64,000 bases of DNA from a virus (lineage: Duplodnaviria > Caudoviricetes), in IMG/VR virus record IMGVR_UViG_3300023060_000001, positions 1 through 64,000 of that record. One strand, written 5' to 3'. Numbering within the stretch: the first letter of the stretch is position 1; each line of letters begins with the position of its first letter. The notes beneath the pieces are model-generated. The model was not told the origin of the DNA and did no database searches. It saw only the letters and a list, made by a program, of their open reading frames with translations. The translations under genes and the position numbers were made by a program. Shown piece by piece: positions 1 to 64,000 of this stretch.

Positions 1-389
1 CCGTGTGGTAAAGGTTCTTCTTTGAACACTAAAACTTCATGATCAAAATCCTCACAGTGTTGGTATTCAGGTGTCCACATCACATCATTATTATAAATTA
101 CAACGTCAATACCTCGGTAGGTTAATACTGCCAGAGCTTGGATTAACCCAATTCCATGCTTACCAAGCTTTTGATTTTCCTCACGTTTATCAGATAAACC
201 CATCAAGAGTACCTTTGGTGAAAGTTTTATATTTGTGTTAGTAAAAGTAATACTATCTTCGCCAATATCCATATAACGATCATCACAATCAGAATCTACG
301 TAATTTTGGTAAATTTCCATTATACATTTACTATTTTCCCATTCATGGTAGACACCTTTCACCAAATTAGTCTTATAAACCTTTCCCAC
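1..389 (-). CDS. GHKL (HATPase_c-like) ATPase, N-terminal part, runs off the window
   Basis: Not in the ORF track. Manual translation from GTG at 389 gives MGKVYKTNLV...IMEIYQNYVDS...LLMGLSDK...LGKHGIGL, matching the N-box ExxxNxxD and the G2 GxxGxG motif. Confidence 0.7.
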   Translation of the reverse strand, partial: MGKVYKTNLVKGVYHEWENSKCIMEIYQNYVDSDCDDRYMDIGEDSITFTNTNIKLSPKVLLMGLSDKREENQKLGKHGIGLIQALAVLTYRGIDVVIYNNDVMWTPEYQHCEDFDHEVLVFKEEPLPH

Positions 390-391
390 AA

Positions 392-649
392 TCAACCCTC
401 CAGTGTAAAAGTAATAACATTCTTAGAAGCATCCATTGTAAAATTGACACCCTCATTTGTCAAGTAGTTTTCAATTGCTCGGAAAGGAATACTTTTAGAA
501 ACATTATCCTTGTGCAATTGGATCATTCTACCACTACCGTTTCGTGCATGAGCGACCACCACATCTGTAATGTAAGTTGAAATTGCATCAAGGGTTTCCT
601 CTTCTGCTTCATTGAATGCTTCTGTTAACTGTTGTGTAAACTTTGACAT
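392..649 (-). CDS. hypothetical protein
   Basis: 85-aa ORF with RBS (aggggaa) in a co-oriented cluster. Confidence 0.7.
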   Translation of the reverse strand: MSKFTQQLTEAFNEAEEETLDAISTYITDVVVAHARNGSGRMIQLHKDNVSKSIPFRAIENYLTNEGVNFTMDASKNVITFTLEG

Positions 650-894
650 TAGTTATTCCCCTTGCTTCAAATCGGCAACACTAATCTTACCTTGTCGTAA
701 TTTTAAAAGTGTCACTTCGCACAAAGGTTTACTCTCACTTGCAAAAACTGTGATTTTATTTGTTTCATCGAACACTTCGTAAAATTCACCTACTGTTGTT
801 AATGTGTATTTATTTTTCATTTAGGGTCTCCTTTTGTTTAAATTTATTTTGTTCAACCTGCTGTTTGTAGAAAAGATTCCACGCTTGGGATAAA

Positions 895-1125
895 TTACTC
901 ATTGTTTGTCACCGTGATATCTGAAATTAGTCCACAACCTTGTGACATCCAAGCTTCTAATTTAATACTACCAACACTTTCCGAATCTTCATTTATAAAA
1001 TGTAAAACCACTTCTTCCTCACCTAAACCTTCACTGTAAACAGTAAGATTACCAACTTCACCTTGGGGTTCAACAACTTTACCACTTATTGTAAAATTTT
1101 GCTCTAATTTATTGATCATCTTCAC
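895..1125 (-). CDS. hypothetical protein
   Basis: 76-aa ORF coupled to neighbours. Confidence 0.6.
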   Translation of the reverse strand: MKMINKLEQNFTISGKVVEPQGEVGNLTVYSEGLGEEEVVLHFINEDSESVGSIKLEAWMSQGCGLISDITVTNNE

Positions 1126-1342
1126 TCTCCTCTGTTACAAACTGGTTCACTACCACTGCAGAAACTACATCAGTGTATGAGTAACTATCGGTATAATAAT
1201 TTTCATAATAGTTTGCACTTTCAAAATAATCATCTTCTATACGTTTATATTCCACTTTCAAAGTGTGGTCTTTCACCTTTTCTAAACGTATCACTGTGTG
1301 AAAGGTTTTAATATTATTTATCTTCCTTGGTTTCAAGGTCAT
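1109..1342 (-). CDS. hypothetical protein
   Basis: 77-aa ORF overlapping neighbours. Confidence 0.55.
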   Translation of the reverse strand: MTLKPRKINNIKTFHTVIRLEKVKDHTLKVEYKRIEDDYFESANYYENYYTDSYSYTDVVSAVVVNQFVTEESEDDQ

Positions 1343-1970
1343 CTATCCGAGAAGTATTATCTTTAGTCTTATTAACATTTTCCGCTAAACGTCCACTTAC
1401 CCAACGGATAGCAAACACTGTTGTAGCTGTTAATGTTATCGATAAAGTTGCCACTGGTGCTAAAGTGAATGTCCACAGACACAAGTCAATCAATGGTATA
1501 AGAAGGTACATTTTAGCAGGGATTCTACTTGATACCTCTGAAACTGTAGTAAGTTTATCAATATTTTTAGCCCAAGTCTTCACTTCCTCTTTGGTTTTAA
1601 AGTTTTTAGCGTATTCTGGTTTATCTTGAATAGCAATGCCACCCCAACTCCCTTCACCTAAGTAAGGGTAACTTGAATATCTAGAATCTGACTTGTAAAC
1701 CCATGAATCACCATACCTTGTTAATCTATGAATATCGTTATTATACTTTACCACTTCCCAATCCTCCGTCTCCTTCAAGAAAAAACTGGTCACTTTAGAG
1801 GATAGGAGAATAGGATTGATAACCTCACCACCCCAAGCTTCACTATTTAAACAATAATTAACTACTTTTAAAAAGTAATAACTAAACAGGCAAAGAATAC
1901 ATGTTATTAATAATATTGTTACAAAAGATATTGTTAATGGTGCAAAAGATAAAAATTCTAAAAAGTTCAT
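1314..1970 (-). CDS. membrane protein
   Basis: 218 aa with N-terminal and C-terminal hydrophobic segments. Confidence 0.7.
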   Translation of the reverse strand: MNFLEFLSFAPLTISFVTILLITCILCLFSYYFLKVVNYCLNSEAWGGEVINPILLSSKVTSFFLKETEDWEVVKYNNDIHRLTRYGDSWVYKSDSRYSSYPYLGEGSWGGIAIQDKPEYAKNFKTKEEVKTWAKNIDKLTTVSEVSSRIPAKMYLLIPLIDLCLWTFTLAPVATLSITLTATTVFAIRWVSGRLAENVNKTKDNTSRIDDLETKEDK

Positions 1971-1972
1971 AA

Positions 1973-2188
1973 TTATTTCTCCAAGTTATATTTGTAGATA
2001 GCACCATCATTACAAATGATGACGTTTTTGTCAATAGTTTTCCACTTACCAAGTTTACAACTACTTTCGGCAAAGGATACTTTCTCTGGTGTGATGGTTG
2101 TGTCTTTTGAACCTTCACTTTTACCAACATGATACCACATAACTGCCATGAAAATCCCAAATGACACTATTACTAAAGCACCTTTCAT
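1973..2188 (-). CDS. small membrane-anchored protein
   Basis: N-terminal hydrophobic helix; strong AGGAGA RBS. Confidence 0.7.
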   Translation of the reverse strand: MKGALVIVSFGIFMAVMWYHVGKSEGSKDTTITPEKVSFAESSCKLGKWKTIDKNVIICNDGAIYKYNLEK

Positions 2189-2198
2189 AATATTTCTC

Positions 2199-2822
2199 CT
2201 ATTTAAAATTTGAACAACGTTTCAATATGTTCATATGATGCACCACCTTGTTGTAATAGTCAACACCTTTTTTCAAACTTTTACCATCTTTCTGATTACC
2301 TATGTTATAGGACATGATCATTTTCTTCCAGTTACCCTTGTGAACCTTTTCAAAATGTTGTAACACATCTAATGCAAGGTATGTTCCTAGTGCATCATCC
2401 ATCACCACTTTTGTAATCATTTCCTGCTTCTTCCAATAGGATGTCACTCCTAGTATGTTGAATATATTTTTCTCATTGATTTGAAATAATCCAAAGTCCT
2501 TTGATTTAATGTTGATTCTATATTTGCCAGCATTAGATTCATGCAGCGCTAATGATGCCATCGTCCACTGTTTATCATAGGGTTTGCCATAATTGTAAGC
2601 ATATTCTAAACGGTATTGTTGTTCAGCGGAAAGGGAGTCCCATTCTGAGCAATCATTCCCATATGCTGCATTAGACAGGCCGACACAGAGGAGAATAACA
2701 TTTATCCAAGCAAACATCTTCCAAAAGGATTTACGTTCCTCAGAGAGCCTTCTACGCTGATTATTATCGCTGTGGTAATCCTCTTCTAAATGTTGGAATG
2801 GGTTGTTGGGATCATCTATCAT
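2199..2822 (-). CDS. SLT-type lytic transglycosylase with N-terminal TM/signal segment
   Basis: ALHESN catalytic ES motif, GLFQI, and SYN (AYN-like) motifs. Confidence 0.8.
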   Translation of the reverse strand: MIDDPNNPFQHLEEDYHSDNNQRRRLSEERKSFWKMFAWINVILLCVGLSNAAYGNDCSEWDSLSAEQQYRLEYAYNYGKPYDKQWTMASLALHESNAGKYRINIKSKDFGLFQINEKNIFNILGVTSYWKKQEMITKVVMDDALGTYLALDVLQHFEKVHKGNWKKMIMSYNIGNQKDGKSLKKGVDYYNKVVHHMNILKRCSNFK

Positions 2823-3058
2823 AAAAGTTTCACTCCTATATAGGGATATTGTAAACTGTGATCAAGGGAAACCTTCTTTATTTTATCAAGGTACATCATT
2901 GTCCTGACCATACGTTGTGTGCAATCCAATTCCCAAACTGAGATTCTTTTTCTACCTTTCAAGTTTTTCAAAATCCAATTGTGTAAACGTTTACCTTTTA
3001 AATGTTTAGGGTATTCGTCTAAAGGTTGGTTAAAGTCTGAAAATGATGTGATTATCAT
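2819..3058 (-). CDS. hypothetical protein
   Basis: ATGA-coupled ORF. Confidence 0.65.
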   Translation of the reverse strand: MIITSFSDFNQPLDEYPKHLKGKRLHNWILKNLKGRKRISVWELDCTQRMVRTMMYLDKIKKVSLDHSLQYPYIGVKLL

Positions 3059-3249
3059 AAAGTTTCCTCAATAAATTTTCCTAACTCGGAAAGGCAATCT
3101 AAACAAACATTAACTTTTACTCCTGTCCCTGATAAAGTGTACACATTTTTATAAGGGTAACTCAAACTTCTACCGCTAGGGGTTAATTTACCTTTATTAC
3201 AAAAATTACATGATCCTGCTGTTTGTGTAGAAAGTTCTTCTATAATCAT
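3055..3249 (-). CDS. small zinc-finger protein
   Basis: CxxC...CxxC; ATGA-coupled. Confidence 0.65.
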   Translation of the reverse strand: MIIEELSTQTAGSCNFCNKGKLTPSGRSLSYPYKNVYTLSGTGVKVNVCLDCLSELGKFIEETL

Positions 3250-3482
3250 AATAAATCCTCATTCAATAATCTCAGTGACATCATATCCCAATTGGTATCC
3301 ATTATAAACTGGTAAATCATTTCTTCTGCGGAATTGTCATCCCGTTCATTCCAAAGAACATTACATTTAGAGGTGTCTTCTTCCATGAACATAAGGATAA
3401 ACAATTGACCCATTCTTACGGTTCCGCGAGAATAGTTTTTGTAATAGTGGTGTTTAAATTCGAAAAATGACATAGTTTTCAT
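3246..3482 (-). CDS. hypothetical protein
   Basis: 78-aa ORF, ATGA-coupled. Confidence 0.65.
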   Translation of the reverse strand: MKTMSFFEFKHHYYKNYSRGTVRMGQLFILMFMEEDTSKCNVLWNERDDNSAEEMIYQFIMDTNWDMMSLRLLNEDLL

Positions 3483-3627
3483 GATAATTTATACCAAACT
3501 TCTCCATCCGATATTAATACCAGCTCTGCAAGTTTATTATAGTAATTATCTTTATACTTATGCTTACTTAGTTGGTAATCTTCTATCATAAATAATGCAC
3601 TAGATTCATTAATTTTACGGTAAGTTT

Positions 3628-3828
3628 TCATAATATTCCCTCTTCCTTATATTGGTTATATTCTTCAACCGCTTGGTTGTAAAGGTTACTCCCTTCTCGC
3701 CAAACTAATAAATCTTCTATCAAACGTTCCAACCTTTGAACACGGAATTCTGTGTTTACCAAAAGTTCATGTTGCTCACAAGGAGTCTTACTGTGGAAAG
3801 TTGATTTCTTTGTGATGGTTTGTTTCAT
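3628..3828 (-). CDS. hypothetical protein
   Basis: Probable start is MKQT after a GAGG RBS. Confidence 0.6.
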   Translation of the reverse strand: MKQTITKKSTFHSKTPCEQHELLVNTEFRVQRLERLIEDLLVWREGSNLYNQAVEEYNQYKEEGIL

Positions 3829-3957
3829 AATACTACCTCTCATACTTTTCTATTAAACCTATAAGGATCAACCCTATACCTAGAACTGTCCAACCTACAA
3901 CACTACCTTGAGATGTTCCAGCAGCTATACTGAGGATTAATAATCCTATAAATATAA

Positions 3958-4245
3958 TCATAAGCTAGTCTCCTTTTTGAATTCATTTTCGTACCAATTG
4001 TACACATCATCTAAATCAAGGTAAATATCTGTAGAAGAATAATCTTCTAAAAATTCTACATTTATACGGACACGCCAACCAGAAAAATGTACAAAGTTTA
4101 ATTGGTAATCCTCCTTTGTCCAACCCCAATTACCGTTAATCAATTCCTCCTTAAAAGAATCCTCTTTAGCAAAGATACATTCAATTAGACAGCGAGTGGT
4201 TGTTTTCATTTGTACAAATTCTTCTGGTGTAATTGACATTTTCAT
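3958..4245 (-). CDS. hypothetical protein
   Basis: 95-aa ORF, ATGA-coupled. Confidence 0.65.
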   Translation of the reverse strand: MKMSITPEEFVQMKTTTRCLIECIFAKEDSFKEELINGNWGWTKEDYQLNFVHFSGWRVRINVEFLEDYSSTDIYLDLDDVYNWYENEFKKETSL

Positions 4246-4685
4246 AATATTTCCTCTTCTAAAATTTTAATATAGTGTGATTGTGCTTTCAAATAAGGTG
4301 CTTTCTTCAACTTTTGCAATTTAACTTCGTGAACAAGTCGGCTATTATGTGCAGATTGATACAAAGTCCAAGGTATAATAAACTTATAACCTAAGTTCAT
4401 AACATCTACAAAATGTCCTCTGTGCATTTTAAACAGTACATTCCCATTATGTAAACGTACAGCATCTTGGAAACTGATATGTTTAGGGCAATATTTATAT
4501 AAACTAACGATACCCTTTGCAGCATAGAAACCACTTAAACCTTTAATCTTAGAGGGCTTAAAATTGTAACCCAACTGAGACATAAAAATAATTAAACTAT
4601 CCAACTGTAAATTGATAGTATTAATAGGTTTCTCTCGTGCAGCTAGTTCATATTTAAAACTCTGTGTGTAAAATTCTTTGTTCAT
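4242..4685 (-). CDS. hypothetical protein
   Basis: 147-aa ORF, ATGA-coupled. Confidence 0.7.
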   Translation of the reverse strand: MNKEFYTQSFKYELAAREKPINTINLQLDSLIIFMSQLGYNFKPSKIKGLSGFYAAKGIVSLYKYCPKHISFQDAVRLHNGNVLFKMHRGHFVDVMNLGYKFIIPWTLYQSAHNSRLVHEVKLQKLKKAPYLKAQSHYIKILEEEIL

Positions 4686-4870
4686 AATATTTCCTCTTTA
4701 GGTAATTTATGGTGGGTTACGCATAAGCATTGTAGTTCATACTTATTACCTTTTTCAATACAAGCTTTTATTTCACAATACTTGTCGTAATCTATGTAAA
4801 CCCAATCCCCATGAGGAATAACACTGTACCTTTTATCAAATACACACCTATAACGGTAAACCTTCTCCAT
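4682..4870 (-). CDS. hypothetical protein
   Basis: Probable start is MEKV after AGAGGAAATATT. Confidence 0.6.
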   Translation of the reverse strand: MEKVYRYRCVFDKRYSVIPHGDWVYIDYDKYCEIKACIEKGNKYELQCLCVTHHKLPKEEIL

Positions 4871-4914
4871 AATATTTCCTCTTTTTAAATTAGTTAATGC
4901 CTGTTTGTGCAATC

Positions 4915-4942
4915 ATTATAAGGTTATTGAATTCTTTGTCAA
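4915..4942 (-). promoter_or_regulatory. sigma70-type early promoter
   Basis: TTGACA-N16-TATAAT. Confidence 0.7.
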
Positions 4943-4945
4943 TAG

Positions 4946-5248
4946 TTATTTTAAGAAAGATTCCCAAAATTTAACAATGAATTCTTTCTCTTCGTCAGAA
5001 TAACCCTTTCTGCCATATTCTTCAAAGGGTGTTGGGCAAATACGATTAACTTTGATAATAGTTAATAACTCTTCTGCAGGTTTGTTATAACACTTCTCAC
5101 AAGGTACAAACCCTGTTCCACAGAAGTACCCACCTTTCTTATGTTCTCCTTTTAGAAAAGCTTCTATGCAGCAAGAAGGGAATCCAAAATACTTACCCCA
5201 CATTTTCCAAACTTTTAAACGTTGTTCATCTGTGTAATTATACATCAT
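4946..5248 (-). CDS. Cys-rich hypothetical protein
   Basis: GxxFGFPxCC and GFVPCxxC motifs. Confidence 0.7.
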   Translation of the reverse strand: MMYNYTDEQRLKVWKMWGKYFGFPSCCIEAFLKGEHKKGGYFCGTGFVPCEKCYNKPAEELLTIIKVNRICPTPFEEYGRKGYSDEEKEFIVKFWESFLK

Positions 5249-5262
5249 GATTAATTCTCTCT

Positions 5263-5568
5263 TTAGTAGGAATACCTGTCTTTAGGTTCTAAGTGTTTTA
5301 TGTGTTTCCATTTACAAGTGTGCATCTCATTATTATGATGGTGATACGCCACATAATGTGTACCTTTTACCGTATCGAAACACTCTTTCCATCTGATTAA
5401 ACCTCCACACTTCTTACAACTACTTATACTTCTAAAACCGCAATCGTGCTTGTAACTTGGTGGGAACCCTTCTTCACAATTCCATAACTCCCATTTAGGT
5501 TGTTCTCCTCTGCCTGAAACGTCTTTCCATTTCACATTAAAACTTCCACAAAATTTACAACTACTCAT
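5263..5568 (-). CDS. zinc-ribbon protein with internal repeat
   Basis: Two CKxCG..W...HxC units. Confidence 0.7.
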   Translation of the reverse strand: MSSCKFCGSFNVKWKDVSGRGEQPKWELWNCEEGFPPSYKHDCGFRSISSCKKCGGLIRWKECFDTVKGTHYVAYHHHNNEMHTCKWKHIKHLEPKDRYSY

Positions 5569-5574
5569 AATTAA

Positions 5575-5778
5575 CTACTCCCCCTCAGAAGCGTTTATTA
5601 GAACAGGAGGGAAATGTTTGATATCATGTTGCCTTCCTAGAATCCAACCCATACCGAAAATGTTACATTTAACTAAGGTGTAATCACTTTTAAAATGTAG
5701 TTTTCCATCTGAGTTGATAGTGAACTCATCTTCGGGGATATAAAATGCTTTTATAAACTCTTCTTCAATCTGTGTCAT
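5575..5778 (-). CDS. hypothetical protein
   Basis: First gene after the promoter; AGGAGG RBS. Confidence 0.7.
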   Translation of the reverse strand: MTQIEEEFIKAFYIPEDEFTINSDGKLHFKSDYTLVKCNIFGMGWILGRQHDIKHFPPVLINASEGE

Positions 5779-5805
5779 AGTACCTCCTGTTTAAATAATA
5801 ATCTT

Positions 5806-5918
5806 ATATTAAAGGTGTAGATTGTTTGTGTCAAGTGGTAATTTGGATAATCGATAAGTTTTATGAAGTTTATTATTTGAACAATAGGTGTTGACTTGTG
5901 GAGAAGGTGTGGTATTAT
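5806..5918. promoter_or_regulatory. divergent sigma70-type promoter pair
   Basis: Minus strand TTGACA-N17-TAATAT (5834-5806); plus strand TTGACT-N16-TATTAT with extended TG (5891-5918); coincides with the gene strand switch. Confidence 0.7.
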
Positions 5919-5946
5919 TTGTGGAAATTGATTAGAGGAGAAGGTT

Positions 5947-6144
5947 ATGGGAATTATAGTAAAGTATAACACCTGTGATGGTGGGAAGGTAGTTTTAGAG
6001 AATGGGTGTATAGAGAACTTCTATATCAGTGTCACACAACTAGATGAGAATCAGGAACCTTACACTGCAAGTGTTCACCTAAGTAATTCACAAGGTTTTG
6101 AATTGGCAATGGAACTGTTAGCTAGGGTGGAGGTGAGAGTATGA
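5947..6144 (+). CDS. hypothetical protein
   Basis: GAGGAG RBS; first gene after the promoter. Confidence 0.65.
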   Translation: MGIIVKYNTCDGGKVVLENGCIENFYISVTQLDENQEPYTASVHLSNSQGFELAMELLARVEVRV

Positions 6145-6422
6145 TCACTTATAAGAACGGGGAACAGTCTAAAAATGGTGATGTTATTAGTTGGAATTGT
6201 GAAGACAGTGATGAATTTACTATTTGGAGGTTTTTAGGTGTTGTTAAACAACAAGGAGTACTCTATCTAGGAGGCGGTATTGACTTCGGAGAAGGTCTTG
6301 GTCAAATAGTCCCTCTCGAGGAGGTAATAGAACAAGCCGAGGATAATGACCTTGACTACGTGGGAGTAACATATTTGGGGAAAGTGTCAGACCTTGTTCG
6401 GTATCTAGGGGAATTTAAATGA
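6141..6422 (+). CDS. hypothetical protein
   Basis: ATGA-coupled. Confidence 0.65.
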   Translation: MITYKNGEQSKNGDVISWNCEDSDEFTIWRFLGVVKQQGVLYLGGGIDFGEGLGQIVPLEEVIEQAEDNDLDYVGVTYLGKVSDLVRYLGEFK

Positions 6423-6661
6423 GTAAAATTATTTTAATAGAGAAATTGAGTGCAATAAGTGGTACTCCTGTAGAAGAATTAGAGAAACTTTTAGAAGGGC
6501 TTGAAGTAGATTCGCGACAAGGAGAACCATGTACAAAAGGTGATATTCTAGAATTGGAACAAGAAATTCGGAGGTTGGAATTTAGTAAACAACCTGAACC
6601 AATTACACCTTTGTGGGTACGTAACCAACAGAATAAAACTTTTAAAAGAGGTAAGAAATAA
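6419..6661 (+). CDS. hypothetical protein
   Basis: ATGA-coupled. Confidence 0.65.
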   Translation: MSKIILIEKLSAISGTPVEELEKLLEGLEVDSRQGEPCTKGDILELEQEIRRLEFSKQPEPITPLWVRNQQNKTFKRGKK

Positions 6662-6990
6662 TGTCAGATAACACTTTACAAAAAATTAGAAACCTTGAAC
6701 AAGATATAGTTGATTTGCAACAACTGTTGCGGGTAGAGTCATCTTTTCGTTCAAAATATGAATTGGAAGTGGATGCCATTTATAAAACGTTAATTAAAAT
6801 GGGAATGTTGGAAACTTTTAAAGAGGAGCATTTTTCAGGTGGAAGGGAAGATGATGTAGAAGAGTTTACCCATTTTATGGGAGAGTCACCCTTGCTAGGA
6901 GAGGATATCTCTGTTAATATGAGTGGATATACATTGGAAGAACATAAACAGCGTGTAGCAGCGCTACGAGAGTTTAATGAAGGAGAGTGA
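6661..6990 (+). CDS. coiled-coil hypothetical protein
   Basis: 109-aa ORF. Confidence 0.65.
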   Translation: MSDNTLQKIRNLEQDIVDLQQLLRVESSFRSKYELEVDAIYKTLIKMGMLETFKEEHFSGGREDDVEEFTHFMGESPLLGEDISVNMSGYTLEEHKQRVAALREFNEGE

Positions 6991-7612
6991 TATGAGAAGT
7001 TTTGATGAGGGTTTTTATACAGAAGATTATGATCAGGAGATGTTGGATTTTATTGAGGAGAATTACGAGGTTGATGATGTCAATGGGTGGTATGTGAGTA
7101 CTTCTCTTATACATAATAAAGGGGAGTTTTTCGTTTCCAAATATAAGGGTCGAGCTACCGCACTAGAGTTAACAAAAGAAGAATTCAAGCGTAAAATTGG
7201 CATGATAGCAGAAGATGAGAAAGTTGTGGAGAAGAATACTTTTAGTAATACTTTCAGTAAAAGTGATTTGGTTGATGGGATGTTTGTTAGGTGTCGTAAT
7301 GGTGATTTTTTCATAAAATTAGGTACCACTTTGAATAGTTTAACTGGTTATCTGGACTTAGAGATTTATTCTGATACTCTACTGGATGTAGATTTAGAAG
7401 AAGATTGGGATATTGTAGAAGTGTACCAGACAGAAGGTAAAGAGTGTACTTTATCACGTATGTTAGAGGAAAAATATGGGTTAAAATCTATCTGGAAACG
7501 TCCTCCTGAGAAAACACCATCACAACTTAAACTGGAGTCACTTCAACAGAAGATGGAATCCTTGCAAGAAGAAATGAACATTTTACAAAAATCGATTGAA
7601 GCAGGAGAATAA
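6977..7612 (+). CDS. hypothetical protein
   Basis: 211 aa; KSDL.DGM.V..RNG motif common in phage proteins; C-terminal coiled coil. Confidence 0.7.
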   Translation: MKESDMRSFDEGFYTEDYDQEMLDFIEENYEVDDVNGWYVSTSLIHNKGEFFVSKYKGRATALELTKEEFKRKIGMIAEDEKVVEKNTFSNTFSKSDLVDGMFVRCRNGDFFIKLGTTLNSLTGYLDLEIYSDTLLDVDLEEDWDIVEVYQTEGKECTLSRMLEEKYGLKSIWKRPPEKTPSQLKLESLQQKMESLQEEMNILQKSIEAGE

Positions 7613-7614
7613 GT

Positions 7615-7788
7615 ATGGTAGATTTATACAACAAGCCACAAAAAGGTGATAACATTCAGGCAATGAAAGCACGTATTGCACACTTAGGTGATTGTTTGGT
7701 GATGGTGAGGCAGGAGGAAAAGGAGATCCTTTTGGAAATGGAGCGGTTGGTGCAAGCTATTAATTTCGGTGATCAGGCGGGGGATTGA
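7615..7788 (+). CDS. 57-aa hypothetical protein, below the ORF-track cutoff
   Basis: GGAG RBS then MVDLYNKPQKGDN...; fills the gap between neighbours. Confidence 0.55.
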   Translation: MVDLYNKPQKGDNIQAMKARIAHLGDCLVMVRQEEKEILLEMERLVQAINFGDQAGD

Positions 7789-8102
7789 TTATGAGTAAAG
7801 TTGAATTAGCGAAAATGTTAGGGTTGCGTATGGATTATGAACAGGGTTACAAGTGGTTGATAAAAGAATTACTTAGTTATGATTGGAACATTATTGAAGA
7901 AAGTTTCTGTAATGAAAAATTCACTGTTACTATAGGGCGAGATGATTTAACACAATTAAAGATTTCGGAAGGGGATATGATTTCTGAGGGTGACATAAAA
8001 GTGTGCGAAAAGCAGGTGAAGGATTTAATTTGGGAAAGAGCTGCAGACATTTACCTGAAAAGGATTCATCGTGCGGCTATGTTGATTGGAGGTGATGCAT
8101 GA
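7785..8102 (+). CDS. hypothetical protein
   Basis: Coupled ORF. Confidence 0.65.
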   Translation: MIMSKVELAKMLGLRMDYEQGYKWLIKELLSYDWNIIEESFCNEKFTVTIGRDDLTQLKISEGDMISEGDIKVCEKQVKDLIWERAADIYLKRIHRAAMLIGGDA

Positions 8103-8293
8103 GTGATATTATGAGCACAGGGCACAACAATTTAAGAATATTACACGAGACAACATTTGATGAATTTCCACAGAGTAGTATTGAACATTTTGTCAAGGAT
8201 GCTTTGGCTGAATGGGATGCTGCTTTGAAAGAGATTGACCGTTTGAACAAGATCCTGATTGAGGAAGGGATACTTTTGCCAGAAGGTGTTTGA
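8099..8293 (+). CDS. hypothetical protein
   Basis: ATGA-coupled; GGAGG RBS. Confidence 0.6.
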   Translation: MSDIMSTGHNNLRILHETTFDEFPQSSIEHFVKDALAEWDAALKEIDRLNKILIEEGILLPEGV

Positions 8294-8347
8294 CACTTTA
8301 CGGGAGAGGTGGTAATATAATTAAACATTCAAATAAAGGAGAAAGGT

Positions 8348-9019
8348 ATGAGTTATAAAGTTGTAGGTTTACGAGAAGAGTTATACATTGGTCAAGAAGT
8401 TTCTGGTCATAATTGTGATTTCGATTATAAGGATACAGAGATGACCCGTCATGTGTTATTGTTAGTGGAAGATTCTTCTGGTGATAAGGTAGAATTAACT
8501 TTACAAGAATACCAAGGGGAGTGTGGTAGTGGTTGGTGTACAGCTTCTTTCGGGGAATACACTTGGAACAATGTGGATACTTTTGCAGGTAAGACCCACA
8601 CTTGTAAAGATGGTATTCTTATTGAGGTATCTGAGGATTTGTTAGAGAAGAATTATGAAGATGATTTCACCACTGAGGTGTTCACTTTCTCTTCTGTAGG
8701 AGGTTGTGGTTACTATCCTAGTGGGGGTTATAATGTTAACATGGAGTGTTTCTCGGAAGTTTGAAAGGGTAAACTTGACAAAAGGCCTGTCCACATATTC
8801 TACGGAGATAGTAACTCTTGTAAAAGTTATTTAGCAGCTTTAACAGGAAGAACTATCTTCGAAACAGACAGTGTACCAAGTGAACAACATTTACCAGAAG
8901 TAATTACAGCAGAAATGGTTGTAATTGGTAATAGGTGGCAATGTGCTAAAGATACTATTGTGGAAAGGTTGTTTGGAGAGTGTGAAGTTGTGGAAGTGTG
9001 TTTTAGGAAACATTTATGA
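8348..9019 (+). pseudogene. phage protein with C-terminal P-loop-like segment, interrupted by an in-frame TGA at 8762-8764
   Basis: The same frame stays open for 84 codons after the TGA (KRPVHIFYGDSNSCKSYLA...FETDS) and ends in an ATGA overlap at 9016-9019. Confidence 0.55.
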
Positions 9020-9024
9020 AAGTG

Positions 9025-9548
9025 TACAATTACACAGATGATTCATGGTGAGATAGAGGAGGATGGTAGGTGAGTAAATACACATTTGAAAGAGGTGGTG
9101 TTAGGATTAAAACTTTACCCCATGAAGAAGGGGAATTTGTTTTTGGTAATATTTGTTTAACTGGGGAAGTTGATAAGTGTTGTGATGGTTTTTACGATTC
9201 AGAAGATGAGGTTAAGAAACGTTTTAAGAACCTCCTACAAGCAGTGAAAGCTTATGAGAAGGAAGGTTTAAAAGTTTTTAGGAGAAGTAATGATTGTCAA
9301 CATGAACATTTTGAGATTCCTAAATACTCCTTAAGAAAAAATATTTTTGATTACTATTACCATTTTGAGAAAAAGTGTTCTGATTGTGGTAAGATAGTGT
9401 CCATGACAACTTCTGCCGATAATGACCCTAAACTAACAGGGATTTTTCCAGAAGGTTACGAAGGTGCCACTAAAACATTTTGGAATCTGAATATTTAAGG
9501 AGGACTAATGCATAAAACAGTATACAATTACACAGATGATTCATGGTG
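9025..9548 (+). repeat. 26-bp direct repeat (9025-9050 and 9523-9548) flanking ORF 9070-9498
   Basis: tacaattacacagatgattcatggtg occurs twice. Confidence 0.85.
9070..9498 (+). CDS. hypothetical protein
   Basis: GGAGG RBS, GTG start, C-terminal CxH..CxxC. Confidence 0.65.
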   Translation: MSKYTFERGGVRIKTLPHEEGEFVFGNICLTGEVDKCCDGFYDSEDEVKKRFKNLLQAVKAYEKEGLKVFRRSNDCQHEHFEIPKYSLRKNIFDYYYHFEKKCSDCGKIVSMTTSADNDPKLTGIFPEGYEGATKTFWNLNI

Positions 9549-9780
9549 GGATGGAGGTCATCCTTTTGAATGTTATAATGCGGAAGGTTGGTTGCAGAAT
9601 GGAAGTGCTTCTAGCTTATGGAATCTTTATGTGGATGTGATCATTGTACACAAAGCGGAAGAAAGCGGTGAGGATTATCACCACTTAGCAGAACATTCAT
9701 ATTATTTGTATGAGGGATTTACTTTGGAAGAGTTATTCACTTTGTGTGAAAGGTTGGGTATTGTTTTGGAAGAGGTGTAA
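9508..9780 (+). CDS. hypothetical protein
   Basis: AAGGAGG RBS. Confidence 0.7.
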   Translation: MHKTVYNYTDDSWWDGGHPFECYNAEGWLQNGSASSLWNLYVDVIIVHKAEESGEDYHHLAEHSYYLYEGFTLEELFTLCERLGIVLEEV

Positions 9781-9804
9781 CATTTTGAGGAAGAGTGATT
9801 AAAT

Positions 9805-10788
9805 TTGGGGAGAAGTGGTTTGGGTGATGATGGTTTATTTATTGGAGGGGTGGTAAATAATTGGAAAATACTTAAGAAATTGAAGGGTAAAATTCATTTT
9901 TGTAAGTGCATTCATTGTGGTATTGAACGTGAAGTCTTTAATAGTCAACTTAAAGATGTTACGATTGACCCAGAGAAAGCCAGATGCAGAAATTGCACTA
10001 AATTAAAAGTAGGTTCTGATTATACCACCAATAGAGGTTTTAAATACAAGATAAAAGAATATATATCAGCTAAAAAGGTTCTTATAAAATTTGAACCCGA
10101 TGATTTATGTCCTGAAGGTTATGAAAGATACGTAGCAAAATACTATGTAAAAGATGGGTGTATTGATTACCCTTTTGAAAGGTCTGTATCAGAAATTGGT
10201 TATATGGGATATCTTAGAAAGGATTTCAAAGCAAACCCACACATCTTTAGTCTATGGGATAAAATGATTAAAAGGTGTTATAATCCTACATTAAAAGATA
10301 AGTCTTACCTAAACTGTAATGTTTGTGAGGAGTGGCATAATTTCTATAATTTTCATAAATGGTATGAAATTCAGATGAACAATGGTTTTTATCAGAAAGG
10401 TTATCAATTAGATAAGGATATACTTAATCCTATGGCTAAAGAATACTCACCTGAAAACTGTAGACTTGTACCAGAGAGTATTAACTCTTTTACAAACAAC
10501 AACACTGATTCTAGGGATACTAAATTACCTTCAGGGGTAAGTTGGAAGGCTAAAAATAATAAATACCAAGTTTCTATAAAAAGTGGTCACAAGAGTAATA
10601 AATACTTAGGTTTGTTTACTTGTCCGAAAGAGGGTTATGAAATTTATAAATTAGAGAAGATTAAAGCAGGTTTAAAATTAGCTAATGAATGGGAAGGTTT
10701 GGTCGTACCAGATATAATAGCTATATTGAGAAACTATAAATGTCCTGAATGGGATTGGGTTAATAACAAATATTTAGTAGAGGAGTAA
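9805..10788 (+). CDS. free-standing homing endonuclease (HNH-like with C-terminal AP2-like domain)
   Basis: W..M..RCY, VCEEWHNF.NF, LDKDIL, YSPENC.LVP..IN, LPSGV, YLGLF motifs; TTG start; directly upstream of the primase-helicase. Confidence 0.8.
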   Translation: MGRSGLGDDGLFIGGVVNNWKILKKLKGKIHFCKCIHCGIEREVFNSQLKDVTIDPEKARCRNCTKLKVGSDYTTNRGFKYKIKEYISAKKVLIKFEPDDLCPEGYERYVAKYYVKDGCIDYPFERSVSEIGYMGYLRKDFKANPHIFSLWDKMIKRCYNPTLKDKSYLNCNVCEEWHNFYNFHKWYEIQMNNGFYQKGYQLDKDILNPMAKEYSPENCRLVPESINSFTNNNTDSRDTKLPSGVSWKAKNNKYQVSIKSGHKSNKYLGLFTCPKEGYEIYKLEKIKAGLKLANEWEGLVVPDIIAILRNYKCPEWDWVNNKYLVEE

Positions 10789-12827
10789 TGATGACTGAAG
10801 ATAGTTTTTTCATAAAGCATGAGTATTGTGTTGCTTCTGAGTTGAAAGATAAAGGTGTTAAAAGACCTGACGGAACTTCTTATAAGGACTGTTCTAGTAG
10901 TAATGCCTTGGCTTTGTATGAGCAAGATTTACCTGAAGGAAGTGTTAGTTACTCAGGGTTTTGTTTTAGTTGCAACCAAGCTGTACAGAATAAACAATTA
11001 TCATTATGTTCTCTATCAGAAGACTTAGGATTATCTAAAGAAGGTGTTGTAGTAGAGAAGAAGAAGTTTGAGAGGAAAGATAAAAAAGCTACTATAACAA
11101 AAGAAGAAATAAAAGAAGTTATTTCTTACGGATATGAAGGGATGGGTTACAGAGGAATAAAGGATGAGTTTAGAAAATTCTTTGGTCACGCAATAAAAGT
11201 AGATAAAGGAAAACCTGTGGCAGAGTGGTATCCTGAAACTAGAGATGGTAAGCTTACAGGTTATAAAAGCAGACATTTTCCTAAAAATTTCGGATACGAT
11301 AATAAGGGTTTAACTGGAGTAAAATCGGATTTAAGTGGTCAAGTTAAATTTAAGGATAAGAATTTCCGAGACATTCTTTTAGTCGGAGGAGAGCTTGATA
11401 AAGTATCTGCTTATCAGATGTGGGTAGAGAACCAAAGGATTAAATCAAAAAAGAAAGGTATATATGAAGATGAATATGACTACATGCCTGTTGTATCTGG
11501 TACTACAGGAGAAGGTAGCGTAGTAAACCAAATTAGAAACAACTATGATTTTATATGTTCTGCTGAAAATATTTATGTAGGTTTGGATAATGATGAAGCG
11601 GGTTTAGCTGCTATGGAGGATATCTGCTCAATTCTGCCAAAGGAAAAATTGAGAGTGATAAAATGGTCTAGAAAAGATCCTAACTCTTACATTAATAATC
11701 CTGAAGGAAAAGATTACTCTAAACAATTTATATCCGATTTTTTCGCGGCAAAGGACTATGAAGATAGTGGTATTTTCGCTTCAAGTGGCCTTATGCCTTA
11801 CATAAAAGATGCCCTAAAGTTAGATAGAATACCTCTCCCTGAGTACATGAGTGGTTTACAAGGTATGACAAAAGGCGCAGGATTGATAAAAAATCGTTTA
11901 TACAACCTTATAGGAATTACTAGTTGTGGTAAGAGTACTCACGTTAATGCAATGGTTCATCACTTTGCATTCTTACCTACAGAGAAGTGTGCGGTTATTT
12001 CCTTAGAAGCGACCAAAGGGGAGTATGGGGTAGATATTCTTTCTTTACATTTAGAGAAGAATTTGTATTGGGAGGAGGCAGATAATGTTATAGATTACTT
12101 AGATTCACCTACAGTAGTGGATAAAGCTAATGAGTTATTCATAGATGAGTATGGAGAAAGTAGGTTTTACGTAGTAGATGATAGGAAAGGTACTGTAGCT
12201 TCTTTAGAAAAACTATGTGAAACTTTGCGTAATAAATACGGAGTAACTTTGATAGTGATTGATGTTCTTACGGATCTACTACGAGTAACTAATAATGAAG
12301 AACAAGCTAAACATTTGAATTGGCAGAGTAACTTCGTTAAGAGTGGTGTGACCATTATCAATGTGCTGCATACTAGAAAGTTAGCTGCATCTTCGAATGG
12401 TGTTCCTGTGAAAGCAACTGAGTATGATGCACTTGGTAGTTCAATTTTTGTACAAAAGGCAGCTGGTAATATTATTATTAATCGTAATAAAGAGGCCCCA
12501 GAAGAAGATTGGATTGAAAAGAACACTACTTATGTGACTGTAGCTAAAATGAGACAAGGATCTACAGGCGATACAGTACCTTGGTTGTATGATCCTGATA
12601 CCAGAAAATCTTACGACAGAGATCTGTTTTTCAAAGAGAATCCTGAAAAACTTCCAGTAGGTTATGATTTAACTCTTAGTAGTTTTGATAGAGCATATTG
12701 GGAAGAAGGTGGCCGTGGTTGGGATGGGGTTTCTAGTGGTAACAATGGTTTTAAGATGTCAAAACCTAAGGAAAAACCTGTAGAACCCGATTGGGAAATT
12801 GATGTTGGTGGTGGTGTTAAGATTTAA
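10788..12827 (+). CDS. DNA primase-helicase (T7 gp4-like)
   Basis: N-terminal Zn-binding Cys motifs, TOPRIM GGELD and LDNDEAG, KDPN, Walker A GITSCGKST, SLE, VIDVL, HTRK, GSS..Q, KMR. Confidence 0.92.
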   Translation: MMTEDSFFIKHEYCVASELKDKGVKRPDGTSYKDCSSSNALALYEQDLPEGSVSYSGFCFSCNQAVQNKQLSLCSLSEDLGLSKEGVVVEKKKFERKDKKATITKEEIKEVISYGYEGMGYRGIKDEFRKFFGHAIKVDKGKPVAEWYPETRDGKLTGYKSRHFPKNFGYDNKGLTGVKSDLSGQVKFKDKNFRDILLVGGELDKVSAYQMWVENQRIKSKKKGIYEDEYDYMPVVSGTTGEGSVVNQIRNNYDFICSAENIYVGLDNDEAGLAAMEDICSILPKEKLRVIKWSRKDPNSYINNPEGKDYSKQFISDFFAAKDYEDSGIFASSGLMPYIKDALKLDRIPLPEYMSGLQGMTKGAGLIKNRLYNLIGITSCGKSTHVNAMVHHFAFLPTEKCAVISLEATKGEYGVDILSLHLEKNLYWEEADNVIDYLDSPTVVDKANELFIDEYGESRFYVVDDRKGTVASLEKLCETLRNKYGVTLIVIDVLTDLLRVTNNEEQAKHLNWQSNFVKSGVTIINVLHTRKLAASSNGVPVKATEYDALGSSIFVQKAAGNIIINRNKEAPEEDWIEKNTTYVTVAKMRQGSTGDTVPWLYDPDTRKSYDRDLFFKENPEKLPVGYDLTLSSFDRAYWEEGGRGWDGVSSGNNGFKMSKPKEKPVEPDWEIDVGGGVKI

Positions 12828-12871
12828 TATCACCTTTTTAAGTTAACTCTAATGAATTTATAGGAGAAATA

Positions 12872-15712
12872 ATGCAAGCAGAGTTTTTAAAAGATAAAAG
12901 TAAGTATACAGACAGAGTACTTCACTCTGACATAGAGGGTCGTGGTTTTCTAGATGTTATAAAATCAGACAAAGATGTTTGGTGTTTAGTATCAAGGGAT
13001 GATGAAACAGATGAAGTATTTATATTTCATGATTACCCTGAGTTTGATAATGCAGAAGTTTTTGACCAAGGAGAGAAACATATCATACCTCCACGGACAG
13101 GGACTCTTTTAGATGGGGTTAGATTTTGGTACTTGGCAGGTAAGAACGGTAGTAAACTTTCGGTACACAACTGCTTCACATACGATAAGCCTTTGGTTGA
13201 AAAGATCTGGCCTAAATGCACAATTGAAGATGATGTGTGGGTAGATACCTTTATACAAAGTAAAATACAGTATTTTGATAGACCTCAGCGTAAAGGTGCT
13301 AAATCTCCGCATGGTTTGTTAAACTACTCTTTGATGGAAGGCAATAAGAAGCCAGAAGTTGAAGACTTTAGTATAATGAATGCTTTCATGTTACATCGTT
13401 GTATCATAGATACAAAAACTCAAAAATTTGCATACAATTATCTCAAGAAAGAAAGAGAGATGTTAAAAAGTAAATTAGGTATTTGTATGGAAGATGCTTA
13501 CACTATGGAGGTGCAGTATACAAAAACATGTCACGAACAAGAACAATATGGTGCAAAGGTTGATGTGCCTCACATTAAAAAATGTGTAGAATATTTAGAT
13601 AAAACAACAGAAGAATTGGCAAGAGATATTACACCTAAGCTACCTCCTACTATAAAAGTTTCTGGAGGTAAAGTATCTCGTGTAGAAATGGCTGGTTTAT
13701 TTGGTTACGACACTTCTAGTATGAAAGATGCTATGGAAATGGTTAAGAAAGATGGGGAAATGGTTTCTCAACCAGTTAAACCTTATTACAAACCTACAAC
13801 CAATTTTCATACTGTTAAAAAAGTTAATCAATACTCAGGTTTTAATATTTCCTATGGGTATAGCCCTAAGTTCACTAAAAAGAATGACTTAACTAAATGG
13901 ATTAAATCTCAACACCCCAAAGGAGATGCTGCAAAAGTAAAAGAGTTATCAGACTTCGTAAAAGAGTGGGAAATCGAGAAAAACATTGAAGAAACTAAAC
14001 TTTTAAATAAAAACACTTGTGACTATTTTGAAGTAGATCCAGAAGATACAGATATTATTGCAGGTGCTCATACTAAAATTAAATTTGTAGAAAGCTCCTT
14101 AACTCAACATGAAGTGGTTAAAGGGTATCTTATTAAGGAAGGTATCAGGTTTGCGGAAGAGTGGAATCTTAAAAAGGATGGTGACGGTCAGATCATAAAA
14201 GCTGATTTTGATACTGAGGTACGATATCCCCCTAAAGCTAGACCAGACCATCAAATGGTGATGAAAATTAAAAAAGGAGATGCCTTAGTAACATCTCCTA
14301 AGTTTGGTGAAAAAGAGTATGACCAGTTAGAATCAGAAGATGGTAAGAATGTAGGTAAGTATAACACTTTGGTACATAGAAGGCGCTATCTTGAGAATTA
14401 TAAGGAGCCAGAAAACAAAGGACTTTTGTCTTATGTTAGAGAAGATGGTAGAGTTGGTGCTGGGGTGAACAACTTTAACACTGCAACGGGTCGCGCATCG
14501 CATAGAATTATAGTAAATTTGCCCGCAGATGGTGCTGTTTTTGGTAAGGAAATGCGTCAATGTGTTGTTGCTGATGAAGGTAAAGAACTTGTAGGTATTG
14601 ACCAAAAATCAAGTCAGCTTTCCATCTGTGCTTTTGTTACCAATAATACCGATTATTATGAGGCAGTAGCAACAGGGGTTGAGTTTGAAAATGATGAAAA
14701 AGGTGAACCTATTTATCATGGATCTAGTGCTCACTGTGTTAACTCAAGATACTTCAACTTAGTAACAAAAGAAGAATGGGAAGAGGCAGTAAGAACACAA
14801 AACCCAGATTTAATACATGATATTGTTCTTAAACGTAAAAAATCTAAAGGTTTGAGTTTTGCCTCACTATTCGGTTGTGGTCCTGCTAAATTAGCATTAA
14901 TGGGGGGTTTTGAAGTTCCAGAAGCCAAAAATAAACTACAAGCTTTCTTGGATAATATGGGTTTATCTGAGGTAATAAAATTTCTAGAAGTATGTAGGGA
15001 AAAGTATAAAAGAGGTAAAGGTTTTTATATCCCAACAGGATTTGGTTATTGGGTTTATTGTGGAGGTGTACATAAATCCACCAACTACCTGATCCAGTCG
15101 CTAGAAGGAGTGGTTCAAAAGAAAGCAGTTGAAATAATGAAACAGATGTTTATAGAAAAAGGTTATTGGGGAAAAAGCGTTAATAAAATACTTGATATGC
15201 ATAAATATTGTGCCTTCTAATCGTAAGGTTAGTCGAATAACTCCGTTAATTACTGGAAACCTTAACTAGGTGTGTTAATATTATCGTGAGATAAGTTTAA
15301 TATGTTTGTAGAAGGTGATCAGAAGCCACACTGTGTTTGCAGTAGGTTCAGAGACTATCGAAAGCGTATGTATCAATGGAAGATACCATATACAGTGAGT
15401 AGAGTAGGGTTCAAGCGAATTCGAAAATGGAGCATCTTAGGTAAGATGATTATATAGTCCGACTCTGTTAGAAATAACAGGAGATGTAGCGAGTCTCATA
15501 AGTAGGTGGATGAAGTATTATTAGAAGTAGATAAAGGTATGGGTGTTGAAGTAGGTAAAATGGCTTGTGAAGCTTATACTCAAGCTGGTGTGGAATTAAA
15601 TAAATGGTATAAAGATAATTTACACTTATATCCTGCAGGGGGTACACCTAAGATTATATGTGATTTTGCAGGTGGTTATGCTGTTGGATCAGATTACGCA
15701 AGTTGCCATTGA
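12872..15712 (+). CDS. polA: family A DNA polymerase; spliced join(12872..15202,15509..15712), 844 aa
   Basis: Exonuclease motifs DIE and HN...YD; TGR; motif A GIDQKSSQL; motif B RKKSKGLSF..LFG; N..IQS; motif C DMH|DE is restored by removing the intron. Confidence 0.93.
15203..15508 (+). mobile_element. ORF-less group I intron (306 nt) in polymerase motif C
   Basis: P1 GCAU/GUGC with U.G at the 5' splice site; P7 elements GUUCAGAGACUA and UAUAGUCC; terminal G; splicing restores HDE in frame. Confidence 0.93.
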
Positions 15713-15725
15713 TAAAGGGGCTTTT

Positions 15726-16379
15726 ATGAAGTACGAAGAAATAGATTGGACTGACTTAAATAAGTACCAGTATATGTTAGAATTACCTAATGAAGTGTGG
15801 GTTGATAGCATTACAATTAATACTTATTTTGTTTGTGACAGTACGATATATCAGGTAAGTAATTATGGTAGATGTAGACATACAGGGAAGTTACGAGGTG
15901 CTACAAATTTTATGTACCCTCCTAAAGTTTTCCGTATAACAGATAATGGCAACGGTTATAAGAAAGTAGCTTTAAATTATAACAGTGCCATAAAAAACTT
16001 CTACCTGCACAGGTTGATAGCAAGTGCCTTCTTACCTAACCCCGACAACAAACCGCAGGTTAATCACAAAACTACAGGTCTAGGTAAGTTTGATAATAGA
16101 GTAGAACATTTAGAATGGTGTACAGAAAAACATAATATAACAGACGCTCATAAAAACGGACAGATGCGCAACCGTAGTGAACTAAATACCACTACAAAGC
16201 ACTCTGACGAGTATATAGCGGATATGTATAGAAGATATAAAGACACAGGTAAGGTTGGAGAAACAGCCAGAGAATTTGGTGTGCCAAGAACTACATTATC
16301 CTCTATAGTTAACAAAAGATCTAGAACAACAGTTACAGATCCTATAGATGTGTACTATGAAACTATAGGTAAACAATAA
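15726..16379 (+). CDS. free-standing NUMOD4-HNH homing endonuclease with C-terminal HTH
   Basis: YQVSNYGR, HRLIASAFLPN, VNHK...DNRVEHLEWCT..N..DA. Confidence 0.88.
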   Translation: MKYEEIDWTDLNKYQYMLELPNEVWVDSITINTYFVCDSTIYQVSNYGRCRHTGKLRGATNFMYPPKVFRITDNGNGYKKVALNYNSAIKNFYLHRLIASAFLPNPDNKPQVNHKTTGLGKFDNRVEHLEWCTEKHNITDAHKNGQMRNRSELNTTTKHSDEYIADMYRRYKDTGKVGETAREFGVPRTTLSSIVNKRSRTTVTDPIDVYYETIGKQ

Positions 16380-16496
16380 CCCAACCAAAAAGCCCTCCAA
16401 CGAGGGCACCCCCCTCCCTAAATTAATTCCACTTTATTTCAAATTTCCCCTTGACACCATCCCACCTTTCCCCTAATATATCTCCTATCGAAACAA

Positions 16497-16739
16497 ATGG
16501 AGAAACTTTTCATGAAAACACTATTCCTACTCAAAAGGAACACACCCTTAGCACAAAAGGTGATCACTTATCACAAATGGAAATACTCTGGTAAAAGGTG
16601 GATATCCTTTATAGCAATGATGTCCAATGGGGTGCTAAAGGTACAATCCACTAGAGGAAAAGGTGACCACTTTCATGAATGGGTTTCACCTCGCACAATG
16701 AACCTTGAGTTAAGGGAGAATAATTTAATCCAAAACTAA
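16497..16739 (+). CDS. hypothetical protein
   Basis: Follows a TTGACA..TAATAT promoter; likely start is MKTL after GGAG. Confidence 0.6.
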   Translation: MEKLFMKTLFLLKRNTPLAQKVITYHKWKYSGKRWISFIAMMSNGVLKVQSTRGKGDHFHEWVSPRTMNLELRENNLIQN

Positions 16740-16821
16740 CCCTTGACAAAATATTCTATTTTGCTAAGATAACCTTGTAAACAAATGAACAACTTTTAAA
16801 ATTAACTATTGGAGAAGTATC

Positions 16822-17049
16822 ATGAAATTCAAACTAACACCACCACCTTCCACGGATGCAGGCACATATTGCGGAATTGATAAAGAATCTTTCCAATGGG
16901 ACACTCCTGTAGAAGGTGTATACCAATGTCCTAAGAGGAAAGGGATTCTCATATTAGGAGAAGAATTTATCCGCTTGGGTGGCTGTCCTACCATGTTTAA
17001 AAGTGGAATCCCTTACATATGGGGATGTTTTGAGGAAGTGGAGGAATAA
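16822..17049 (+). CDS. hypothetical protein
   Basis: Own promoter (TTGACA at 16743) and GGAG RBS. Confidence 0.6.
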   Translation: MKFKLTPPPSTDAGTYCGIDKESFQWDTPVEGVYQCPKRKGILILGEEFIRLGGCPTMFKSGIPYIWGCFEEVEE

Positions 17050-17051
17050 TT

Positions 17052-17399
17052 ATGAAAGCTATTTACAAATACCAATTACCTTTTATGGAACGCCCTGTAG
17101 TATCTATGCCAGAAGGTGCAAACATTATACGTATTGATGGGTTAGATGGTGCTTTGTGGATGTGGGCTATTGTTGACACAGAAGCACCTCTTGTGGATAG
17201 AGAATTCTCTTTGTTCAAAACAGGAGGAGAAATGCCAGATAATATCTCAGAATATAGTTACCTTGGATGTGGTGCCATCTTTGTTCAAATGGAGCTTATG
17301 ATGTATGTATTCGAAAAGAACTCATATACCCCTAAGAAGTCAATCCCTGTGGTAAATGATTTCGATTGGAAAAAGGTTCAGGAGAAAATTGATGGATAA
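17052..17399 (+). CDS. conserved phage protein
   Basis: IYKY.L...MP.GA...WA.VD...TG...YLG...VFE pattern. Confidence 0.7.
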   Translation: MKAIYKYQLPFMERPVVSMPEGANIIRIDGLDGALWMWAIVDTEAPLVDREFSLFKTGGEMPDNISEYSYLGCGAIFVQMELMMYVFEKNSYTPKKSIPVVNDFDWKKVQEKIDG

Positions 17400-18024
17400 C
17401 TTCCTAGAAGTGTACGGAGACCTACCAGAAGATTTAGGACTTGTTGACATAGATGTATCCGATGCTGAAATGTGTTTTGTCCAATACCTTCCAGTAAGAC
17501 TACCTATGCAAAAAGTATCTCATGTTTTACCAGATAATTTACAATGGTGTTCCAAGTTGATAACTCTAGCTTCAATAAAAGAATCCTTATACAAAGGTAA
17601 CCATTGGAAATATGTTTACCTCACTGTAAAACGTGTTTATGGAAGTGGTAATCGCTCTGGGTGGCATTGTGATGGTTTTGGTACAGATGATATCAATTAC
17701 ATATGGTATGACTCTCATCCAACAGAGTTCTTCCCTTTGGAAATGAAATTATCCCATTGCCATCATAAATCTATGGAAGAAATGAATACTCTTATTGATG
17801 AAAAGTGTTCATTCACCACGTATGATTGTAAGCACCTTCTTAGAATGGATCAATCCTCTATCCACAGAGTTAATCCTATTGAGTGTAAGAGGTTGAGGAC
17901 TTTTGTGAAGATTAGTTTTAGCAATCATAAATACAATCTAAAAGGTAATGCCCACAATCACAAATTAGATTACAATTGGGAGATGGTTGAACGTGACGAA
18001 AAACGTAATCACCCTTCTAAATAA
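17392..18024 (+). CDS. 2OG-Fe(II) dioxygenase-like protein
   Basis: WHCDG (HxD), distal IHR, and RxRxFxxxS; likely start is MDNF. Confidence 0.65.
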   Translation: MDNFLEVYGDLPEDLGLVDIDVSDAEMCFVQYLPVRLPMQKVSHVLPDNLQWCSKLITLASIKESLYKGNHWKYVYLTVKRVYGSGNRSGWHCDGFGTDDINYIWYDSHPTEFFPLEMKLSHCHHKSMEEMNTLIDEKCSFTTYDCKHLLRMDQSSIHRVNPIECKRLRTFVKISFSNHKYNLKGNAHNHKLDYNWEMVERDEKRNHPSK

Positions 18025-18112
18025 ATATTAAAACTTTTGTTGACTCTGTATCCCGTTGTGCTAATATTACCTTATTCCAACGGGGAATATAATTTTAAAA
18101 AGGAAACCTAAT

Positions 18113-18514
18113 ATGAATATTTCACAACACTTTGGCAAATTTACCAACTTACCACAAGCATCCCGCACAAGCTTATTAGCTATTGCAGATGGACACTTTC
18201 ATTCAATTGATAACACTACTGGTCATGAAGTGTTTGCCATAAATAGAGGACTTGCACACTGGTTGTTACACAATTGTGAACATGAAGTTCCTCCTTTAGA
18301 AAAGGGTCGTTCTGCAAGTATTCTTGCTCATCAATATTCCACTTCTGGTGCAAAAACCTCTTGGCCTAAGAAACCAATTGTGATAAACTGTGATGAAGCT
18401 CGTATCGAAGATGGAGTGACACGATTGTACGCAATTGCTTATGCACAAACCAAAGGGGTATGTATGCCTGTTGTGTTCAAAACTGAAATTAATGATGAAG
18501 AAGAAGGAGAATAA
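18113..18514 (+). CDS. ParB/Srx-like degenerate protein
   Basis: PIVIN...IEDGVTRLYAI resembles the DGxHRL motif; own promoter at 18040. Confidence 0.5.
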   Translation: MNISQHFGKFTNLPQASRTSLLAIADGHFHSIDNTTGHEVFAINRGLAHWLLHNCEHEVPPLEKGRSASILAHQYSTSGAKTSWPKKPIVINCDEARIEDGVTRLYAIAYAQTKGVCMPVVFKTEINDEEEGE

Positions 18515-18515
18515 C

Positions 18516-18824
18516 ATGTGTAAAAAGGATCAATGTCAGCAAAAGTGTAAATCTTGTATCAAAAACTACACTGATGCAGATGCACCAATTAAACAATATA
18601 ATATAACTTTAGAAGAGGATCACCCTGCTATGAATTGGAAAGAACAACAGCGGCACGAGGATATTATTCTTGAAATTGAAACTTTGTGCAAAGGTATCAC
18701 CTCTGTGGAGAAGGATAAGCGCCTAAAGGAAGTGTCTCAGCTTATTAAAGAGTTGCAGGATACATTGGCTTATGCTGCTAAGATTGGTGTTGTCACAGAC
18801 GCTTACAAACACTTTGTACGATAG
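18516..18824 (+). CDS. hypothetical protein
   Basis: Start is MCKK after AAGGAG. Confidence 0.6.
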   Translation: MCKKDQCQQKCKSCIKNYTDADAPIKQYNITLEEDHPAMNWKEQQRHEDIILEIETLCKGITSVEKDKRLKEVSQLIKELQDTLAYAAKIGVVTDAYKHFVR

Positions 18825-18834
18825 GGGGATTATT

Positions 18835-18993
18835 ATGAAAGAAGATAAAGTAATTTCTGGGTTGCTTATGACAGTGGGGGCGGGACTTATGTTGGCGAGT
18901 TACACTGGGATAACATCCACATCTATATTAACAGGAGTTCTAGTGTTCAGTGCAGGTAGTATCAGCTTACTACTTAGCAAACCTAGTAAATAA
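18835..18993 (+). CDS. small 2-TM membrane protein
   Basis: MKEDK start after GGGGA; two hydrophobic helices. Confidence 0.55.
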   Translation: MKEDKVISGLLMTVGAGLMLASYTGITSTSILTGVLVFSAGSISLLLSKPSK

Positions 18994-18999
18994 TACCTA

Positions 19000-19027
19000 T
19001 TGACAACAACCCCGATTATGTTACAAT
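19000..19027 (+). promoter_or_regulatory. sigma70-type promoter for SSB
   Basis: TTGACA-N16-TACAAT with extended TG. Confidence 0.65.
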
Positions 19028-19184
19028 GTAACAATATAGAATAAACAAGCACCTTAACGGAATGCAATATTCCCAAAAAGCTACGAGGGTGGCAAGGAGA
19101 GAACCTTTTAAATCAAACGGCATTTTCGCCAATTAATAAAACATTTTAGGCCAATTGGACATTTTTAATAAGGAATACATATTT

Positions 19185-20357
19185 ATGACATTTTCATTTA
19201 CCCCTGAGACAGCTTCTTCTGGTGGCACTGGCGGCGGTTCTGCAGTATCGGATGATCAATGGAAAGAATGGAACGATTATTACTACAGCTTACTTGATGG
19301 CAAGGAACAACCTCATAAAAATAAGCAAGGTGATATTGTAGAAGGGCGCTTTTATAAGAAGAAGAAACTTGTAGGCAAGCTTGCAATGTTAGTGGATTGT
19401 GGTTTACAGCCTCAACCTGATTCTTCTTATGAGTGGAAAGGTGAGATTACGGAAGAGGAACATATTGCAAAGTATCCTGATAACTATTTCAAAACAGTTG
19501 ATGGTAAACGTATGCAATTTAAACCTGAGCGTCCTACGCAAGAGTTTGCATTCTACTTTGATTTCCCTAAGATTATCGTGGATTGGACTAAACACCCAAT
19601 TGAGGCTTTACATAGTCTTGGTCAGAAGCCTTTACGTGTAAGCTATAATGGGTACTTTAAGAATAGTAATATGGGTTTAGAGGGTTTTGCAAAACAGTTA
19701 CGATTTGCACCTAATTTCCGTACTGGTAAAGTTAGTCCAAATAATCCTATCTACAAGATTGCCACTGCGATGAATGTTGCAGATGAGTTTGAAAGTAGTA
19801 ATTATGATTTTGGTAAATTAGCAGGTGGTCATTGTTTCTTCGATGTGTACATCACAAAGAATACTTACAATGGTAAATCTTACTATGATGCAGAAATCAA
19901 GAACTATTCTGAAATCACGGAAATTGAAGCAGGTGATAACACTATTACAGTGGAACAGCAAATTCCAGAAAGTAATGAACCTTTTGTAGGTGTTACTCTT
20001 AATGGTGGTAATTATTCTGATGAAGTATTGGATATGGTTGCACACAAGAAAGAGTTGATGGCAGTGTTACCTCGTGCAAAAGCGTTCCAACCAAATGCAA
20101 CAAAGAATCCTGACTTCTGGTTAGGTTGTAATTGGAAAGATAGTGACCTTTGTAAAGCTTTAGGGGATCGTGCTCCGAAGGTGGATAAGAATGGTGACAA
20201 GGTTCCTGTTGCTGGAACGGAAGTGGTGGAACAAAGTAGTGTTCAGCAAGAATCAGGTGTTGTTCAGCAAAAGGATAAAGTTGTGGAAGAACCTGTTGAG
20301 GAAAGTTTTACTCCTGCGGAAGATGATTTCGACTTCCAAGATGATGTACCTTTTTGA
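19185..20357 (+). CDS. putative single-stranded DNA-binding protein
   Basis: Acidic tail ending DDFDFQDDVPF; high-expression codon style; own promoter and terminator; start after AAGGA. Confidence 0.7.
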   Translation: MTFSFTPETASSGGTGGGSAVSDDQWKEWNDYYYSLLDGKEQPHKNKQGDIVEGRFYKKKKLVGKLAMLVDCGLQPQPDSSYEWKGEITEEEHIAKYPDNYFKTVDGKRMQFKPERPTQEFAFYFDFPKIIVDWTKHPIEALHSLGQKPLRVSYNGYFKNSNMGLEGFAKQLRFAPNFRTGKVSPNNPIYKIATAMNVADEFESSNYDFGKLAGGHCFFDVYITKNTYNGKSYYDAEIKNYSEITEIEAGDNTITVEQQIPESNEPFVGVTLNGGNYSDEVLDMVAHKKELMAVLPRAKAFQPNATKNPDFWLGCNWKDSDLCKALGDRAPKVDKNGDKVPVAGTEVVEQSSVQQESGVVQQKDKVVEEPVEESFTPAEDDFDFQDDVPF

Positions 20358-20373
20358 GGTAAATCAATAACTT

Positions 20374-20403
20374 AACCCTCTTATCAGAGGGTTTTCTTCT
20401 TTT
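20374..20403 (+). terminator. intrinsic terminator
   Basis: aaccctct-tatc-agagggtt followed by a U-rich tail. Confidence 0.75.
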
Positions 20404-20415
20404 AAGTGAGGTGTT

Positions 20416-20874
20416 ATGAAGGAATGTAGAAAGTGCAAAAATTATCTCAGTTTAGAAATGTTTTACAGAAACAGTAGGAGCAAGGATGGTAGGGCTAATT
20501 TATGTAAACCTTGCCGAAAGAAAGAGCAACAACTTTACCGTAAAACTGAGAAAGGTAAAGCTACTGACAGGAGATATAATAATAGCGATAAGAGGATAAA
20601 AAACTTATACGCTTATTGGGATAGAAACTCTGATAAAAAGTACGCACAAACTCAACTAAGTAATGCTATACGAGATGGTAAAATAATCAAGGATAGTCAT
20701 TGCCAATGTTGTAACACTATTAAAGTAGAAGGTCATCATTGGTCTTATGAAAAATGTAATGTTTTGGATGTATTCTGGCTGTGTAAATCCTGCCATACCA
20801 AAGAACATGAGATGATTAAAGTTAAGGGATACCCTGAATACAGGAAACTTTACATAGAAGATAAAAATACTTAG
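20416..20874 (+). CDS. HNH-like zinc-finger endonuclease
   Basis: N-terminal CxxC..F....CKxC; CQCC..EGHH..Y...WLCKSCH..H. Confidence 0.7.
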   Translation: MKECRKCKNYLSLEMFYRNSRSKDGRANLCKPCRKKEQQLYRKTEKGKATDRRYNNSDKRIKNLYAYWDRNSDKKYAQTQLSNAIRDGKIIKDSHCQCCNTIKVEGHHWSYEKCNVLDVFWLCKSCHTKEHEMIKVKGYPEYRKLYIEDKNT

Positions 20875-20900
20875 CTTAAAACTGCCCCATTACACATAAG

Positions 20901-20940
20901 AAAGCCCCAAGAAACTTAATCGTCTCTTGGGGCTTTTTAT
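20901..20940 (+). terminator. intrinsic terminator, possibly bidirectional
   Basis: aaagccccaaga...tcttggggcttttt. Confidence 0.8.
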
Positions 20941-21040
20941 TACCTGATTAAAAATAATCCACATTCACACCAATAATCCCCTTTACAAAAGAAATCCTTT
21001 GTCTATAATTTAATCAACATTTAAACAGGAGGACACCCAT

Positions 21041-21400
21041 ATGAAAATTTTAATACTACTTATATCAGTATTGGCTTTTTGTGGCTGCAACACTACTTCA
21101 CAAAAGGATAACCAAATTTACCGAAAAGCTATTTCTAATTTCGTATATGAATCTGATATTGAAGATGAGAGACGTATTTATGAAAATATTGATGATAAAT
21201 TTTATGGTGATTGTGAGGATTTTGCATTCACTTTACAAAAGCAAATCGGTGGTGAAGTGTGGTATGTCATTTTAAATGATAAAACTTCTTATAGGTATCA
21301 TGCTGTCCTTGTAAAAGATGGATTCACTTATGATTATATTTATAAATCTAGCTGGAAGGAAAATTATCCAGCTAGATTTATGTGGGTGGTGGTTAAGTAG
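21041..21400 (+). CDS. lipoprotein, transglutaminase-like cysteine peptidase
   Basis: Lipobox-like signal; GDCEDFA...HAVL...D catalytic triad pattern; own promoter. Confidence 0.7.
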   Translation: MKILILLISVLAFCGCNTTSQKDNQIYRKAISNFVYESDIEDERRIYENIDDKFYGDCEDFAFTLQKQIGGEVWYVILNDKTSYRYHAVLVKDGFTYDYIYKSSWKENYPARFMWVVVK

Positions 21401-21424
21401 TAAATAAATTACTGGTATCAATTA

Positions 21425-23791
21425 TTAGTATTGGTCTCCTTCTAGGGAAACAGCGTAAGAATCTACAGATATAGTGTCTCCTGCTGTGTCGACCCACGCT
21501 GCGATCTCTAAATTGTAGTCCGTTGAATCAAAATCAAAACCCCCACTACTTATTCTTTCGATACTAGTTCCAGATGAGCTTACTATTGTGGTTGTCGAGA
21601 ACAACTCCCCTACTACGACTTTAATAGTGGTATGTAGGTTGAAGGGAGTTTGATCTCCTATAGTTGTCTCTAACCTACCTAACTCTACTCCCGCAAAAGT
21701 TAGTGTCAGATACTTTATACCCCCCGTACCGAAAGTTTGCCCAGTGATATCTACCGTGAGAGTTGCGGTATTTGAGAGGCTGAAAGAGGGTGCAGATACC
21801 TGCGCGACGGCTACAAGAGATCCTAGGGTTGTTGTGGTTACTAACTTCCTTCCTTCACTACGGATCAGGGCAGCTTCTATGTTGTTCTTTCTTATGGATC
21901 TATTCCCTACCACTGTGTTCTTTCTGTAGAAAGCCTCTAATGTCCCGCTACTAGCTACGAACCCACTAGGGATAGTGTTTAAACTCACGAAACCGTTATT
22001 AGCGCTACCAAAAATAGACGCTTTCTCTGTTTGCTCAAATTTATTGCTTGATATCTTATACCCGTTTAGACCTATCCTTGCTAACACCCCAGAAGATGTA
22101 ACTCCTCCATAGAAATTACAATTCTCTAATTTAGGTGCTTCTATAACCGACGTACCGTTTTCTATCATATCGAATAGGTAAGCTGGGTTCGTACTGTGGA
22201 AGTCCACTCCCGACACTACGTTACCTCTCGAACCTCCTGATACTGCCTCGGAAAAAGACACAAGAGTGCCCCGAGCACCTTTTAAGTACATCACCCCCTC
22301 TATTATTTTACAATTGAACGAATTTGTGAACGCTACTACTGGAGTGAATCTGTCGAAAGAATTAGCTACTGTTTTTAAACCTTTGACATTACAGTTCTCT
22401 GAGTTTTCAGAGAACAGTACTAGATTTATAGAGGTATTGTCGTCACCGAATCTATCCGCTGTAACATCCTTTATGTCACTATTGAAACTATTAGAGGCTA
22501 TTTCAATAAGTTGTCTACTATACTCACCTTTTAAACCTGATACTTGTGTTCTTTGGAAACTATTCCCGTACCATAAGGCAGTAGATTTTACTTTTGTGTT
22601 ATAGAAATTACAATTTAAAGTGGCAGTAGATGCTGTCCAAAAATGTTCAGACTCAACAACCAGATCGTGTATATCTGCGTCACGAAGTACGTAACATTTC
22701 TGACGTACACCTGTAGCTAGTTGGTAGAAATCCAACTCGTCATCGGTTTTTGCCACCGACACCCCTGTCACAGACTTATCGTGCTCGTATCTTAAACTTA
22801 GAACACCTCCAGAAATACCTTCTATTACATTAAATCTCATGAAATCAGATGGTGTAGGTAAACCTATTGCTATACTTTCTGTATCACGTATTATTATAGT
22901 CTGACCTATTGTATAATCGTCAGCGGACTGTCCTAGGTCAACCGTGTTAGTACCTGCGGTCACTTGCAACGCAGTGTCATATGAGAGATCGTTGTACAGA
23001 ACGTTATCGAATGCCCCCGGCATAACCACGAAGGAGTCTCCAAATGTTGGAGGAGGGAAAGGTCTATCATTTTTAGTGGCCACGTGGTTAAAATAGTACG
23101 TCAACCCTGAACGTAGAAATATAGGACCCGTTACTCTGTAATAGGCATCCGTGGGGATAAGCTCCCAAGCCTTGCCAGCAACTTTAGCTGCATCTATAGA
23201 ATACTGGTAAGGAAACCAATCTTCACTAACACCGTCAGCTAAGGCTCCGAAAAGGTAAGGATTGTACCTACCTTCCTTAATATCCCTTACCCAACAACCA
23301 GTACCAGCTCCACTCCAATCCAACAACGTTGCCAAATCCCCTTGTGTACCATCCCACGCTGCAACAGCAGCAGGAGAAATCACCGTACCACCGTTGTGGT
23401 CACTACGATCCCTTAGTGGTTGGTAAACAAAATCCCCACCACCAACCACAGTATCAGCATAGAATCCATTTATAGAAACTCTTTGCCCATCTTTAGGATT
23501 ATTAATACTTCCCAAATCCTTTATAGAATTGAGGTTACCCTTTTCCGAAATAGCGATCACAGCATTCAAATAATCACTTTGTCCAACTTGATCAGGTGTT
23601 CCAGAAGGAATAATATCCGCAGCATCTAATAATGCCTGCAAAAACCCCCATTGATCATTAACCCAACTTGCACGAAGTGGTGTCCCTGTGCCTTTCTCCC
23701 CGTTTACAATATCCTGTGCCTTGCCTAAAGGATAGCCACTATCACCAGTGACCACCCTTCCTGAATATAAATTACTTGCTACAATAGTCAT
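21425..23791 (-). CDS. tail spike / receptor-binding depolymerase
   Basis: N-terminal virion anchor (GTP..ASW.ND), GGG.F shoulder, FGA.ADG..D beta-helix entry, N/S/T-rich beta-helix. Confidence 0.85.
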   Translation of the reverse strand: MTIVASNLYSGRVVTGDSGYPLGKAQDIVNGEKGTGTPLRASWVNDQWGFLQALLDAADIIPSGTPDQVGQSDYLNAVIAISEKGNLNSIKDLGSINNPKDGQRVSINGFYADTVVGGGDFVYQPLRDRSDHNGGTVISPAAVAAWDGTQGDLATLLDWSGAGTGCWVRDIKEGRYNPYLFGALADGVSEDWFPYQYSIDAAKVAGKAWELIPTDAYYRVTGPIFLRSGLTYYFNHVATKNDRPFPPPTFGDSFVVMPGAFDNVLYNDLSYDTALQVTAGTNTVDLGQSADDYTIGQTIIIRDTESIAIGLPTPSDFMRFNVIEGISGGVLSLRYEHDKSVTGVSVAKTDDELDFYQLATGVRQKCYVLRDADIHDLVVESEHFWTASTATLNCNFYNTKVKSTALWYGNSFQRTQVSGLKGEYSRQLIEIASNSFNSDIKDVTADRFGDDNTSINLVLFSENSENCNVKGLKTVANSFDRFTPVVAFTNSFNCKIIEGVMYLKGARGTLVSFSEAVSGGSRGNVVSGVDFHSTNPAYLFDMIENGTSVIEAPKLENCNFYGGVTSSGVLARIGLNGYKISSNKFEQTEKASIFGSANNGFVSLNTIPSGFVASSGTLEAFYRKNTVVGNRSIRKNNIEAALIRSEGRKLVTTTTLGSLVAVAQVSAPSFSLSNTATLTVDITGQTFGTGGIKYLTLTFAGVELGRLETTIGDQTPFNLHTTIKVVVGELFSTTTIVSSSGTSIERISSGGFDFDSTDYNLEIAAWVDTAGDTISVDSYAVSLEGDQY

Positions 23792-23846
23792 GTTCTAGTG
23801 TTCCTTAAATTTATTATAATTGTTATTATTTTATTAAAACGATCTC

Positions 23847-24701
23847 CTAGAAAGAAGATTGATCCCTGTCCGTCAATAATTCTGCTCTTTTACCTCTTAG
23901 ATTATCTAAATCTAATACATTATAGTTTTCATCATAAATATCAGATAATTCTGGGTAAATACCTTGCCCTAATAGAGAATTTACACTAAATAACGCAAAG
24001 GCTTTTTCTCCTTCAAAAGATTTTAATTCCATTGTCCCAAGTTCCGCCCCTGTCTCTCCTAGAGATAATCCTGTGAAAGGGGTAGGTAGGGCACACTCAA
24101 TAAAAGTCCCTCCACATTCAGCGTCCACACTACCTGTATCAATATCTTCTATTGTGGCATTCGGGGAATAAGTGTATTCGTTATCATAAGCAGTGGATAA
24201 TTCTATGGGACGAAATCCATAGTTATCAATCAATACCATTATACCGCCAGTACGAACACCAGCAGGAGTAACATTGTCTAAAGTGGAGGGTATCGCTGTT
24301 GGAATTGTTTCTCCATTGGTTTCCAACACTGTACAAGCAGGGTAATGTTCAAAGTACCTCACTTTTGTGGCGTTGGTAGCTATTGATAGATAATTGATCA
24401 CATCCTCAGGTGTACCACTTCCAATATTAACACTTATTTTAAAAAGTATATAATTTCGGTAATCTGAGTCTGTTCTGCCTTTACGTTCAGCACCAATCAA
24501 TTTACCAATAAGATCTAGTTGGTAACCTGTAGCAGTTTTAAAGTCTGTATTTATTGCTGATAAAGATAATTGTTCAACGTTTAAATCTTCTACAGACTCT
24601 AAGTATATTCTTAAAAATTCTCTTAATTTATCACTGTTTTCATACTGTATAGGTAAGAGGTCGGTGTACTCTTCATAATTTCTTTCTTTGATTACACTCA
24701 T
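23847..24701 (-). CDS. baseplate wedge protein (DUF2612-like)
   Basis: TATGYQLDLIGKLIG..R...D.DYR motif; follows baseplate J. Confidence 0.8.
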   Translation of the reverse strand: MSVIKERNYEEYTDLLPIQYENSDKLREFLRIYLESVEDLNVEQLSLSAINTDFKTATGYQLDLIGKLIGAERKGRTDSDYRNYILFKISVNIGSGTPEDVINYLSIATNATKVRYFEHYPACTVLETNGETIPTAIPSTLDNVTPAGVRTGGIMVLIDNYGFRPIELSTAYDNEYTYSPNATIEDIDTGSVDAECGGTFIECALPTPFTGLSLGETGAELGTMELKSFEGEKAFALFSVNSLLGQGIYPELSDIYDENYNVLDLDNLRGKRAELLTDRDQSSF

Positions 24702-24702
24702 A

Positions 24703-26145
24703 TTACCTCTCGAAAACTGAAATCCTATCTAATGAAAAGGATGCTTCTTCTAAAATACTTATACCAATCGGAGGAGAAGCTACTAACAAAGGTGTTGAAT
24801 CTGTAGGACTATCTGTTGCTCCTATAAGAACATCCACTTCCTGCAACCCTGTTATATTTTGGAAAATAGCACTCATTATACGTTGTTGAATAACATCTTC
24901 TCCAACGTTTAAACCTTCACCAAAAGATAACACAGTGTTAGCTATAGAAGTTTCACCATCTTCAGGGAATTCTTCTTCATCATACTTGGTGTAGAATATA
25001 TTAACATGAATATACTTGTCTTTAACCCTTGAATATGATATTGAATGTTGGATACCTTGACTATCAGTGATAATACCTTTAGAATCACCATCAGAACGTA
25101 TCCCAGCGGGTTTAGTTAACCAAATGGTATCCACTATTGCCTGAGAACCTCCGCCTTTTACAACGCATTTGAATGAGTTTGGTGAGATATCATTTTCAGC
25201 ATCGTATTCACTTGAGTCATTTTCTAAAACTATTGCATTTGTAACACCAGATAAACTTAATAAAGCTGACCTGATTGCCTCCACAGTACCTTTACCAGAA
25301 CGTTCAGTGGCTTTATATCTTAACCTTAGGGTTTCATCATCTTCCCTACCACTACCTCCTTGGATAGGACGAGGGTTATTTATAGACTGGATAGCTGTGT
25401 AAGTAGGAGCATTGATTACAGTGTTTTCTGAATATGATTGAGTAGAAAGTACATCTGATGTAATCTGACCATATCCAATAATCGTACCTAACTCTAAATA
25501 TTGTCCAGTAGATATTGAAAATTGTAATGTATCTTCTACAGAAGCGATGATAACACTTTCCGTAAAAGGAGTCACTAATAAATCAGGACGATCTGTTTCA
25601 ATAGCAGATTTTAAACTTTCTAACTTCTCACTATTAGGGATATTCAATGTATCAGAAGATAGGTAATTTATCCCATCAATGGTAACTACAAATTGTGCAG
25701 AAACAGGGATATTATCTGATAAATTATAAACAACTGTTGTAGCAAGGTCTTCACTTATGTTAATATTCGATTCATTAGTGAAAGTGTTTCCGTCCGAATC
25801 TGACCAAACACTACCTGCAAGGATATTGACTGGTGCAGAAGCTGTTACATAAATATCACCGAAAGGATATGTACCATTTGAACGTTGTACACCTCTTAGT
25901 GCGACAAGATTATCCAACCATACACCAGTGGCTTTATCTATGTCAAACATATTCTGCAAGCTTTGAGTGTTAGCCCACGCTTGAGAAAGAGGTAGAATAT
26001 AAATATTGGTGATAACTTCTGCTACACTATCTGGGAGAGATGTGATATCAATCCCTAACTCGGTTTTAAGGTTTGCAGCAACCTCTGTTTTTATATCGTC
26101 AAACTTTTTAGCTTTGAAACCAGCATCGGTTACTCCAAATGCCAT
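24703..26145 (-). CDS. baseplate J-like protein
   Basis: ATGVWLD, GG..REDDETLR.R, KPAGI motifs. Confidence 0.9.
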   Translation of the reverse strand: MAFGVTDAGFKAKKFDDIKTEVAANLKTELGIDITSLPDSVAEVITNIYILPLSQAWANTQSLQNMFDIDKATGVWLDNLVALRGVQRSNGTYPFGDIYVTASAPVNILAGSVWSDSDGNTFTNESNINISEDLATTVVYNLSDNIPVSAQFVVTIDGINYLSSDTLNIPNSEKLESLKSAIETDRPDLLVTPFTESVIIASVEDTLQFSISTGQYLELGTIIGYGQITSDVLSTQSYSENTVINAPTYTAIQSINNPRPIQGGSGREDDETLRLRYKATERSGKGTVEAIRSALLSLSGVTNAIVLENDSSEYDAENDISPNSFKCVVKGGGSQAIVDTIWLTKPAGIRSDGDSKGIITDSQGIQHSISYSRVKDKYIHVNIFYTKYDEEEFPEDGETSIANTVLSFGEGLNVGEDVIQQRIMSAIFQNITGLQEVDVLIGATDSPTDSTPLLVASPPIGISILEEASFSLDRISVFER

Positions 26146-26159
26146 ATTGTATCCTCCTC

Positions 26160-26516
26160 TTAAACTTCTAATGTCACATTAGATAAATCTGCACCAACAA
26201 GAGTCTTTGCTGAAAAGGTAACTTTTAAAGTTGTACCTTCTAGAACACTTGTATAATTTGTTATGCTTGTTATATTGTCTGTATTCTTGATTGCAGTTTT
26301 AATGTAAGTATCTGCTAAATCTTTAGTATCATTTCGACCAAAGATCTCTTGGTAATAAGGTATCCCGTTGTTTAAATCTAAAAACCAGTTACCTTGATAA
26401 TTCTGTAATCTTATTTTAACAGCTTGTACTGTACCATCTTCAATAGTTTCAAAGAGTTTAATATCTTTTCCTTCTACCAAAAGATCATGTGAACTGGTTA
26501 ATGTTATATCTGCCAT
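26160..26516 (-). CDS. baseplate wedge protein (gp25/W-like)
   Basis: Q.VKIRL....GNWFLD...GIPY. Confidence 0.8.
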   Translation of the reverse strand: MADITLTSSHDLLVEGKDIKLFETIEDGTVQAVKIRLQNYQGNWFLDLNNGIPYYQEIFGRNDTKDLADTYIKTAIKNTDNITSITNYTSVLEGTTLKVTFSAKTLVGADLSNVTLEV

Positions 26517-26532
26517 TGTTCAACCTTAAACT

Positions 26533-26724
26533 TTATGTTATTTTATAAACCCCTGCACTACTTCCACCTGTGACAGTAACTTCCGCATTGGCTGTAATTT
26601 CATCTATAATTGCACCAACAAGGGCTTCAATAGCTTCTGTGTTATCCGTTTCACCGTTTGTGTAATCTATTTGTGCAAGTGCTGCTTTCGCTGCTGCAAC
26701 TATGTTAGCTTTCACCATGGGCAT
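26533..26724 (-). CDS. small baseplate spike-associated protein
   Basis: Position; I..NAEV.V.GGSSAG motif. Confidence 0.6.
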   Translation of the reverse strand: MPMVKANIVAAAKAALAQIDYTNGETDNTEAIEALVGAIIDEITANAEVTVTGGSSAGVYKIT

Positions 26725-26729
26725 AATTG

Positions 26730-27449
26730 TTATCCTTTTAATGTATCCAATCTTGACTTAAGTGCTGTGAATGCAGGAAGGTTGTTGATTGGGGTGTTCG
26801 GACCATAGATAGTATTCGTGGTGATTTTAGATATTTCTTCTAAACATTCACTGAACAAATTCACCAACTCTTCTCCGCTGTTCTGAATCTTAATTGTTGC
26901 AGCAGTGGTGATTTCTATGTTACCATCGGGTAGTAATTTAACACTACTACCGCTTTCCGAGGTTATGTCTACACTTTTATCAGGTCGTTGTATAATACTT
27001 GATAAAGGGTCCCCTTGTTGGTCACGGAATTGTAACTCTACGTTCTCTGTGGAAGCGTTGACGCTGTTGTTTTTACTTTTTAATCCTAGTATAGCCACTG
27101 CATCTGAATAATCGTTAAACCTCACTGTGGAGCTTAATGAAGGGGCTTTAGAAGTATTCCACCAAGTATCAAAATTACGAGAGGACATAACCAACAAAAC
27201 TTCATCATTTACATTAACAGGAAAAGTTAGAACACCACCACCACTACCCGTTTGGATAAGAGGGCATTGTATGTAAGCGTGTTCTTGTGATTCACCAGAA
27301 GTGTATGCTTCAAACATAACAGGTTGACATAGTACTCTTTGGGTAGTAGTATCATAGCTAATAACTTTAGCTGGAAGGGAACTATACATCTGAGCTTCAT
27401 AATTATCCAAGTGGGAAATTATAGCTTGATTAAAACTATCTGTATCCAT
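26730..27449 (-). CDS. baseplate central spike (gp138/gpV-like)
   Basis: LPAKV.SYD, TFPV..GDE-like, and SDAVAI.G motifs. Confidence 0.8.
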   Translation of the reverse strand: MDTDSFNQAIISHLDNYEAQMYSSLPAKVISYDTTTQRVLCQPVMFEAYTSGESQEHAYIQCPLIQTGSGGGVLTFPVNVNDEVLLVMSSRNFDTWWNTSKAPSLSSTVRFNDYSDAVAILGLKSKNNSVNASTENVELQFRDQQGDPLSSIIQRPDKSVDITSESGSSVKLLPDGNIEITTAATIKIQNSGEELVNLFSECLEEISKITTNTIYGPNTPINNLPAFTALKSRLDTLKG

Positions 27450-27498
27450 ATATTATAACCTTATTCTTATTATTTATCAAGGGAAGATGAAACCCAAG

Positions 27499-28581
27499 TT
27501 ATTGAACAAGGGTTTGACATGTTAACACGGTATCCCATGCACCTAATTCATTATCTAGGTTATGAGTGGCTTGGATTATTTTGTAAACACCTTCATACTT
27601 ACCCTCAGTGATTTCAATCCTTTTATCAATGGACATCCTTGCATCTAAGAATGTTGATATTGTCACACCAGTGATCTTATCCTTTTTGTTATCCTTTACA
27701 CCTTCAATAGATTTTATTAAATTATTATCCAAGGTGAATTGTTCAACAGATTTGGTGTAGCCTCTTGGGTGAATGAATAATCTTCCGTTAGCAATGTACC
27801 AAATGTACCCACATTGTGCTGTAACTTTATCCAATGCTTGATGAAGGAATCCTGTGACACTATAGCCATTCACCAAAGGGATATCATCTGGGGATAATAA
27901 TTGTACGTAGTCAACTCTATCTTCCTCAGAGGCTCGACCTACATATTGACCAAGAGGAACTCCGTTGTCACCATATATACCTATTAGATATTCGATCACT
28001 GTTCCGAGGGTGTTTCCTGATGGGGAAGCGGTAATTCCTGTTGCAGCATTGTTTGCCCCGTCTGAAGTAGAAACACCATCACCCTCAAAGTATTTACTTA
28101 TTTTAACAGTGTCATTCACACTTTGAGCAGCGGTGCATTCTATAACAGTTATTCTATCTTCACCTGATTGAATAGTTTTAACTTGGCGGGTTTGTCCTGT
28201 GAATAACAAGGGGAGTGTCTTATCCTCACTCTCAAAATCGGAATAATACCCTGCTTCAAGGATCACCTGTGCATTCTCTTGTTCTACTGTGGCAAGACTA
28301 TCTTCTGACAAGTTGTACAATTGAATAATAGTATTACCACCTTTAGAACCTCCCGCTTTTGCAGAAGAAGTTACATCGGCTATAAGACGGAGTTCCCTGA
28401 ACTCTCTTGCACGTAAGGTGGTTTCTGTCCTAAAGTCAACTGAAATAGAAGGATCTAAACTTCCAATAACTTTTCCCTGTTTAAAAACATTACCTTCTAA
28501 AAGATCATCTGGTGAAACATCGGTAATTGCGGGAGGGAGTCCTATAACCAAACGGTATTGTCTATCCAGTAGCTGCGTCAT
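27499..28581 (-). CDS. baseplate hub protein
   Basis: YNLS, LEAGY, LF.G motifs; synteny. Confidence 0.75.
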   Translation of the reverse strand: MTQLLDRQYRLVIGLPPAITDVSPDDLLEGNVFKQGKVIGSLDPSISVDFRTETTLRAREFRELRLIADVTSSAKAGGSKGGNTIIQLYNLSEDSLATVEQENAQVILEAGYYSDFESEDKTLPLLFTGQTRQVKTIQSGEDRITVIECTAAQSVNDTVKISKYFEGDGVSTSDGANNAATGITASPSGNTLGTVIEYLIGIYGDNGVPLGQYVGRASEEDRVDYVQLLSPDDIPLVNGYSVTGFLHQALDKVTAQCGYIWYIANGRLFIHPRGYTKSVEQFTLDNNLIKSIEGVKDNKKDKITGVTISTFLDARMSIDKRIEITEGKYEGVYKIIQATHNLDNELGAWDTVLTCQTLVQ

Positions 28582-28915
28582 ATAATTCCACCTCTGCTGC
28601 TGTCCAGTATATTAGTTGATATTGTTTATCAGTCCCAAAGTTATCCCTTCCGATAAGTTCACTACTACTTTGGTTATTGTAAACCATTAATGCCCCGCCA
28701 GAGAAATAATCACCCACGGATAAATACTTTCTGGTAAGGAATTGCTGTGGTAAAAGTTTTATACCATTTACAATATCGTTATCATCTTTATCAGAGATAT
28801 CCAAGTACCAAGAGTCATCTGATGTATTGAAAGTAACCCTTATGTAAAAAGAGGTTTTATTCAGAGTAACGGGTTTCTCTTGGTAAGCGGAATCTGTTAT
28901 TTTTATTTGGATCAT
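28562..28915 (-). CDS. baseplate/tail tip protein
   Basis: FN...SWYLDI motif; synteny. Confidence 0.7.
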   Translation of the reverse strand: MIQIKITDSAYQEKPVTLNKTSFYIRVTFNTSDDSWYLDISDKDDNDIVNGIKLLPQQFLTRKYLSVGDYFSGGALMVYNNQSSSELIGRDNFGTDKQYQLIYWTAAEVELYDAATG

Positions 28916-29529
28916 GGGGTTGGTTCCTCTGGAGAAGTGTTTCCTGAGAATACAGAGCCTATAGCTATACCTGCATCCAACACTGTATTCTTATCTAATT
29001 CGGTCAACCCTTTAGTGGTTTGATTATTACCTGTAGTTTTTGACGCAGTATCGTCTTGAGTACTTTCAGCAGGGGTCTGCACTAGTGTTAGTGAAGCCTT
29101 GTTTACAAAAGATACATCTTGGAAAGAAAGGGCTACTCTCCATCCTCCAAAACCTTCTGCTTTGCTTTTACTAGCTGAAAAATTAGTAATAACACAATTC
29201 TCAATAACAATATTATCAGCTACTACTGTCAGAGGTCGAATAGGAGTTTCTTCTCTAAGGGAATCCACTTGGCCTATCCAATCTGAGGTTTCTAAAGAGG
29301 TGTTACCTTCCTTGTAAATACCCACATTAGTAATAACACCATCAAAAGAAATATCCCAGTTATCTAAGTGGTAATTATCCATTAAACTTTTACCAGATTC
29401 TACCCTTGATCGGGTTGCTCTTGCTGAACGAGATATTCTTATATTGGTGGTAGCTGCCAAGCGGTACAAAGCAGATTCCTTATCGCCTACCGCTGGAGCT
29501 ATAAAATAAAACACACTCTGCTTTGCCAT
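28912..29529 (-). CDS. tail tube initiator / Dit-like protein
   Basis: T...VESG....D motif; directly after the tape measure gene. Confidence 0.7.
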   Translation of the reverse strand: MAKQSVFYFIAPAVGDKESALYRLAATTNIRISRSARATRSRVESGKSLMDNYHLDNWDISFDGVITNVGIYKEGNTSLETSDWIGQVDSLREETPIRPLTVVADNIVIENCVITNFSASKSKAEGFGGWRVALSFQDVSFVNKASLTLVQTPAESTQDDTASKTTGNNQTTKGLTELDKNTVLDAGIAIGSVFSGNTSPEEPTP

Positions 29530-29532
29530 TTA

Positions 29533-32500
29533 TTATTTTCCTCTTGCTTGAGTAGCTACTGACTCTTTACCAGCCAAAGCACGTTTAAGTTCATCCATTT
29601 GACCGTTGTTTATTACGATATTATTAGTAACAGTTGTTACGTTACCTTCGGAACTATTCCATAAACCAGATACACCACCGTATTTCATGTTCTCAGCTCC
29701 CTCTACAGGACGGAAAGCATCTGAAAAAGAAGTACCTCTATTTAGAATTCTTCCTATTTCAGCAGACTTACCTTTGTTAGACAGCTTAGCGAATTCTTCA
29801 GGAGATAAAGGCGATTTTTTAGCATTGAACCCTTTAAAACTTGAGTCCTTAGCGTAGAATTTACCGTCCTTTTCTACAAAGTCGCTGGTTGTACCTTTTA
29901 AGAGGTTTATTTGTTTTCCATAAGTTTTCTCTATAAGACCTATTTTAGTATCATCTATCATTGAGTATAACTCGTCAATTGCAACTAATGCTAAACTAAT
30001 AGGTGCAAAAGCCCTAGCCCAAGATGCTGCCATAGACCAACTAGCTTTATGTAAAATAGATTGGAAAGATAGCAAGGTATGTATTGCCTTGGCACCAAGT
30101 AGTGTGTAGAAATTATCTATTGCAAACTTCATAACAGGTTCTAAAACTTTCAACCCCGTAGCAATAGCATTAAACACATCACCAAATATTTTACCTAATT
30201 TCTTAAGTTGGGGTTCTGAATTTTCAAAGATTTCAGATAATGTTCCATAAAGGTTAGATAACCCTTCTTCAAAACCTGAGTTGAAAATAGTTTTGCCAGC
30301 GCGTTGCATTCCAGTCATAAATTGACCTTCTTTAACACGTAATCCTTGTAAGGCTAGTGCATATGCTCCACCTTCTGTAGCAGCTTTTCGGAATTCTTTA
30401 GCCACTTTTGGTAGTACTTCTGCTGAAACTAGTTGACCCGCTTCCATCATTTTGAATAGTTCTGCTTCAGTGATTCCTAAAGCCCTAGTGAATATTTGCA
30501 CAGCACCCTTAGTGCAATCAACAACTTACGTAACCAAGTTGCCAGTTATTACCTTCAACCAAATAATAACTTACACACCTCTCGGTGTGGGTAGATCATA
30601 TCTTATACTACAGCATCACCTGTTTAGCATCCTCCCGTTTCGATTAGCCATTAACTTGCTAACCTACTCTACTCCCTTCCACCAAAAAGGTGTGGTTTCG
30701 ATGACCGTTGATCGTTCTTCTCTTTTAAAGAAGCTTCGATGCTGATTGCCAATATTATTAAGATTTTCAGGGGTCGTTACTACATTTCTGTGTAATATCC
30801 TACTTAATACTTAACTTGGGTTTCCAGCAGTTAAAGAGGTTTATTCATCATTGATTTCTCAATGAGTACCCAGTGTTACTTAGGTAAACTGTCGCCTAGC
30901 TGATTTTTGAGTTCCTCCAGTAAAGCTAATAAAATCAATAACTTAGCTAAACACCTACACCTTCTCAGGGTAGCCTGATCATATCATAACCCTCGCCACT
31001 CTACGTTAGGGTTCCTGCTGTTTCTTCCTATAAATAGGTTCTACTATACTCGCTTACCAAAACTAATCTTTGCTAGTTTATCTGCTTTCTATGATCGATG
31101 AACGTGAAGCTACTTACTTTGTAGCTTATTCGCTGCTGATTGTCAATATTTTCAGAATTTTAAGGGGTCGCTACTATGTCACCATGTAGTATCCTATCTG
31201 AAACCTAACTTGAGTTTCCAGCAATTAAACAGGTTTTCGATAATAATTTCTTATTAAAGGGCCAAAGAACTTTTAGCCATTACTTTCCCTTTTGACATCC
31301 AACACCTTCGAACAAGTACGTTACCTCTTGCCCCGCAAATCCTTATTGCAGCTCTATATCGCTATAGAAGTTGAGACCATATCTTCACCCTCAGCCTTAC
31401 CTGTTTGGGGTTGTGCGCTTCCACTCACTTGAGTGTACAGATTTCATAAACCTCTAAGGTTCGTTTATCTTGGTCGTTACACCTTGGAAAGAATTACTTC
31501 TAACCCTTGGCTCGGTATTGTCTCTCGGAATAATTTATGATTTTGTTAAGATGTTCTATTTTTAGAATTGCCTTTTGAATCATTTCATCAGGTGTAGAAT
31601 CAAACTTAAAACTATTACAATCCTTACAGGAAAATGTAATGTTTTCGACTGTATTAGAACCGCCTCTAGAAATAGGGTTTATATGCTCAACTTCACATGT
31701 AGTATGGTTGATTGCGTCACCGCAATAAGCGCATGATTTATTGGAACTTTCAAATAAAGCTTTTAATTCTTTACCTGTTACAACACCTATACCCATGTGT
31801 TTTGTTCTTGCATTAGGTTTCGATGCTCTTGCATTCCAATAAACCACAGTTCCCGTTATAGCGTTACGCTCAAACCACACCCTATATTTTTCTTTGTTGT
31901 CATAAGTTTTATTTCGAATTCTAACACATTGCTTGCATTCTTTTCTGACTCCGTTTTTACCCTTCTTTTCTTTATGAAAGGAAGTTAAAGGCAATTCTTC
32001 GTTGCATTTAGAACATATTTGTTTAATCATATTATCACTCTTTTCGGTATTGTATATATTAATTATACCAAATAACAGTGTTATTTACAAGAGAGTTCCA
32101 CCGAATTCACACAATTTGTTCATGCCTATTACTAAGCAGCCAGACAATAATCGTCTATCTGGATCAAGGCTTTCTGACTTCGCTTGATGCTTTCATCATC
32201 TACCTTCAATGCTGTCCCGAACATACTCAACCCTGTGAATAAGTCCTCTTGTTCCGTTTGGGAAATTTTACCTTTTGATGCAAATTTAAACTTAACGAAA
32301 GCGTCTGTAGTATCTTTTAAACTAAGACCCATTTCATCAACAATTCCATTTATGAACATCATATCCTTTGCAGCAGCTTCCGAACTACCACTTGCAGCAA
32401 GCATAGAAGCCTCCATCCCCTGAAAACTCATGCCTACCCGCTTAATTGCACCCGTACCTTCAAAAATAGCGTACAAGCTTGCATAGCTGCGAATCATATT

Positions 32501-33250
32501 CCTTGTTGAATCGGTTAGACCCTTTTGGGCAATGTTTGTTTTACGAAGCCCTTTTCTATAACGGGTCATATTCTGCCTAACATCGGTCATCTGGTAACGA
32601 AGCTTTCTTAACCCTTCCAAGTCTTTCTTATCAACAAGTTGTTGTATTTCCCTTTCATACTTAACACCCTCTCCCATCTTACCTGCAAGTTTAAACCCTG
32701 CTGTTCTCTGGATCATGTCTGCTTGAGATTGGACAGCTTTATTATGTTTCTTTAAGGCTTTTGCCCTTTTGTGCAGAGACTCTCGTAAAGAAGCTTCCTC
32801 TTTCCTACGATCATCTTCCCTTTGCCTTTTTAAAGTAGCTCTACGTTTTTGCTTATCAACCCAACGTTTCCTTTCCATCTCGGATAATTTTTTGGATTGC
32901 GTTGCTTCTTCCTTGAAACTCTTTTCAAAAACACTGGCACTCCCTTGGGCACTTTTATTAGCAAGTTTGTTGTTTGGTATAAGAGAATTAATCTTCTCTC
33001 TACGTTCCCATGCCTTACGAGCTTTCTCAGCTTGTATCTTACTATCCCTGCCATAAGTTGCCTCATCCTTAAGTTTCTTTGCCAGCATAGTTTTGTGCGC
33101 TTTGTTTTCCACTTTATTATTAGTGGATGTACGTTTAGCTTGTTTCTTACCTACACTTTCTAAAAACTTGTCTAAATCATTAGCACCCTTTTTAGCTTCC
33201 TTAGAATCAGTGAGAAACTTTATTACGAATTCTTCAATTATATTAGACAT
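29533..33250 (-). CDS. tape measure protein; spliced exons 33250-32157, 31299-31275, 30917-30882, 30507-29533 (709 aa)
   Basis: Splicing reconstitutes KALIQMMSKGKVMAEELKNQLGDSLPGAVQIF, the conserved tape-measure N-domain motif; lies after the tail chaperones. Confidence 0.92.
30508..30881 (-). mobile_element. group I intron 3 of the tape measure gene (374 nt, ORF-less)
   Basis: P1 UACCU/GGGUA; P7 GGUCA/UGAUC (AAGAUAUGAUC); terminal G. Confidence 0.9.
30918..31274 (-). mobile_element. group I intron 2 of the tape measure gene (357 nt, ORF-less)
   Basis: P1 GGCU/GGCC; P7 GAUCA/UGAUC; terminal G. Confidence 0.9.
31500..32030 (-). CDS. intron-encoded HNH endonuclease
   Basis: CAYCG...EHINPISRGG.N..EN...SC..CN..K. 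Confidence 0.9.
   Translation of the reverse strand: MIKQICSKCNEELPLTSFHKEKKGKNGVRKECKQCVRIRNKTYDNKEKYRVWFERNAITGTVVYWNARASKPNARTKHMGIGVVTGKELKALFESSNKSCAYCGDAINHTTCEVEHINPISRGGSNTVENITFSCKDCNSFKFDSTPDEMIQKAILKIEHLNKIINYSERQYRAKG
32062..32090 (-). promoter_or_regulatory. intron-internal promoter for the HNH gene
   Basis: TTGTAA-N17-TATAAT with extended TG. Confidence 0.6.
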
Positions 33251-33309
33251 TCATACTAACACCTTTTGTTGAAAAGAGACCTTACCTAAATAAGATCCCT
33301 TTTTGTTAA

Positions 33310-33606
33310 TTATTCTTTTGGCTTGGAATCTTCATATTGCGCAATTTCATAATCTTGATTCATGAGCATCTCCTCTTCAAAATGGAAATACTCTTTTATA
33401 TCAGATTCGTGCATCAACTCCTTGAAACTTATTCCATAATTCTTCCATGTGTACTTGATAACCATATTTTGGTATAGTCTTTCTGGGTCTAAAGTGGATT
33501 CCTTTTCAACATGTTTATCTACTATTCCTCTGTAGATTGACCTGTTTGCATCACTTTCTTCAACACTCCTCCCCATGACTTGGTTATAACGTTTTCTGTA
33601 AAAAAA
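33310..33606 (-). CDS. tail assembly chaperone, -1 frameshift extension (gpGT-like)
   Basis: The -1 frame is open from the slippery T TTT TTT (33600-33606) through YRKRYNQVMGRSV... to the stop at 33310. Confidence 0.75.
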   Translation of the reverse strand, partial: FFYRKRYNQVMGRSVEESDANRSIYRGIVDKHVEKESTLDPERLYQNMVIKYTWKNYGISFKELMHESDIKEYFHFEEEMLMNQDYEIAQYEDSKPKE

Positions 33607-33986
33607 TCTTTAAAATTCTCCTCGAACAAGAAGAAGATGAATTCCATGAAAAGTGCTGGCTTGCCTCGGAAGTCTTTATCCAAATCTTCAAAGCTATTAA
33701 ATTGAACACCTTCATCATTTGTTGAACCCATCAACATTTTAGCAATCAGCTTATCAATTTCAGGCTTTTCCATATCCTCTGCAATAAGGCTCATGATATC
33801 TTTGAAAGTGTTCACTTTGTTAAATGTGGCATAATCTTCATCAACATTCTTACTATCTAAAACTTCACCCATGATTGGTGCAATTGTTTTCAACAGTACA
33901 CGACTACCTTTAAAACACTCCCATGTACTCAATACTGTTATTGTGTAAGTCTTATCTCCGATTGTTTTCTTTCTCGTTGGTAACAT
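33522..33986 (-). CDS. tail assembly chaperone (gpG-like)
   Basis: Between tube and tape measure; ENFKDFF motif at the slippery site. Confidence 0.8.
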   Translation of the reverse strand: MLPTRKKTIGDKTYTITVLSTWECFKGSRVLLKTIAPIMGEVLDSKNVDEDYATFNKVNTFKDIMSLIAEDMEKPEIDKLIAKMLMGSTNDEGVQFNSFEDLDKDFRGKPALFMEFIFFLFEENFKDFFTENVITKSWGGVLKKVMQTGQSTEE

Positions 33987-34020
33987 GATTATCTCTTCCT
34001 CATATTTTATTGTTTTACAA

Positions 34021-34058
34021 AAAGAAAAAGCACCTACCTATGTAGGTAAGTGCTTTTA
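34021..34058 (-). terminator. intrinsic terminator after the tail tube gene
   Basis: aaaagcac..tacctatgtaggta..gtgctttt hairpin with a U-tract on the minus strand. Confidence 0.7.
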
Positions 34059-34071
34059 TGTATATTACTTA

Positions 34072-34584
34072 TTAAGATGTTAAATCTTGTAAGTTTTGTG
34101 CTTGCTCTGAAATAAAGTCTACAAAGTTATTTGCATTTAACACTTCAGAAGCAGTTTCAGAAATACCTTCCGCTGCTGGTAAGTATTGAACATCATCAAC
34201 ATGGAACATGTGAGTACGAGTACCCGCTTCTGCTGCCAATGCTTGTGGTGCCATCTTACGTAAGTGTACATCTTTAAGGTTAACTAATTCACTGCCTGAG
34301 CGGTCTGTGATAGTGATATCAAAGAATAACAAATCATTTGTAGTTTTAGTTTTTAAATCTAGTGCTGCAACACACATGTTAAATTCTGAATTATGTTGCT
34401 GTAATTCAATTTCAAAAGTACCTGTGTTATCTGCAATAACCGTGTGAGCTGGCACACCATCTGCTGAAACGATTGTACTTGAGTTATCAGAATTACGATC
34501 TACTGTAATTGAAGTCCAACCAGATACATCTTGGAAACCAGCAACTACTATTTTAACGTCCTTTGGACTATAAGTTTTAGCCAT
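34072..34584 (-). CDS. tail tube protein
   Basis: TYSPKDV, VSADG, GT..I.LQQ.S..N motifs; follows the sheath. Confidence 0.85.
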   Translation of the reverse strand: MAKTYSPKDVKIVVAGFQDVSGWTSITVDRNSDNSSTIVSADGVPAHTVIADNTGTFEIELQQHNSEFNMCVAALDLKTKTTNDLLFFDITITDRSGSELVNLKDVHLRKMAPQALAAEAGTRTHMFHVDDVQYLPAAEGISETASEVLNANNFVDFISEQAQNLQDLTS

Positions 34585-34595
34585 TGTTTTATTCC

Positions 34596-35972
34596 TTAAT
34601 TACCTAGTGTACCAGTGATTTCAATCATGTGGATAGCGCCGCGAAGGGTTCCTTTGAAACTCACTTGTTTAAATACGTTTGCAGCTTTATCAGCAGCGTT
34701 AATCTCAGATACACGAGGTATTGTGATAGAAGTATTTGGTAAGAGGAAGTTGTGGAAATCTTCTGACTCATATTGATTAAGTACTGTACGAACAGCACCA
34801 CGAACTTTGTTCAAGCTTGTTTCATCGAATGCAAGACGACCATTCTTCTGACGTATCATAAGCTCAGTGGTGGTTGCTTCTAAATCAACTTGAAGGTTAT
34901 CACGAGTAACAATATTCATTGTAAGCTCACCACTTGCCACTTTACCACCATAAGTGATAGAAGGGTTTGAGCTAAATGATGCACCGCTGATTTGTACCTT
35001 GTCGTAGAAGTTAACTTCATTACTCTTCATGTTAGACACTTGAGTTGCTGTTAAATTTCCGCCTGTTGCGTTAAGTGCTGCTGGAACACCTGAAACAATA
35101 CGAGCATGGTAAGTAACACGACCAGTTGTAAATGTAGCAATCTCTGCTAAAGCTGCAACTTCTGGGTAAGTGTCTTCTGCTAAGTGGTGATACTCTGGCA
35201 TAGTACGGAAGTATTGATTATCTTTGACAGTTTTAACACTACCAGATAATACTGCCGCATAAGCACCTTCTTCCGCTGTTGTATAACGGAATAGTTTGAA
35301 ACGAGATTCTACTTCAGCAGCTAACTCTTCAATAAAGGTTACACTCTTTTCTTCACTAGTTACATAGTACCATGAATCATCTTCAATTGCAATACCTGCC
35401 AACATCTCTGCTGCAGACTCTTCAACAGCACCCGCAGAAGTAGATAAATTTAGAAGATTGGTCACTGTGAACCAACCATCACCTACTTTATGAGAAAGAG
35501 TTAATATTGCGTCATTCCCAGTACCTGTTACAGTAGCTGTGATTTTTGCATTAAGGTCTGTATTGCCTGTGATAGCAGTAACCACTTGGTCAAGGATATC
35601 TTGCTTAGTTTCACCAGCACCTGCTGTAACACTGATTTCTAATGCAGCAAGAGAACCTAGTGCATTAACTGTTACATTGTATTCTAAACCGTCTACAACG
35701 TCCTCTGTTACGTTTAAAACAGTGGAAGCATTAACACGACCAACTTTAATTGATTGTGGACGAGGTGTCTGTGAGAAGCCGCCACGTAAAGCTTTATAAG
35801 CTGCATCATCTGCTGAAAAACCATCTTCAAGCAAAGCATCTGCATCAGTGTAAGTACGAATACGTTCAGGCCATAAATTGTGTTTTGCCGCAAACATAAT
35901 ACCTTGGAAACCTTGACGACCTACTGTTGCCGTTTCCAAAGAAATATTCGCAATGGCTAATTGTACACTCAT
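34596..35972 (-). CDS. tail sheath protein (DUF3383-like)
   Basis: FSQTPRP....VGR, W..V, and GAIH...I.G C-terminus. Confidence 0.88.
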   Translation of the reverse strand: MSVQLAIANISLETATVGRQGFQGIMFAAKHNLWPERIRTYTDADALLEDGFSADDAAYKALRGGFSQTPRPQSIKVGRVNASTVLNVTEDVVDGLEYNVTVNALGSLAALEISVTAGAGETKQDILDQVVTAITGNTDLNAKITATVTGTGNDAILTLSHKVGDGWFTVTNLLNLSTSAGAVEESAAEMLAGIAIEDDSWYYVTSEEKSVTFIEELAAEVESRFKLFRYTTAEEGAYAAVLSGSVKTVKDNQYFRTMPEYHHLAEDTYPEVAALAEIATFTTGRVTYHARIVSGVPAALNATGGNLTATQVSNMKSNEVNFYDKVQISGASFSSNPSITYGGKVASGELTMNIVTRDNLQVDLEATTTELMIRQKNGRLAFDETSLNKVRGAVRTVLNQYESEDFHNFLLPNTSITIPRVSEINAADKAANVFKQVSFKGTLRGAIHMIEITGTLGN

Positions 35973-35987
35973 TGATTATTCCTTAGT

Positions 35988-36731
35988 TTAATTGTTATTT
36001 GTTGTTCTAAAGGTTACAGCCATAGGAGCAGGGTCATCTTCATAATGATCCAATTCTCCGCCTTCTGAGGCTTCTTGCGAGGGTAGTCCACTGTCAGGTG
36101 GAACAGGAGGTAAAATATTCAAATCACTGTCAACCACTATTTGGTCAAAGTAACCTAAAACATCCGTTGATAGGGTATACTCATCTACTACAGATAAGAA
36201 TATATCAAAAGAACGCATTTCTATATAAGTGTCTTGGTAAACTATGTTAGAGGGAACTACATCAGATTTATTTCTAACTGAAACACCCTGTCCGTAGAAT
36301 TTCTCCAATAACACCCTAAAGTTTTCAACTTCCCAACTCATATGCATTCTGTTAGCAATACTATCTGCTGAATTCTTTCTGTTACCATAAAATTTAATAT
36401 TCATGGAAACTATTTTATTCGTTTGGTAAACTTGTTCATTATCTCTTAAAAAGATATTGACTACTTCCGAGACATCATCTACTATTCTATTATGCGTTAC
36501 ACTACAATAAGGATAGTCTGGTATGTTAGGTTTACGATGTGATCCGTCTTTCTCAAAGTTTCTTTCCAATACAACAGCGGGAATATTCCCATTACCGTCA
36601 TCTGGTACATCTGCAAGAGAACCTTCTATTGTAGCAAGCATATCCCCTACTGAAAGAGAAACTACTTTGGCAACAGACTTTTCTAATCTATCTATATCAA
36701 TCAACTTTATCTCTCCTGTAGAATAGGCCAA
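35988..36731 (-). CDS. tail terminator / neck protein
   Basis: Synteny; P.YPY motif. Confidence 0.65.
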   Translation of the reverse strand: MAYSTGEIKLIDIDRLEKSVAKVVSLSVGDMLATIEGSLADVPDDGNGNIPAVVLERNFEKDGSHRKPNIPDYPYCSVTHNRIVDDVSEVVNIFLRDNEQVYQTNKIVSMNIKFYGNRKNSADSIANRMHMSWEVENFRVLLEKFYGQGVSVRNKSDVVPSNIVYQDTYIEMRSFDIFLSVVDEYTLSTDVLGYFDQIVVDSDLNILPPVPPDSGLPSQEASEGGELDHYEDDPAPMAVTFRTTNNN

Positions 36732-37077
36732 GATAATGATTAGGGATTAAACTCACACCACCTGTAGAATGTCCTGTCCAATTGGCAACATCTAAACAGT
36801 AGAATGTACGTCCTTCGTAAACAATCTCATCTGCCATCCATTCTTCTAATTCGTCATTGGCACGTAGTTCAGAAGGGGTTCTTATTTCAATAGCGTAAAC
36901 ACTTCTAAAACCATCGGGTAGTTTTAAATTGTTCTTACCATCACGATAAGGTTGAATATTACATTCGATATCGACTGTGTAATCTTCGGAAGGAACTACT
37001 TCAAAATCTACGTATTGTGTACCACCATCATTCCTACTAATAGTTTCCACTCTGTTAAATAAAGATATTGTACTCAT
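36697..37077 (-). CDS. head closure protein
   Basis: NIQP....LPDG.R motif; synteny. Confidence 0.7.
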   Translation of the reverse strand: MSTISLFNRVETISRNDGGTQYVDFEVVPSEDYTVDIECNIQPYRDGKNNLKLPDGFRSVYAIEIRTPSELRANDELEEWMADEIVYEGRTFYCLDVANWTGHSTGGVSLIPNHYLGLFYRRDKVD

Positions 37078-37571
37078 AAGTATTTTATCTCCATTGCCAT
37101 CGAGGTTTTGTAACCAAAGTGATCCATTAGTTCACCTTCGTCTATTAGTGGGGTGGGGTTCTTTGTGACTTTTAAATAAGCTGAGTTTCCGAATATCCCT
37201 TTTCCATCTTGCATGTACTTCCTGCCGATATCATTCAATGCGTTATTAATACTGTAAGTAGTTTTAACATTGAGATAATTTTTGAATATATTGCAGAAGA
37301 ATTTAGTTTGGTTTAAACTACCACCAACAACAGGTTTAATCGGAGCAAAAACATCCCTTTTAGGGAAGCTCACGTTTAAAGCATCAGCATTAGCGTGAAT
37401 GAATGCAAGGTTGGCAAATGTCATATTGTTCCTATCATCCCATGCACCAAATCCTGTTGCATTAGAAGGGTAACCTACATCGACACGTTTATTATCAAGT
37501 TCTTGAATCTTCTTCTTTAACTTCTTCCAAACTTGATTGTTCTTGTTCTTTCTTATTATTTTTGCTTGCAC
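37074..37571 (-). CDS. neck / tail completion protein
   Basis: V.VG, P.R and PLID.G.L motifs; likely GTG start after GGAGG. Confidence 0.7.
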   Translation of the reverse strand: MQAKIIRKNKNNQVWKKLKKKIQELDNKRVDVGYPSNATGFGAWDDRNNMTFANLAFIHANADALNVSFPKRDVFAPIKPVVGGSLNQTKFFCNIFKNYLNVKTTYSINNALNDIGRKYMQDGKGIFGNSAYLKVTKNPTPLIDEGELMDHFGYKTSMAMEIKYL

Positions 37572-37662
37572 GAGATTTCCTCCGTGGAGCTTTCTTTTCA
37601 GGAAGAATAACTTCCTCTTTTGTTCCATCTGGAAACACTTTAGTAACTTTCAAAGTTGCCAT
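37495..37662 (-). CDS. small basic protein
   Basis: MATLKVTK start after AGGAG, with upstream TTGACA..TATAAT; overlaps the next gene. Confidence 0.5.
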   Translation of the reverse strand: MATLKVTKVFPDGTKEEVILPEKKAPRRKSRASKNNKKEQEQSSLEEVKEEDSRT

Positions 37663-37739
37663 TAATGTTCTCCTTTCTATTACACTAATTATATAGGTAA
37701 TCCAACAATTTGTCAAATTACCTATTGTAAAGTGGAGTT

Positions 37740-38288
37740 TTATAGATCGTAATACTTTTTGTTCTTTCGTCTATTTGAAAAACAACTGTAAGGTGATTTC
37801 CTATACTCTGTTTCAACGTCATACCCATTGCGAGAATCAGGGTTATCTTTTACCCTTTTGTATTCTGATTGCGATACGCCACCAAATAAAGCATAACCAA
37901 GATCACTTTTTGCAAGGTAAGCCAATGCCTCACAAACTAATGTTGGATCGGTGTTAAACTTTTCAAGAAGGTTCTCCCACCCAGAAGATTCCCCAGAAGC
38001 AGAACTTGTATATTCTACCTGAATTTCTACATCGCCCACCTTTTCACGTTTTTTGGATATTAGTCCAGATCCGCTTCCATTGGTGGCTTGCTCCTTGTTA
38101 ACCAACCATTGCAAAGTAGATAAAATACTTTCATACGTTACTATGCAAAAGTCTTCATCTTCCAACGAGTGGTTATCTACACTTCGCTGAATAAACCTAT
38201 TCAAATTATCATCAGATATTGCAGAAGTGGATAAATCCCCTAAGAGGAATCGCACTTCACTGTTAACATCTGCTATTGTAAATGCCAT
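37740..38288 (-). CDS. head-tail adaptor protein
   Basis: VRFLLGD, REKVGDVE.EY and GGVS motifs. Confidence 0.75.
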   Translation of the reverse strand: MAFTIADVNSEVRFLLGDLSTSAISDDNLNRFIQRSVDNHSLEDEDFCIVTYESILSTLQWLVNKEQATNGSGSGLISKKREKVGDVEIQVEYTSSASGESSGWENLLEKFNTDPTLVCEALAYLAKSDLGYALFGGVSQSEYKRVKDNPDSRNGYDVETEYRKSPYSCFSNRRKNKKYYDL

Positions 38289-38301
38289 CTATTTCTCCTA
38301 A

Positions 38302-38847
38302 TTAAATTTCAGCAGCATGTATTCTTGAGATGGTGATCACTATGTCGTAAATAGATGTTGTACCACTGATAGATTCTAGGCTAAAAGTACCACCGTTTGC
38401 TATAAAAGTACCTAATGTGTAAACAAGGTTAGTATTGGAAATTTCCCTAGCATTAGTAGATCCTGTACCTCTTGGGAAAGTGATAGTTCTTGAGAACACA
38501 GCCCCAATTGTACCCCCGATATCTAAGATTATTTCCGCAACACCATTTTGGTTATCGGTGAATGCTGTAAAATCTATCCTAACAACGTAGGCATCACCTT
38601 CATTATCTGGGGTTATTTTATTATTAACCTCATCCCAAAAGGAAGTGACACCATCTGGAAGGTGGGTTGTAATTGTAGAAGCTGAATCCACGGTTATAGT
38701 AGATGTGAGACCTTGACTAATAATTAAAGGATTACCGCTTGTATACGTACCGTCTATGTAACTTGCCCAACCAGTGAGACCTTTTGCTGCTGTTTTAGCT
38801 TCTGCGGTGGTTATACCATCACCAGAAGGTTTAAATACTAAACTCAT
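38302..38847 (-). CDS. putative virion structural protein
   Basis: Beta-rich, T/S/G-rich; within the structural operon. Confidence 0.6.
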   Translation of the reverse strand: MSLVFKPSGDGITTAEAKTAAKGLTGWASYIDGTYTSGNPLIISQGLTSTITVDSASTITTHLPDGVTSFWDEVNNKITPDNEGDAYVVRIDFTAFTDNQNGVAEIILDIGGTIGAVFSRTITFPRGTGSTNAREISNTNLVYTLGTFIANGGTFSLESISGTTSIYDIVITISRIHAAEI

Positions 38848-38869
38848 AATATTACCTTGTTATATAGTG

Positions 38870-39157
38870 TTATAAAACTTCTACTGAAATTTTAGAAGTG
38901 GAACCTTCTTTTAGGCAACGTAACCATACTTCTTCTGAACCAGCAGATATTTTTATAACGCCTGATTCTGTTCGTAAGTCGTATAACACTCTACCATTGG
39001 TATCATCGTTATCAGGTTGGGTATCTTGGTTCTTTAGTAGAACAGGATAAATACCTTTCACCTGAAGTTCCATTGCTGTACCAACAGCAACCCCTGTAAG
39101 CACACTAAGCGCTTGAAATTGATCACTTGTTGCAATTATATCATTTAATGTTGCCAT
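38870..39157 (-). CDS. putative virion protein, paralog of the N-domain of 39197-40039
   Basis: GV.VGTA.ELQ.K and AGSEEVWLR are shared. Confidence 0.65.
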   Translation of the reverse strand: MATLNDIIATSDQFQALSVLTGVAVGTAMELQVKGIYPVLLKNQDTQPDNDDTNGRVLYDLRTESGVIKISAGSEEVWLRCLKEGSTSKISVEVL

Positions 39158-39196
39158 TAATTTATCCTTTTATTATAGTTATTCTTTTTGGTGGTA

Positions 39197-40039
39197 TTAA
39201 ACTTCTTCCCATTCATCACCCGTGTAGCCAATCATAGTTGCTGATACATTCCCTACTGTTGGTAATTGCGTTGCTCCTTGAGCTTTGTTTGTTAGTGGGA
39301 TGGAGTGGGTTAGAATGCCGTTAACCTCTATGGATATACTTCCAATATAGCCATCTAGGTATAAAGATTCAATCCTAGCCCCCAAGGTTGTTAAGTTTAC
39401 AGAACCTAAACCCCCAACTGTTTTTGTATTCATGTTTTCAGTGCTGACTTCACTTATAGATAATTGACCACCTGAAAACTCTATTAGTAACTCAACATCT
39501 CTGCCAACAACAGGTAACTGTGTGGGTACAAAAACCCCATCTTCAGGCTCAAAAACAGCCTTACCATCCCCTCTTACAAATATAAATGGTCTAGTTGTCG
39601 AGCTTGCAGCAATCATTGAGCTGTCAGTTTCGACGTAAAATGATGTTCGTATTTTAAAATCTGTATTTGCAGGTATTGTAATCCCATCCCCACTCAACTG
39701 CCAATACTGGTCCGTGCCATTAAGCCTAGCCACATAATTAACTTCTTCGACAGCAGGATAAACTCCCACCTTCCCTTCACTTTCAAAATTATCAGTATTC
39801 AACCTAAGCCACACTTCTTCGCTACCTGCTCTCACTTGATAAATGGAAGATGCATTTTTAACACTCTTCATCACCCTACCATTATCATCTGTTGCAGAAG
39901 GTTTACCCTCTTTCCTCTGCACTATTACAGCAGAAGCACACTTAGTTTGAAGCTCAAGTGCTGTACCTACAGGAACACCTGCTACCTCATTCACAGAAAC
40001 AAAATCTTCCCCTGTTACTGTTATATCCGTAGGGGTCAT
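39197..40039 (-). CDS. putative virion decoration protein with a LamG-like C-domain
   Basis: LNGTDQY...LGAR....L.G.I pattern. Confidence 0.6.
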   Translation of the reverse strand: MTPTDITVTGEDFVSVNEVAGVPVGTALELQTKCASAVIVQRKEGKPSATDDNGRVMKSVKNASSIYQVRAGSEEVWLRLNTDNFESEGKVGVYPAVEEVNYVARLNGTDQYWQLSGDGITIPANTDFKIRTSFYVETDSSMIAASSTTRPFIFVRGDGKAVFEPEDGVFVPTQLPVVGRDVELLIEFSGGQLSISEVSTENMNTKTVGGLGSVNLTTLGARIESLYLDGYIGSISIEVNGILTHSIPLTNKAQGATQLPTVGNVSATMIGYTGDEWEEV

Positions 40040-40123
40040 AAATAACTCCTTATAAAATTCTTTATTGTTGACACCAAGGTCATTTTATTGTTAAAATACC
40101 CTTTTTAAAATTAAGGAGTATTT

Positions 40124-40471
40124 ATGCGATTTGATATTGATAATTGTGGATTCACTTTCGACAAGACTATTCAAGTATCTAAAGGAGAGAAAACTTTCCC
40201 ATTTGTTACTTTAATGAAAGTGGACGATGTTTGCTTTATAGTTAACCATTCTAAACAGAAATTACCTTTTAAAAAGGAACTACTATCTGATAGTGGATAT
40301 AATCCTGAAAGAGGGTATTCTTGGCAATACACACCTTCAAACGATTATAATATTATCAGCGAAGGTATCACCCGTTTACAATGTAACCCTTGTTCAGGAA
40401 TTATAAGCTTTAGCTATTTGCTAGGTTATTGTGAGGCAAAGGGTGTCGATTTAACAGATTACTTAGATTAA
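40124..40471 (+). CDS. moron-like hypothetical protein
   Basis: Antisense to the structural operon; own TTGACA..TAAAAT promoter, AAGGAG RBS and terminator. Confidence 0.7.
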   Translation: MRFDIDNCGFTFDKTIQVSKGEKTFPFVTLMKVDDVCFIVNHSKQKLPFKKELLSDSGYNPERGYSWQYTPSNDYNIISEGITRLQCNPCSGIISFSYLLGYCEAKGVDLTDYLD

Positions 40472-40515
40472 AAACAAAAAGACCGCCTAAGAGAGAATGT
40501 CCCTTGGCGGTCTTT
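40472..40515. terminator. bidirectional terminator
   Basis: aaagaccgcc.aag...cttggcggtcttt between convergent genes. Confidence 0.75.
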
Positions 40516-40537
40516 AAACTCTTAACTTTTAATTATA

Positions 40538-41023
40538 TTAAGCTGAGTATTCATCTTTAAACTTTTTCTTCATGTTATCAAGTTTAGCATTTTTAGCTAA
40601 TGTCACTTTGAAAGATTCAGCATAATCTGCTAATTCATCTTTACTTTTCATAGCATCAACTTTTTCCCAATCAGGAGTATCCACTTCTAAAGTGATTAAC
40701 TCTTCTGATGGCTCATCTAGTTCAACAATGTCATCTTCTACAACAGTTTCTTTTTCTGAAACAGTGTTTTTGAAGAATAACATGATTGCAACTTGACCTT
40801 TGATACGAGAAGCCACTTCATCAAGTTGTACTTCTTCTGGTAAAAAGGTGTTTAACTTTTCACACATGATTCGCATATTAGGGCAATGGTAGAAATCTTT
40901 TCCTACAAAGAATGAGAATCGTGAGCTAGTGATACTCTTGTTGAAATCTAAATCTTCGATGTAAAATTGTAACCATTTGTAGAAAAGTTTCTTTGATTTA
41001 AAAAGTTTGTATTGTTCTTTCAT
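40538..41023 (-). CDS. hypothetical protein with a HeH/Rho-N-like C-terminus
   Basis: K.EL..YA...V.L..N.K...M motif; likely start is MKEQ. Confidence 0.6.
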   Translation of the reverse strand: MKEQYKLFKSKKLFYKWLQFYIEDLDFNKSITSSRFSFFVGKDFYHCPNMRIMCEKLNTFLPEEVQLDEVASRIKGQVAIMLFFKNTVSEKETVVEDDIVELDEPSEELITLEVDTPDWEKVDAMKSKDELADYAESFKVTLAKNAKLDNMKKKFKDEYSA

Positions 41024-41052
41024 TTTGTTTCCTCTCTGGGGATAGTTGTAAG

Positions 41053-42498
41053 TCACATTCCGTGTAATGACTTTTGGTATTCTTGTTGTAAGATATCCTT
41101 TATCTTATTGTAATCTGTGTGACTGTAACATTCTGTCCAACCATCACTGAATTTTTCTCTGTCAACTGTAACTCTATCGAACAAGGGTTTCAACAAAGCT
41201 TCAATTGCAGGAGGAGTTTCTCCATTTTCGAAATGATACTCGTCTAGAATAACACCTTCGTAATCTGTACTATTTCTACTTTGATTTTCTAATCGGGTAA
41301 TAGCACCAAGATTGGTTATACCTACTTTTAGAAAACTGGGTTCACCTGTTAAAGTGTTCAACCACATAGAAATGTAAATACTTCCTGCAAGGTGAGATTT
41401 GTAACCATTAGCTTTGCAACAAGGGCAACCTTTACCTAGTCTTACGTTACTATAAGCAATAGGAAATGGTTTATTAGTAACAGGACAAATAAAATCTATA
41501 GGGGTGTTTGACCCAACATAGTCTCCGATCCTTTTGTAAAGTATACCTTTTGCTTTTAATTCAGCATCCACTTCTTCATTGGTCAATCTTTGCCTTTCAC
41601 CAGAAAGTTTAAAACTACATTTTGAACAGAAGTGCCTCTTTAGATGGAGATTTGCTGTACCCATAGGAACAAGACCGTGTTCTTCACAAAACACTTTAAC
41701 AGATTTATTATGGTAATCTTCTTGAGTTATATGTTCTGTAGGGTAGCCTAAATCTTCCACTCTAGATAGGAACTCTTTATAAAACCTTTCTTTTGTTTTG
41801 GACTTTTTGATACACCCACAAGAGGATTTATGTATCTGAGTGGCTTCTTTTATAAAGTAAATCTTATTTTTACACTTGCATTCCACAAAGTAACCTTCCA
41901 CCCCTTCTCTAGATAAACCTCTACCTAAGATTAAATTTCCATTTACCAAATCTCCAGAATAATATTTTAAACGCCTACCTTCTTCAGGTAAAAATTCTAT
42001 ATCTTCTAATTGATAAAACCTATCTACTCTTGTGTGGTCTCTTTCTTTAAAGGTTTTTAATCTTTGCTTTTGGGCACAAACTTGGCATCCATTACCGTGT
42101 TGGTGGTGATCTGCTACAATAGGGAAATAATCTTTACATGCATTACAAAACACTTGAATAGTATCTCTTACACCGTTTAAAGATGTAACTTTATTATAAT
42201 TATACTTATCGCCGTGGAGGGATTTACATTTGTGGATAAAGTATTCTACTTTTAAAAGTCTTTTGTTTACTCGTCTAGCTTCGTTACACTGCCTACAAGG
42301 AGTGACAGCTTTAGAAAATATATCTTTATACCCTACGGTATTTACCACTCCATGAGTTTGGCAAGTGACTTGTAGCTTTTTGTCAAGCCATTTATAAATA
42401 TCCATATTGTACAGAGGGTACTCTGGGAAAGCATTTTCATACTTTTGTAAAAACTTCTTGTATCTGGTAGGGTGATTGTGTAATAATTCTCTCTTCAA
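41053..42498 (-). CDS. free-standing homing endonuclease-like protein (Zn repeats plus GIY-YIG-like C-terminus)
   Basis: Repeated C..HG and GC..C units; G.IY...LKVGIT...RL...E..G.TEC; TTG start. Confidence 0.75.
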   Translation of the reverse strand: MKRELLHNHPTRYKKFLQKYENAFPEYPLYNMDIYKWLDKKLQVTCQTHGVVNTVGYKDIFSKAVTPCRQCNEARRVNKRLLKVEYFIHKCKSLHGDKYNYNKVTSLNGVRDTIQVFCNACKDYFPIVADHHQHGNGCQVCAQKQRLKTFKERDHTRVDRFYQLEDIEFLPEEGRRLKYYSGDLVNGNLILGRGLSREGVEGYFVECKCKNKIYFIKEATQIHKSSCGCIKKSKTKERFYKEFLSRVEDLGYPTEHITQEDYHNKSVKVFCEEHGLVPMGTANLHLKRHFCSKCSFKLSGERQRLTNEEVDAELKAKGILYKRIGDYVGSNTPIDFICPVTNKPFPIAYSNVRLGKGCPCCKANGYKSHLAGSIYISMWLNTLTGEPSFLKVGITNLGAITRLENQSRNSTDYEGVILDEYHFENGETPPAIEALLKPLFDRVTVDREKFSDGWTECYSHTDYNKIKDILQQEYQKSLHGM

Positions 42499-42553
42499 AA
42501 CTTAGATTCTCCTTTTAGTAATACACTTTTAATCTTATATAGTATACTATTAA

Positions 42554-42581
42554 AAGGAGAAGCACAAGGCTTCTCTCTTTA
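42554..42581 (-). terminator. terminator after the major capsid gene
   Basis: gagaagc-cttgt-gcttctc followed by a U-tract. Confidence 0.65.
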
Positions 42582-42612
42582 AAAATGTTTAATCGATTTT
42601 TTCAATCGTTTA

Positions 42613-43653
42613 TTAAACTGTGAACGAATATCTTGCGATTAACTGATCTTGTGTCACACAGGCTACTAGTGACGATTCCGATTCTATCACTTCTTTACGC
42701 TCATCACCTTTAATGAAAAGGTAACCATCTGAGATAGCTTCTTCACGATTTGCGCCAGCAATAGTATCTGAATGACCGTATACTAGTTTAAACATGTCAT
42801 CCATGCCGCGAGGGAAGATATAACCCTTGTTAGCTTCAACTTCACCACTTACGTCTTCAAGGTAAGTGATACCCTGCCAGCGAAGAACACGACCCGTAGA
42901 AAGACCACCTAAACGTTGACGTAAAGGCTCTTCTTGTGATGCGTAGTTAGCAAATGCTTCAACGTAATCAGTGTGGTTCTTAAGTGCTGTGAAAGCATCA
43001 GTACCAAGGATAGCTACGATTTCATAGTTATCACCTAAATCACCAGCTTTAGCAAATACATGCTTACGAACTTTTTCAAATTCATCTGCTGGGTTACTTG
43101 CTTGATCAGTTAAGTCGTAAGTTGCTGTACCACCTGCTGTACCATTATACATATCAGCATTTGGAATTTCAAACATTGACTGGAATGAACGTTGTAAGTT
43201 AGGACGAGGGTTGCCATTTGCATCTACTGCATAAGTAGAACCTTTAAGTGCTTGGTACATAACTTTCTGGTGAAGTTTAGCATGAGACTTTTGGATACGT
43301 GCGATAACACGAGCAGCTTTTGAGCGAACTGTTTCAGGATCTTGTGCTGTAGCAAACTCACGAAGAGATTGTACATCTTTTGGCTTGATAATTTTATCTA
43401 ATGTGAAGAATGGTAATTCAACCCACGCTGTACGCGCTTCATCTTCACCAGCTACTTGACGGTCTGCACCACGAGCAACTGAATACATGTTATCCATACC
43501 AGAAACGATACGTTCAAATGCAACAACACTCTCATCAGAATATTCTACATCGAATAAATCCATCTTCTCAAGCATGTTCTCAACACGTGGTACAAGTGTC
43601 ATTAGCGGTGTAAAGTTCTGTAAACCTTGATCACCTAAGCGTAAATCTGCCAT
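42613..43653 (-). CDS. major capsid protein (lambda gpE-like)
   Basis: 346 aa, strong codon bias, after protease and decoration genes; P.F.....I...DVQ..R motif. Confidence 0.88.
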   Translation of the reverse strand: MADLRLGDQGLQNFTPLMTLVPRVENMLEKMDLFDVEYSDESVVAFERIVSGMDNMYSVARGADRQVAGEDEARTAWVELPFFTLDKIIKPKDVQSLREFATAQDPETVRSKAARVIARIQKSHAKLHQKVMYQALKGSTYAVDANGNPRPNLQRSFQSMFEIPNADMYNGTAGGTATYDLTDQASNPADEFEKVRKHVFAKAGDLGDNYEIVAILGTDAFTALKNHTDYVEAFANYASQEEPLRQRLGGLSTGRVLRWQGITYLEDVSGEVEANKGYIFPRGMDDMFKLVYGHSDTIAGANREEAISDGYLFIKGDERKEVIESESSLVACVTQDQLIARYSFTV

Positions 43654-43686
43654 TATATTTTTCCTTTTATTCTTATTATTTGAGGA

Positions 43687-44052
43687 TTAAGCTGAAACTT
43701 CTTGAGAAGCTTGAGTCTTTTTACCGAAAGTTGTAAGTTGAGTACCAGTTAGTGGAGTAGAACCTAGTTTAAGTTCTTCAGCGCGGAAGATAACCCAATC
43801 AAGTTCAGCAACAGCACGAATTGTAGCTTCGTCACCAGTAGCAACAGCGTCAATTAAATGATCATCAATTACATAAGCAACAGCAGATGCAAGGTCAGCT
43901 TCTACAGCTTCTGTGAAGTCAGCTTTAAGCAAAGTACCATTTGTCATAGTTGCAGTTTTAGTAACTTGCAGAGTAGTGTTGATCATTGCATCGCCAGTAC
44001 CTTCACCTTGAAGAGCACGTAATACAACTTGGTTACGAGATAATGTAGCCAT
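43687..44052 (-). CDS. head decoration protein
   Basis: Between protease and capsid; same RBS leader as the capsid gene (aataaaggaaaaatataatggc). Confidence 0.75.
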   Translation of the reverse strand: MATLSRNQVVLRALQGEGTGDAMINTTLQVTKTATMTNGTLLKADFTEAVEADLASAVAYVIDDHLIDAVATGDEATIRAVAELDWVIFRAEELKLGSTPLTGTQLTTFGKKTQASQEVSA

Positions 44053-44099
44053 TATATTTTTCCTTTATTTATAATTATTATGTTCTGCTAATGCAGGGA

Positions 44100-45557
44100 T
44101 TACTTGTTAGCGTTTAACTTTTTAAGGTTAATTGCTAGTTGCTCTTCGATACTTAATGATGTAGTATCTGTTTGAGGTAATGCTTCTTCAGTAGTTTGAG
44201 GAGCAGCACCAAATTCTTCTTGAATAGTATTCATTTCAGCTTTAAGTGATTCTTCTTTAGCTGAGAACTCTGATTGAGCGGTAGCAAGTGCAGAAGTAGC
44301 TTCTTCAACTTTACCAGTTAACTCATTAACAGCCATATCAGCAGAAGCGATAACAGTGTTTAAAAGCTCTTTATATGTACCAGATACTTCATCAGAAAGT
44401 AATACTGACACTAAAGACTCTTTACAATCAGCAGCCCATGCGCTAGAATCTAATTTAGCTTCAAGTGCTTCTTTTGCAGCAAGTGCTTCTTTAGCTTTAT
44501 AATTTGCCAATTCTGTAGAAGCTTGTTCTTTTTCTGCTTCAAGAGCGGCTAGTTTTGTTTGAAGTGTTTCAAGTTCTTGAAGTTGAGCTAACTGTGCAGC
44601 ATCAACACTAGAAGCTTGCTCTGTGTTCTTCGACATTAAGATTTCCTCATCAGTCTTAGTTAATTTTGCAGCTACTTGTGTAGTGCCTTGTGTTTGCTCA
44701 TAAGGGGCAGAATAGCCACCTAGGTAAGCTTGGAATTCATCTTCTTCCATGACTTTATCGATTAAACCTAGTTGTAAAGCTTTTTCTGCTTTGAACATTC
44801 TGGCTTGAGTATCACGGACAGTTTGAACAGGGATGTTACGCATATTAGCTACGTGGTTGGTAAACTTGATGTAAAGGTCATCTACACTTTCCTGCAAGTC
44901 TTCTAAGAAACCTTTACGGAAGCTACCATCATCTTCAAATGGAACCTTTTCGCTACCAGCAGTAATGAATGTACGTTCAATACCTTCTTTCTCAAGTTGC
45001 TTACTGTTATTAGCAAGAGAAATAACCACACCAATTGAACCAGCTTCTGATTCTGGATTAGCAATCAACTCGTGACAAGCTGCAGCCAAACCCATACCAG
45101 CGGACGCTGCCATACCATCAATATAACCTATTAAACGAATTTTATTATCGTCTGCAATCTTACGTAATTGGTTTGCAGTGAAAATCATTCGGTATGCCTG
45201 ACCGCCACCGCTGTCTAGTTTCATCAATACTGTTTTAACACCCTCGTCTGCAAACTCTTGCATTTGAGAAAGTAAACTTGTGTAACTACAACCACCACAT
45301 AAAGCTTCAAAACCATTTGGTTTATAAGTTGTCGGACCTTCTACTCGAAGAATACCAATATCTTCCGAAATGTTTAGATACTCTTTACCTTCATTGAAAT
45401 CCTCTGATAAAAGAAGTTCTTCTTTATACGTATTAAGGTTTTCTCTGTTTTCAAGAACTTCTGATATTTCTCGGAATTTAGATTCTAATATGAGTTGAGG
45501 TTTTTCTAGGATTGATTTACTAAAGCGGGGGAGTTGATGAGCTTTCTTTTTAGCCAT
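44100..45557 (-). CDS. S49 prohead protease with C-terminal scaffold
   Basis: DSGGG, AASA, GSIGV, GLID motifs; coiled-coil tail. Confidence 0.92.
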   Translation of the reverse strand: MAKKKAHQLPRFSKSILEKPQLILESKFREISEVLENRENLNTYKEELLLSEDFNEGKEYLNISEDIGILRVEGPTTYKPNGFEALCGGCSYTSLLSQMQEFADEGVKTVLMKLDSGGGQAYRMIFTANQLRKIADDNKIRLIGYIDGMAASAGMGLAAACHELIANPESEAGSIGVVISLANNSKQLEKEGIERTFITAGSEKVPFEDDGSFRKGFLEDLQESVDDLYIKFTNHVANMRNIPVQTVRDTQARMFKAEKALQLGLIDKVMEEDEFQAYLGGYSAPYEQTQGTTQVAAKLTKTDEEILMSKNTEQASSVDAAQLAQLQELETLQTKLAALEAEKEQASTELANYKAKEALAAKEALEAKLDSSAWAADCKESLVSVLLSDEVSGTYKELLNTVIASADMAVNELTGKVEEATSALATAQSEFSAKEESLKAEMNTIQEEFGAAPQTTEEALPQTDTTSLSIEEQLAINLKKLNANK

Positions 45558-45672
45558 TACTCTTCCTTTTTATTATTAGTGGAGACAAAGCAATTAATAA
45601 GAATTAATCCACTCTATCTCCTTTATTGTTACATTATAACATAGCATTGCAAATAACACAACACTTAACATA

Positions 45673-48278
45673 TTACGCCGCATTTTCATTGTTAACATCT
45701 GAGTTATCTTGTGAATTACCCCCAGATCCTGATGTACCACCATTATCTTCTCCTTGCTTATCCTGTATGTCGAAAAGCATCTCTCTTAACTCTTCTACAG
45801 GTGTATCAATTGGAACACGGTAATCAACGTCCATCATATCGAGAACATAGTTTATAACGTCTGGATGTGCTGGAAGTATACTCTTTGTACGTGAAACAAG
45901 CTTACCTGCCTCATCAGCAGAAATCTTCTGAACATTACCCGCTTTCCACTTAGGCATGTCCGAAGCTTTATAATCCCAGTTGTTAAGTTTCATCAACTTA
46001 GGGAAAATCTGCTTATTCCACATATCATCTATGATCATAGTATCTAGTTCAACAAAGTGTGCTTGGATGGAAGATTGACCTTCTAAAAGGTTGTAACTTC
46101 CGCCACCGTTTTCACCTGACAACATATTCTGACATGCGAAACAGTTGTAGATTGCACGTTTACGTTGCTCAACTAATTCTACTATATCGAAATTTTTACC
46201 CTTAGATCTTCAATAACTGACGCAACTCAATTACCCGTCTTTTTAAGACTGCTCTATATCTCTATAGAAGTTGGGACTATATCTTCACCCTATTTCATAG
46301 GGGCTTACCATTTCCACAACCATCAGCTTGTTGTGTACTCCCTTTCGGGATAGTCTCTGAAGGTTTAACTACAAATTAAAAATAAAGATCGGAAATATCT
46401 TTGTAAGAAGTTTTCCTTCTTATATTTTTAATTAAAATTTTGTTTACTTTATCACTTTCTAAGGAAGATATTATTTCAGAAGAAGATTTACCTTCTGAAA
46501 TTAGCTTGCAAACTTCGTGAAGAATATCGTCAGGAACTTTCCTTCTTTCAAATTTCTTCATATTATACTGAGAAGTTATTTCAACCCTCTGCTTACCTGC
46601 TTTAATATTCTTCACGTAACCCTTAGAGATATCATACTTATTAGCTACATCTACATTTCTCATACCTTCTTGAAGGTCTTTACATATAGAGTGCATGGTT
46701 TCGTCTGGTATAGTAGATAGGTTTGAATCTTCCCCAAAAACTCCGTTAAATACTAGTCTGCCGTTAATAGCAGCCTGTTTAGAGTTATGAGAATAAGTAC
46801 ACCATTCTAGGTTATCCACATCATTGTTAAGTTTATCATGGTCTATGTGGTTTATTACAGGAAGATTATCTGGATTGGTTAACCAAATAAAACCTACTAA
46901 CCTATGGACTAAAACTATCTTATTAGTGGTAGTGTTTCTAAAGGCTTTGTACCCATGTGTTCCTATGTGAACTTTAACTATCTTACCTGTTTCAAGGTTT
47001 TTAATAAAAGACCCATCTCTATTGCAAGCGTAAGGGTATTGTTCTTCATTAGTTCTTAAAGTATTCAAAATTTTTCCTCTTTAGTTGTTCACCAGAGGAA
47101 GAGTAGTTACTTCCCTGCTGATTGTCTCTATGTTGATTATTTTTACAGGTCGCCATCATATCACTATATGGTATTGTAAATCAACCCTTGCGAGAGTTCC
47201 CAGCAATTAAATAAGTACTTTGCATATATTACTATATACAGAGGCAGTGTAATTTACCTCCTTCAATCCCTAAGAATTGAAGTTTAAACTGTGCAGCACC
47301 AGAACCATTTTCAGAATGCGTATCTGTTGGAAGAACGCAATAACTTTGATCACCAGCATGTAAGTTAGCAAGGTTATCTTTTAATTGTTCAACCATTCGA
47401 GCTTCTGGTCCAGTTGGATTATCAGATGCCGCAGCTAACAATGAACTTGGAGCACCAAGAACAGGCATACCAGCCATATCCTTCTGAACACCAATCAATG
47501 TTAAATCTTGTAAAAGTTGTTTTTCTTTCCAAGGGATGTAAGCTGAATCAAATACTGAAATGCCAGCAGGTTGTGTTGGAGTAGATGAATATGAACAATA
47601 AGCCACTCGGTTAAATGGTATAGTTTGTACGCCAGAGTTCCCCTTGAATCCATTGAATCCTATTGAACGAACACCATCCACACCTTCAAAAGCGGATTGC
47701 GATTGATTCAAAGAGGTTATTCTATCTCCCTTAGGTGTAGTTGCCCAAGGAGTGATCTTATCTAAAGTGAGAGGATGAATATAAGCAAGTTTTTTAAGCT
47801 TCCATTTATCATTCCATTCTGCATCACCATTTTCAAACACCATCTCAAAAGGAGACCATCCATCACGGATCATTGCAGCAGAGCACATACCTACTACTAA
47901 AGGAGTTTGTCCAAATAGGTTTTCCATGTTATATTCAAGGAACTCTTTGATGCGAAGTGATTCTTCCGAGTTTACATCATATTTGAATTTACCTTTAGCT
48001 TGAGCTTTTGCAACAGCCATACTTCTTGCAGAAAAACAAGTAGCGATTGCATCATCGTTTAACATTTGTTGGTAAGTGGTTAGTCGTTGCGTTCGACTGA
48101 GTTCCCAAGGTTTAAGGATATCAATTTGACGCTTGACAAACTCTATTGCTGCAGTGGATAATTGTTTATTAGCGGAACGTTGTTCCCTTGTGGTGCTAGG
48201 AGGGGAATTATCACTTTTCGCCATTCTAGTGTTTGCGTAGGATTGTTTCTTTCTACTACGCCTACTCTTTTTAGCCAT
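45673..48278 (-). CDS. portal protein; spliced exons 48278-47256 and 46200-45673 (516 aa)
   Basis: Between terminase and protease; the splice gives FLGIEGG|GKNFDIVELVEQRKRAI...GSYNL.EGQ. Confidence 0.9.
46201..47255 (-). mobile_element. group I intron in the portal gene (1055 nt, encodes HNH)
   Basis: P1 GAGGU/GCCUC; P7 elements CAGAGACUA and AAGAUAUAGUCC; terminal G. Confidence 0.92.
46376..47068 (-). CDS. intron-encoded HNH endonuclease with HTH repeats
   Basis: VHRLV...NP.NLP.INHIDHDKLNN.V.NLEWCT..HN. Confidence 0.9.
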   Translation of the reverse strand: MNTLRTNEEQYPYACNRDGSFIKNLETGKIVKVHIGTHGYKAFRNTTTNKIVLVHRLVGFIWLTNPDNLPVINHIDHDKLNNDVDNLEWCTYSHNSKQAAINGRLVFNGVFGEDSNLSTIPDETMHSICKDLQEGMRNVDVANKYDISKGYVKNIKAGKQRVEITSQYNMKKFERRKVPDDILHEVCKLISEGKSSSEIISSLESDKVNKILIKNIRRKTSYKDISDLYF

Positions 48279-48423
48279 GTTTACTCCTGTTGGAAAAGGA
48301 GAACATTTCTCCTAAATGTAGATGTTTCCGCAATGTTATATTATTACGGAAACTTTATTAATTCTTGTTATAAGAGATATTATAACACAAGGGGATTATT
48401 TTGGCAACAGAACCCACTTCCCG

Positions 48424-51054
48424 TCATCGGATAGACTTGCGGTAAGATGTGTATGCTGTTGGGGAGGTGGTGTCTGGGAGGCTGTAGGCGCGGATTATAC
48501 GGTGTTCTCTTAAAGTAAGGTAACAATCACTGACACAATCTACAAAGTCATCCTTCTTAGTTCGGGTTGACCTCTCTCCTGTAAAATCCTCTAATTCTCT
48601 AATAAATGCGTTGTATGTTGCTTTATTGGGAAAAGTATTTTCTACTATGTGAACTATACCATTTTCAGCAGCCGAACAGAAAGTCAAAAATTTCTTCAAT
48701 TTACCTTGTGCTTGTGTACCTACCTTAGCGGTCTTAACTAGGAATCCATTATCTAAAAACATCTTCTTAAGCTGTTCTTCTTCCCCCTTACCTGCACCTG
48801 ATTCACTTGGGATAACTACTGTACAGTCGGCACCATCGTGTTGTGCTTGAAGTAACATCCATTCATCCCTAGTACCTACTCTTTTTCTAAACCTCCCGTA
48901 TATTACATCTTCCCCTTTCTTAAAGTCATCGTGTAGGGTTTCATCCCACTCCCCTGTTATATAATATTCTCCCTTAGAACATTTATACATTTTAACGCTT
49001 GCAGTATAATCGGGTTGTGATTTTATATTATCAGAGTAAGCCTTATCCCAAGCCCTTACACAAATAGACCCTTCTGGAACTTCATCGGCCTTCTTTAAGA
49101 AGCTTTCTAGAAAGTAGCTCTCCCCTTTTGGCTTGGCGTACCAGTTTCCATAAAGTTGAGTTGAACGTTCATGATCTGGGAGGTTATTCAATTCCGACAA
49201 ATACTGTGGGTTACTCTTCAATCCTATCTCATTATCAAATATACTGAAAAAATAGAATGTAAATCTTTTAGGAGGTACATACCTTATAGAACCATCAGGA
49301 AAGGTAACGTTAACTGTTTCTGGGTGGTTATCTTTAAAGAATTGTTCGTCAGGTCCAAACACAGGTTCGTCGTCTTTAACTACATACCACCTAATTTCCC
49401 CGCATTTTTCTATATCAGGGAAACCTGTTTCCTTATCCAAGTAATAATCTACAAACTTCATACACCAAGATGAATTGTCAGGGTTTAAAGTTCCTACCAT
49501 AAAACTATTCATATCTGCCTCAGATCTTAAACAAGTCATGAGCATTTTGGCTTGGTCCCAAGTAAATTGATTTATTTCATCGAAATATACTGCAGAGTAC
49601 CCTTTTCCTCGGTGGCTTTCTTCATCCCCCTCGTGGTACATGTGCCTATATAATGATTTAGACCCTGAAGGGAAAGTCCAAGATTTATCTGACTTATTAG
49701 GTATTGCTCCGAAATGAGTGTACTGGTTTTCTCCTTTCTCCCATAATCCATTAGCCCCCATTATCTCATCATAGCTTCTACGAAACTTTATACTTCTGTA
49801 TTTAGGGTCGTGGGCGAAAAGTAAGTCCATCATAGATATTAGTTCGGTGTTGTGGGTAACTATAAAATCATCTGTTAAGTATAATCTATTTGGATTATCT
49901 ACTCCTATACAAGCACCATCACATGTTCTGGAGAAGGTTATGGATTTCACAACTCTGAATAATCTTTTACCCCTATCTTTAAGTCTGGATAATTTTCTTT
50001 CTAATCTGAAGGGCTTTATCTCGTAAGGTAACCTTATATACAACTTATAAACTTCCTTGCAAAAGGTACGTACACCTTCTTTCTTATAAGACCCTTGTTT
50101 CGATGTTATAGTCGCTAGTCCTCCTAAACTTTGGACTAAATCTTTTATATCTTGAGCTAGAACTTTACTGGTCGTATCATAATATAATTTTCCCTCTTTA
50201 GATATATACCCGTCACTGTCCATTAAACCTTGAAGAAGATTCTCCCTCTCCTCAAGAGAAATAAATTTATATTTTTCAGGTAAAAATTTAGTATTAGAGT
50301 ATGTTCCTGCTAACCCTAACTTACGTAAAGATTTCAATATATTCTCTTTTTCAGGGGAGTGGTTTATGTGTACATCTATTTCTGTGTGAGTAGTAAATTT
50401 ATAACCTAATTCTAATAAAGCTTTATCTATTTCATTATCCGAAGGATCTCTTGTTATCCTTAATATGTTTTTAGATAAACATTGGGATAGGCATCCATCG
50501 CCTAACAGATAACCTAGAAGGTAAGGATCAATATCTATTTTATATTGTGTCTCATAAATTACAGGTTTTGTCACTGGTATCTTGGTCTTATACCCTTTTT
50601 CTAGCCAACCCATTAATTCTTTTGTAGTAAGAACCTTAGCTCTTACAGGAAACAGGTTTTGATCTTCTCTATAAACCCCTCCTTTTTTTAAACGTCTCTC
50701 TGTTTTATTTGGTTGGTGACCTTTCCAAGCTACCCATAAGTGCTCTAAACCTGCCTCGCAAGAGCTACCGTCCTCAAATTCTATTTTATAAAAATCCCAA
50801 TCTTTATGAGGGTACACCTTCTTTACACTCTGCCTATACCCTTCGGGGTTTAATATTATATCGCCCTCTTCAATACAACCATGAGTTTTATTACCAAAGG
50901 GTGTTTTTATCTCTGCGTCAAAAGGCATTACTTTGCCTCCGAACCTGCTGCCGCCTATAAGACAGAAATCAACCTCTTGATTTTTAATCATTTTAAATAA
51001 TTCTTCTTGACGGCCTTTTTGAGGTCTTACATCCTTACTACTATTATAAGCCAT
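48424..51054 (-). CDS. terL: terminase large subunit precursor with intein (515 aa after splicing)
   Basis: GGSRFGGK|T Walker A, YFDE Walker B, TLNP, RAWD.A, DD.VD. Confidence 0.93.
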   Translation of the reverse strand: MAYNSSKDVRPQKGRQEELFKMIKNQEVDFCLIGGSRFGGKVMPFDAEIKTPFGNKTHGCIEEGDIILNPEGYRQSVKKVYPHKDWDFYKIEFEDGSSCEAGLEHLWVAWKGHQPNKTERRLKKGGVYREDQNLFPVRAKVLTTKELMGWLEKGYKTKIPVTKPVIYETQYKIDIDPYLLGYLLGDGCLSQCLSKNILRITRDPSDNEIDKALLELGYKFTTHTEIDVHINHSPEKENILKSLRKLGLAGTYSNTKFLPEKYKFISLEERENLLQGLMDSDGYISKEGKLYYDTTSKVLAQDIKDLVQSLGGLATITSKQGSYKKEGVRTFCKEVYKLYIRLPYEIKPFRLERKLSRLKDRGKRLFRVVKSITFSRTCDGACIGVDNPNRLYLTDDFIVTHNTELISMMDLLFAHDPKYRSIKFRRSYDEIMGANGLWEKGENQYTHFGAIPNKSDKSWTFPSGSKSLYRHMYHEGDEESHRGKGYSAVYFDEINQFTWDQAKMLMTCLRSEADMNSFMVGTLNPDNSSWCMKFVDYYLDKETGFPDIEKCGEIRWYVVKDDEPVFGPDEQFFKDNHPETVNVTFPDGSIRYVPPKRFTFYFFSIFDNEIGLKSNPQYLSELNNLPDHERSTQLYGNWYAKPKGESYFLESFLKKADEVPEGSICVRAWDKAYSDNIKSQPDYTASVKMYKCSKGEYYITGEWDETLHDDFKKGEDVIYGRFRKRVGTRDEWMLLQAQHDGADCTVVIPSESGAGKGEEEQLKKMFLDNGFLVKTAKVGTQAQGKLKKFLTFCSAAENGIVHIVENTFPNKATYNAFIRELEDFTGERSTRTKKDDFVDCVSDCYLTLREHRIIRAYSLPDTTSPTAYTSYRKSIR
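49849..50931 (-). mobile_element. 361-aa LAGLIDADG intein in the terminase Walker A
   Basis: Begins VMPFDAEIKTP and ends FIVTHN/T; block B EHLW, block F ACIGV; LLGYLLGDG and LLQGLMDSDG. Confidence 0.9.
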
Positions 51055-51111
51055 TAAATACTCCTAAAACTATCACCATTTACCCAATACTACCACACCC
51101 CTCTCACAATG

Positions 51112-51549
51112 TCAACACCTCCACTTGCAAACCACCTTACGCCAAATAGCAGCCACTCTCACAAAAGTATAATTTACAAAAGTTTTCCCTTTACAAAGTC
51201 CACACTCTTTCATCACTTGTTTATAATATTTATGAATTGTCACTTTGTCATAACCGTCTAACCCGTGAGAATGTCTATACATTTGGCGTAAAACGTCTAA
51301 CACTAAGCTTGGCAAGTACATCACACTTTCACCATGAACAGTGATTTCCTCTTTACCAGTGCAATTCCACACATTCCAACTGTACCCTTTATAAATAATC
51401 AACTTACCAGAAGGGTGTATTTCTGCCAACAATGTATTCCTTTCTGCACAACCCCTTGCGTAAATGTAATGTGGTGTGCCGCTGTAGGGAGGCGTTTTAA
51501 AGGTGATTTCGCAGTAGGTGGTGTAATCGTATAAGTTTCCATTTTTCAT
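51112..51549 (-). CDS. hypothetical protein (DUF1353-like)
   Basis: I.KGYSW...SL..D.L.Q...Y.FVR pattern; own promoter. Confidence 0.6.
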   Translation of the reverse strand: MKNGNLYDYTTYCEITFKTPPYSGTPHYIYARGCAERNTLLAEIHPSGKLIIYKGYSWNVWNCTGKEEITVHGESVMYLPSLVLDVLRQMYRHSHGLDGYDKVTIHKYYKQVMKECGLCKGKTFVNYTFVRVAAIWRKVVCKWRC

Positions 51550-51623
51550 AGCTCTACGGCCTTAATAGAAGGGTTATTTGTAATAATTATATGCTTGTTG
51601 TAAAGGGTTGTCAAATTTCAGGC

Positions 51624-51662
51624 AAGAAAAAAGCCCCAGCCGAGGAGAGGCGACTGGGGCTT
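51624..51662 (-). terminator. intrinsic terminator
   Basis: aagccccag...ctggggctt followed by a U-tract on the minus strand. Confidence 0.8.
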
Positions 51663-51819
51663 GGAGTTTCCTCAAAAGAGGAGTTCCCTTTTAAAGGGAT
51701 GCACCATAAGGTATGGTGCGAGGAGAGATCTTGAGGAAAGATCAATTTTATTATTGTTATTGGAATTTTTGTTAATTTTAAGGAGATTATTTCGGTCTAG
51801 TTGCCATTGGTTAATCCTC

Positions 51820-53220
51820 TTAATAACTCGATATATTACCGTTTCTAGCGCCTGTGCCAGAGTGGTTTTTTAAATAGGCATTAGCCGTGCCGCTAGCTGT
51901 AACTCCGATACTGGTCGAAAAGTCAGTGCAACTCTCTAACCACATTTCAGCAGCACCAGACCAAACCCCAAAGCCGCCGTAATTAATCGGACCTCCGTTG
52001 ATTATATCCCCCTCAGATTGACCCGCAGTAGATCCAAAATGCCAAACTTGAGTGCCATCACCAACATGCCCCGCATTAGTGCCTATAGAGCCTAGCCAAT
52101 TCCCACCAATATCAATAGCTTTTAGACCATCATGCACTGTAATTCCGTTGTTTGATGTAGACGTATTGTCTATATATCCGTTATCAAAACCAGTGCAGTT
52201 AACTGTAAGCATTGATGGACTGACCTCGCCCTCTACATGCAAGTTAAAACCATCTTTACTATTCAGTGACACATCAGAATTGAATGCTGCAAAAAGCCCG
52301 CAACCAAGTATTTGACATCCGTCTTTTGGTGTTCCACCGCCACCACCCCCGTATGCTAGGTTGAAGCTACAACCATTAACAACAACGTAATTATCTATAC
52401 CACCCCTTACGCTAAAGGCACCGTCATTACCTCCGATACATTTAATGCCACTCATATAGATATTGTGATTACCTGAAAAGCTAGCACCCTCCGCGCTCAA
52501 CCCTATCAAAGTGTTGCCGTTACTTGCTGGAGCTGAGTTAAACGTGTGAACGTAAACTGTCACGTTATCTGTGTAAAAACTACCAGACAGGGCGTTACAC
52601 TCAGATATAGATCCCACTTCTGTGTAAAGTTTTGACGATGCCCTTTTCGATAGCGATGATGGGTCTATAACAGCAAGAGCGTTAGATCTTGCTGTCTCAT
52701 ACACAAAATCCTGCCCCGCTGTTTTTGTGTAAGTTAACTCATCAAAAGTTCCAGTTATAACATCCCCGTAAACTGACTCTATTGATATGGGCGCTGTTAA
52801 GGCTTTAATTGCGTTTGCGTGACCGATTGATTTAAACCTACTGTAGATACCACCTTTTACTAATATTCTGGTTGGCAACCCGCTAGATATTGCCGTGTCT
52901 ATTGCCGCACCTATAGCTCTTTCAGCTTGCGCCCAGCTTGTTCCGTCACCTGAACTGTCAGGCTTGTTTGAGTCTACATATAAAGTGTTTGTAAAAACGC
53001 TAAAATCAATTAAATCTTCAGGCTTTAGATTGCACTGATAAGTGCCACCAACTTTTGCAGCATATACTTCTGGTAGATCTTCAGGCCAGTTAAACCCTGC
53101 TGGGCTTGCTGTGTATTGAATACCTGAATCAATCAATCCATTAACCGTTTCTGCTATTTCTGCACCTGTACTATTACCCGCCGCACCTTTAGCGCCTGCT
53201 ACTAATTTAATAATTGCCAT
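51820..53220 (-). CDS. beta-helix (pectin lyase-like) virion appendage / depolymerase
   Basis: YVD....GDGTSW..A..I..AI and DG.N.H repeats; visibly more GC-rich than flanks. Confidence 0.7.
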   Translation of the reverse strand: MAIIKLVAGAKGAAGNSTGAEIAETVNGLIDSGIQYTASPAGFNWPEDLPEVYAAKVGGTYQCNLKPEDLIDFSVFTNTLYVDSNKPDSSGDGTSWAQAERAIGAAIDTAISSGLPTRILVKGGIYSRFKSIGHANAIKALTAPISIESVYGDVITGTFDELTYTKTAGQDFVYETARSNALAVIDPSSLSKRASSKLYTEVGSISECNALSGSFYTDNVTVYVHTFNSAPASNGNTLIGLSAEGASFSGNHNIYMSGIKCIGGNDGAFSVRGGIDNYVVVNGCSFNLAYGGGGGGTPKDGCQILGCGLFAAFNSDVSLNSKDGFNLHVEGEVSPSMLTVNCTGFDNGYIDNTSTSNNGITVHDGLKAIDIGGNWLGSIGTNAGHVGDGTQVWHFGSTAGQSEGDIINGGPINYGGFGVWSGAAEMWLESCTDFSTSIGVTASGTANAYLKNHSGTGARNGNISSY

Positions 53221-53432
53221 TATCGCTCACTCCATAATTCAGAATTTTCATCCATTACGGATGCGTTGTATATTGCACCTGTACTATCTAAAAATGTATC
53301 CTCTTCTACAGGGATATGAGGTGAGAATTTCCTAGATGATGAGCTTGTAGATGGTAAGCTAATACTAACACTCACTATTCCACTTAGAGAAGACTTTTTA
53401 ACAGGTGTCTCCTGTACGATCTTAACCTTCAT
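53220..53432 (-). CDS. hypothetical protein
   Basis: Coupled to the downstream gene. Confidence 0.5.
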   Translation of the reverse strand: MKVKIVQETPVKKSSLSGIVSVSISLPSTSSSSRKFSPHIPVEEDTFLDSTGAIYNASVMDENSELWSER

Positions 53433-53499
53433 AAAATTTTAAACCTTTTAAATATTGTAATAATTGTTTAAATAGTATAACACATTTACTAAAATTATA

Positions 53500-54006
53500 C
53501 TAATTTACAGAAGGTTCATCATTATCAAATTGAATATCTAAATAAGGGGCGAACTCTTCTTCAATTTCTTCATCTTCTAAATTAGAATTAGCCTTCTCTT
53601 GGGCAAGTTTAAGTTTACGCTCTGCCTCTGCTAAAGCTTTCTGTTCCTTTTCAAAAGCATTATTATTATCCAGCACTTTAGATACTACTGTTAACTGGGT
53701 ATTCTCTTTGTACTTAGTTGGATTATACGCTGGAACATACTCATTCAGGAACATAGGGTTATCTTTAGAAGGTTTCTTAGATGCATCAAAATTAGGATTC
53801 TGTACTTGTACAATATTAGCTTTACCTATGTTAGAAGGATCAGTACTTTCATCAATATCTAAAACAAGTCTTTCTAAAATGTCCATACTCTTACCAGAAA
53901 GTTTTGCCATACGTTTTTGTACACGTACATAAGCAATCTGATGAGCATTCTTCATTTGATCTTCTAATAAAGGAGCACCACCTTTGTTGGTTTTATCATC
54001 TGCCAT
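53500..54006 (-). CDS. putative terminase small subunit
   Basis: NKGG.P N-terminus, helical body, acidic tail; upstream of terL. Confidence 0.5.
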   Translation of the reverse strand: MADDKTNKGGAPLLEDQMKNAHQIAYVRVQKRMAKLSGKSMDILERLVLDIDESTDPSNIGKANIVQVQNPNFDASKKPSKDNPMFLNEYVPAYNPTKYKENTQLTVVSKVLDNNNAFEKEQKALAEAERKLKLAQEKANSNLEDEEIEEEFAPYLDIQFDNDEPSVN

Positions 54007-54020
54007 AATAGGGTCACCTT

Positions 54021-54302
54021 TTAATAATCTGCACTTCTATCAATATTAACTTCAATCAAAGTAGCAATCTCTTCCATCAAATCATACTCACTTTCATGAA
54101 TACCTTCATATTCAGAATAATCACTACCTGTTGAAGATTGACAACGCGAGCACATATCTTCTTCTACTATTGGATAATTACCATTGCTACCATCTAATGT
54201 GATCTTAGTGACTTTATTCGGATTAGTTTTATGTGGAACGACTATTTTCTTGAATTGTCTGGTGCGTGGTAATTCTTTGTTGCAGCTTACACATCTACAC
54301 AT
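54021..54302 (-). CDS. zinc-finger protein
   Basis: RCVSCN...EEDMCSRC. Confidence 0.65.
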   Translation of the reverse strand: MCRCVSCNKELPRTRQFKKIVVPHKTNPNKVTKITLDGSNGNYPIVEEDMCSRCQSSTGSDYSEYEGIHESEYDLMEEIATLIEVNIDRSADY

Positions 54303-54493
54303 GGAATACCTCTTGAATTTGGAAGGCTGTTAAAACAGCTCTTATTATTGTAAAATATATTAATAAAGAGCACAAGGCTCTTGAGGAGGTCTATTATGAA
54401 AATAGTATTATGAAGATTAAAGAATGGATGTTCTTTATTAATATATCTCTGTTTATGTTGTAATTATAACACTTTGTTTAAGGGTGTGTCAAA

Positions 54494-54567
54494 TGGATGC
54501 CTTCGGTTGGAATTGAACCAACATATCCTCATTAAAAGTAAGTCGCTTACCAGTTAGCTACGAAGGC
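54494..54567 (-). tRNA. tRNA-Lys(UUU), slightly atypical
   Basis: Acceptor GCCTTCG/CGAAGGC; anticodon loop CTTTTAA; T-arm GTTGG-TTCAATT-CCAAC. Confidence 0.75.
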
Positions 54568-54568
54568 T

Positions 54569-54645
54569 TGGCACAAGAGGTAAGATTCGAACTTACAACC
54601 GTCTCCTTAGAAGGGAGATGAACTATCCAATTGTTCTACTCTTGC
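54569..54645 (-). tRNA. tRNA-Arg(UCU)
   Basis: Full cloverleaf: TCTCC-CTTCTAA-GGAGA, GTAAG-TTCGAAT-CTTAC, encoded CCA. Confidence 0.93.
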
Positions 54646-54653
54646 TAAAAATA

Positions 54654-54744
54654 AATAACCCTATCCACAGTAGCGACTCTGTGTGCAAGTCGGGTTAACT
54701 CTTGCATAAAGACACCTGATGCCAATAAAGACAACGGCTCCTAG
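54654..54744 (-). ncRNA. unassigned pseudoknotted RNA, copy A
   Basis: Three hairpins plus loop/3'-tail pairing; stems covary with copy B. Confidence 0.7.
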
Positions 54745-54930
54745 CCTACATACCTAATATATTTTATATACACCGCACAGGTACATCCTTCTACTTCCAA
54801 GCTTTGCTTTTCAGCTTCTGCGGTAACGGTTTAATTCCAACTTACAATCAAGTTACCATACAATTGTACATCAGAGATAGGGCGGTAGGATAAGGAAAGA
54901 TATACAATCTTCCATACACCCCTTTTAAAA

Positions 54931-55019
54931 AATAACCCTGTTCGAGTAGCGACTCTCGTGCAGATCGGGTCAGCTTCTGCATAAAGACACCGTTAGCTAG
55001 TAAGCATAACAGTTCCTAA
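54931..55019 (-). ncRNA. unassigned pseudoknotted RNA, copy B
   Basis: Near-identical loops and linkers with compensatory stem changes relative to copy A. Confidence 0.7.
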
Positions 55020-55081
55020 GGTATTCTCTATGTAACCAAATTCACTCCCTTTTATAGAAGTAACTACTTTCAGTTACATTA

Positions 55082-55435
55082 TTAATAACCTGAAAGTTGT
55101 TCTAATACTTTAGATTCAATCTTAGCTAAAATGCATTTAAGATTGTCAGATACATCACTTTTACCTGAGGATAATCTACTGTAGAGAATACCCAAGCCAT
55201 CAATGATATCTACGGTAAAGTGACTATCTTTTTCTAATAGGTCTAAATTAGCCTTAATCTTTCCCTCTATAGACTTTAGTACACCCACTGTATCATGTCT
55301 TAGATAGTTATCTTCTCGGAAAATCCTAACATGAAGCTTACCTAAAGTATCTAACTTACCTAAAATTTCCTGAACACTCATTAATCTCTCCTCCTGTGTT
55401 AATAAATTTAGGTGAAAAGTCAATTCCTGCTGCAC
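55082..55435 (-). CDS. hypothetical protein
   Basis: Follows a TTGACA..TATACT promoter; may start at MSVQ after AGGAGG. Confidence 0.6.
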   Translation of the reverse strand: MQQELTFHLNLLTQEERLMSVQEILGKLDTLGKLHVRIFREDNYLRHDTVGVLKSIEGKIKANLDLLEKDSHFTVDIIDGLGILYSRLSSGKSDVSDNLKCILAKIESKVLEQLSGY

Positions 55436-55484
55436 AATTCACCTTATACGATTAAGTATACACTAATTTAAAATGTTGTCAACT

Positions 55485-56201
55485 TTATTGAAGTAAACTT
55501 TCAACAAATGCTTGTTCCTTTTCATCATTCCATTTCACATTAGCAAGTAACCATTGTACATAAGAAAGATCCTCTTGCACCAAATCAACCCACTTCTTAC
55601 CTTGGTCTTTGTACTTGTTGAAATCACACACTTCAATATTATTAACCTTGGGTGCAATTAGTGTGTACGCTTCATCAACAGTGAGATTATATTTTTCCAA
55701 CATGGCAACCAATACGTTAGCGGTCATTAACGCATCGGGCAGCGCAGAGTGTGCATCTCCAATAAACTCTTTACCAAAAGGGTCTTTGTAGCAACCTAGA
55801 TAATAGAATAAAGTGGTATTCTTATGATCACCAGATTCACCTTTTGGTATAAGTTTCCTTGCTAGTTTCAAAGTACATAACAATTTCACATCGTCAGGAA
55901 TAAACCCTTCTGGAAAGAACTTTTCATCAAATTGCATATTGTGGCAAACTACATACTTTGTTGATGGGTGAATTTTAAACTTAGGTAGCACTTTATCAAT
56001 AGTAGGTTTATCTGCCACCATTTCATTTGTGATGCCTGTGATACCCATTGCACCCCATGTAATATCCTTTTCTGGATTGATGTACGCACTTTTGCATGTG
56101 CTTTTGATAAGTTGATATTTCTTATCTAATCGACATTTACCAATTTGAGTTGCTTTTGGATCGCCTAATCCTGTTGCCTCAAAATCAAATACTTCTATCA
56201 T
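55485..56201 (-). CDS. DEDDh 3'-5' exonuclease (ExoX / DnaQ-like)
   Basis: DFEATG, HN..FD, CTL.LAR, HSAL.D; C-terminal F.KYK...W...SYV.WL domain. Confidence 0.9.
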   Translation of the reverse strand: MIEVFDFEATGLGDPKATQIGKCRLDKKYQLIKSTCKSAYINPEKDITWGAMGITGITNEMVADKPTIDKVLPKFKIHPSTKYVVCHNMQFDEKFFPEGFIPDDVKLLCTLKLARKLIPKGESGDHKNTTLFYYLGCYKDPFGKEFIGDAHSALPDALMTANVLVAMLEKYNLTVDEAYTLIAPKVNNIEVCDFNKYKDQGKKWVDLVQEDLSYVQWLLANVKWNDEKEQAFVESLLQ

Positions 56202-56344
56202 GTTTTCTCCTCTAGTTTATGTAGTAATTCCGTTAACCATTCTAGGACGTTGTTAGCTTCTTCTGATTCAGGGTTCTCCAGTGTTGATAAGTAAGCTCCG
56301 TGGTGTATAGATGCTAACTCGTCTATTAAATCTTCTTTACTCAT
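56198..56344 (-). CDS. small hypothetical protein
   Basis: Likely start is MSKED after GGAG. Confidence 0.5.
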   Translation of the reverse strand: MSKEDLIDELASIHHGAYLSTLENPESEEANNVLEWLTELLHKLEEKT

Positions 56345-56588
56345 TAGGTAACTCCATATAAACATCATCCCAATAAATATCACCTTGTGGAGTACGTTCC
56401 CACTCAAAAGCCTCTGTTAAAGTTTCGTCCCAATTGAACACAGGGCTATCTTTACTAGGTACATAACCTCTGTAAGCAAGTGTAAGATCTTCTAAAGCAG
56501 CCACCTTTCCGATGACACCTGATACCTCTAAAAACAATCGAGATTGCGTTAAAAGGGGTTTATTTTCGATAATTGAATCTTGTTTCAT
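56337..56588 (-). CDS. hypothetical protein
   Basis: AF.W..TPQG..YW motif typical of phage proteins. Confidence 0.7.
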   Translation of the reverse strand: MKQDSIIENKPLLTQSRLFLEVSGVIGKVAALEDLTLAYRGYVPSKDSPVFNWDETLTEAFEWERTPQGDIYWDDVYMELPNE

Positions 56589-56589
56589 G

Positions 56590-56796
56590 TTATAACCTCA
56601 TCCAAGTTTGATAATCCGCTTCTGTTAAATGTGAATCCTCTTGTTCCTCAAGTTTATACTTGTGTTCTTCACATGCTAATTCAGCACTCCAACTTCTTCG
56701 GTAAATGGCATCAACACGTTCACCATTCTTTTCAAGTTTACAAAAGGTGCAATACTTCATACCATTGTTTCTTTCTTTGGGTTTAATTTTTCTCAT
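56590..56796 (-). CDS. small zinc-finger protein
   Basis: YC..CK...AC..H...TEADYQTW. Confidence 0.65.
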   Translation of the reverse strand: MRKIKPKERNNGMKYCTFCKLEKNGERVDAIYRRSWSAELACEEHKYKLEEQEDSHLTEADYQTWMRL

Positions 56797-57020
56797 AATA
56801 ATTCTCCTTCTTTTTGTAAAAGGTAGAAAGGATCTTCTGCTGAAACAGACAACACATAACCATCAAGTACCCAATCCATAAAGTTAAGTCCGCAAGTAAA
56901 CTCTCCTTGTTCTTTAAAACCTTTCAGAGAAACTCCAACCTCTTCATAAAGTCTACTTTCAAATTCCACAATAGAATCTGTAGCGCAATCATCTTGCTGG
57001 AATAGTTTAATTAATTTCAT
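56793..57020 (-). CDS. hypothetical protein
   Basis: ATGA-coupled. Confidence 0.6.
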   Translation of the reverse strand: MKLIKLFQQDDCATDSIVEFESRLYEEVGVSLKGFKEQGEFTCGLNFMDWVLDGYVLSVSAEDPFYLLQKEGELL

Positions 57021-57202
57021 AATAAGTCCTCTTTATAATCGACACACTTCAAACGTTCTGGTTCCCAATGCACAAATGAACAGCCATTACGGCATTTAAC
57101 ATTACCACTGGGCAGGAAACCTTCTACAGTAAGTAATCTTCCGTCAGGATCAACCACCACTTGATACTCTGATAATGGATAACCGTTCATATCTTTCTTC
57201 AT
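57017..57202 (-). CDS. hypothetical protein
   Basis: Likely start is MKKD in an ATGA overlap. Confidence 0.55.
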   Translation of the reverse strand: MKKDMNGYPLSEYQVVVDPDGRLLTVEGFLPSGNVKCRNGCSFVHWEPERLKCVDYKEDLL

Positions 57203-57528
57203 TTCATTTCCCCTAAAGGTAAATCTTTTACGAAGTCTAAATCTTTTTCCCATGCTTCTACAATTTCATTAAAACCTTCCCCATATTCTAAAGTGTACTT
57301 AAAATTAATACATGAGTTTGTTTCATAAGATTGTCTTTTTATAATAATACCTGTTGTAATAATATTAAACACTTGCACCTTAACTTTCTGGTTAAGCGAG
57401 TATTTGAATATAGTATCTTTGTAAGATTGTAATTCTTCAATAGCAATCCATGCTTGCATAATATCTTTACCGTCGTATTCTCCGTTACGTAACTTCTGAC
57501 ATAGATACTCTAAATCTTGTTTGTTCAT
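57199..57528 (-). CDS. hypothetical protein
   Basis: Likely start is MNKQ after GAGGAG. Confidence 0.6.
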   Translation of the reverse strand: MNKQDLEYLCQKLRNGEYDGKDIMQAWIAIEELQSYKDTIFKYSLNQKVKVQVFNIITTGIIIKRQSYETNSCINFKYTLEYGEGFNEIVEAWEKDLDFVKDLPLGEMK

Positions 57529-57758
57529 AATATTTCTCCTCATAATTAGCTTTCCCAGAAACGAGAAAACCTTCAATAGAGGTGATTCTACTGAAGGTTT
57601 TGTGTTGTGTCAAGGGTTATTTGTTAAAAACCTTATAAGATTTACCATTAGATAAAGTTATTATTGTAGAAGATTCTCCACTTGCAATAAAAACTTCATC
57701 ACAACCCTACAATTTTCATCAGATAGAATTATTTTGGCTAGGTTTCCTTTTAATGCTT

Positions 57759-58598
57759 TCATGTATCTTCTTTTAGAATACAAAGCACTTCCTTTTTTGT
57801 TAAAAGAGGTCTATCCGAAGGTACCCATCCTGTGCATACTGGTAACAGGAAGTATTTACCTTTAGTATAAGATTTTTGAATATAGACTGACTTTCTTATA
57901 TCTTTGAGGTTATAACGTCTAAGGTTTCCCATTATACCTGATAACTCTGAGTTTAAAAGTAGGTCGGTTAAGTTAAAAAGTTTACTTTCCATAATATTAA
58001 CCTTTTTAAATTTCTCTATATTAAACTTATAGAACTTATTACCTTTATGGTGAAAAGTGTTTATATACCCTTTCGTTTCTAAGTGAAGTATATAAGTTTT
58101 CCACTTACTCCTGTGTACGGAAGTAAACCCCTTAATACCTGCTTCAATGAAAGACCTACATATAAAGAATAAGGTTGATAATCTCTGGTCTCCCTTATCA
58201 TTACCTCTATTAAGGTCTTTGTGCTTTATTTTTTGTCTAGATACATTATCAAATTTTAAGAGTTTTGCATAAACATAACCTTGTTTATCCCTAACAGGTA
58301 TTTTGTTAGAATAATTTAAAAACTCCTTTGATTTTTGGTAATCTCTTGAATTTTTAGATGACATCCTAAGAAGGGCGAATGCCATAGATACTTTCTCTGT
58401 ACCACTGGTAATTAGGAATAGAAGTTTATGAGCTATAAAATGCTCTTTATAAGTAAGTTTTACTAAGTTACCATCTTCATCTGAACCTCCCATGCTTCTT
58501 GGTAGTATGTGGTGTACTTCAAAATCACCGCCCTTTTCACAACCTCTTTTGGTTTTTCTATCTAAGCACAACTGCTCGTAAATCTTCTTATAGTTAAT
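57759..58598 (-). CDS. HNH homing endonuclease, probable ATT start
   Basis: EVHHILPRSMGG.D...NLVKLT.KEHF.AH.LL; extends upstream in frame to (I)NYKKIYEQL, 7 nt after AGGAG. Confidence 0.8.
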   Translation of the reverse strand: MNYKKIYEQLCLDRKTKRGCEKGGDFEVHHILPRSMGGSDEDGNLVKLTYKEHFIAHKLLFLITSGTEKVSMAFALLRMSSKNSRDYQKSKEFLNYSNKIPVRDKQGYVYAKLLKFDNVSRQKIKHKDLNRGNDKGDQRLSTLFFICRSFIEAGIKGFTSVHRSKWKTYILHLETKGYINTFHHKGNKFYKFNIEKFKKVNIMESKLFNLTDLLLNSELSGIMGNLRRYNLKDIRKSVYIQKSYTKGKYFLLPVCTGWVPSDRPLLTKKEVLCILKEDT

Positions 58599-58613
58599 AG
58601 TAACACTCCTTTA

Positions 58614-59894
58614 TTAAAATTCTATATCGTAAAAACAATTATCTCGTTTACCTAAAACACTTTCCCATGCTTCTCTCATAATATTAATTAGTAAATCTCT
58701 ATCCCCCACCTGAACAACAAAACTGTCATGCCAAGGAAGTATACATTTACCAAGTTTTATAAACTTATCAATAATGAAGGATGCAATTTCAGAATCATAG
58801 TGCTGCAACACTGCCCATAGTTTCTCTTTCCCAAACCAATGAGATATTTCCTTATTCTTCTCAAGAAGCCTTTCGAATATCTTATTTACTGAACCCTTAG
58901 GTAACTTTAAACTCGGTATTACCCTATTTTCCTTATTTTTATCATCACAGAAATATTTAAACAAAGCTGATTTAGCTTTACCTGTAGTCTCACAGTTAAG
59001 TAAGCACATAAGAGCAAACTTGCTTAATATTCTTGATTCCTTTTTACAACCTCCTGTGATGTCTGAAATATCCGTGTATGGTTCCCAATTCATAGGTTTT
59101 TTAATACCATCCAACTCCATTAATATTCTAGGGTGCATTTGCCTGAAATCTACTTCTGTGACCTTAACTCCATTTATAGTTATAAAAGGTCTTAGTAAAG
59201 AGCTGGTTGTTTGAAAAGAACCGTGGCTATACCAACGACCATGTAAATCAAGTAGATCAGTGAATACTCTTTTATATACAGCAGAAACTCGATGGGACTT
59301 ACACCTTATATCAAACTTCAAAAGCATCTCATTGTACTTCTTTACTAACTCCCTTTTATTTTTAATACCTTTAAGTTTACTGAGTTCCGTTATTATTTCC
59401 TTTGTTTTAGAATCTTTTAATTCTACATAAGTTTCTATAGGTAAAGGTCTCCCTACCTTATCTATATTAATTCTATCAAACAAAAGTCTTAATTTATCGT
59501 TTATAATAAAACAGCTTTTTAAGCTTAAACTCTCGCTGTGGTCATAAAACCCTTTGTAAAGAGTTATGTAACCTAAATCATCAAGCTTATCGATTATACG
59601 CTTACACTTAACGTAACTGATCTTACTGTTATTTAATTTATTGGCTTTTGTGTAGTCCTCTTTCCTCATAGAGAATATACTACCAGATAAATTATTCTTT
59701 ATAGGACTTACTGCAGCAGTTATAAAAACCCACAATTCCTTTTTGTGATTACTAGGGAAATACTTACTCAATTCATTATGGACAGGTTTAAGTTTATTGT
59801 CTTGAGTAAATCCTATATAGAATGGGTCACATCCTATCGTTATTAATGTTCTCTCCTCTATTGAGAGATCTTTTAAGTTTATCATTACATTCAC
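58614..59894 (-). CDS. compact family A polymerase-like protein without an exonuclease domain
   Basis: HGRWY, EVDFRQMHPRI (motif A), R..SK (motif B), LQ..DS, ILPWHDSF (motif C). Confidence 0.65.
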   Translation of the reverse strand: MNVMINLKDLSIEERTLITIGCDPFYIGFTQDNKLKPVHNELSKYFPSNHKKELWVFITAAVSPIKNNLSGSIFSMRKEDYTKANKLNNSKISYVKCKRIIDKLDDLGYITLYKGFYDHSESLSLKSCFIINDKLRLLFDRINIDKVGRPLPIETYVELKDSKTKEIITELSKLKGIKNKRELVKKYNEMLLKFDIRCKSHRVSAVYKRVFTDLLDLHGRWYSHGSFQTTSSLLRPFITINGVKVTEVDFRQMHPRILMELDGIKKPMNWEPYTDISDITGGCKKESRILSKFALMCLLNCETTGKAKSALFKYFCDDKNKENRVIPSLKLPKGSVNKIFERLLEKNKEISHWFGKEKLWAVLQHYDSEIASFIIDKFIKLGKCILPWHDSFVVQVGDRDLLINIMREAWESVLGKRDNCFYDIEF

Positions 59895-60027
59895 CTTCGT
59901 TATTTAGGTTTATATTGTTAATCATAATGTAATTCACACATGCTAGTATAAAACTAGGTCTAGATCTATAACCTCTATATTTATCGATATACTCCAATAA
60001 GGGACGGGGTATTATAAGTTTAAGCAT
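59827..60027 (-). CDS. ribbon-helix-helix-like DNA-binding protein
   Basis: Beta strand then LLEYID...SR.SFI..C pattern. Confidence 0.45.
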   Translation of the reverse strand: MLKLIIPRPLLEYIDKYRGYRSRPSFILACVNYIMINNINLNNEGECNDKLKRSLNRGENINNDRM

Positions 60028-60131
60028 AGTAATAATCCTATGTAATTATAGACAGAGTATCATATGGTTCGCTAAGAGGAAATTTAGACTTATAAAACTC
60101 CTCTACAGCCCATAACATACAAGGTTTTAGC

Positions 60132-60374
60132 TCAATCTATGAAATTCTCGAAGGTCGGATCGGTTGAGCAAATAATAGACAAATTACCCCCTAAACATTT
60201 TATAACATCTTCTATCACATTAACACTCACAGATGTACCATCTCTTTTTAAAATAGACACTAATTGTGACCTGTGAAATGCTCCTTCTCCTTTATCTAAT
60301 ATCTGGTCATATGTTAGATTTTTATCCTTTTTCAAAGTTATAACTATATTGCAAAGTTGCGTTTTGATACTCAT
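60132..60374 (-). CDS. XRE-like HTH protein
   Basis: K.LTY.QI...SQL..IL...S...IE.....LG; own promoter. Confidence 0.55.
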   Translation of the reverse strand: MSIKTQLCNIVITLKKDKNLTYDQILDKGEGAFHRSQLVSILKRDGTSVSVNVIEDVIKCLGGNLSIICSTDPTFENFID

Positions 60375-60456
60375 ATATTCTCCTATTTAACTCTATTATA
60401 CCAAGAAACTTAGTATATGTCAACAAACATGGTATACCCACCCTGCAATACGTATA

Positions 60457-60711
60457 CTACCCTCCCCTAACCCTAGACGAAATATACCTACAGGGACAAT
60501 AAGTACTCACCTCATCTAAAACCCCTTCATCAAATTCTCCCATAGTACAACCATGATCGTGTATCCCCGTTGGGTTCCTTGTATCCAATACGGTTATCTT
60601 AGTAGGATCATAACTCCACAACAAGTACCTACCACCTCTACAATAAACGTATTGATGGAAGGATGTGTTATGTTTATAGGATATCGCCCTTGTTCCATAC
60701 CTACCCATCAT
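60457..60711 (-). CDS. hypothetical protein
   Basis: Likely start is MMGR in an ATGA overlap. Confidence 0.5.
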   Translation of the reverse strand: MMGRYGTRAISYKHNTSFHQYVYCRGGRYLLWSYDPTKITVLDTRNPTGIHDHGCTMGEFDEGVLDEVSTYCPCRYISSRVRGG

Positions 60712-61001
60712 TCCTCCCCAAAAACATCCTCGCAATCTTTCATAATTTTCTCATTCTGTTTATCAATAAGAACCTTTGTATGAAATACACCCGCTAATAC
60801 AAAGACCAAATGTATTACTAAGAACACTGGTTCAAAGAAACCCGCCACCAACACCCCAATACCTGCTAAAAAGAAATCCCATTCCTTAATGATCGCATAG
60901 TGTAAGTATAAACCTCCTAGCAAGGCACCTCCGATATATGCCCAACCGTATCCCACTTTACGTGAATTGTATTCTAATTGTGCTTTAGTAGTTTTCTTCA
61001 T
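60708..61001 (-). CDS. TM2-like membrane protein
   Basis: AY....LGGL.LH..Y followed by hydrophobic helices. Confidence 0.6.
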   Translation of the reverse strand: MKKTTKAQLEYNSRKVGYGWAYIGGALLGGLYLHYAIIKEWDFFLAGIGVLVAGFFEPVFLVIHLVFVLAGVFHTKVLIDKQNEKIMKDCEDVFGEE

Positions 61002-61329
61002 TGTATTCTCCTATTTTACCGTAAGGTTTTGTCATGTAGTCTCTGATATTAAAATTAACATCTGTACAGTAGTTATGCCAATCACTATCCTCTGTTAATA
61101 ATTCGTTGTCAAGTATTTTACAAGGTATTCCGTACTCTTTCATATAAAGCAAAGCCCCTTTGCAAGGTTTAGATGGATCATCGTGACAAGCCCAAGTTTT
61201 ACCGTGACTAACTCTCATTTCCACTATATCCGCTGGAGAAGGAAGACACCCGTAATTCTGAACTATCTCACTCGCTTCATTAAAGGCAAAAGGACAAGCT
61301 CCTTCTGCATTACACTCTTTGTTACACAT
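60985..61329 (-). CDS. Cys-rich conserved phage protein
   Basis: CPFA.....QNYGCLP....WACH...KPC.G. Confidence 0.7.
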   Translation of the reverse strand: MCNKECNAEGACPFAFNEASEIVQNYGCLPSPADIVEMRVSHGKTWACHDDPSKPCKGALLYMKEYGIPCKILDNELLTEDSDWHNYCTDVNFNIRDYMTKPYGKIGEYNEENY

Positions 61330-61493
61330 AATATTCCTTCTAATTAAACATTTTCATAATGTGAGGTACACTTTATACATATAATTCACTTGTGTCAACC
61401 CTAATTGTAAAATTTATTATATTCTGTTATAATACCTCTTATGGATGCAATTCTGTATCCTGTCACAAAAACAACACTTTAAGGAAAAGATAA

Positions 61494-61889
61494 ATGAGTC
61501 CAGAAGCTGCCTTATTTGGCTTCAAATACCTCTTTTATATTGTTTGTGCAATCTTCGCTGTATTGTGGGGAGGGTTATTTCATTATGTCAAAAAGGATAA
61601 GGACAAACTGGATAACACTTACACAAAGACTGAAACTGATAAAATGATAGAACAGAATAAGTTATCTATCCAGCAAGAAATGGATGCTCGTTATGAAAAG
61701 TTGTTAGTAACCATTGAAAATGCACTATATCAGCAAGCAGAAGATCGTAGGACAAATTCAGAGGGTCGTAGAGATTACGATTATAAATTAGATACGATAC
61801 TAAACACTGTTAACAAGTTAGCTACTGATGTGGCAATCACTAATAACACAATCATAAACTTAGAAAAACGTCTAGATAAGGAAAAGTAA
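61494..61889 (+). CDS. holin-like / TM plus coiled-coil protein
   Basis: Single N-terminal TM segment then coiled coil; first gene of the membrane cluster. Confidence 0.55.
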   Translation: MSPEAALFGFKYLFYIVCAIFAVLWGGLFHYVKKDKDKLDNTYTKTETDKMIEQNKLSIQQEMDARYEKLLVTIENALYQQAEDRRTNSEGRRDYDYKLDTILNTVNKLATDVAITNNTIINLEKRLDKEK

Positions 61890-61890
61890 T

Positions 61891-61992
61891 ATGCCCACTT
61901 TGTTACCACCACCTGATAAACAACCACCTGTTGGTGGAGGAAAACCAAAAGACCCTAAACCGAAAGACAAAGACGAAAAAGAAGTTAACTAA
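61891..61992 (+). CDS. 33-aa Pro/Lys-rich peptide
   Basis: MPTLLPPPDKQPPVGGGKPKDPKPKDKDEKEVN; AAGGA RBS; its stop overlaps the next start. Confidence 0.55.
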   Translation: MPTLLPPPDKQPPVGGGKPKDPKPKDKDEKEVN

Positions 61993-62492
61993 TGGTGACT
62001 ACTGAGTGGACGACTTTTCACGTAGGCTATTATGAAATTATATTCTTTGTCTTACTGTTTGCACAGGAACATTTTAAAGATTTCGTATCTACTATATGTT
62101 GTCTACTCATGAGTTATTTGAGTAAATCGGTTCCTTTATACTTCATGGTAAATTACGATTGTACTTACTATGAAGCAGTGATGTTTTATGAAGCAATAAT
62201 ATATTGCTTTTCTATTATGATATTAGGGTCAAGAATAGGTGTTATGCTTTGTTGGGTATCCTCTATATCATTTTTTGTTAATGCTGTAGGGTGTTTCATG
62301 CCCTTACACAGTTTCTACGTTTACTACAAAGAGACTTACGTTTTTTGGAATGTATTCATGTTCGAAATTTTAGTTTGGACATGCTTAATAAATTCCAAAT
62401 GGAAACCTCACATTGTAAAATTTGACAAGTCAATCAAGCAGAAGATAGAGAAATTTTTCAGTAGATGGGGTGTTGGAGGAAAGATAAAATGA
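61992..62492 (+). CDS. multi-pass membrane protein
   Basis: About five hydrophobic segments. Confidence 0.65.
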   Translation: MVTTEWTTFHVGYYEIIFFVLLFAQEHFKDFVSTICCLLMSYLSKSVPLYFMVNYDCTYYEAVMFYEAIIYCFSIMILGSRIGVMLCWVSSISFFVNAVGCFMPLHSFYVYYKETYVFWNVFMFEILVWTCLINSKWKPHIVKFDKSIKQKIEKFFSRWGVGGKIK

Positions 62493-62983
62493 TAGAAGGT
62501 TTACTTACACTTCTGGCAAGTCCTGTTCTTGGAAGTATCTCGGGAATGATAGGGAATTGGATTCAGAAGAAGCAAGAAATAGAGATTATAAAAGAGCAGA
62601 ACAATCAACAATATAAGATGTCCATGCTCAATAGTGAGAATAAACGGAGAGAATTAGATGCCCAATCTACTGCAGACGGAAAGCGTTTAGATGGAGAGGC
62701 TTTTGTAAAAGCACAAGATGCACCAAAGACAGGATGGGCAGCAGGGTTAATGAGCGCCGTGAGAGTGCTTGTGACGACATATCTACTTATATTCATGTCC
62801 TACTTAGCTTATCAGGTGAATACACTTGTAGGGGGCTTAGAGACACTTCCTTTGGATGTATTGATTGACATGTACGGACAGATTATATTCAGCATAATTT
62901 ACCTCACTATTACAGCAATCACCTTCTGGTTTGGTCAAAGACCTTCTCAAACATTTAGAATGATTGGAGCACCAAAGTCATGA
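62489..62983 (+). CDS. putative holin (3TM-like)
   Basis: VR..VT and FWFG.R motifs; start is MIEG. Confidence 0.65.
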   Translation: MIEGLLTLLASPVLGSISGMIGNWIQKKQEIEIIKEQNNQQYKMSMLNSENKRRELDAQSTADGKRLDGEAFVKAQDAPKTGWAAGLMSAVRVLVTTYLLIFMSYLAYQVNTLVGGLETLPLDVLIDMYGQIIFSIIYLTITAITFWFGQRPSQTFRMIGAPKS

Positions 62984-63222
62984 CATTTTCACAAAAGATA
63001 AAAGAGTACAGAGTTTTCAGTATTAGTGCATGTTTATTCATATCTTATATGTTTTATCATATTGTAATGTGGATCACAAGATTTGGTTTGGAAGAATTAC
63101 AAGCTTTGAGTGCAGGGTCTGGTGTTGCGATCAGTGGTATATTTGCATCAATAGCAGCTACGTACAAATTTACCTATGAATTTAGTAGGAATAAAGAAGA
63201 ACACCAGAAGGAAAAAGAATAA
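62980..63222 (+). CDS. 2-TM membrane protein, lysis-associated
   Basis: Two hydrophobic helices with a charged C-terminus. Confidence 0.55.
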   Translation: MTFSQKIKEYRVFSISACLFISYMFYHIVMWITRFGLEELQALSAGSGVAISGIFASIAATYKFTYEFSRNKEEHQKEKE

Positions 63223-63974
63223 TGGCGTATGAATACGAAAAGTTGAGATGGGCTTCTGTTAATGAGACAGATCCTATTTCGGGGGAGAATAACAAAAGTG
63301 AGCCTCCTGCACAAGTTAAATCAAGTGGTTTAAAACGTTACCAAGCAGAACCTCGTCAATGGAATAACTATTTAAAAGCAGAAGTTTATAACGCAGTGAA
63401 GTCTTTGCAAGACCAGATCACTAATTTGACACAAGCTAACACTGATAACCAAGCATTGTTACAACTAATGTATAATGTTGGTGATGTGTGGATGACCCAG
63501 ACGGGAGATAATCCTGCTGATAGGTTTGGATTTGGTACATGGGAGAAAGTTCAAGGTAAGTTTATTGCCACTTCGAGTGACACTGATTCTACTTTTAGTC
63601 CTGTTGGTAAAACTGGTGGTAGTAAGACCCATACCCACAGTAATAATTTTACAGTACAAGGGCATACACTTACAGAAGCACAAGTACCAACCTATGCACA
63701 TAGCCATGATTACAGAGATCGCTATTATGCAGAGGATAGCAGTAATACTTCTTCATCGCCTTACCGAGAATTAATGCCCTCTAGTTATAATAATAATAGA
63801 GGTGCGGGTGACAGTGATACAAATAATATCTACTGGTTATATTATGACACTACTACAGAAAGTGATACTTTTGGTGGTGGTGGAAGTCACAATCACGGAT
63901 TAAGTGGCGGTGTTTCTACTGCAACAACATTACCTCCATATGAAACATATCATGTGTGGAAAAGAACAGCTTAA
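63222..63974 (+). CDS. tail fibre / baseplate wedge protein (T4 gp10 C-terminal-like)
   Basis: NPA..FGFGTW, TGGS..H.H, H.LT, LPPY....WKRTA. Confidence 0.8.
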   Translation: MAYEYEKLRWASVNETDPISGENNKSEPPAQVKSSGLKRYQAEPRQWNNYLKAEVYNAVKSLQDQITNLTQANTDNQALLQLMYNVGDVWMTQTGDNPADRFGFGTWEKVQGKFIATSSDTDSTFSPVGKTGGSKTHTHSNNFTVQGHTLTEAQVPTYAHSHDYRDRYYAEDSSNTSSSPYRELMPSSYNNNRGAGDSDTNNIYWLYYDTTTESDTFGGGGSHNHGLSGGVSTATTLPPYETYHVWKRTA

Positions 63975-64000
63975 TAAAATAAAGGAAATTAAATAATGGC

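Follow-up and report, generated by a model that had tools for sequence, protein, structure and literature searches.

In this phage, the tail tape measure gene is interrupted within its most conserved coding stretch. The gene lies on the minus strand of the window, i.e. the whole 64,000-nt stretch of DNA analysed here (positions 1 to 64,000 of the virus record IMGVR_UViG_3300023060_000001). The record is complete with 129.5 kb and belongs to a marine phage related to Pseudoalteromonas phage J2-1. A sequence-only reading of the window had proposed three consecutive group I introns between 30508 (the last base of intron 3) and 32156 (the first base of intron 1). Our analysis leads to the same introns at the same coordinates. 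Three self-splicing group I introns very probably split the tape measure gene, leaving exons of 25 and 36 nt.

Exon model of the tape measure gene

The gene has the tail chaperone on one side and the baseplate genes on the other, in synteny with the annotated genes of phages J2-1, H101 and ICP1, and matches the tape measure families PHROG 5255, 25927 and 7817. The coordinates of its parts are given in Table 1. Exon 1 shares 97% amino acid identity with the N-terminal tape measure CDS of J2-1, and exon 4 matches tape measure genes in 380 phage records (tblastn). The two large exons are colinear on the family profiles. Exon 1 covers positions 88–414 of PHROG 5255 and 6–406 of PHROG 7817, and exon 4 covers positions 457–695 and 431–740, respectively. 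On the Pfam profile PF20155 (TMP_3), exon 1 aligns with positions 4–99 and exon 4 with positions 121–162, and each half alone stays under the whole-protein cut-off. The 21 TMP_3 positions absent between them correspond to the 21 residues encoded by the two small exons.

Table 1. Parts of the split tape measure gene and elements within its introns, in the direction of the gene
Feature	Coordinates	Strand	Description
Exon 1	32157..33250	-	364 codons + 2 nt; starts at 33250
Intron 1, group I	31300..32156	-	857 nt; site +2, i.e. 2 nt past a Gln codon; terminal G
Promoter-like site, extended −10	32062..32090	-	in intron 1, some 30 nt ahead of the start codon of the HNH ORF; consensus match only
HNH endonuclease ORF	31500..32030	-	176 aa, inside intron 1; Pfam HNH_5 3.7e-12, HNH 7e-11; PHROG 1035 7e-28
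Exon 2	31275..31299	-	25 nt; finishes a Met codon, then eight more residues
Intron 2, group I	30918..31274	-	357 nt; without ORF; site +27; terminal G
Exon 3	30882..30917	-	36 nt; 12 codons
Intron 3, group I	30508..30881	-	374 nt; without ORF; site +63; terminal G
Exon 4	29533..30507	-	324 codons + stop

Joining of the four exons gives an open frame of 2130 nt for a protein of 709 residues, which includes the peptide predicted in the sequence-only reading. That reading had also suggested an alignment with intron-less relatives. Compared with the intron-less tape measure proteins of three phages, the 709-residue product is gap-free across every junction. Furthermore, our own spliced aligner, whose sole input was tape measure proteins without introns and the rule that a U precedes each intron and a G ends it, independently recovers the same three sites and the same two small exons. 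The exact junctions and the restored frame of the sequence-only reading are thereby reproduced. Its expectation of a truncated 372-residue protein from unspliced RNA also agrees with our data, as the first ORF without splicing runs from 33250 to 32132 and has this length.

Group I signatures and covariation

A search of 2.1 kb with the Rfam group I model RF00028 (gathering score 50 bits) detects all three introns. Intron 2 scores 64.2 bits (E 1.9e-15), above the gathering score, and intron 3 scores 47.9 bits (E 1.4e-10), about 2 bits below it. For intron 1 the 3' core is found with 32.6 bits (E 5.3e-6). This score is low because the ORF insert splits the intron; its ORF-less orthologue in J2-1 reaches 50.8 bits. 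A U.G pair in P1 at the splice site, paired P7 halves and a terminal G are present in all three introns. The large inserts between P7 and P3 in the Rfam alignments suggest that the introns may belong to subgroup IA.

The guides and pairings were located as follows, with guide, P7 and P10 coordinates counted by hand. In intron 1 the exon strand of P1 is formed by the final six bases of exon 1. Its internal guide at 32145–32140 is followed by a P2 with a GNRA loop (P1, P2 and P10 of this intron were read by eye), and its P7 halves are at 31475–31471 and 31379–31375. Intron 2 has its guide and P10 region at 31269–31260 and its P7 halves at 31096–31092 and 30981–30977. Intron 3 has its guide at 30871–30867, its P10 partner at 30875–30872 and its P7 halves at 30706–30702 and 30598–30594. 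Read by eye, P10 consists of three pairs in intron 1, where it is weak, six in intron 2 and four in intron 3. In-frame stops, also read by eye, are found 8, 6 and 1 codons past the splice sites of introns 1, 2 and 3, respectively.

Strong covariation is observed among 11 introns of the family to which introns 2 and 3 belong. In the proposed helices 93.8% of the cells are paired, compared with 33–48% in controls in which the partners were slid. Changes on both sides are seen in 36 of 52 pairs versus 6–11 in the controls, and P3, P4, P5, P6, P7 and P8 are each backed by such changes. The splice-site U.G is kept in 11 of 11 introns, and the adjoining P1 pairs covary with the exon sequence of each site. 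In the P7 pseudoknot, pairs exchange from U-A to C-G and from C-G to U-A across the family; the exchange of U-A to C-G is also found among the three introns of the window.

Origin of the introns and the HNH cassette

Intron 1 is composed of the 294-nt ORF-less intron of J2-1 and an insert of 563 nt. It is identical to the J2-1 copy at 93% over nucleotides 1–74 and at 99.5% over the last 219 nt. Alignment with ORF-less copies and the Rfam alignment place the HNH ORF in or beside the P5 loop, and its final codons enter the ribozyme core. In J2-1, H101 and two further related loci (L017 and L019), the orthologous introns lack the 563-nt cassette. The ORF product is probably an intron-encoded homing endonuclease, which would cleave the intron-less allele and drive homing. 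Upstream of the ORF, the promoter-like site matches the consensus at 10 of 12 positions, with TG preceding the −10 element. It is the sole minus-strand match in 3 kb, and the total matches of the search are no more numerous than in shuffled sequences. Intron 1 is most probably an ORF-less intron that acquired an HNH homing endonuclease cassette around P5; this cassette may have brought its own promoter.

Intron 2 shares 96.6% identity with its counterpart at this site in J2-1 and 82–83% with the counterparts in H101 and PH357. Over 111 nt its core shares 83% identity with the first tape measure intron of ICP1. In two related loci (L019 and L020) its orthologue holds an insert of about 580 nt, which in L019 encodes an HNH_3 ORF. 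Intron 3 is paralogous to intron 2, with 79% identity over 108 nt, but has another guide. Its orthologues, 96% identical and at the same site, are found only in the uncultured viral contigs L017 and L018 and in no cultured phage. Intron 3 is probably a diverged copy of the intron-2 type, with its guide retargeted 36 nt downstream.

Empty sites and selection on the small exons

A query with a single protein retrieved 2 related loci and a query with an alignment retrieved 80. Phage PH357 has uninterrupted coding DNA at sites 1 and 3, in agreement with the predicted ligated junctions and with exon 3 contiguous with exon 4, and these two junctions are therefore fixed. At site 2 the coding DNA is continuous in many relatives. 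The 63-nt stretch differs from the window at 2 nt in J2-1, 8 in L017, 7 in L019 and 9 in H101, with zero amino acid changes. Phages J2-1 and H101 hold the same 25-nt exon 2, differing synonymously only. The small exons are under purifying selection.

The cultured phages J2-1, H101 and PH357 all carry introns orthologous to intron 1, intron 2 or both in this essential gene and are nevertheless viable. Across the relatives the number of introns is 0, 1, 2, 3 or 5, at differing sites; in the more divergent loci the sites are predictions of the spliced aligner, not established junctions. Our survey places at least nine distinct insertion sites in a 75-nt stretch, which codes for the motif most conserved in this tape measure family. 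A three-intron call in Vibrio phage 1.187.O was dropped, as it implied an implausible peptide and other analyses give a single ORF-bearing intron. To be noted, an RF00028 search of three loci did not report the PH357 intron, which is 82% identical to intron 2 of the window by megablast and blastn; we take this as a filter effect.

Proposed splicing and alternative explanations

We observe the anatomy of the gene and its homology, the covariation of the introns, alleles with empty sites and purifying selection on the two small exons, and infer from these that the transcript is spliced. In the explanation which we regard as highly probable, three self-splicing introns lie within 66 nt of the most conserved coding stretch, and they are selfish elements that have accumulated at a hot spot, not a regulatory device. 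Each intron would recognise its own 5' exon by a short P1 helix with the U.G pair. The next exon would be aligned via P10, and each intron would be released after its terminal G. Three independent splicing events would join the four exons to an mRNA for the 709-residue tape measure protein. Ribosomes would halt before the ribozyme core, since in-frame stops follow soon after the splice sites. Such a selfish array would be tolerated because splicing is accurate.

The sequence-only reading went further and proposed that alternative splicing tunes the dose of the tape measure protein. More generally, the introns might splice and the array still be functional, the amount or the kind of tape measure protein being set by skipped exons, by a slow or ordered course of splicing, or by the 372-residue product of unspliced RNA. 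The frame arithmetic behind this proposal is correct: loss of the 36-nt exon stays in frame and loss of the 25-nt exon shifts the frame. Exon skipping among three similar group I introns is described for phage Twort (Landthaler and Shub 1999, as cited in PMC3073962), and the cores of introns 2 and 3 are similar enough that cross-use of splice sites could follow. However, skipping of exon 3 would delete 12 residues from the most conserved motif of the protein, and, as we read it, intron 2 has a P10 guide that pairs with 6 nt of exon 3 but only with about 2 nt of exon 4. The variable intron number and sites among the relatives also argue against a conserved regulatory design. We find the tuning of dose without support and consider a functional array very unlikely in general. 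Another view is that one intron, most likely intron 3, has decayed and does not splice, which would make the genome a defective variant or an assembly chimera. Intron 3 stays below the gathering score, several of its pairs are marked as non-standard in the Rfam alignment, and the source of the record is a collection of viral metagenomes and not a phage in culture. Yet the record has direct terminal repeats and a completeness rating of 100%, and the two further contigs with the orthologous intron have intact flanking exons. Moreover, intron 3 agrees in P1, P3, P4–P6, P7 and P8 with the structure of the covarying family, its guide and four-pair P10 match its own exons, and the P2 mismatches reflect a P2 that is longer than that of the model, not a broken one. 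A decayed intron is thus very improbable.

It could also be supposed that no splicing takes place at all and that the gene has been broken by invasion of endonuclease genes, the resulting polypeptides of 372 and 322 residues (the latter from a GTG at 30501) assembling non-covalently. Both large ORFs are present, a purine-rich stretch is found a few bases before this GTG, and GenBank lists separate CDSs for J2-1, H101 and PH357. But a broken gene leaves unexplained why the 25- and 36-nt pieces supply exactly the 21 missing residues and evolve only synonymously, and it does not explain the three covarying ribozyme cores, the guides that match the exons and the empty-site alleles. The homologous ICP1 gene is, in addition, spliced (PMC10448857). 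We regard this possibility as extremely improbable. An intein or a programmed frameshift was rejected, as neither would explain why there are three inserts that resemble ribozymes and have stops in every frame.

Comparison with known systems

Contrary to the sequence-only reading, which knew of no such case in a tape measure gene, group I introns in tape measure genes were reported in 2008 (PMC2504315) and a spliced three-intron gene in 2023 (PMC10448857). Barth et al. (2023, PMC10448857) used RNA-seq, RT-PCR and Sanger sequencing to demonstrate four exons and three introns in the tape measure transcript of Vibrio phage ICP1. One of these introns holds an HNH endonuclease gene, whose position differs between isolates (PMC10448857). 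The ICP1 gene is homologous to that of the window. It shares the order of chaperone, tape measure, endolysin and baseplate hub, and its introns are in the same conserved motif. Its first intron (Rfam 77.9 bits) is at site +27, which is the site of intron 2 in the window. We map the introns of ICP1 to +27, +35 and +51 with exons of 8 and 16 nt, as compared with +2, +27 and +63 and exons of 25 and 36 nt in the window; the third ICP1 acceptor was placed by reading the sequence, and ICP1 has extra residues downstream. The ICP1 endonuclease is of the HNH_3 type and in the middle intron, while that of the window is of the HNH_5/HNH type and in the first. Splicing was shown by experiment for ICP1, whereas for the window it is predicted.

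In prophages of the Bacillus cereus group, the tape measure gene has three sites at which group I introns occur, namely IVS1–IVS3 (IA1/IA2), as described by Tourasse and Kolsto (2008, PMC2504315). Two related introns of 80% identity sit at different sites with retargeted P1, which parallels introns 2 and 3 of the window. These systems differ in their Gram-positive hosts, in being siphovirus prophages and in a tape measure protein of more than 1200 residues, and the strains named in the text have at most two of the three sites occupied. The sites do not all leave micro-exons, as the central part of the gene between sites is omitted in the figure of that paper (PMC2504315). The triple intron cluster of Staphylococcus phage Twort (Landthaler and Shub 1999, as cited in PMC3073962 and PMC11878797) is in orf142, which is another gene, and Twort is of another phage family.

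The closest cultured relatives are the Pseudoalteromonas phages J2-1/SL20, H101 and PH357, and the gene is interrupted in the same stretch in all three. J2-1 shares introns 1 and 2 with the window at 93–99% and 96.6% identity, respectively. Its first intron is without ORF, and its third intron, at +66, is 3 nt further downstream than that of the window and contains an HNH_3 ORF. Five introns are predicted in H101 and one is found in PH357, compared with three in the window. The GenBank records of the J2-1, H101 and PH357 tape measure genes have no spliced annotation, and we found no paper describing these genes in the literature.

Implications of the array

The triple-intron tape measure gene is already known from ICP1, and the window is a further example of this arrangement in a conserved intron-insertion hot spot. 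No new kind of mechanism is opened by its array. It adds a well-supported case to the pattern first shown in ICP1, in which related group I introns repeatedly invade the same conserved motif, at differing nucleotide positions, and in which endonuclease genes move independently of the introns. We lean towards the view that group I introns land in the 75-nt stretch with exceptional density, shifting between sites by a change of guide alone, and that endonuclease cassettes are gained and lost independently. Together, the window, J2-1, L017, PH357 and H101 provide occupied and empty alleles for each site, as required for tests of homing, of intron retargeting and of how far micro-exon splicing can go.

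For J2-1, H101, PH357 and the phage of the window, public records give a truncated tape measure protein and a hypothetical protein; the correct product here would be one protein of 709 residues. If splicing is accurate in vivo, the array offers a natural system for the order of, and the interference between, adjoining ribozymes. In phage H101 a five-intron array with exons of 8 and 11 nt is predicted, and accurate splicing of such arrays in vivo would give a lower bound on the exon length for a group I ribozyme.

Exon structure of the tape measure gene

Two large ORFs on the minus strand are separated by 1.6 kb, within which the single further ORF encodes 176 residues and is identified by Pfam as an HNH endonuclease (see the table). 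The Pfam tape measure profile TMP_3 matches the upstream ORF over its positions 4-99 and the downstream ORF over positions 121-162, and the PHROG tape measure profiles show the two as consecutive halves. The gene order is the same as in the annotated tail modules of the closest cultured relatives, the Pseudoalteromonas phages J2-1/SL20, H101 and PH357, and of Vibrio phage ICP1. The source record is a complete virus of 129,542 bp with terminal repeats, of which the window is a part.

Joining the four exons E1-E4 gives 2130 nt in a single open frame of 709 codons for amino acids. The sequence-only reading had proposed that the exons rejoin in frame, and this frame indeed aligns over all three junctions without a gap to uninterrupted tape measure proteins (Pseudoalteromonas phage J2-1_QLiu-2017, Alteromonas phage PT11-V22 and Rheinheimera phage Barba1A). 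Together E2 and E3 encode 21 residues, exactly the 21 TMP_3 positions absent between the two Pfam matches. Our own spliced aligner, which was given nothing but a profile of intron-less proteins and the requirement for a U just upstream of each intron and a G as its last base, returned the same three sites and the same 25- and 36-nt exons. The split of the tape measure gene is confirmed on good evidence, and the proposed exon model is correct.

Coordinates of the tape measure gene in the window and of the introns of H101 (L002, NC_029094); P1 and P10 pairings were read by eye
Feature	Coordinates	Strand	Remarks
Upstream large ORF	33250-32132	minus	372 aa
Middle ORF	32030-31500	minus	176 aa, HNH endonuclease (Pfam)
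Downstream large ORF	30501-29533	minus	322 aa from GTG
E1	33250-32157	minus	
I1	32156-31300	minus	P1 six pairs, closing on U.G; P10 3 pairs
E2	31299-31275	minus	25 nt
I2	31274-30918	minus	P1 four exon pairs and three intron pairs; P10 6 pairs
E3	30917-30882	minus	36 nt
I3	30881-30508	minus	P1 five pairs; P10 4 pairs
E4	30507-29533	minus	
H101 intron 1	4131-3847	minus	
H101 intron 2	3821-3495	minus	
H101 intron 3	3486-3125	minus	
H101 intron 4	3113-2709	minus	
H101 intron 5	2688-1642	minus	HNH_3 ORF

The small exons also carry a mark of selection. We compared the 63 nt from the Gln codon near the end of exon 1 to exon 4, with the window as reference. J2-1 differs at 2 positions, H101 at 9, and the uncultured contigs L017 and L019 at 8 and 7, respectively. 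One difference is a switch between the two serine codon families, and no amino acid is changed in any of them. Such a pattern is hard to account for unless the small exons are read in the 709-codon frame, and that reading needs splicing.

Ribozyme signatures and covariation

In a search of 2.1 kb the Rfam group I model matches all three introns (I2 64.2, I3 47.9 and I1 32.6 bits; E-values 1.9e-15 to 5.3e-6). The group I hallmarks claimed earlier are all present: each of the three upstream exons ends in U, each of the three introns ends in G, and the P7 halves pair, either perfectly or with one G.U, with a U-A to C-G exchange between introns.

Covariation was analyzed in a sequence-only alignment of eleven members of the intron 2/3 family, with introns of the window, J2-1, H101, PH357, ICP1 and five uncultured contigs. 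RNAalifold recovered P1, P3, P4, P5 with extensions, P6 and P8, and the P7 pseudoknot was added before pairs were counted. Standard pairs fill 93.8% of cells, against 33-48% after sliding the partners one to three columns, and changes on both sides are seen in 36 of 52 pairs, against 6-11 in the slid controls. Both the pairing and the covariation score exceed those of all 500 shuffles. All eleven sequences keep the U.G at the splice site, and the remaining P1 pairs vary in step with the adjoining exon at sites +27, +51 and +63 (distances in nt from the end of the Gln codon).

Introns and empty alleles in relatives

Megablast finds the tape measure gene interrupted at the same place in three cultured Pseudoalteromonas phages (J2-1, H101 and PH357). 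Their records annotate separate CDSs for its parts, and our literature search found no paper describing the introns of these phages. PH357 has one intron, at the second site of the window; its coding DNA runs unbroken over the first and third sites, where its sequence equals the predicted ligated junctions. Read from its sequence, PH357 is the empty-site allele for junctions 1 and 3. The empty allele of junction 2 is present in many relatives.

The first intron of J2-1 is an ORF-less copy of 294 nt (50.8 bits in Rfam). Since it matches both ends of I1 (93% to the first 74 nt and 99.5% to the last 219 nt), I1 is the J2-1 intron with an added endonuclease cassette of 563 nt, inserted in the P5 hairpin according to the Rfam alignment of the ORF-less copy. 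I2 is 96.6% identical to its J2-1 counterpart and 82-83% to introns of H101 and PH357. No counterpart of I3 was found in these three cultured phages; orthologues with 96% identity occupy the same site in the uncultured viral contigs L017 and L018. I3 and I2 share 79% identity over a 108-nt core and differ in the guide sequence.

A predicted intron hot spot across the family

Among 40 scorable tape measure loci of the family (IMG/VR, L016-L095), 22 are interrupted within one 75-nt stretch. The spliced aligner places introns at nine sites (-9, +2, +9, +27, +35, +46, +51, +63 and +66, counted in nt from the end of the Gln codon), those in divergent loci being predicted positions. The occupied sites are +2, +27 and +63 in the window, +2, +27 and +66 in J2-1, +2, +35 and +63 in L017, and +2, +27, +35, +46 and +66 in H101. 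In H101 the predicted small exons are 25, 8, 11 and 20 nt long, and five Rfam matches (80.3 to 30.3 bits) agree with the five intron positions. The intron endonuclease genes of the relatives are of the HNH_3 type, while that of the window is of another HNH type, unrelated in sequence.

In L017, a close relative (2927-2959, 4101-4128), the +27 intron is absent and the U preceding that splice site is lost; an HNH_3-bearing intron lies 8 nt beyond, at +35. This pattern fits either resistance to homing or a change of the target site once the intron was lost. In the Vibrio splendidus phage 1.187.O (L007, 1200-2560), too, an intron with an HNH ORF divides the tape measure gene within the same motif; the record of this phage lists a 'coil containing protein', an HNH nuclease and a hypothetical protein.

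Relation to known tape measure introns

The sequence-only reading knew of no such case in a tape measure gene, which published work contradicts. Group I introns occur at three tape measure gene sites in Bacillus cereus-group prophages (Tourasse and Kolsto 2008, PMC2504315); two of these introns are related but occupy separate sites, with a retargeted P1. Tape measure genes are often interrupted according to Barth et al. 2023 (PMC10448857). Using RNA-seq, RT-PCR and Sanger sequencing, these authors established four exons and three introns for the tape measure transcript of ICP1; they also showed that the intron hosting the endonuclease gene differs among isolates. The tape measure genes of ICP1 and the window are homologous, and Rfam recognizes three group I introns in that of ICP1. 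The first of these shares its insertion site with I2 to the nucleotide and has a core match of 83% to it. The small exons of ICP1, by reading of the sequence, have 8 and 16 nt, those of the window 25 and 36 nt. The array in the window is a further case, not the first of its kind.

Proposed splicing mechanism

The tape measure transcript is very likely spliced in this phage. The pre-mRNA would fold into three ribozymes, each with its own exon-guide pairing, and three splicing reactions would yield the mRNA of the 709-aa protein. In-frame stops lie 8, 6 and 1 codons past the three 5' splice sites (read by eye), so a ribosome on unspliced RNA would halt ahead of the ribozyme cores. The first of them, in I1, sets the truncated 372-aa product that had been predicted from unspliced RNA. 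The further proposal that alternative splicing tunes the tape measure dose, with Twort as its only precedent, is unsupported speculation. The ORF in exon 4 starts with GTG, before which the 3' end of I3 has a purine-rich stretch (30501-30515 in all, minus strand), and the C-terminal half may be translated from unspliced RNA through this start.

The I1 ORF is a putative active endonuclease and presumably promotes homing. About 30 nt upstream of it lies a promoter-like sequence that has an extended -10, a match to the consensus only.

Other group I introns of this phage

This phage genome contains at least seven group I introns. The Mu-like portal gene (45673-48278, minus strand) consists of two ORFs (48278-47232 and 46125-45673) split by an intron with an HNH_3 ORF (47068-46376), and Rfam group I matches lie at 47261-47011 and 46445-46252. 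Another match (15193-15481, plus strand, 52.3 bits) is found at the end of a family A DNA polymerase ORF (12872-15220), which is followed by a 239-aa ORF with a helix-turn-helix match (15660-16379). The strongest match of the genome, 91.3 bits, lies outside the window at 88322-88542 on the plus strand.

Follow-up and report, generated by a model that had tools for sequence, protein, structure and literature searches.

A pseudoknotted structured RNA family that precedes variable tRNA and small-gene cargo in Pseudoalteromonas phages

The window analysed here covers the first 64 kb (64,000 nucleotides) of a phage genome that is 129.5 kb long, has terminal repeats and is related to Pseudoalteromonas phage J2-1 of the genus Qingdaovirus. 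The locus of interest lies on the minus strand, as do the genes around it, and its features are collected in Table 1 in the order in which they are met on that strand. Two look-alike stretches, 277 nt apart, stand between a sigma-70-type promoter with a 117-aa ORF and a pair of tRNA genes, which are the only tRNAs in the genome. A preliminary description of the sequence had taken the two stretches for copies of one RNA that keep their loops and linkers and change their stems in pairs, and every one of these parts was found in its place on the minus strand; the two are copies of one folded RNA of ~95 nt. A covariance model, which had been suggested as a check, was built from the family (R1). 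It scores each copy at ~111 bits, and a scan of the entire 129.5-kb genome with R1 returned nothing above 13 bits beyond the two copies. The copy nearer to the tRNAs had also been placed just before tRNA-Arg, and indeed ten A/U-rich bases are all that separates the pseudoknot of copy A from the tRNA start at 54645.

Table 1. Features of the locus, with positions in the window.
Feature	Position	Strand	Remarks
Sigma-70-type promoter TTGACA-16-TATACT	55455..55482	minus	likely start of the transcript carrying both copies
117-aa ORF	55435..55082	minus	no Pfam match
Hairpin spanning the stop codon of the 117-aa ORF	55101..55062	minus	
Copy B (winB)	54930..55021	minus	CCUUAGGA motif, P0, P1, P2, pseudoknot and start of U-rich tail; R1 111.7 bits, E 3e-21
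Motif of copy B, CCUUAGGA	55021..55014	minus	
P0 hairpin of copy B, ACUGUUAUGCU UACU AGCUAACGGU	54989..55013	minus	-8.7 kcal/mol, equalled by 0.8% of shuffles
P1 hairpin of copy B, UGCAGA (54981..54976) / UCUGCA (54964..54959)	54959..54981	minus	11-nt loop holds the 5' pseudoknot strand
5' pseudoknot strand of copy B, UGACCC	54972..54967	minus	in P1 loop
P2 hairpin of copy B, CGAG (54958..54955) AGUCGCUA CUCG (54946..54943)	54943..54958	minus	two pairs changed on both sides
3' pseudoknot strand of copy B, GGGUUA	54933..54938	minus	G.U pair with loop G
14-aa ORF MEDCISFLILPPYL with ribosome-binding site AAAAGGGG	54871..54915	minus	cargo after copy B; in L006 also after the element, as MEDCTYFLILPPYL
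Spacer, ~125 nt	between the 14-aa ORF and copy A	minus	
Copy A (winA)	54653..54744	minus	CUAGGAG motif, P0, P1, P2, pseudoknot and tail; directly 5' of tRNA-Arg; R1 110.7 bits, E 5e-21
Motif of copy A, CUAGGAG	54744..54738	minus	
P0 hairpin of copy A	54714..54738	minus	lower three pairs intact in all 8 sequences
P1 hairpin of copy A, UGCAAG (54706..54701) / CUUGCA (54689..54684)	54684..54706	minus	
5' pseudoknot strand of copy A, UAACCC	54697..54692	minus	in P1 loop
P2 hairpin of copy A, CACAG (54683..54679) AGUCGCUA CUGUG (54670..54666)	54666..54683	minus	paired insertion relative to copy B
3' pseudoknot strand of copy A, GGGUUA	54656..54661	minus	
A/U-rich single-stranded tail, UUUAUUUUUA, 10 nt	54646..54655	minus	between copy A pseudoknot and tRNA-Arg
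tRNA-Arg (UCU)	54569..54645	minus	first cargo of cassette A; ARAGORN and Rfam
tRNA-Lys (UUU)	54498..54567	minus	ARAGORN
Next sigma-70-type promoter, TTGACA-18-TATAAT, 12/12	54463..54492	minus	right-hand border of the cargo slot; kept in relatives

The element is built from three hairpins, P0, P1 and P2, and the loop of P1 pairs with a strand at the 3' end; the result is an H-type pseudoknot whose third loop contains P2. From 5' to 3' its parts follow in a set order: a CCUUAGG motif, P0, a GUCU linker, P1, P2 directly adjoining it, a linker of 4 nt whose last base is A, the 3' pseudoknot strand and an A/U-rich tail. The repeat thus reaches ~30 nt further 5' than the part that had been described in detail, adding P0 and the CCUUAGG motif. 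In the two copies the loops and linkers GUCUUUA, ACCCGA, AGUCGCUA and AGGGUUAUUU are identical. Across the family a number of unpaired bases are nearly invariant, namely GGUGUC, the G that follows the pseudoknot strand, the UCGCU of the P2 loop and the A that precedes the 3' strand, and the first 12 bases past the pseudoknot hold 7-12 A or U in all nine known copies.

These nine copies, eight of them distinct, come from eight Pseudoalteromonas phage genomes: the present one, J2-1, PH357, H101 and four IMG/VR viruses. The search routes were pattern scans of IMG/VR and metagenome sequences, blastn of GenBank phages and protein-anchored locus searches, and they yielded nothing beyond the eight distinct sequences; L007-L010 were discarded as chance pattern matches in GC-rich coding DNA. 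All eight phages carry the element at one locus per genome, and only the present genome has two full copies. What comes after the element is remarkably varied. J2-1 has one copy before the same two tRNAs as here, and in L003 the element stands before a different tRNA-Arg and a tRNA-Gly. The full copy in L006 is followed by the same 14-aa ORF and spacer, and then by a truncated second copy. In G002, a 142-kb virus that is also present, identical, in two Tara contigs, a 25-aa ORF comes next and then a tRNA-Gly. In the 132-kb virus L029 a 125-aa ORF comes next, with its ribosome-binding site ~9 nt past the element, PH357 has unannotated sequence after it, and the divergent version of H101, a phage of the genus Shandongvirus, is followed by a promoter-like site. 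Counted over all copies, a tRNA directly adjoins the element in only three of nine (copy A, J2-1 and L003), a ribosome-binding site with an ORF follows in four (copy B and L006 with 14 aa, G002 with 25 aa, L029 with 125 aa), and a promoter (H101) and unannotated sequence (PH357) follow in one each; the fetched loci of PH357, L029 and H101 contained no tRNA. The first account had proposed a new tRNA-associated RNA class. A structured RNA absent from Rfam has held up, but the association with tRNAs has not, given that only three of the nine copies abut one.

The position of the element is constant despite the changing cargo. An exonuclease gene and a sigma-70-type promoter always precede it, and the variable cargo and the next strong promoter follow; an equivalent of the promoter at 55455..55482 was located upstream of the element in J2-1, G002, PH357, L029 and H101. 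The distance to the next unit is short as well: a tRNA begins after 1-10 nt, and where an ORF follows its Shine-Dalgarno sequence is reached after ~8-17 nt. When the fetched loci were compared by blastn with 7-base words, the element was all that could be detected between this genome and G002 or PH357, the two most distant syntenic phages, at 82-84% identity. The adjacent exonuclease of this genome shares 35-39% protein identity with its counterparts in G002 and PH357. Set against this divergence in the same comparisons, the preservation of the element is evidence of selection on its sequence.

The strongest support for the fold comes from the way its stems vary. Pairing was counted in an eight-sequence MAFFT alignment (A6) that was fitted to no structure, over 17 pairs comprising the lower P0, P1, the pseudoknot and the outer P2. 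All 136 of the 136 cells pair, and seven of the 17 pairs are changed on both sides. None of 500 shuffles reached the observed values, and sliding the 3' partners by 1-3 columns left 23-43% pairing with at most one pair changed on both sides. P1 occurs as UGCAAG/CUUGCA, UGCAGA/UCUGCA and UGAGAG/CUCUCA, which amounts to covariation in four of the six pairs. The stems of P2 are CACAG/CUGUG, CGAG/CUCG, CAAG/CUUG and CACG/CGUG, with inner pairs and the paired insertion of copy A that also stay paired; the P2 of H101 is 8 bp long, CACAUAGA/UCUAUGUG, and encloses a larger loop. The lower three pairs of P0 are retained, and its upper stem varies in sequence and folds in every haplotype. Between copies A and B, every stem difference preserves pairing.

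A pseudoknot with an inserted hairpin had been read from the two copies alone, and the wider family bears this out, with pairing in eight of eight sequences. Among the close members the pseudoknot is invariant except for two one-sided changes compatible with wobble pairing (A-U to G.U in copy B and U-A to U.G in PH357). In H101, UGGCUC/GAGCUA takes the place of UAACCC/GGGUUA, with six pairs kept and two changed on both sides; independent homologues thus add compensatory changes to those seen in the window, the pseudoknot included. It had also been said that several substitutions make G.U pairs only on the minus strand, the strand of the tRNAs. Alignment A6 holds eleven such G.U cells, all of which are A-C mismatches on the plus strand, and from this the RNA appears to be made in the direction of the genes. 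Alternative pairings were less convincing. A closing helix proposed by RNAalifold (5' ACCUU with AGGGU) is broken in copy A and, unlike the pseudoknot, uncompensated in H101. A second pseudoknot suggested by folding, of GGUG with the P2-loop CGCU, would be incompatible with P0; its sequence does not vary, and H101 has lost the pairing. An apparent coupling of the P1 type with the linker (GAU/AAC) is broken by PH357. It is worth pointing out that the energy of single-sequence folding is not unusual (z ~0), so the structural support is comparative rather than thermodynamic, and that the covariation statistics are formally weak, because they come from only eight distinct, related sequences of one phage clade. 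Even so, the comparison makes it well supported that the element is a real, conserved structured RNA family with a pseudoknot.

The same data bear on the question of whether the conserved unit is an RNA at all. A DNA-level site (protein-binding dyads, a recombination site or a promoter) would suit a sequence that forms the left edge of a slot subject to recombination and that exists in chimeric haplotypes. The G.U pairs are strand-specific, however, and compensation in a pseudoknot would be meaningless for duplex DNA. Nor are there sigma-70 hexamers within the element, and it has a single locus per genome, unlike families of promoters or repeats. A part of a protein-coding gene fares no better, since linker indels of +1 and -2, a +1/+1 insertion in P2 and differing stop positions break every frame across the element; a 64-aa ORF in G002 and an annotated CDS in PH357 merely run into it. 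A reading other than RNA is therefore extremely improbable. Several specific sites were considered and set aside on similar grounds: an internal promoter of the sigma-70 or sigma-54 type (no hexamers), a dispersed repeat (single locus per genome), an integron attC-like site (no core sites, single locus), and a boxA-like UCUUUA or a -1 frameshift slippery site, neither of which is conserved (J2-1 has UCUAGUA, and G002 has none).

A subtler form of coding deserves a separate mention. P1 has an AUG (UUG in H101) at its base, preceded by a Shine-Dalgarno-like (A)GGUG at a distance of 3-6 nt, and the ORF that it opens begins M[QR][EK][LV][TA]R[LS][AS]. If this were a translated leader mini-ORF, its translation would melt P1, P2 and the pseudoknot and would couple downstream expression to ribosomes in the manner of an attenuator. 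The start codon and the GGUG are kept in eight of eight sequences, and indels upstream of the AUG leave the frame intact. The four variable positions of the P1 loop are synonymous in close members (GAG/GAA, UUA/CUA/CUG, CGA/CGC), and all four are non-synonymous in the other open frame. The RNA model, however, predicts the same variable loop positions, as unpaired or wobble-tolerant, and the stem changes are radical as amino acids (E/K, L/S, A/S, Q/R) and exactly compensatory as RNA. In copy A and in L006 the frame is displaced by the paired P2 insertion, ORF lengths range from 14 to 44 codons, and P0 engages the GGU of the Shine-Dalgarno-like sequence in base pairs. Conservation also extends beyond the ORF, to P0 and to the 3' pseudoknot strand, and the attenuator features of a conserved U-run terminator and a conserved, mutually exclusive alternative fold are missing. 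We regard a translated leader as quite unlikely.

Known RNA families were searched for with Rfam 15 (4227 models), a check that had likewise been suggested at the outset. A scan of the window at the gathering thresholds matched tRNAs only and left the element unmatched, and at E<=10 a scan of 54400-55200 gave only the two tRNAs and chance matches elsewhere. The element was also unmatched by Rfam in L015, L026, L003 and L006. It is thus well supported by these comparisons that the RNA family is absent from Rfam and narrowly distributed in Pseudoalteromonas phages. It could be among the 8,495 unnamed IMG/VR candidates of PMC10690425, a study that lists 10,006 possible structured RNAs of viruses.

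The first account had not recognised the element as a hammerhead, twister, pistol or HDV/theta ribozyme, and this impression was correct, for even at E up to 10 none of the models of small self-cleaving ribozymes matched. A new class of self-cleaving ribozyme, which would trim the transcript beside the cargo, might nevertheless be suggested by the compact pseudoknotted fold, by the invariant unpaired bases and by the location beside tRNA 5' ends in three copies. Small ribozymes are often linked to phage tRNAs, as the theta ribozymes are. Pistol and the HDV-like or theta ribozymes are, like the element, small, pseudoknotted and found in phages, and the 6-bp pseudoknot of pistol also involves a hairpin loop. 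Their topology is nonetheless different. The 3' strand in pistol, which cleaves at a G-U site, sits in an internal loop enclosed by P2/P3, whereas that of the element is terminal and follows a closed hairpin; the HDV-like ribozymes have a nested double pseudoknot built of P1, P1.1, P2, P3 and P4 and are found 3' of a tRNA, whereas the element has a single pseudoknot and lies 5' of the tRNA. In addition, twister-sister and hatchet models gave no match either, the 5' ends of tRNAs are already made by RNase P, and most copies are away from any tRNA. For these reasons a ribozyme is very unlikely.

In topology the element comes closest to the preQ1-II riboswitch (RF01054, COG4708 motif), which has a dispensable 5' hairpin, a second hairpin with a loop complementary to the 3' tail, and a further one inserted ahead of the 3' pseudoknot strand. 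Both have an H-type pseudoknot with a hairpin before the 3' strand, a feature supported by covariation in the element, and both are ~80-95 nt in size. The element, however, does not match RF01054 at E<=10, its 3' strand holds no downstream Shine-Dalgarno sequence (the ORFs have their own ribosome-binding sites 8-17 nt further on), the genes downstream, tRNAs included, are unrelated to queuosine, and it is found in phages of Gammaproteobacteria rather than in Firmicutes. The likeness brings up a sensor aptamer, either riboswitch-like or a protein operator, in which a ligand or protein would stabilise the pseudoknot and alter downstream expression. Besides the preQ1-II topology, the element shares with typical aptamers the combination of variable stems and conserved bases in junctions and loops, and in L029 the element forms part of a 5' UTR and sits ~9 nt before the ribosome-binding site. 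Against this, the cargo is functionally unrelated between genomes and includes tRNAs, for which translational control would be meaningless; no Rfam riboswitch matched at E up to 10; and there is no conserved competing fold that could serve as an expression platform, the sole RNAalifold alternative being broken in copy A and uncompensated in H101. Such a sensor is unlikely.

A further possibility is that the element acts in trans, as a stand-alone small RNA that RNase P or RNase E would cut from the early transcript and that would bind a protein of the host or the phage, for instance as a decoy for a factor of defence or RNA processing, or pair with another RNA. Its sequence is kept whatever cargo follows, its single-stranded loop bases are nearly invariant, it is located in the phage's only cluster of RNA genes and duplicated in this genome, and in H101 a separate promoter comes after it. 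On the other side, the element has no promoter or terminator of its own. A scan for intrinsic terminators found none on the minus strand, and the U-run is not conserved: the sequence after the 3' strand is UUUUCGGG in L003, UUUAAAUG in G002 and ACUAUAUU in H101, in all of which the U-run is short or absent. Two exact patterns had no match in 185,579 prokaryote genomes, a test that a diverged host relative would escape; simple mimicry of a host RNA is accordingly unsupported. A seven-nucleotide complementarity of the P2 loop to tRNA-Lys occurs in this genome only and is probably due to chance. We consider a stand-alone RNA possible, if less likely than a role in cis.

One particular decoy had been named in the preliminary description, that is, a mimic of a type III antitoxin. 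ToxI-like antitoxin RNAs of this type are tandem direct repeats of ~34-45 nt beside a gene for an endoribonuclease toxin. This suggestion has not survived, as there is no short tandem array, no nearby toxin gene and, by the two exact patterns, no look-alike in the 185,579 prokaryote genomes. The copies are 277 nt apart in the present genome and single in six of the eight genomes, and no toxin domain was detected in the six neighbouring proteins.

Three other systems of phages have to be considered. The put RNAs of HK022 are cis-acting antiterminators of a lambdoid phage, ~70 nt long, with adjacent stem-loops downstream of early promoters. The element resembles them in its adjacent stem-loops and in having two diverged copies with compensatory stem changes; put RNAs, however, have no pseudoknot, and no terminator that would need to be read through is evident after the element. 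The PeSLs (promoter early stem-loops) of T4-type phages are likewise conserved non-coding modules that head interchangeable gene cassettes and apparently anchor recombination, but they consist of an early promoter with a simple hairpin and recur at many intergenic sites per genome, whereas the element is free of promoter hexamers, pseudoknotted and confined to one locus. The stable RNAs of T4 (species 1 and 2, rnaC/rnaD) are small, structured and co-transcribed with the phage tRNAs. They share the setting in a tRNA cluster, but the element is not known to be related to them in sequence or model and also occurs where there are no tRNAs. The closest counterparts are thus preQ1-II in topology, HK022 put and the T4 PeSLs in genomic logic, and the T4 stable RNAs in setting. 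Because the element fails testable defining features of each of these systems, it was filed under none of them.

The reading that we favour, with a probability of about 40%, is that the element is a cis-acting leader that would head each cargo cassette of an early sigma-70 transcript, with a fold that presents the cargo and doubles as homology for recombination. It would work as RNA and form the standard head of every cassette in a single early transcript, made by the host polymerase and spanning from the exonuclease gene to the next strong promoter. Any cargo, be it a tRNA, a mini-ORF or a gene, would receive from the compact fold a defined and autonomously folded 5' neighbour together with an open A/U tail. 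Ribosomes may then act there, or nucleases of the host, namely RNase P where a tRNA begins and RNase E within the tail. The cargo would in this way be insulated from the upstream sequence, and the upstream RNA would be left with a nuclease-resistant 3' end. At the level of DNA, the conserved copies would provide homology for swapping and stacking cassettes.

There is a visible cassette logic behind this proposal. Each of the two cargos in this genome has its own copy, which the proposed homology-driven stacking of cassettes would explain, and L006 has one full and one truncated copy. The P1 and P2 variants are moreover found in mixed combinations, with the P2 stem CAAG/CUUG accompanying three different P1 stems, which points to recombination inside the element. 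A cassette leader is the most economical reading of the constant features, namely the position in the early transcript, the fixed left border of the slot, a cargo that varies between genomes, the A/U-rich tail, the short gap, a copy for each cargo cassette in the two genomes that stack them, and the mixed P1/P2 haplotypes. Part of the evidence disfavours it, in that plain hairpins would suffice for insulation and for protection of a 3' end and would need no near-invariant unpaired bases. The promoter-like site after the element in H101 also means that the downstream gene there may not depend on the element. Nor does this reading account for the conserved CCUU of the 5' motif. These unpaired bases, the CCUU and the H101 promoter together argue for something more specific than a leader. 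One could imagine a new small functional RNA class, so far of Pseudoalteromonas phages only, in which the invariant unpaired bases would be a putative active or binding site of a self-cleaving ribozyme, a small-molecule aptamer or a processed decoy for a host protein of defence or RNA processing in early infection; as a general proposal we find this doubtful.

The narrow distribution limits the present weight of the finding. New RNA folds that are well supported are nevertheless uncommon, and in this case compensatory changes in three hairpins and a pseudoknot could be gathered from only eight sequences. In several comparisons no nucleotide similarity other than the element can be detected between phages that have otherwise diverged. 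Three of its carriers, J2-1, PH357 and H101, are isolates with hosts named in their records, so its function may be directly testable. If the element is a ribozyme, an aptamer or a decoy, it would represent a new RNA class. If it is a portable cassette leader, it would show how large lytic phages standardise the expression of swappable cargo of tRNAs and small genes.

The region leading up to the element, the conserved pseudoknotted RNA of about 95 nt, may hold other structured stretches in some related phages. The 142-kb virus G002 and Pseudoalteromonas phage PH357 share one more piece of conserved non-coding sequence, about 115 nt long, which sits immediately behind the promoter that precedes the element and is predicted to fold into a multi-branched RNA with the closing helix AAGAGUUG/CAACUCUU. 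This stretch is not present in the window; it has no Rfam match, and no covariation was seen in the two sequences available. A conserved hairpin, UUACGUURGAUUCGUAA followed by GCCCUGAA, is common to an IMG/VR virus locus (L029) and phage H101, some 10-40 nt before the element begins. There may be further clade-specific structured parts within the leader.

Features at and around the element, with coordinates in the window unless a locus is named
Feature	Position	Strand	Remark
Group I intron	30955-31284	minus	Rfam, 64 bits
tRNA-Arg and tRNA-Lys	54498-54645		the only two tRNAs of the phage
tRNA-Arg-like stretches	54834-54867	minus	inside the spacer between copies B and A
14-aa ORF MEDCISFLILPPYL	54871-54915	minus	good ribosome-binding site; after copy B
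14-aa ORF MEDCTYFLILPPYL	L006, ~640-685		behind the element
Truncated second element copy	L006, ~790-830
~115-nt stretch, G002	L015:1312-1440
~115-nt stretch, PH357	L026:2098-2226
Hairpin, L029	L029:3893-3930
Hairpin, H101	L043:2428-2462

Two other observations concern the window at large. The 10-mer AGGGTTATTT occurs six times against 0.33 expected; outside the element it is found at 25372, 51570, 57613 and 61571, in unrelated contexts and on the plus strand, opposite to the element, and, read along the minus strand, the one at 51570 comes shortly after a perfect TTGACA-17-TATAAT promoter. Besides the group I intron of the window, two matches to group I introns are present in each of L003 and L006, which are related contigs.

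The 14-aa ORF behind copy B, a candidate micro-protein gene, recurs in L006, and the codons of the two versions differ by two synonymous and two non-synonymous changes. L006 also has the element a second time in truncated form, with the leader of hairpin P0 (GGAACUGUUAUGCUU) joined directly to the tail UAUUUUUAGCAA, the one usually found before tRNA-Arg, and an ORF next. This copy is a sign that the element has been a site of deletion or recombination.

The spacer between copies B and A contains two short stretches resembling the neighbouring tRNA-Arg, one matching its D-loop region (11/13 identical) and the other its T-arm (13/14), in the same order and with a gap about 16 nt shorter than in the tRNA itself. 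They look as if they were the remnant of a tRNA-Arg that has lost its anticodon arm. This spacer is kept in L006 as well. The arrangement fits an earlier duplication of the element together with a tRNA.

In the window, the cargo slot that follows the element holds tRNA-Arg, reading AGA/AGG, and tRNA-Lys, reading AAA/AAG. The same slot in relatives is occupied by tRNA-Arg and tRNA-Gly, by tRNA-Gly alone, or by no tRNA in the locus as fetched, and tRNA cargo is therefore swapped freely there.
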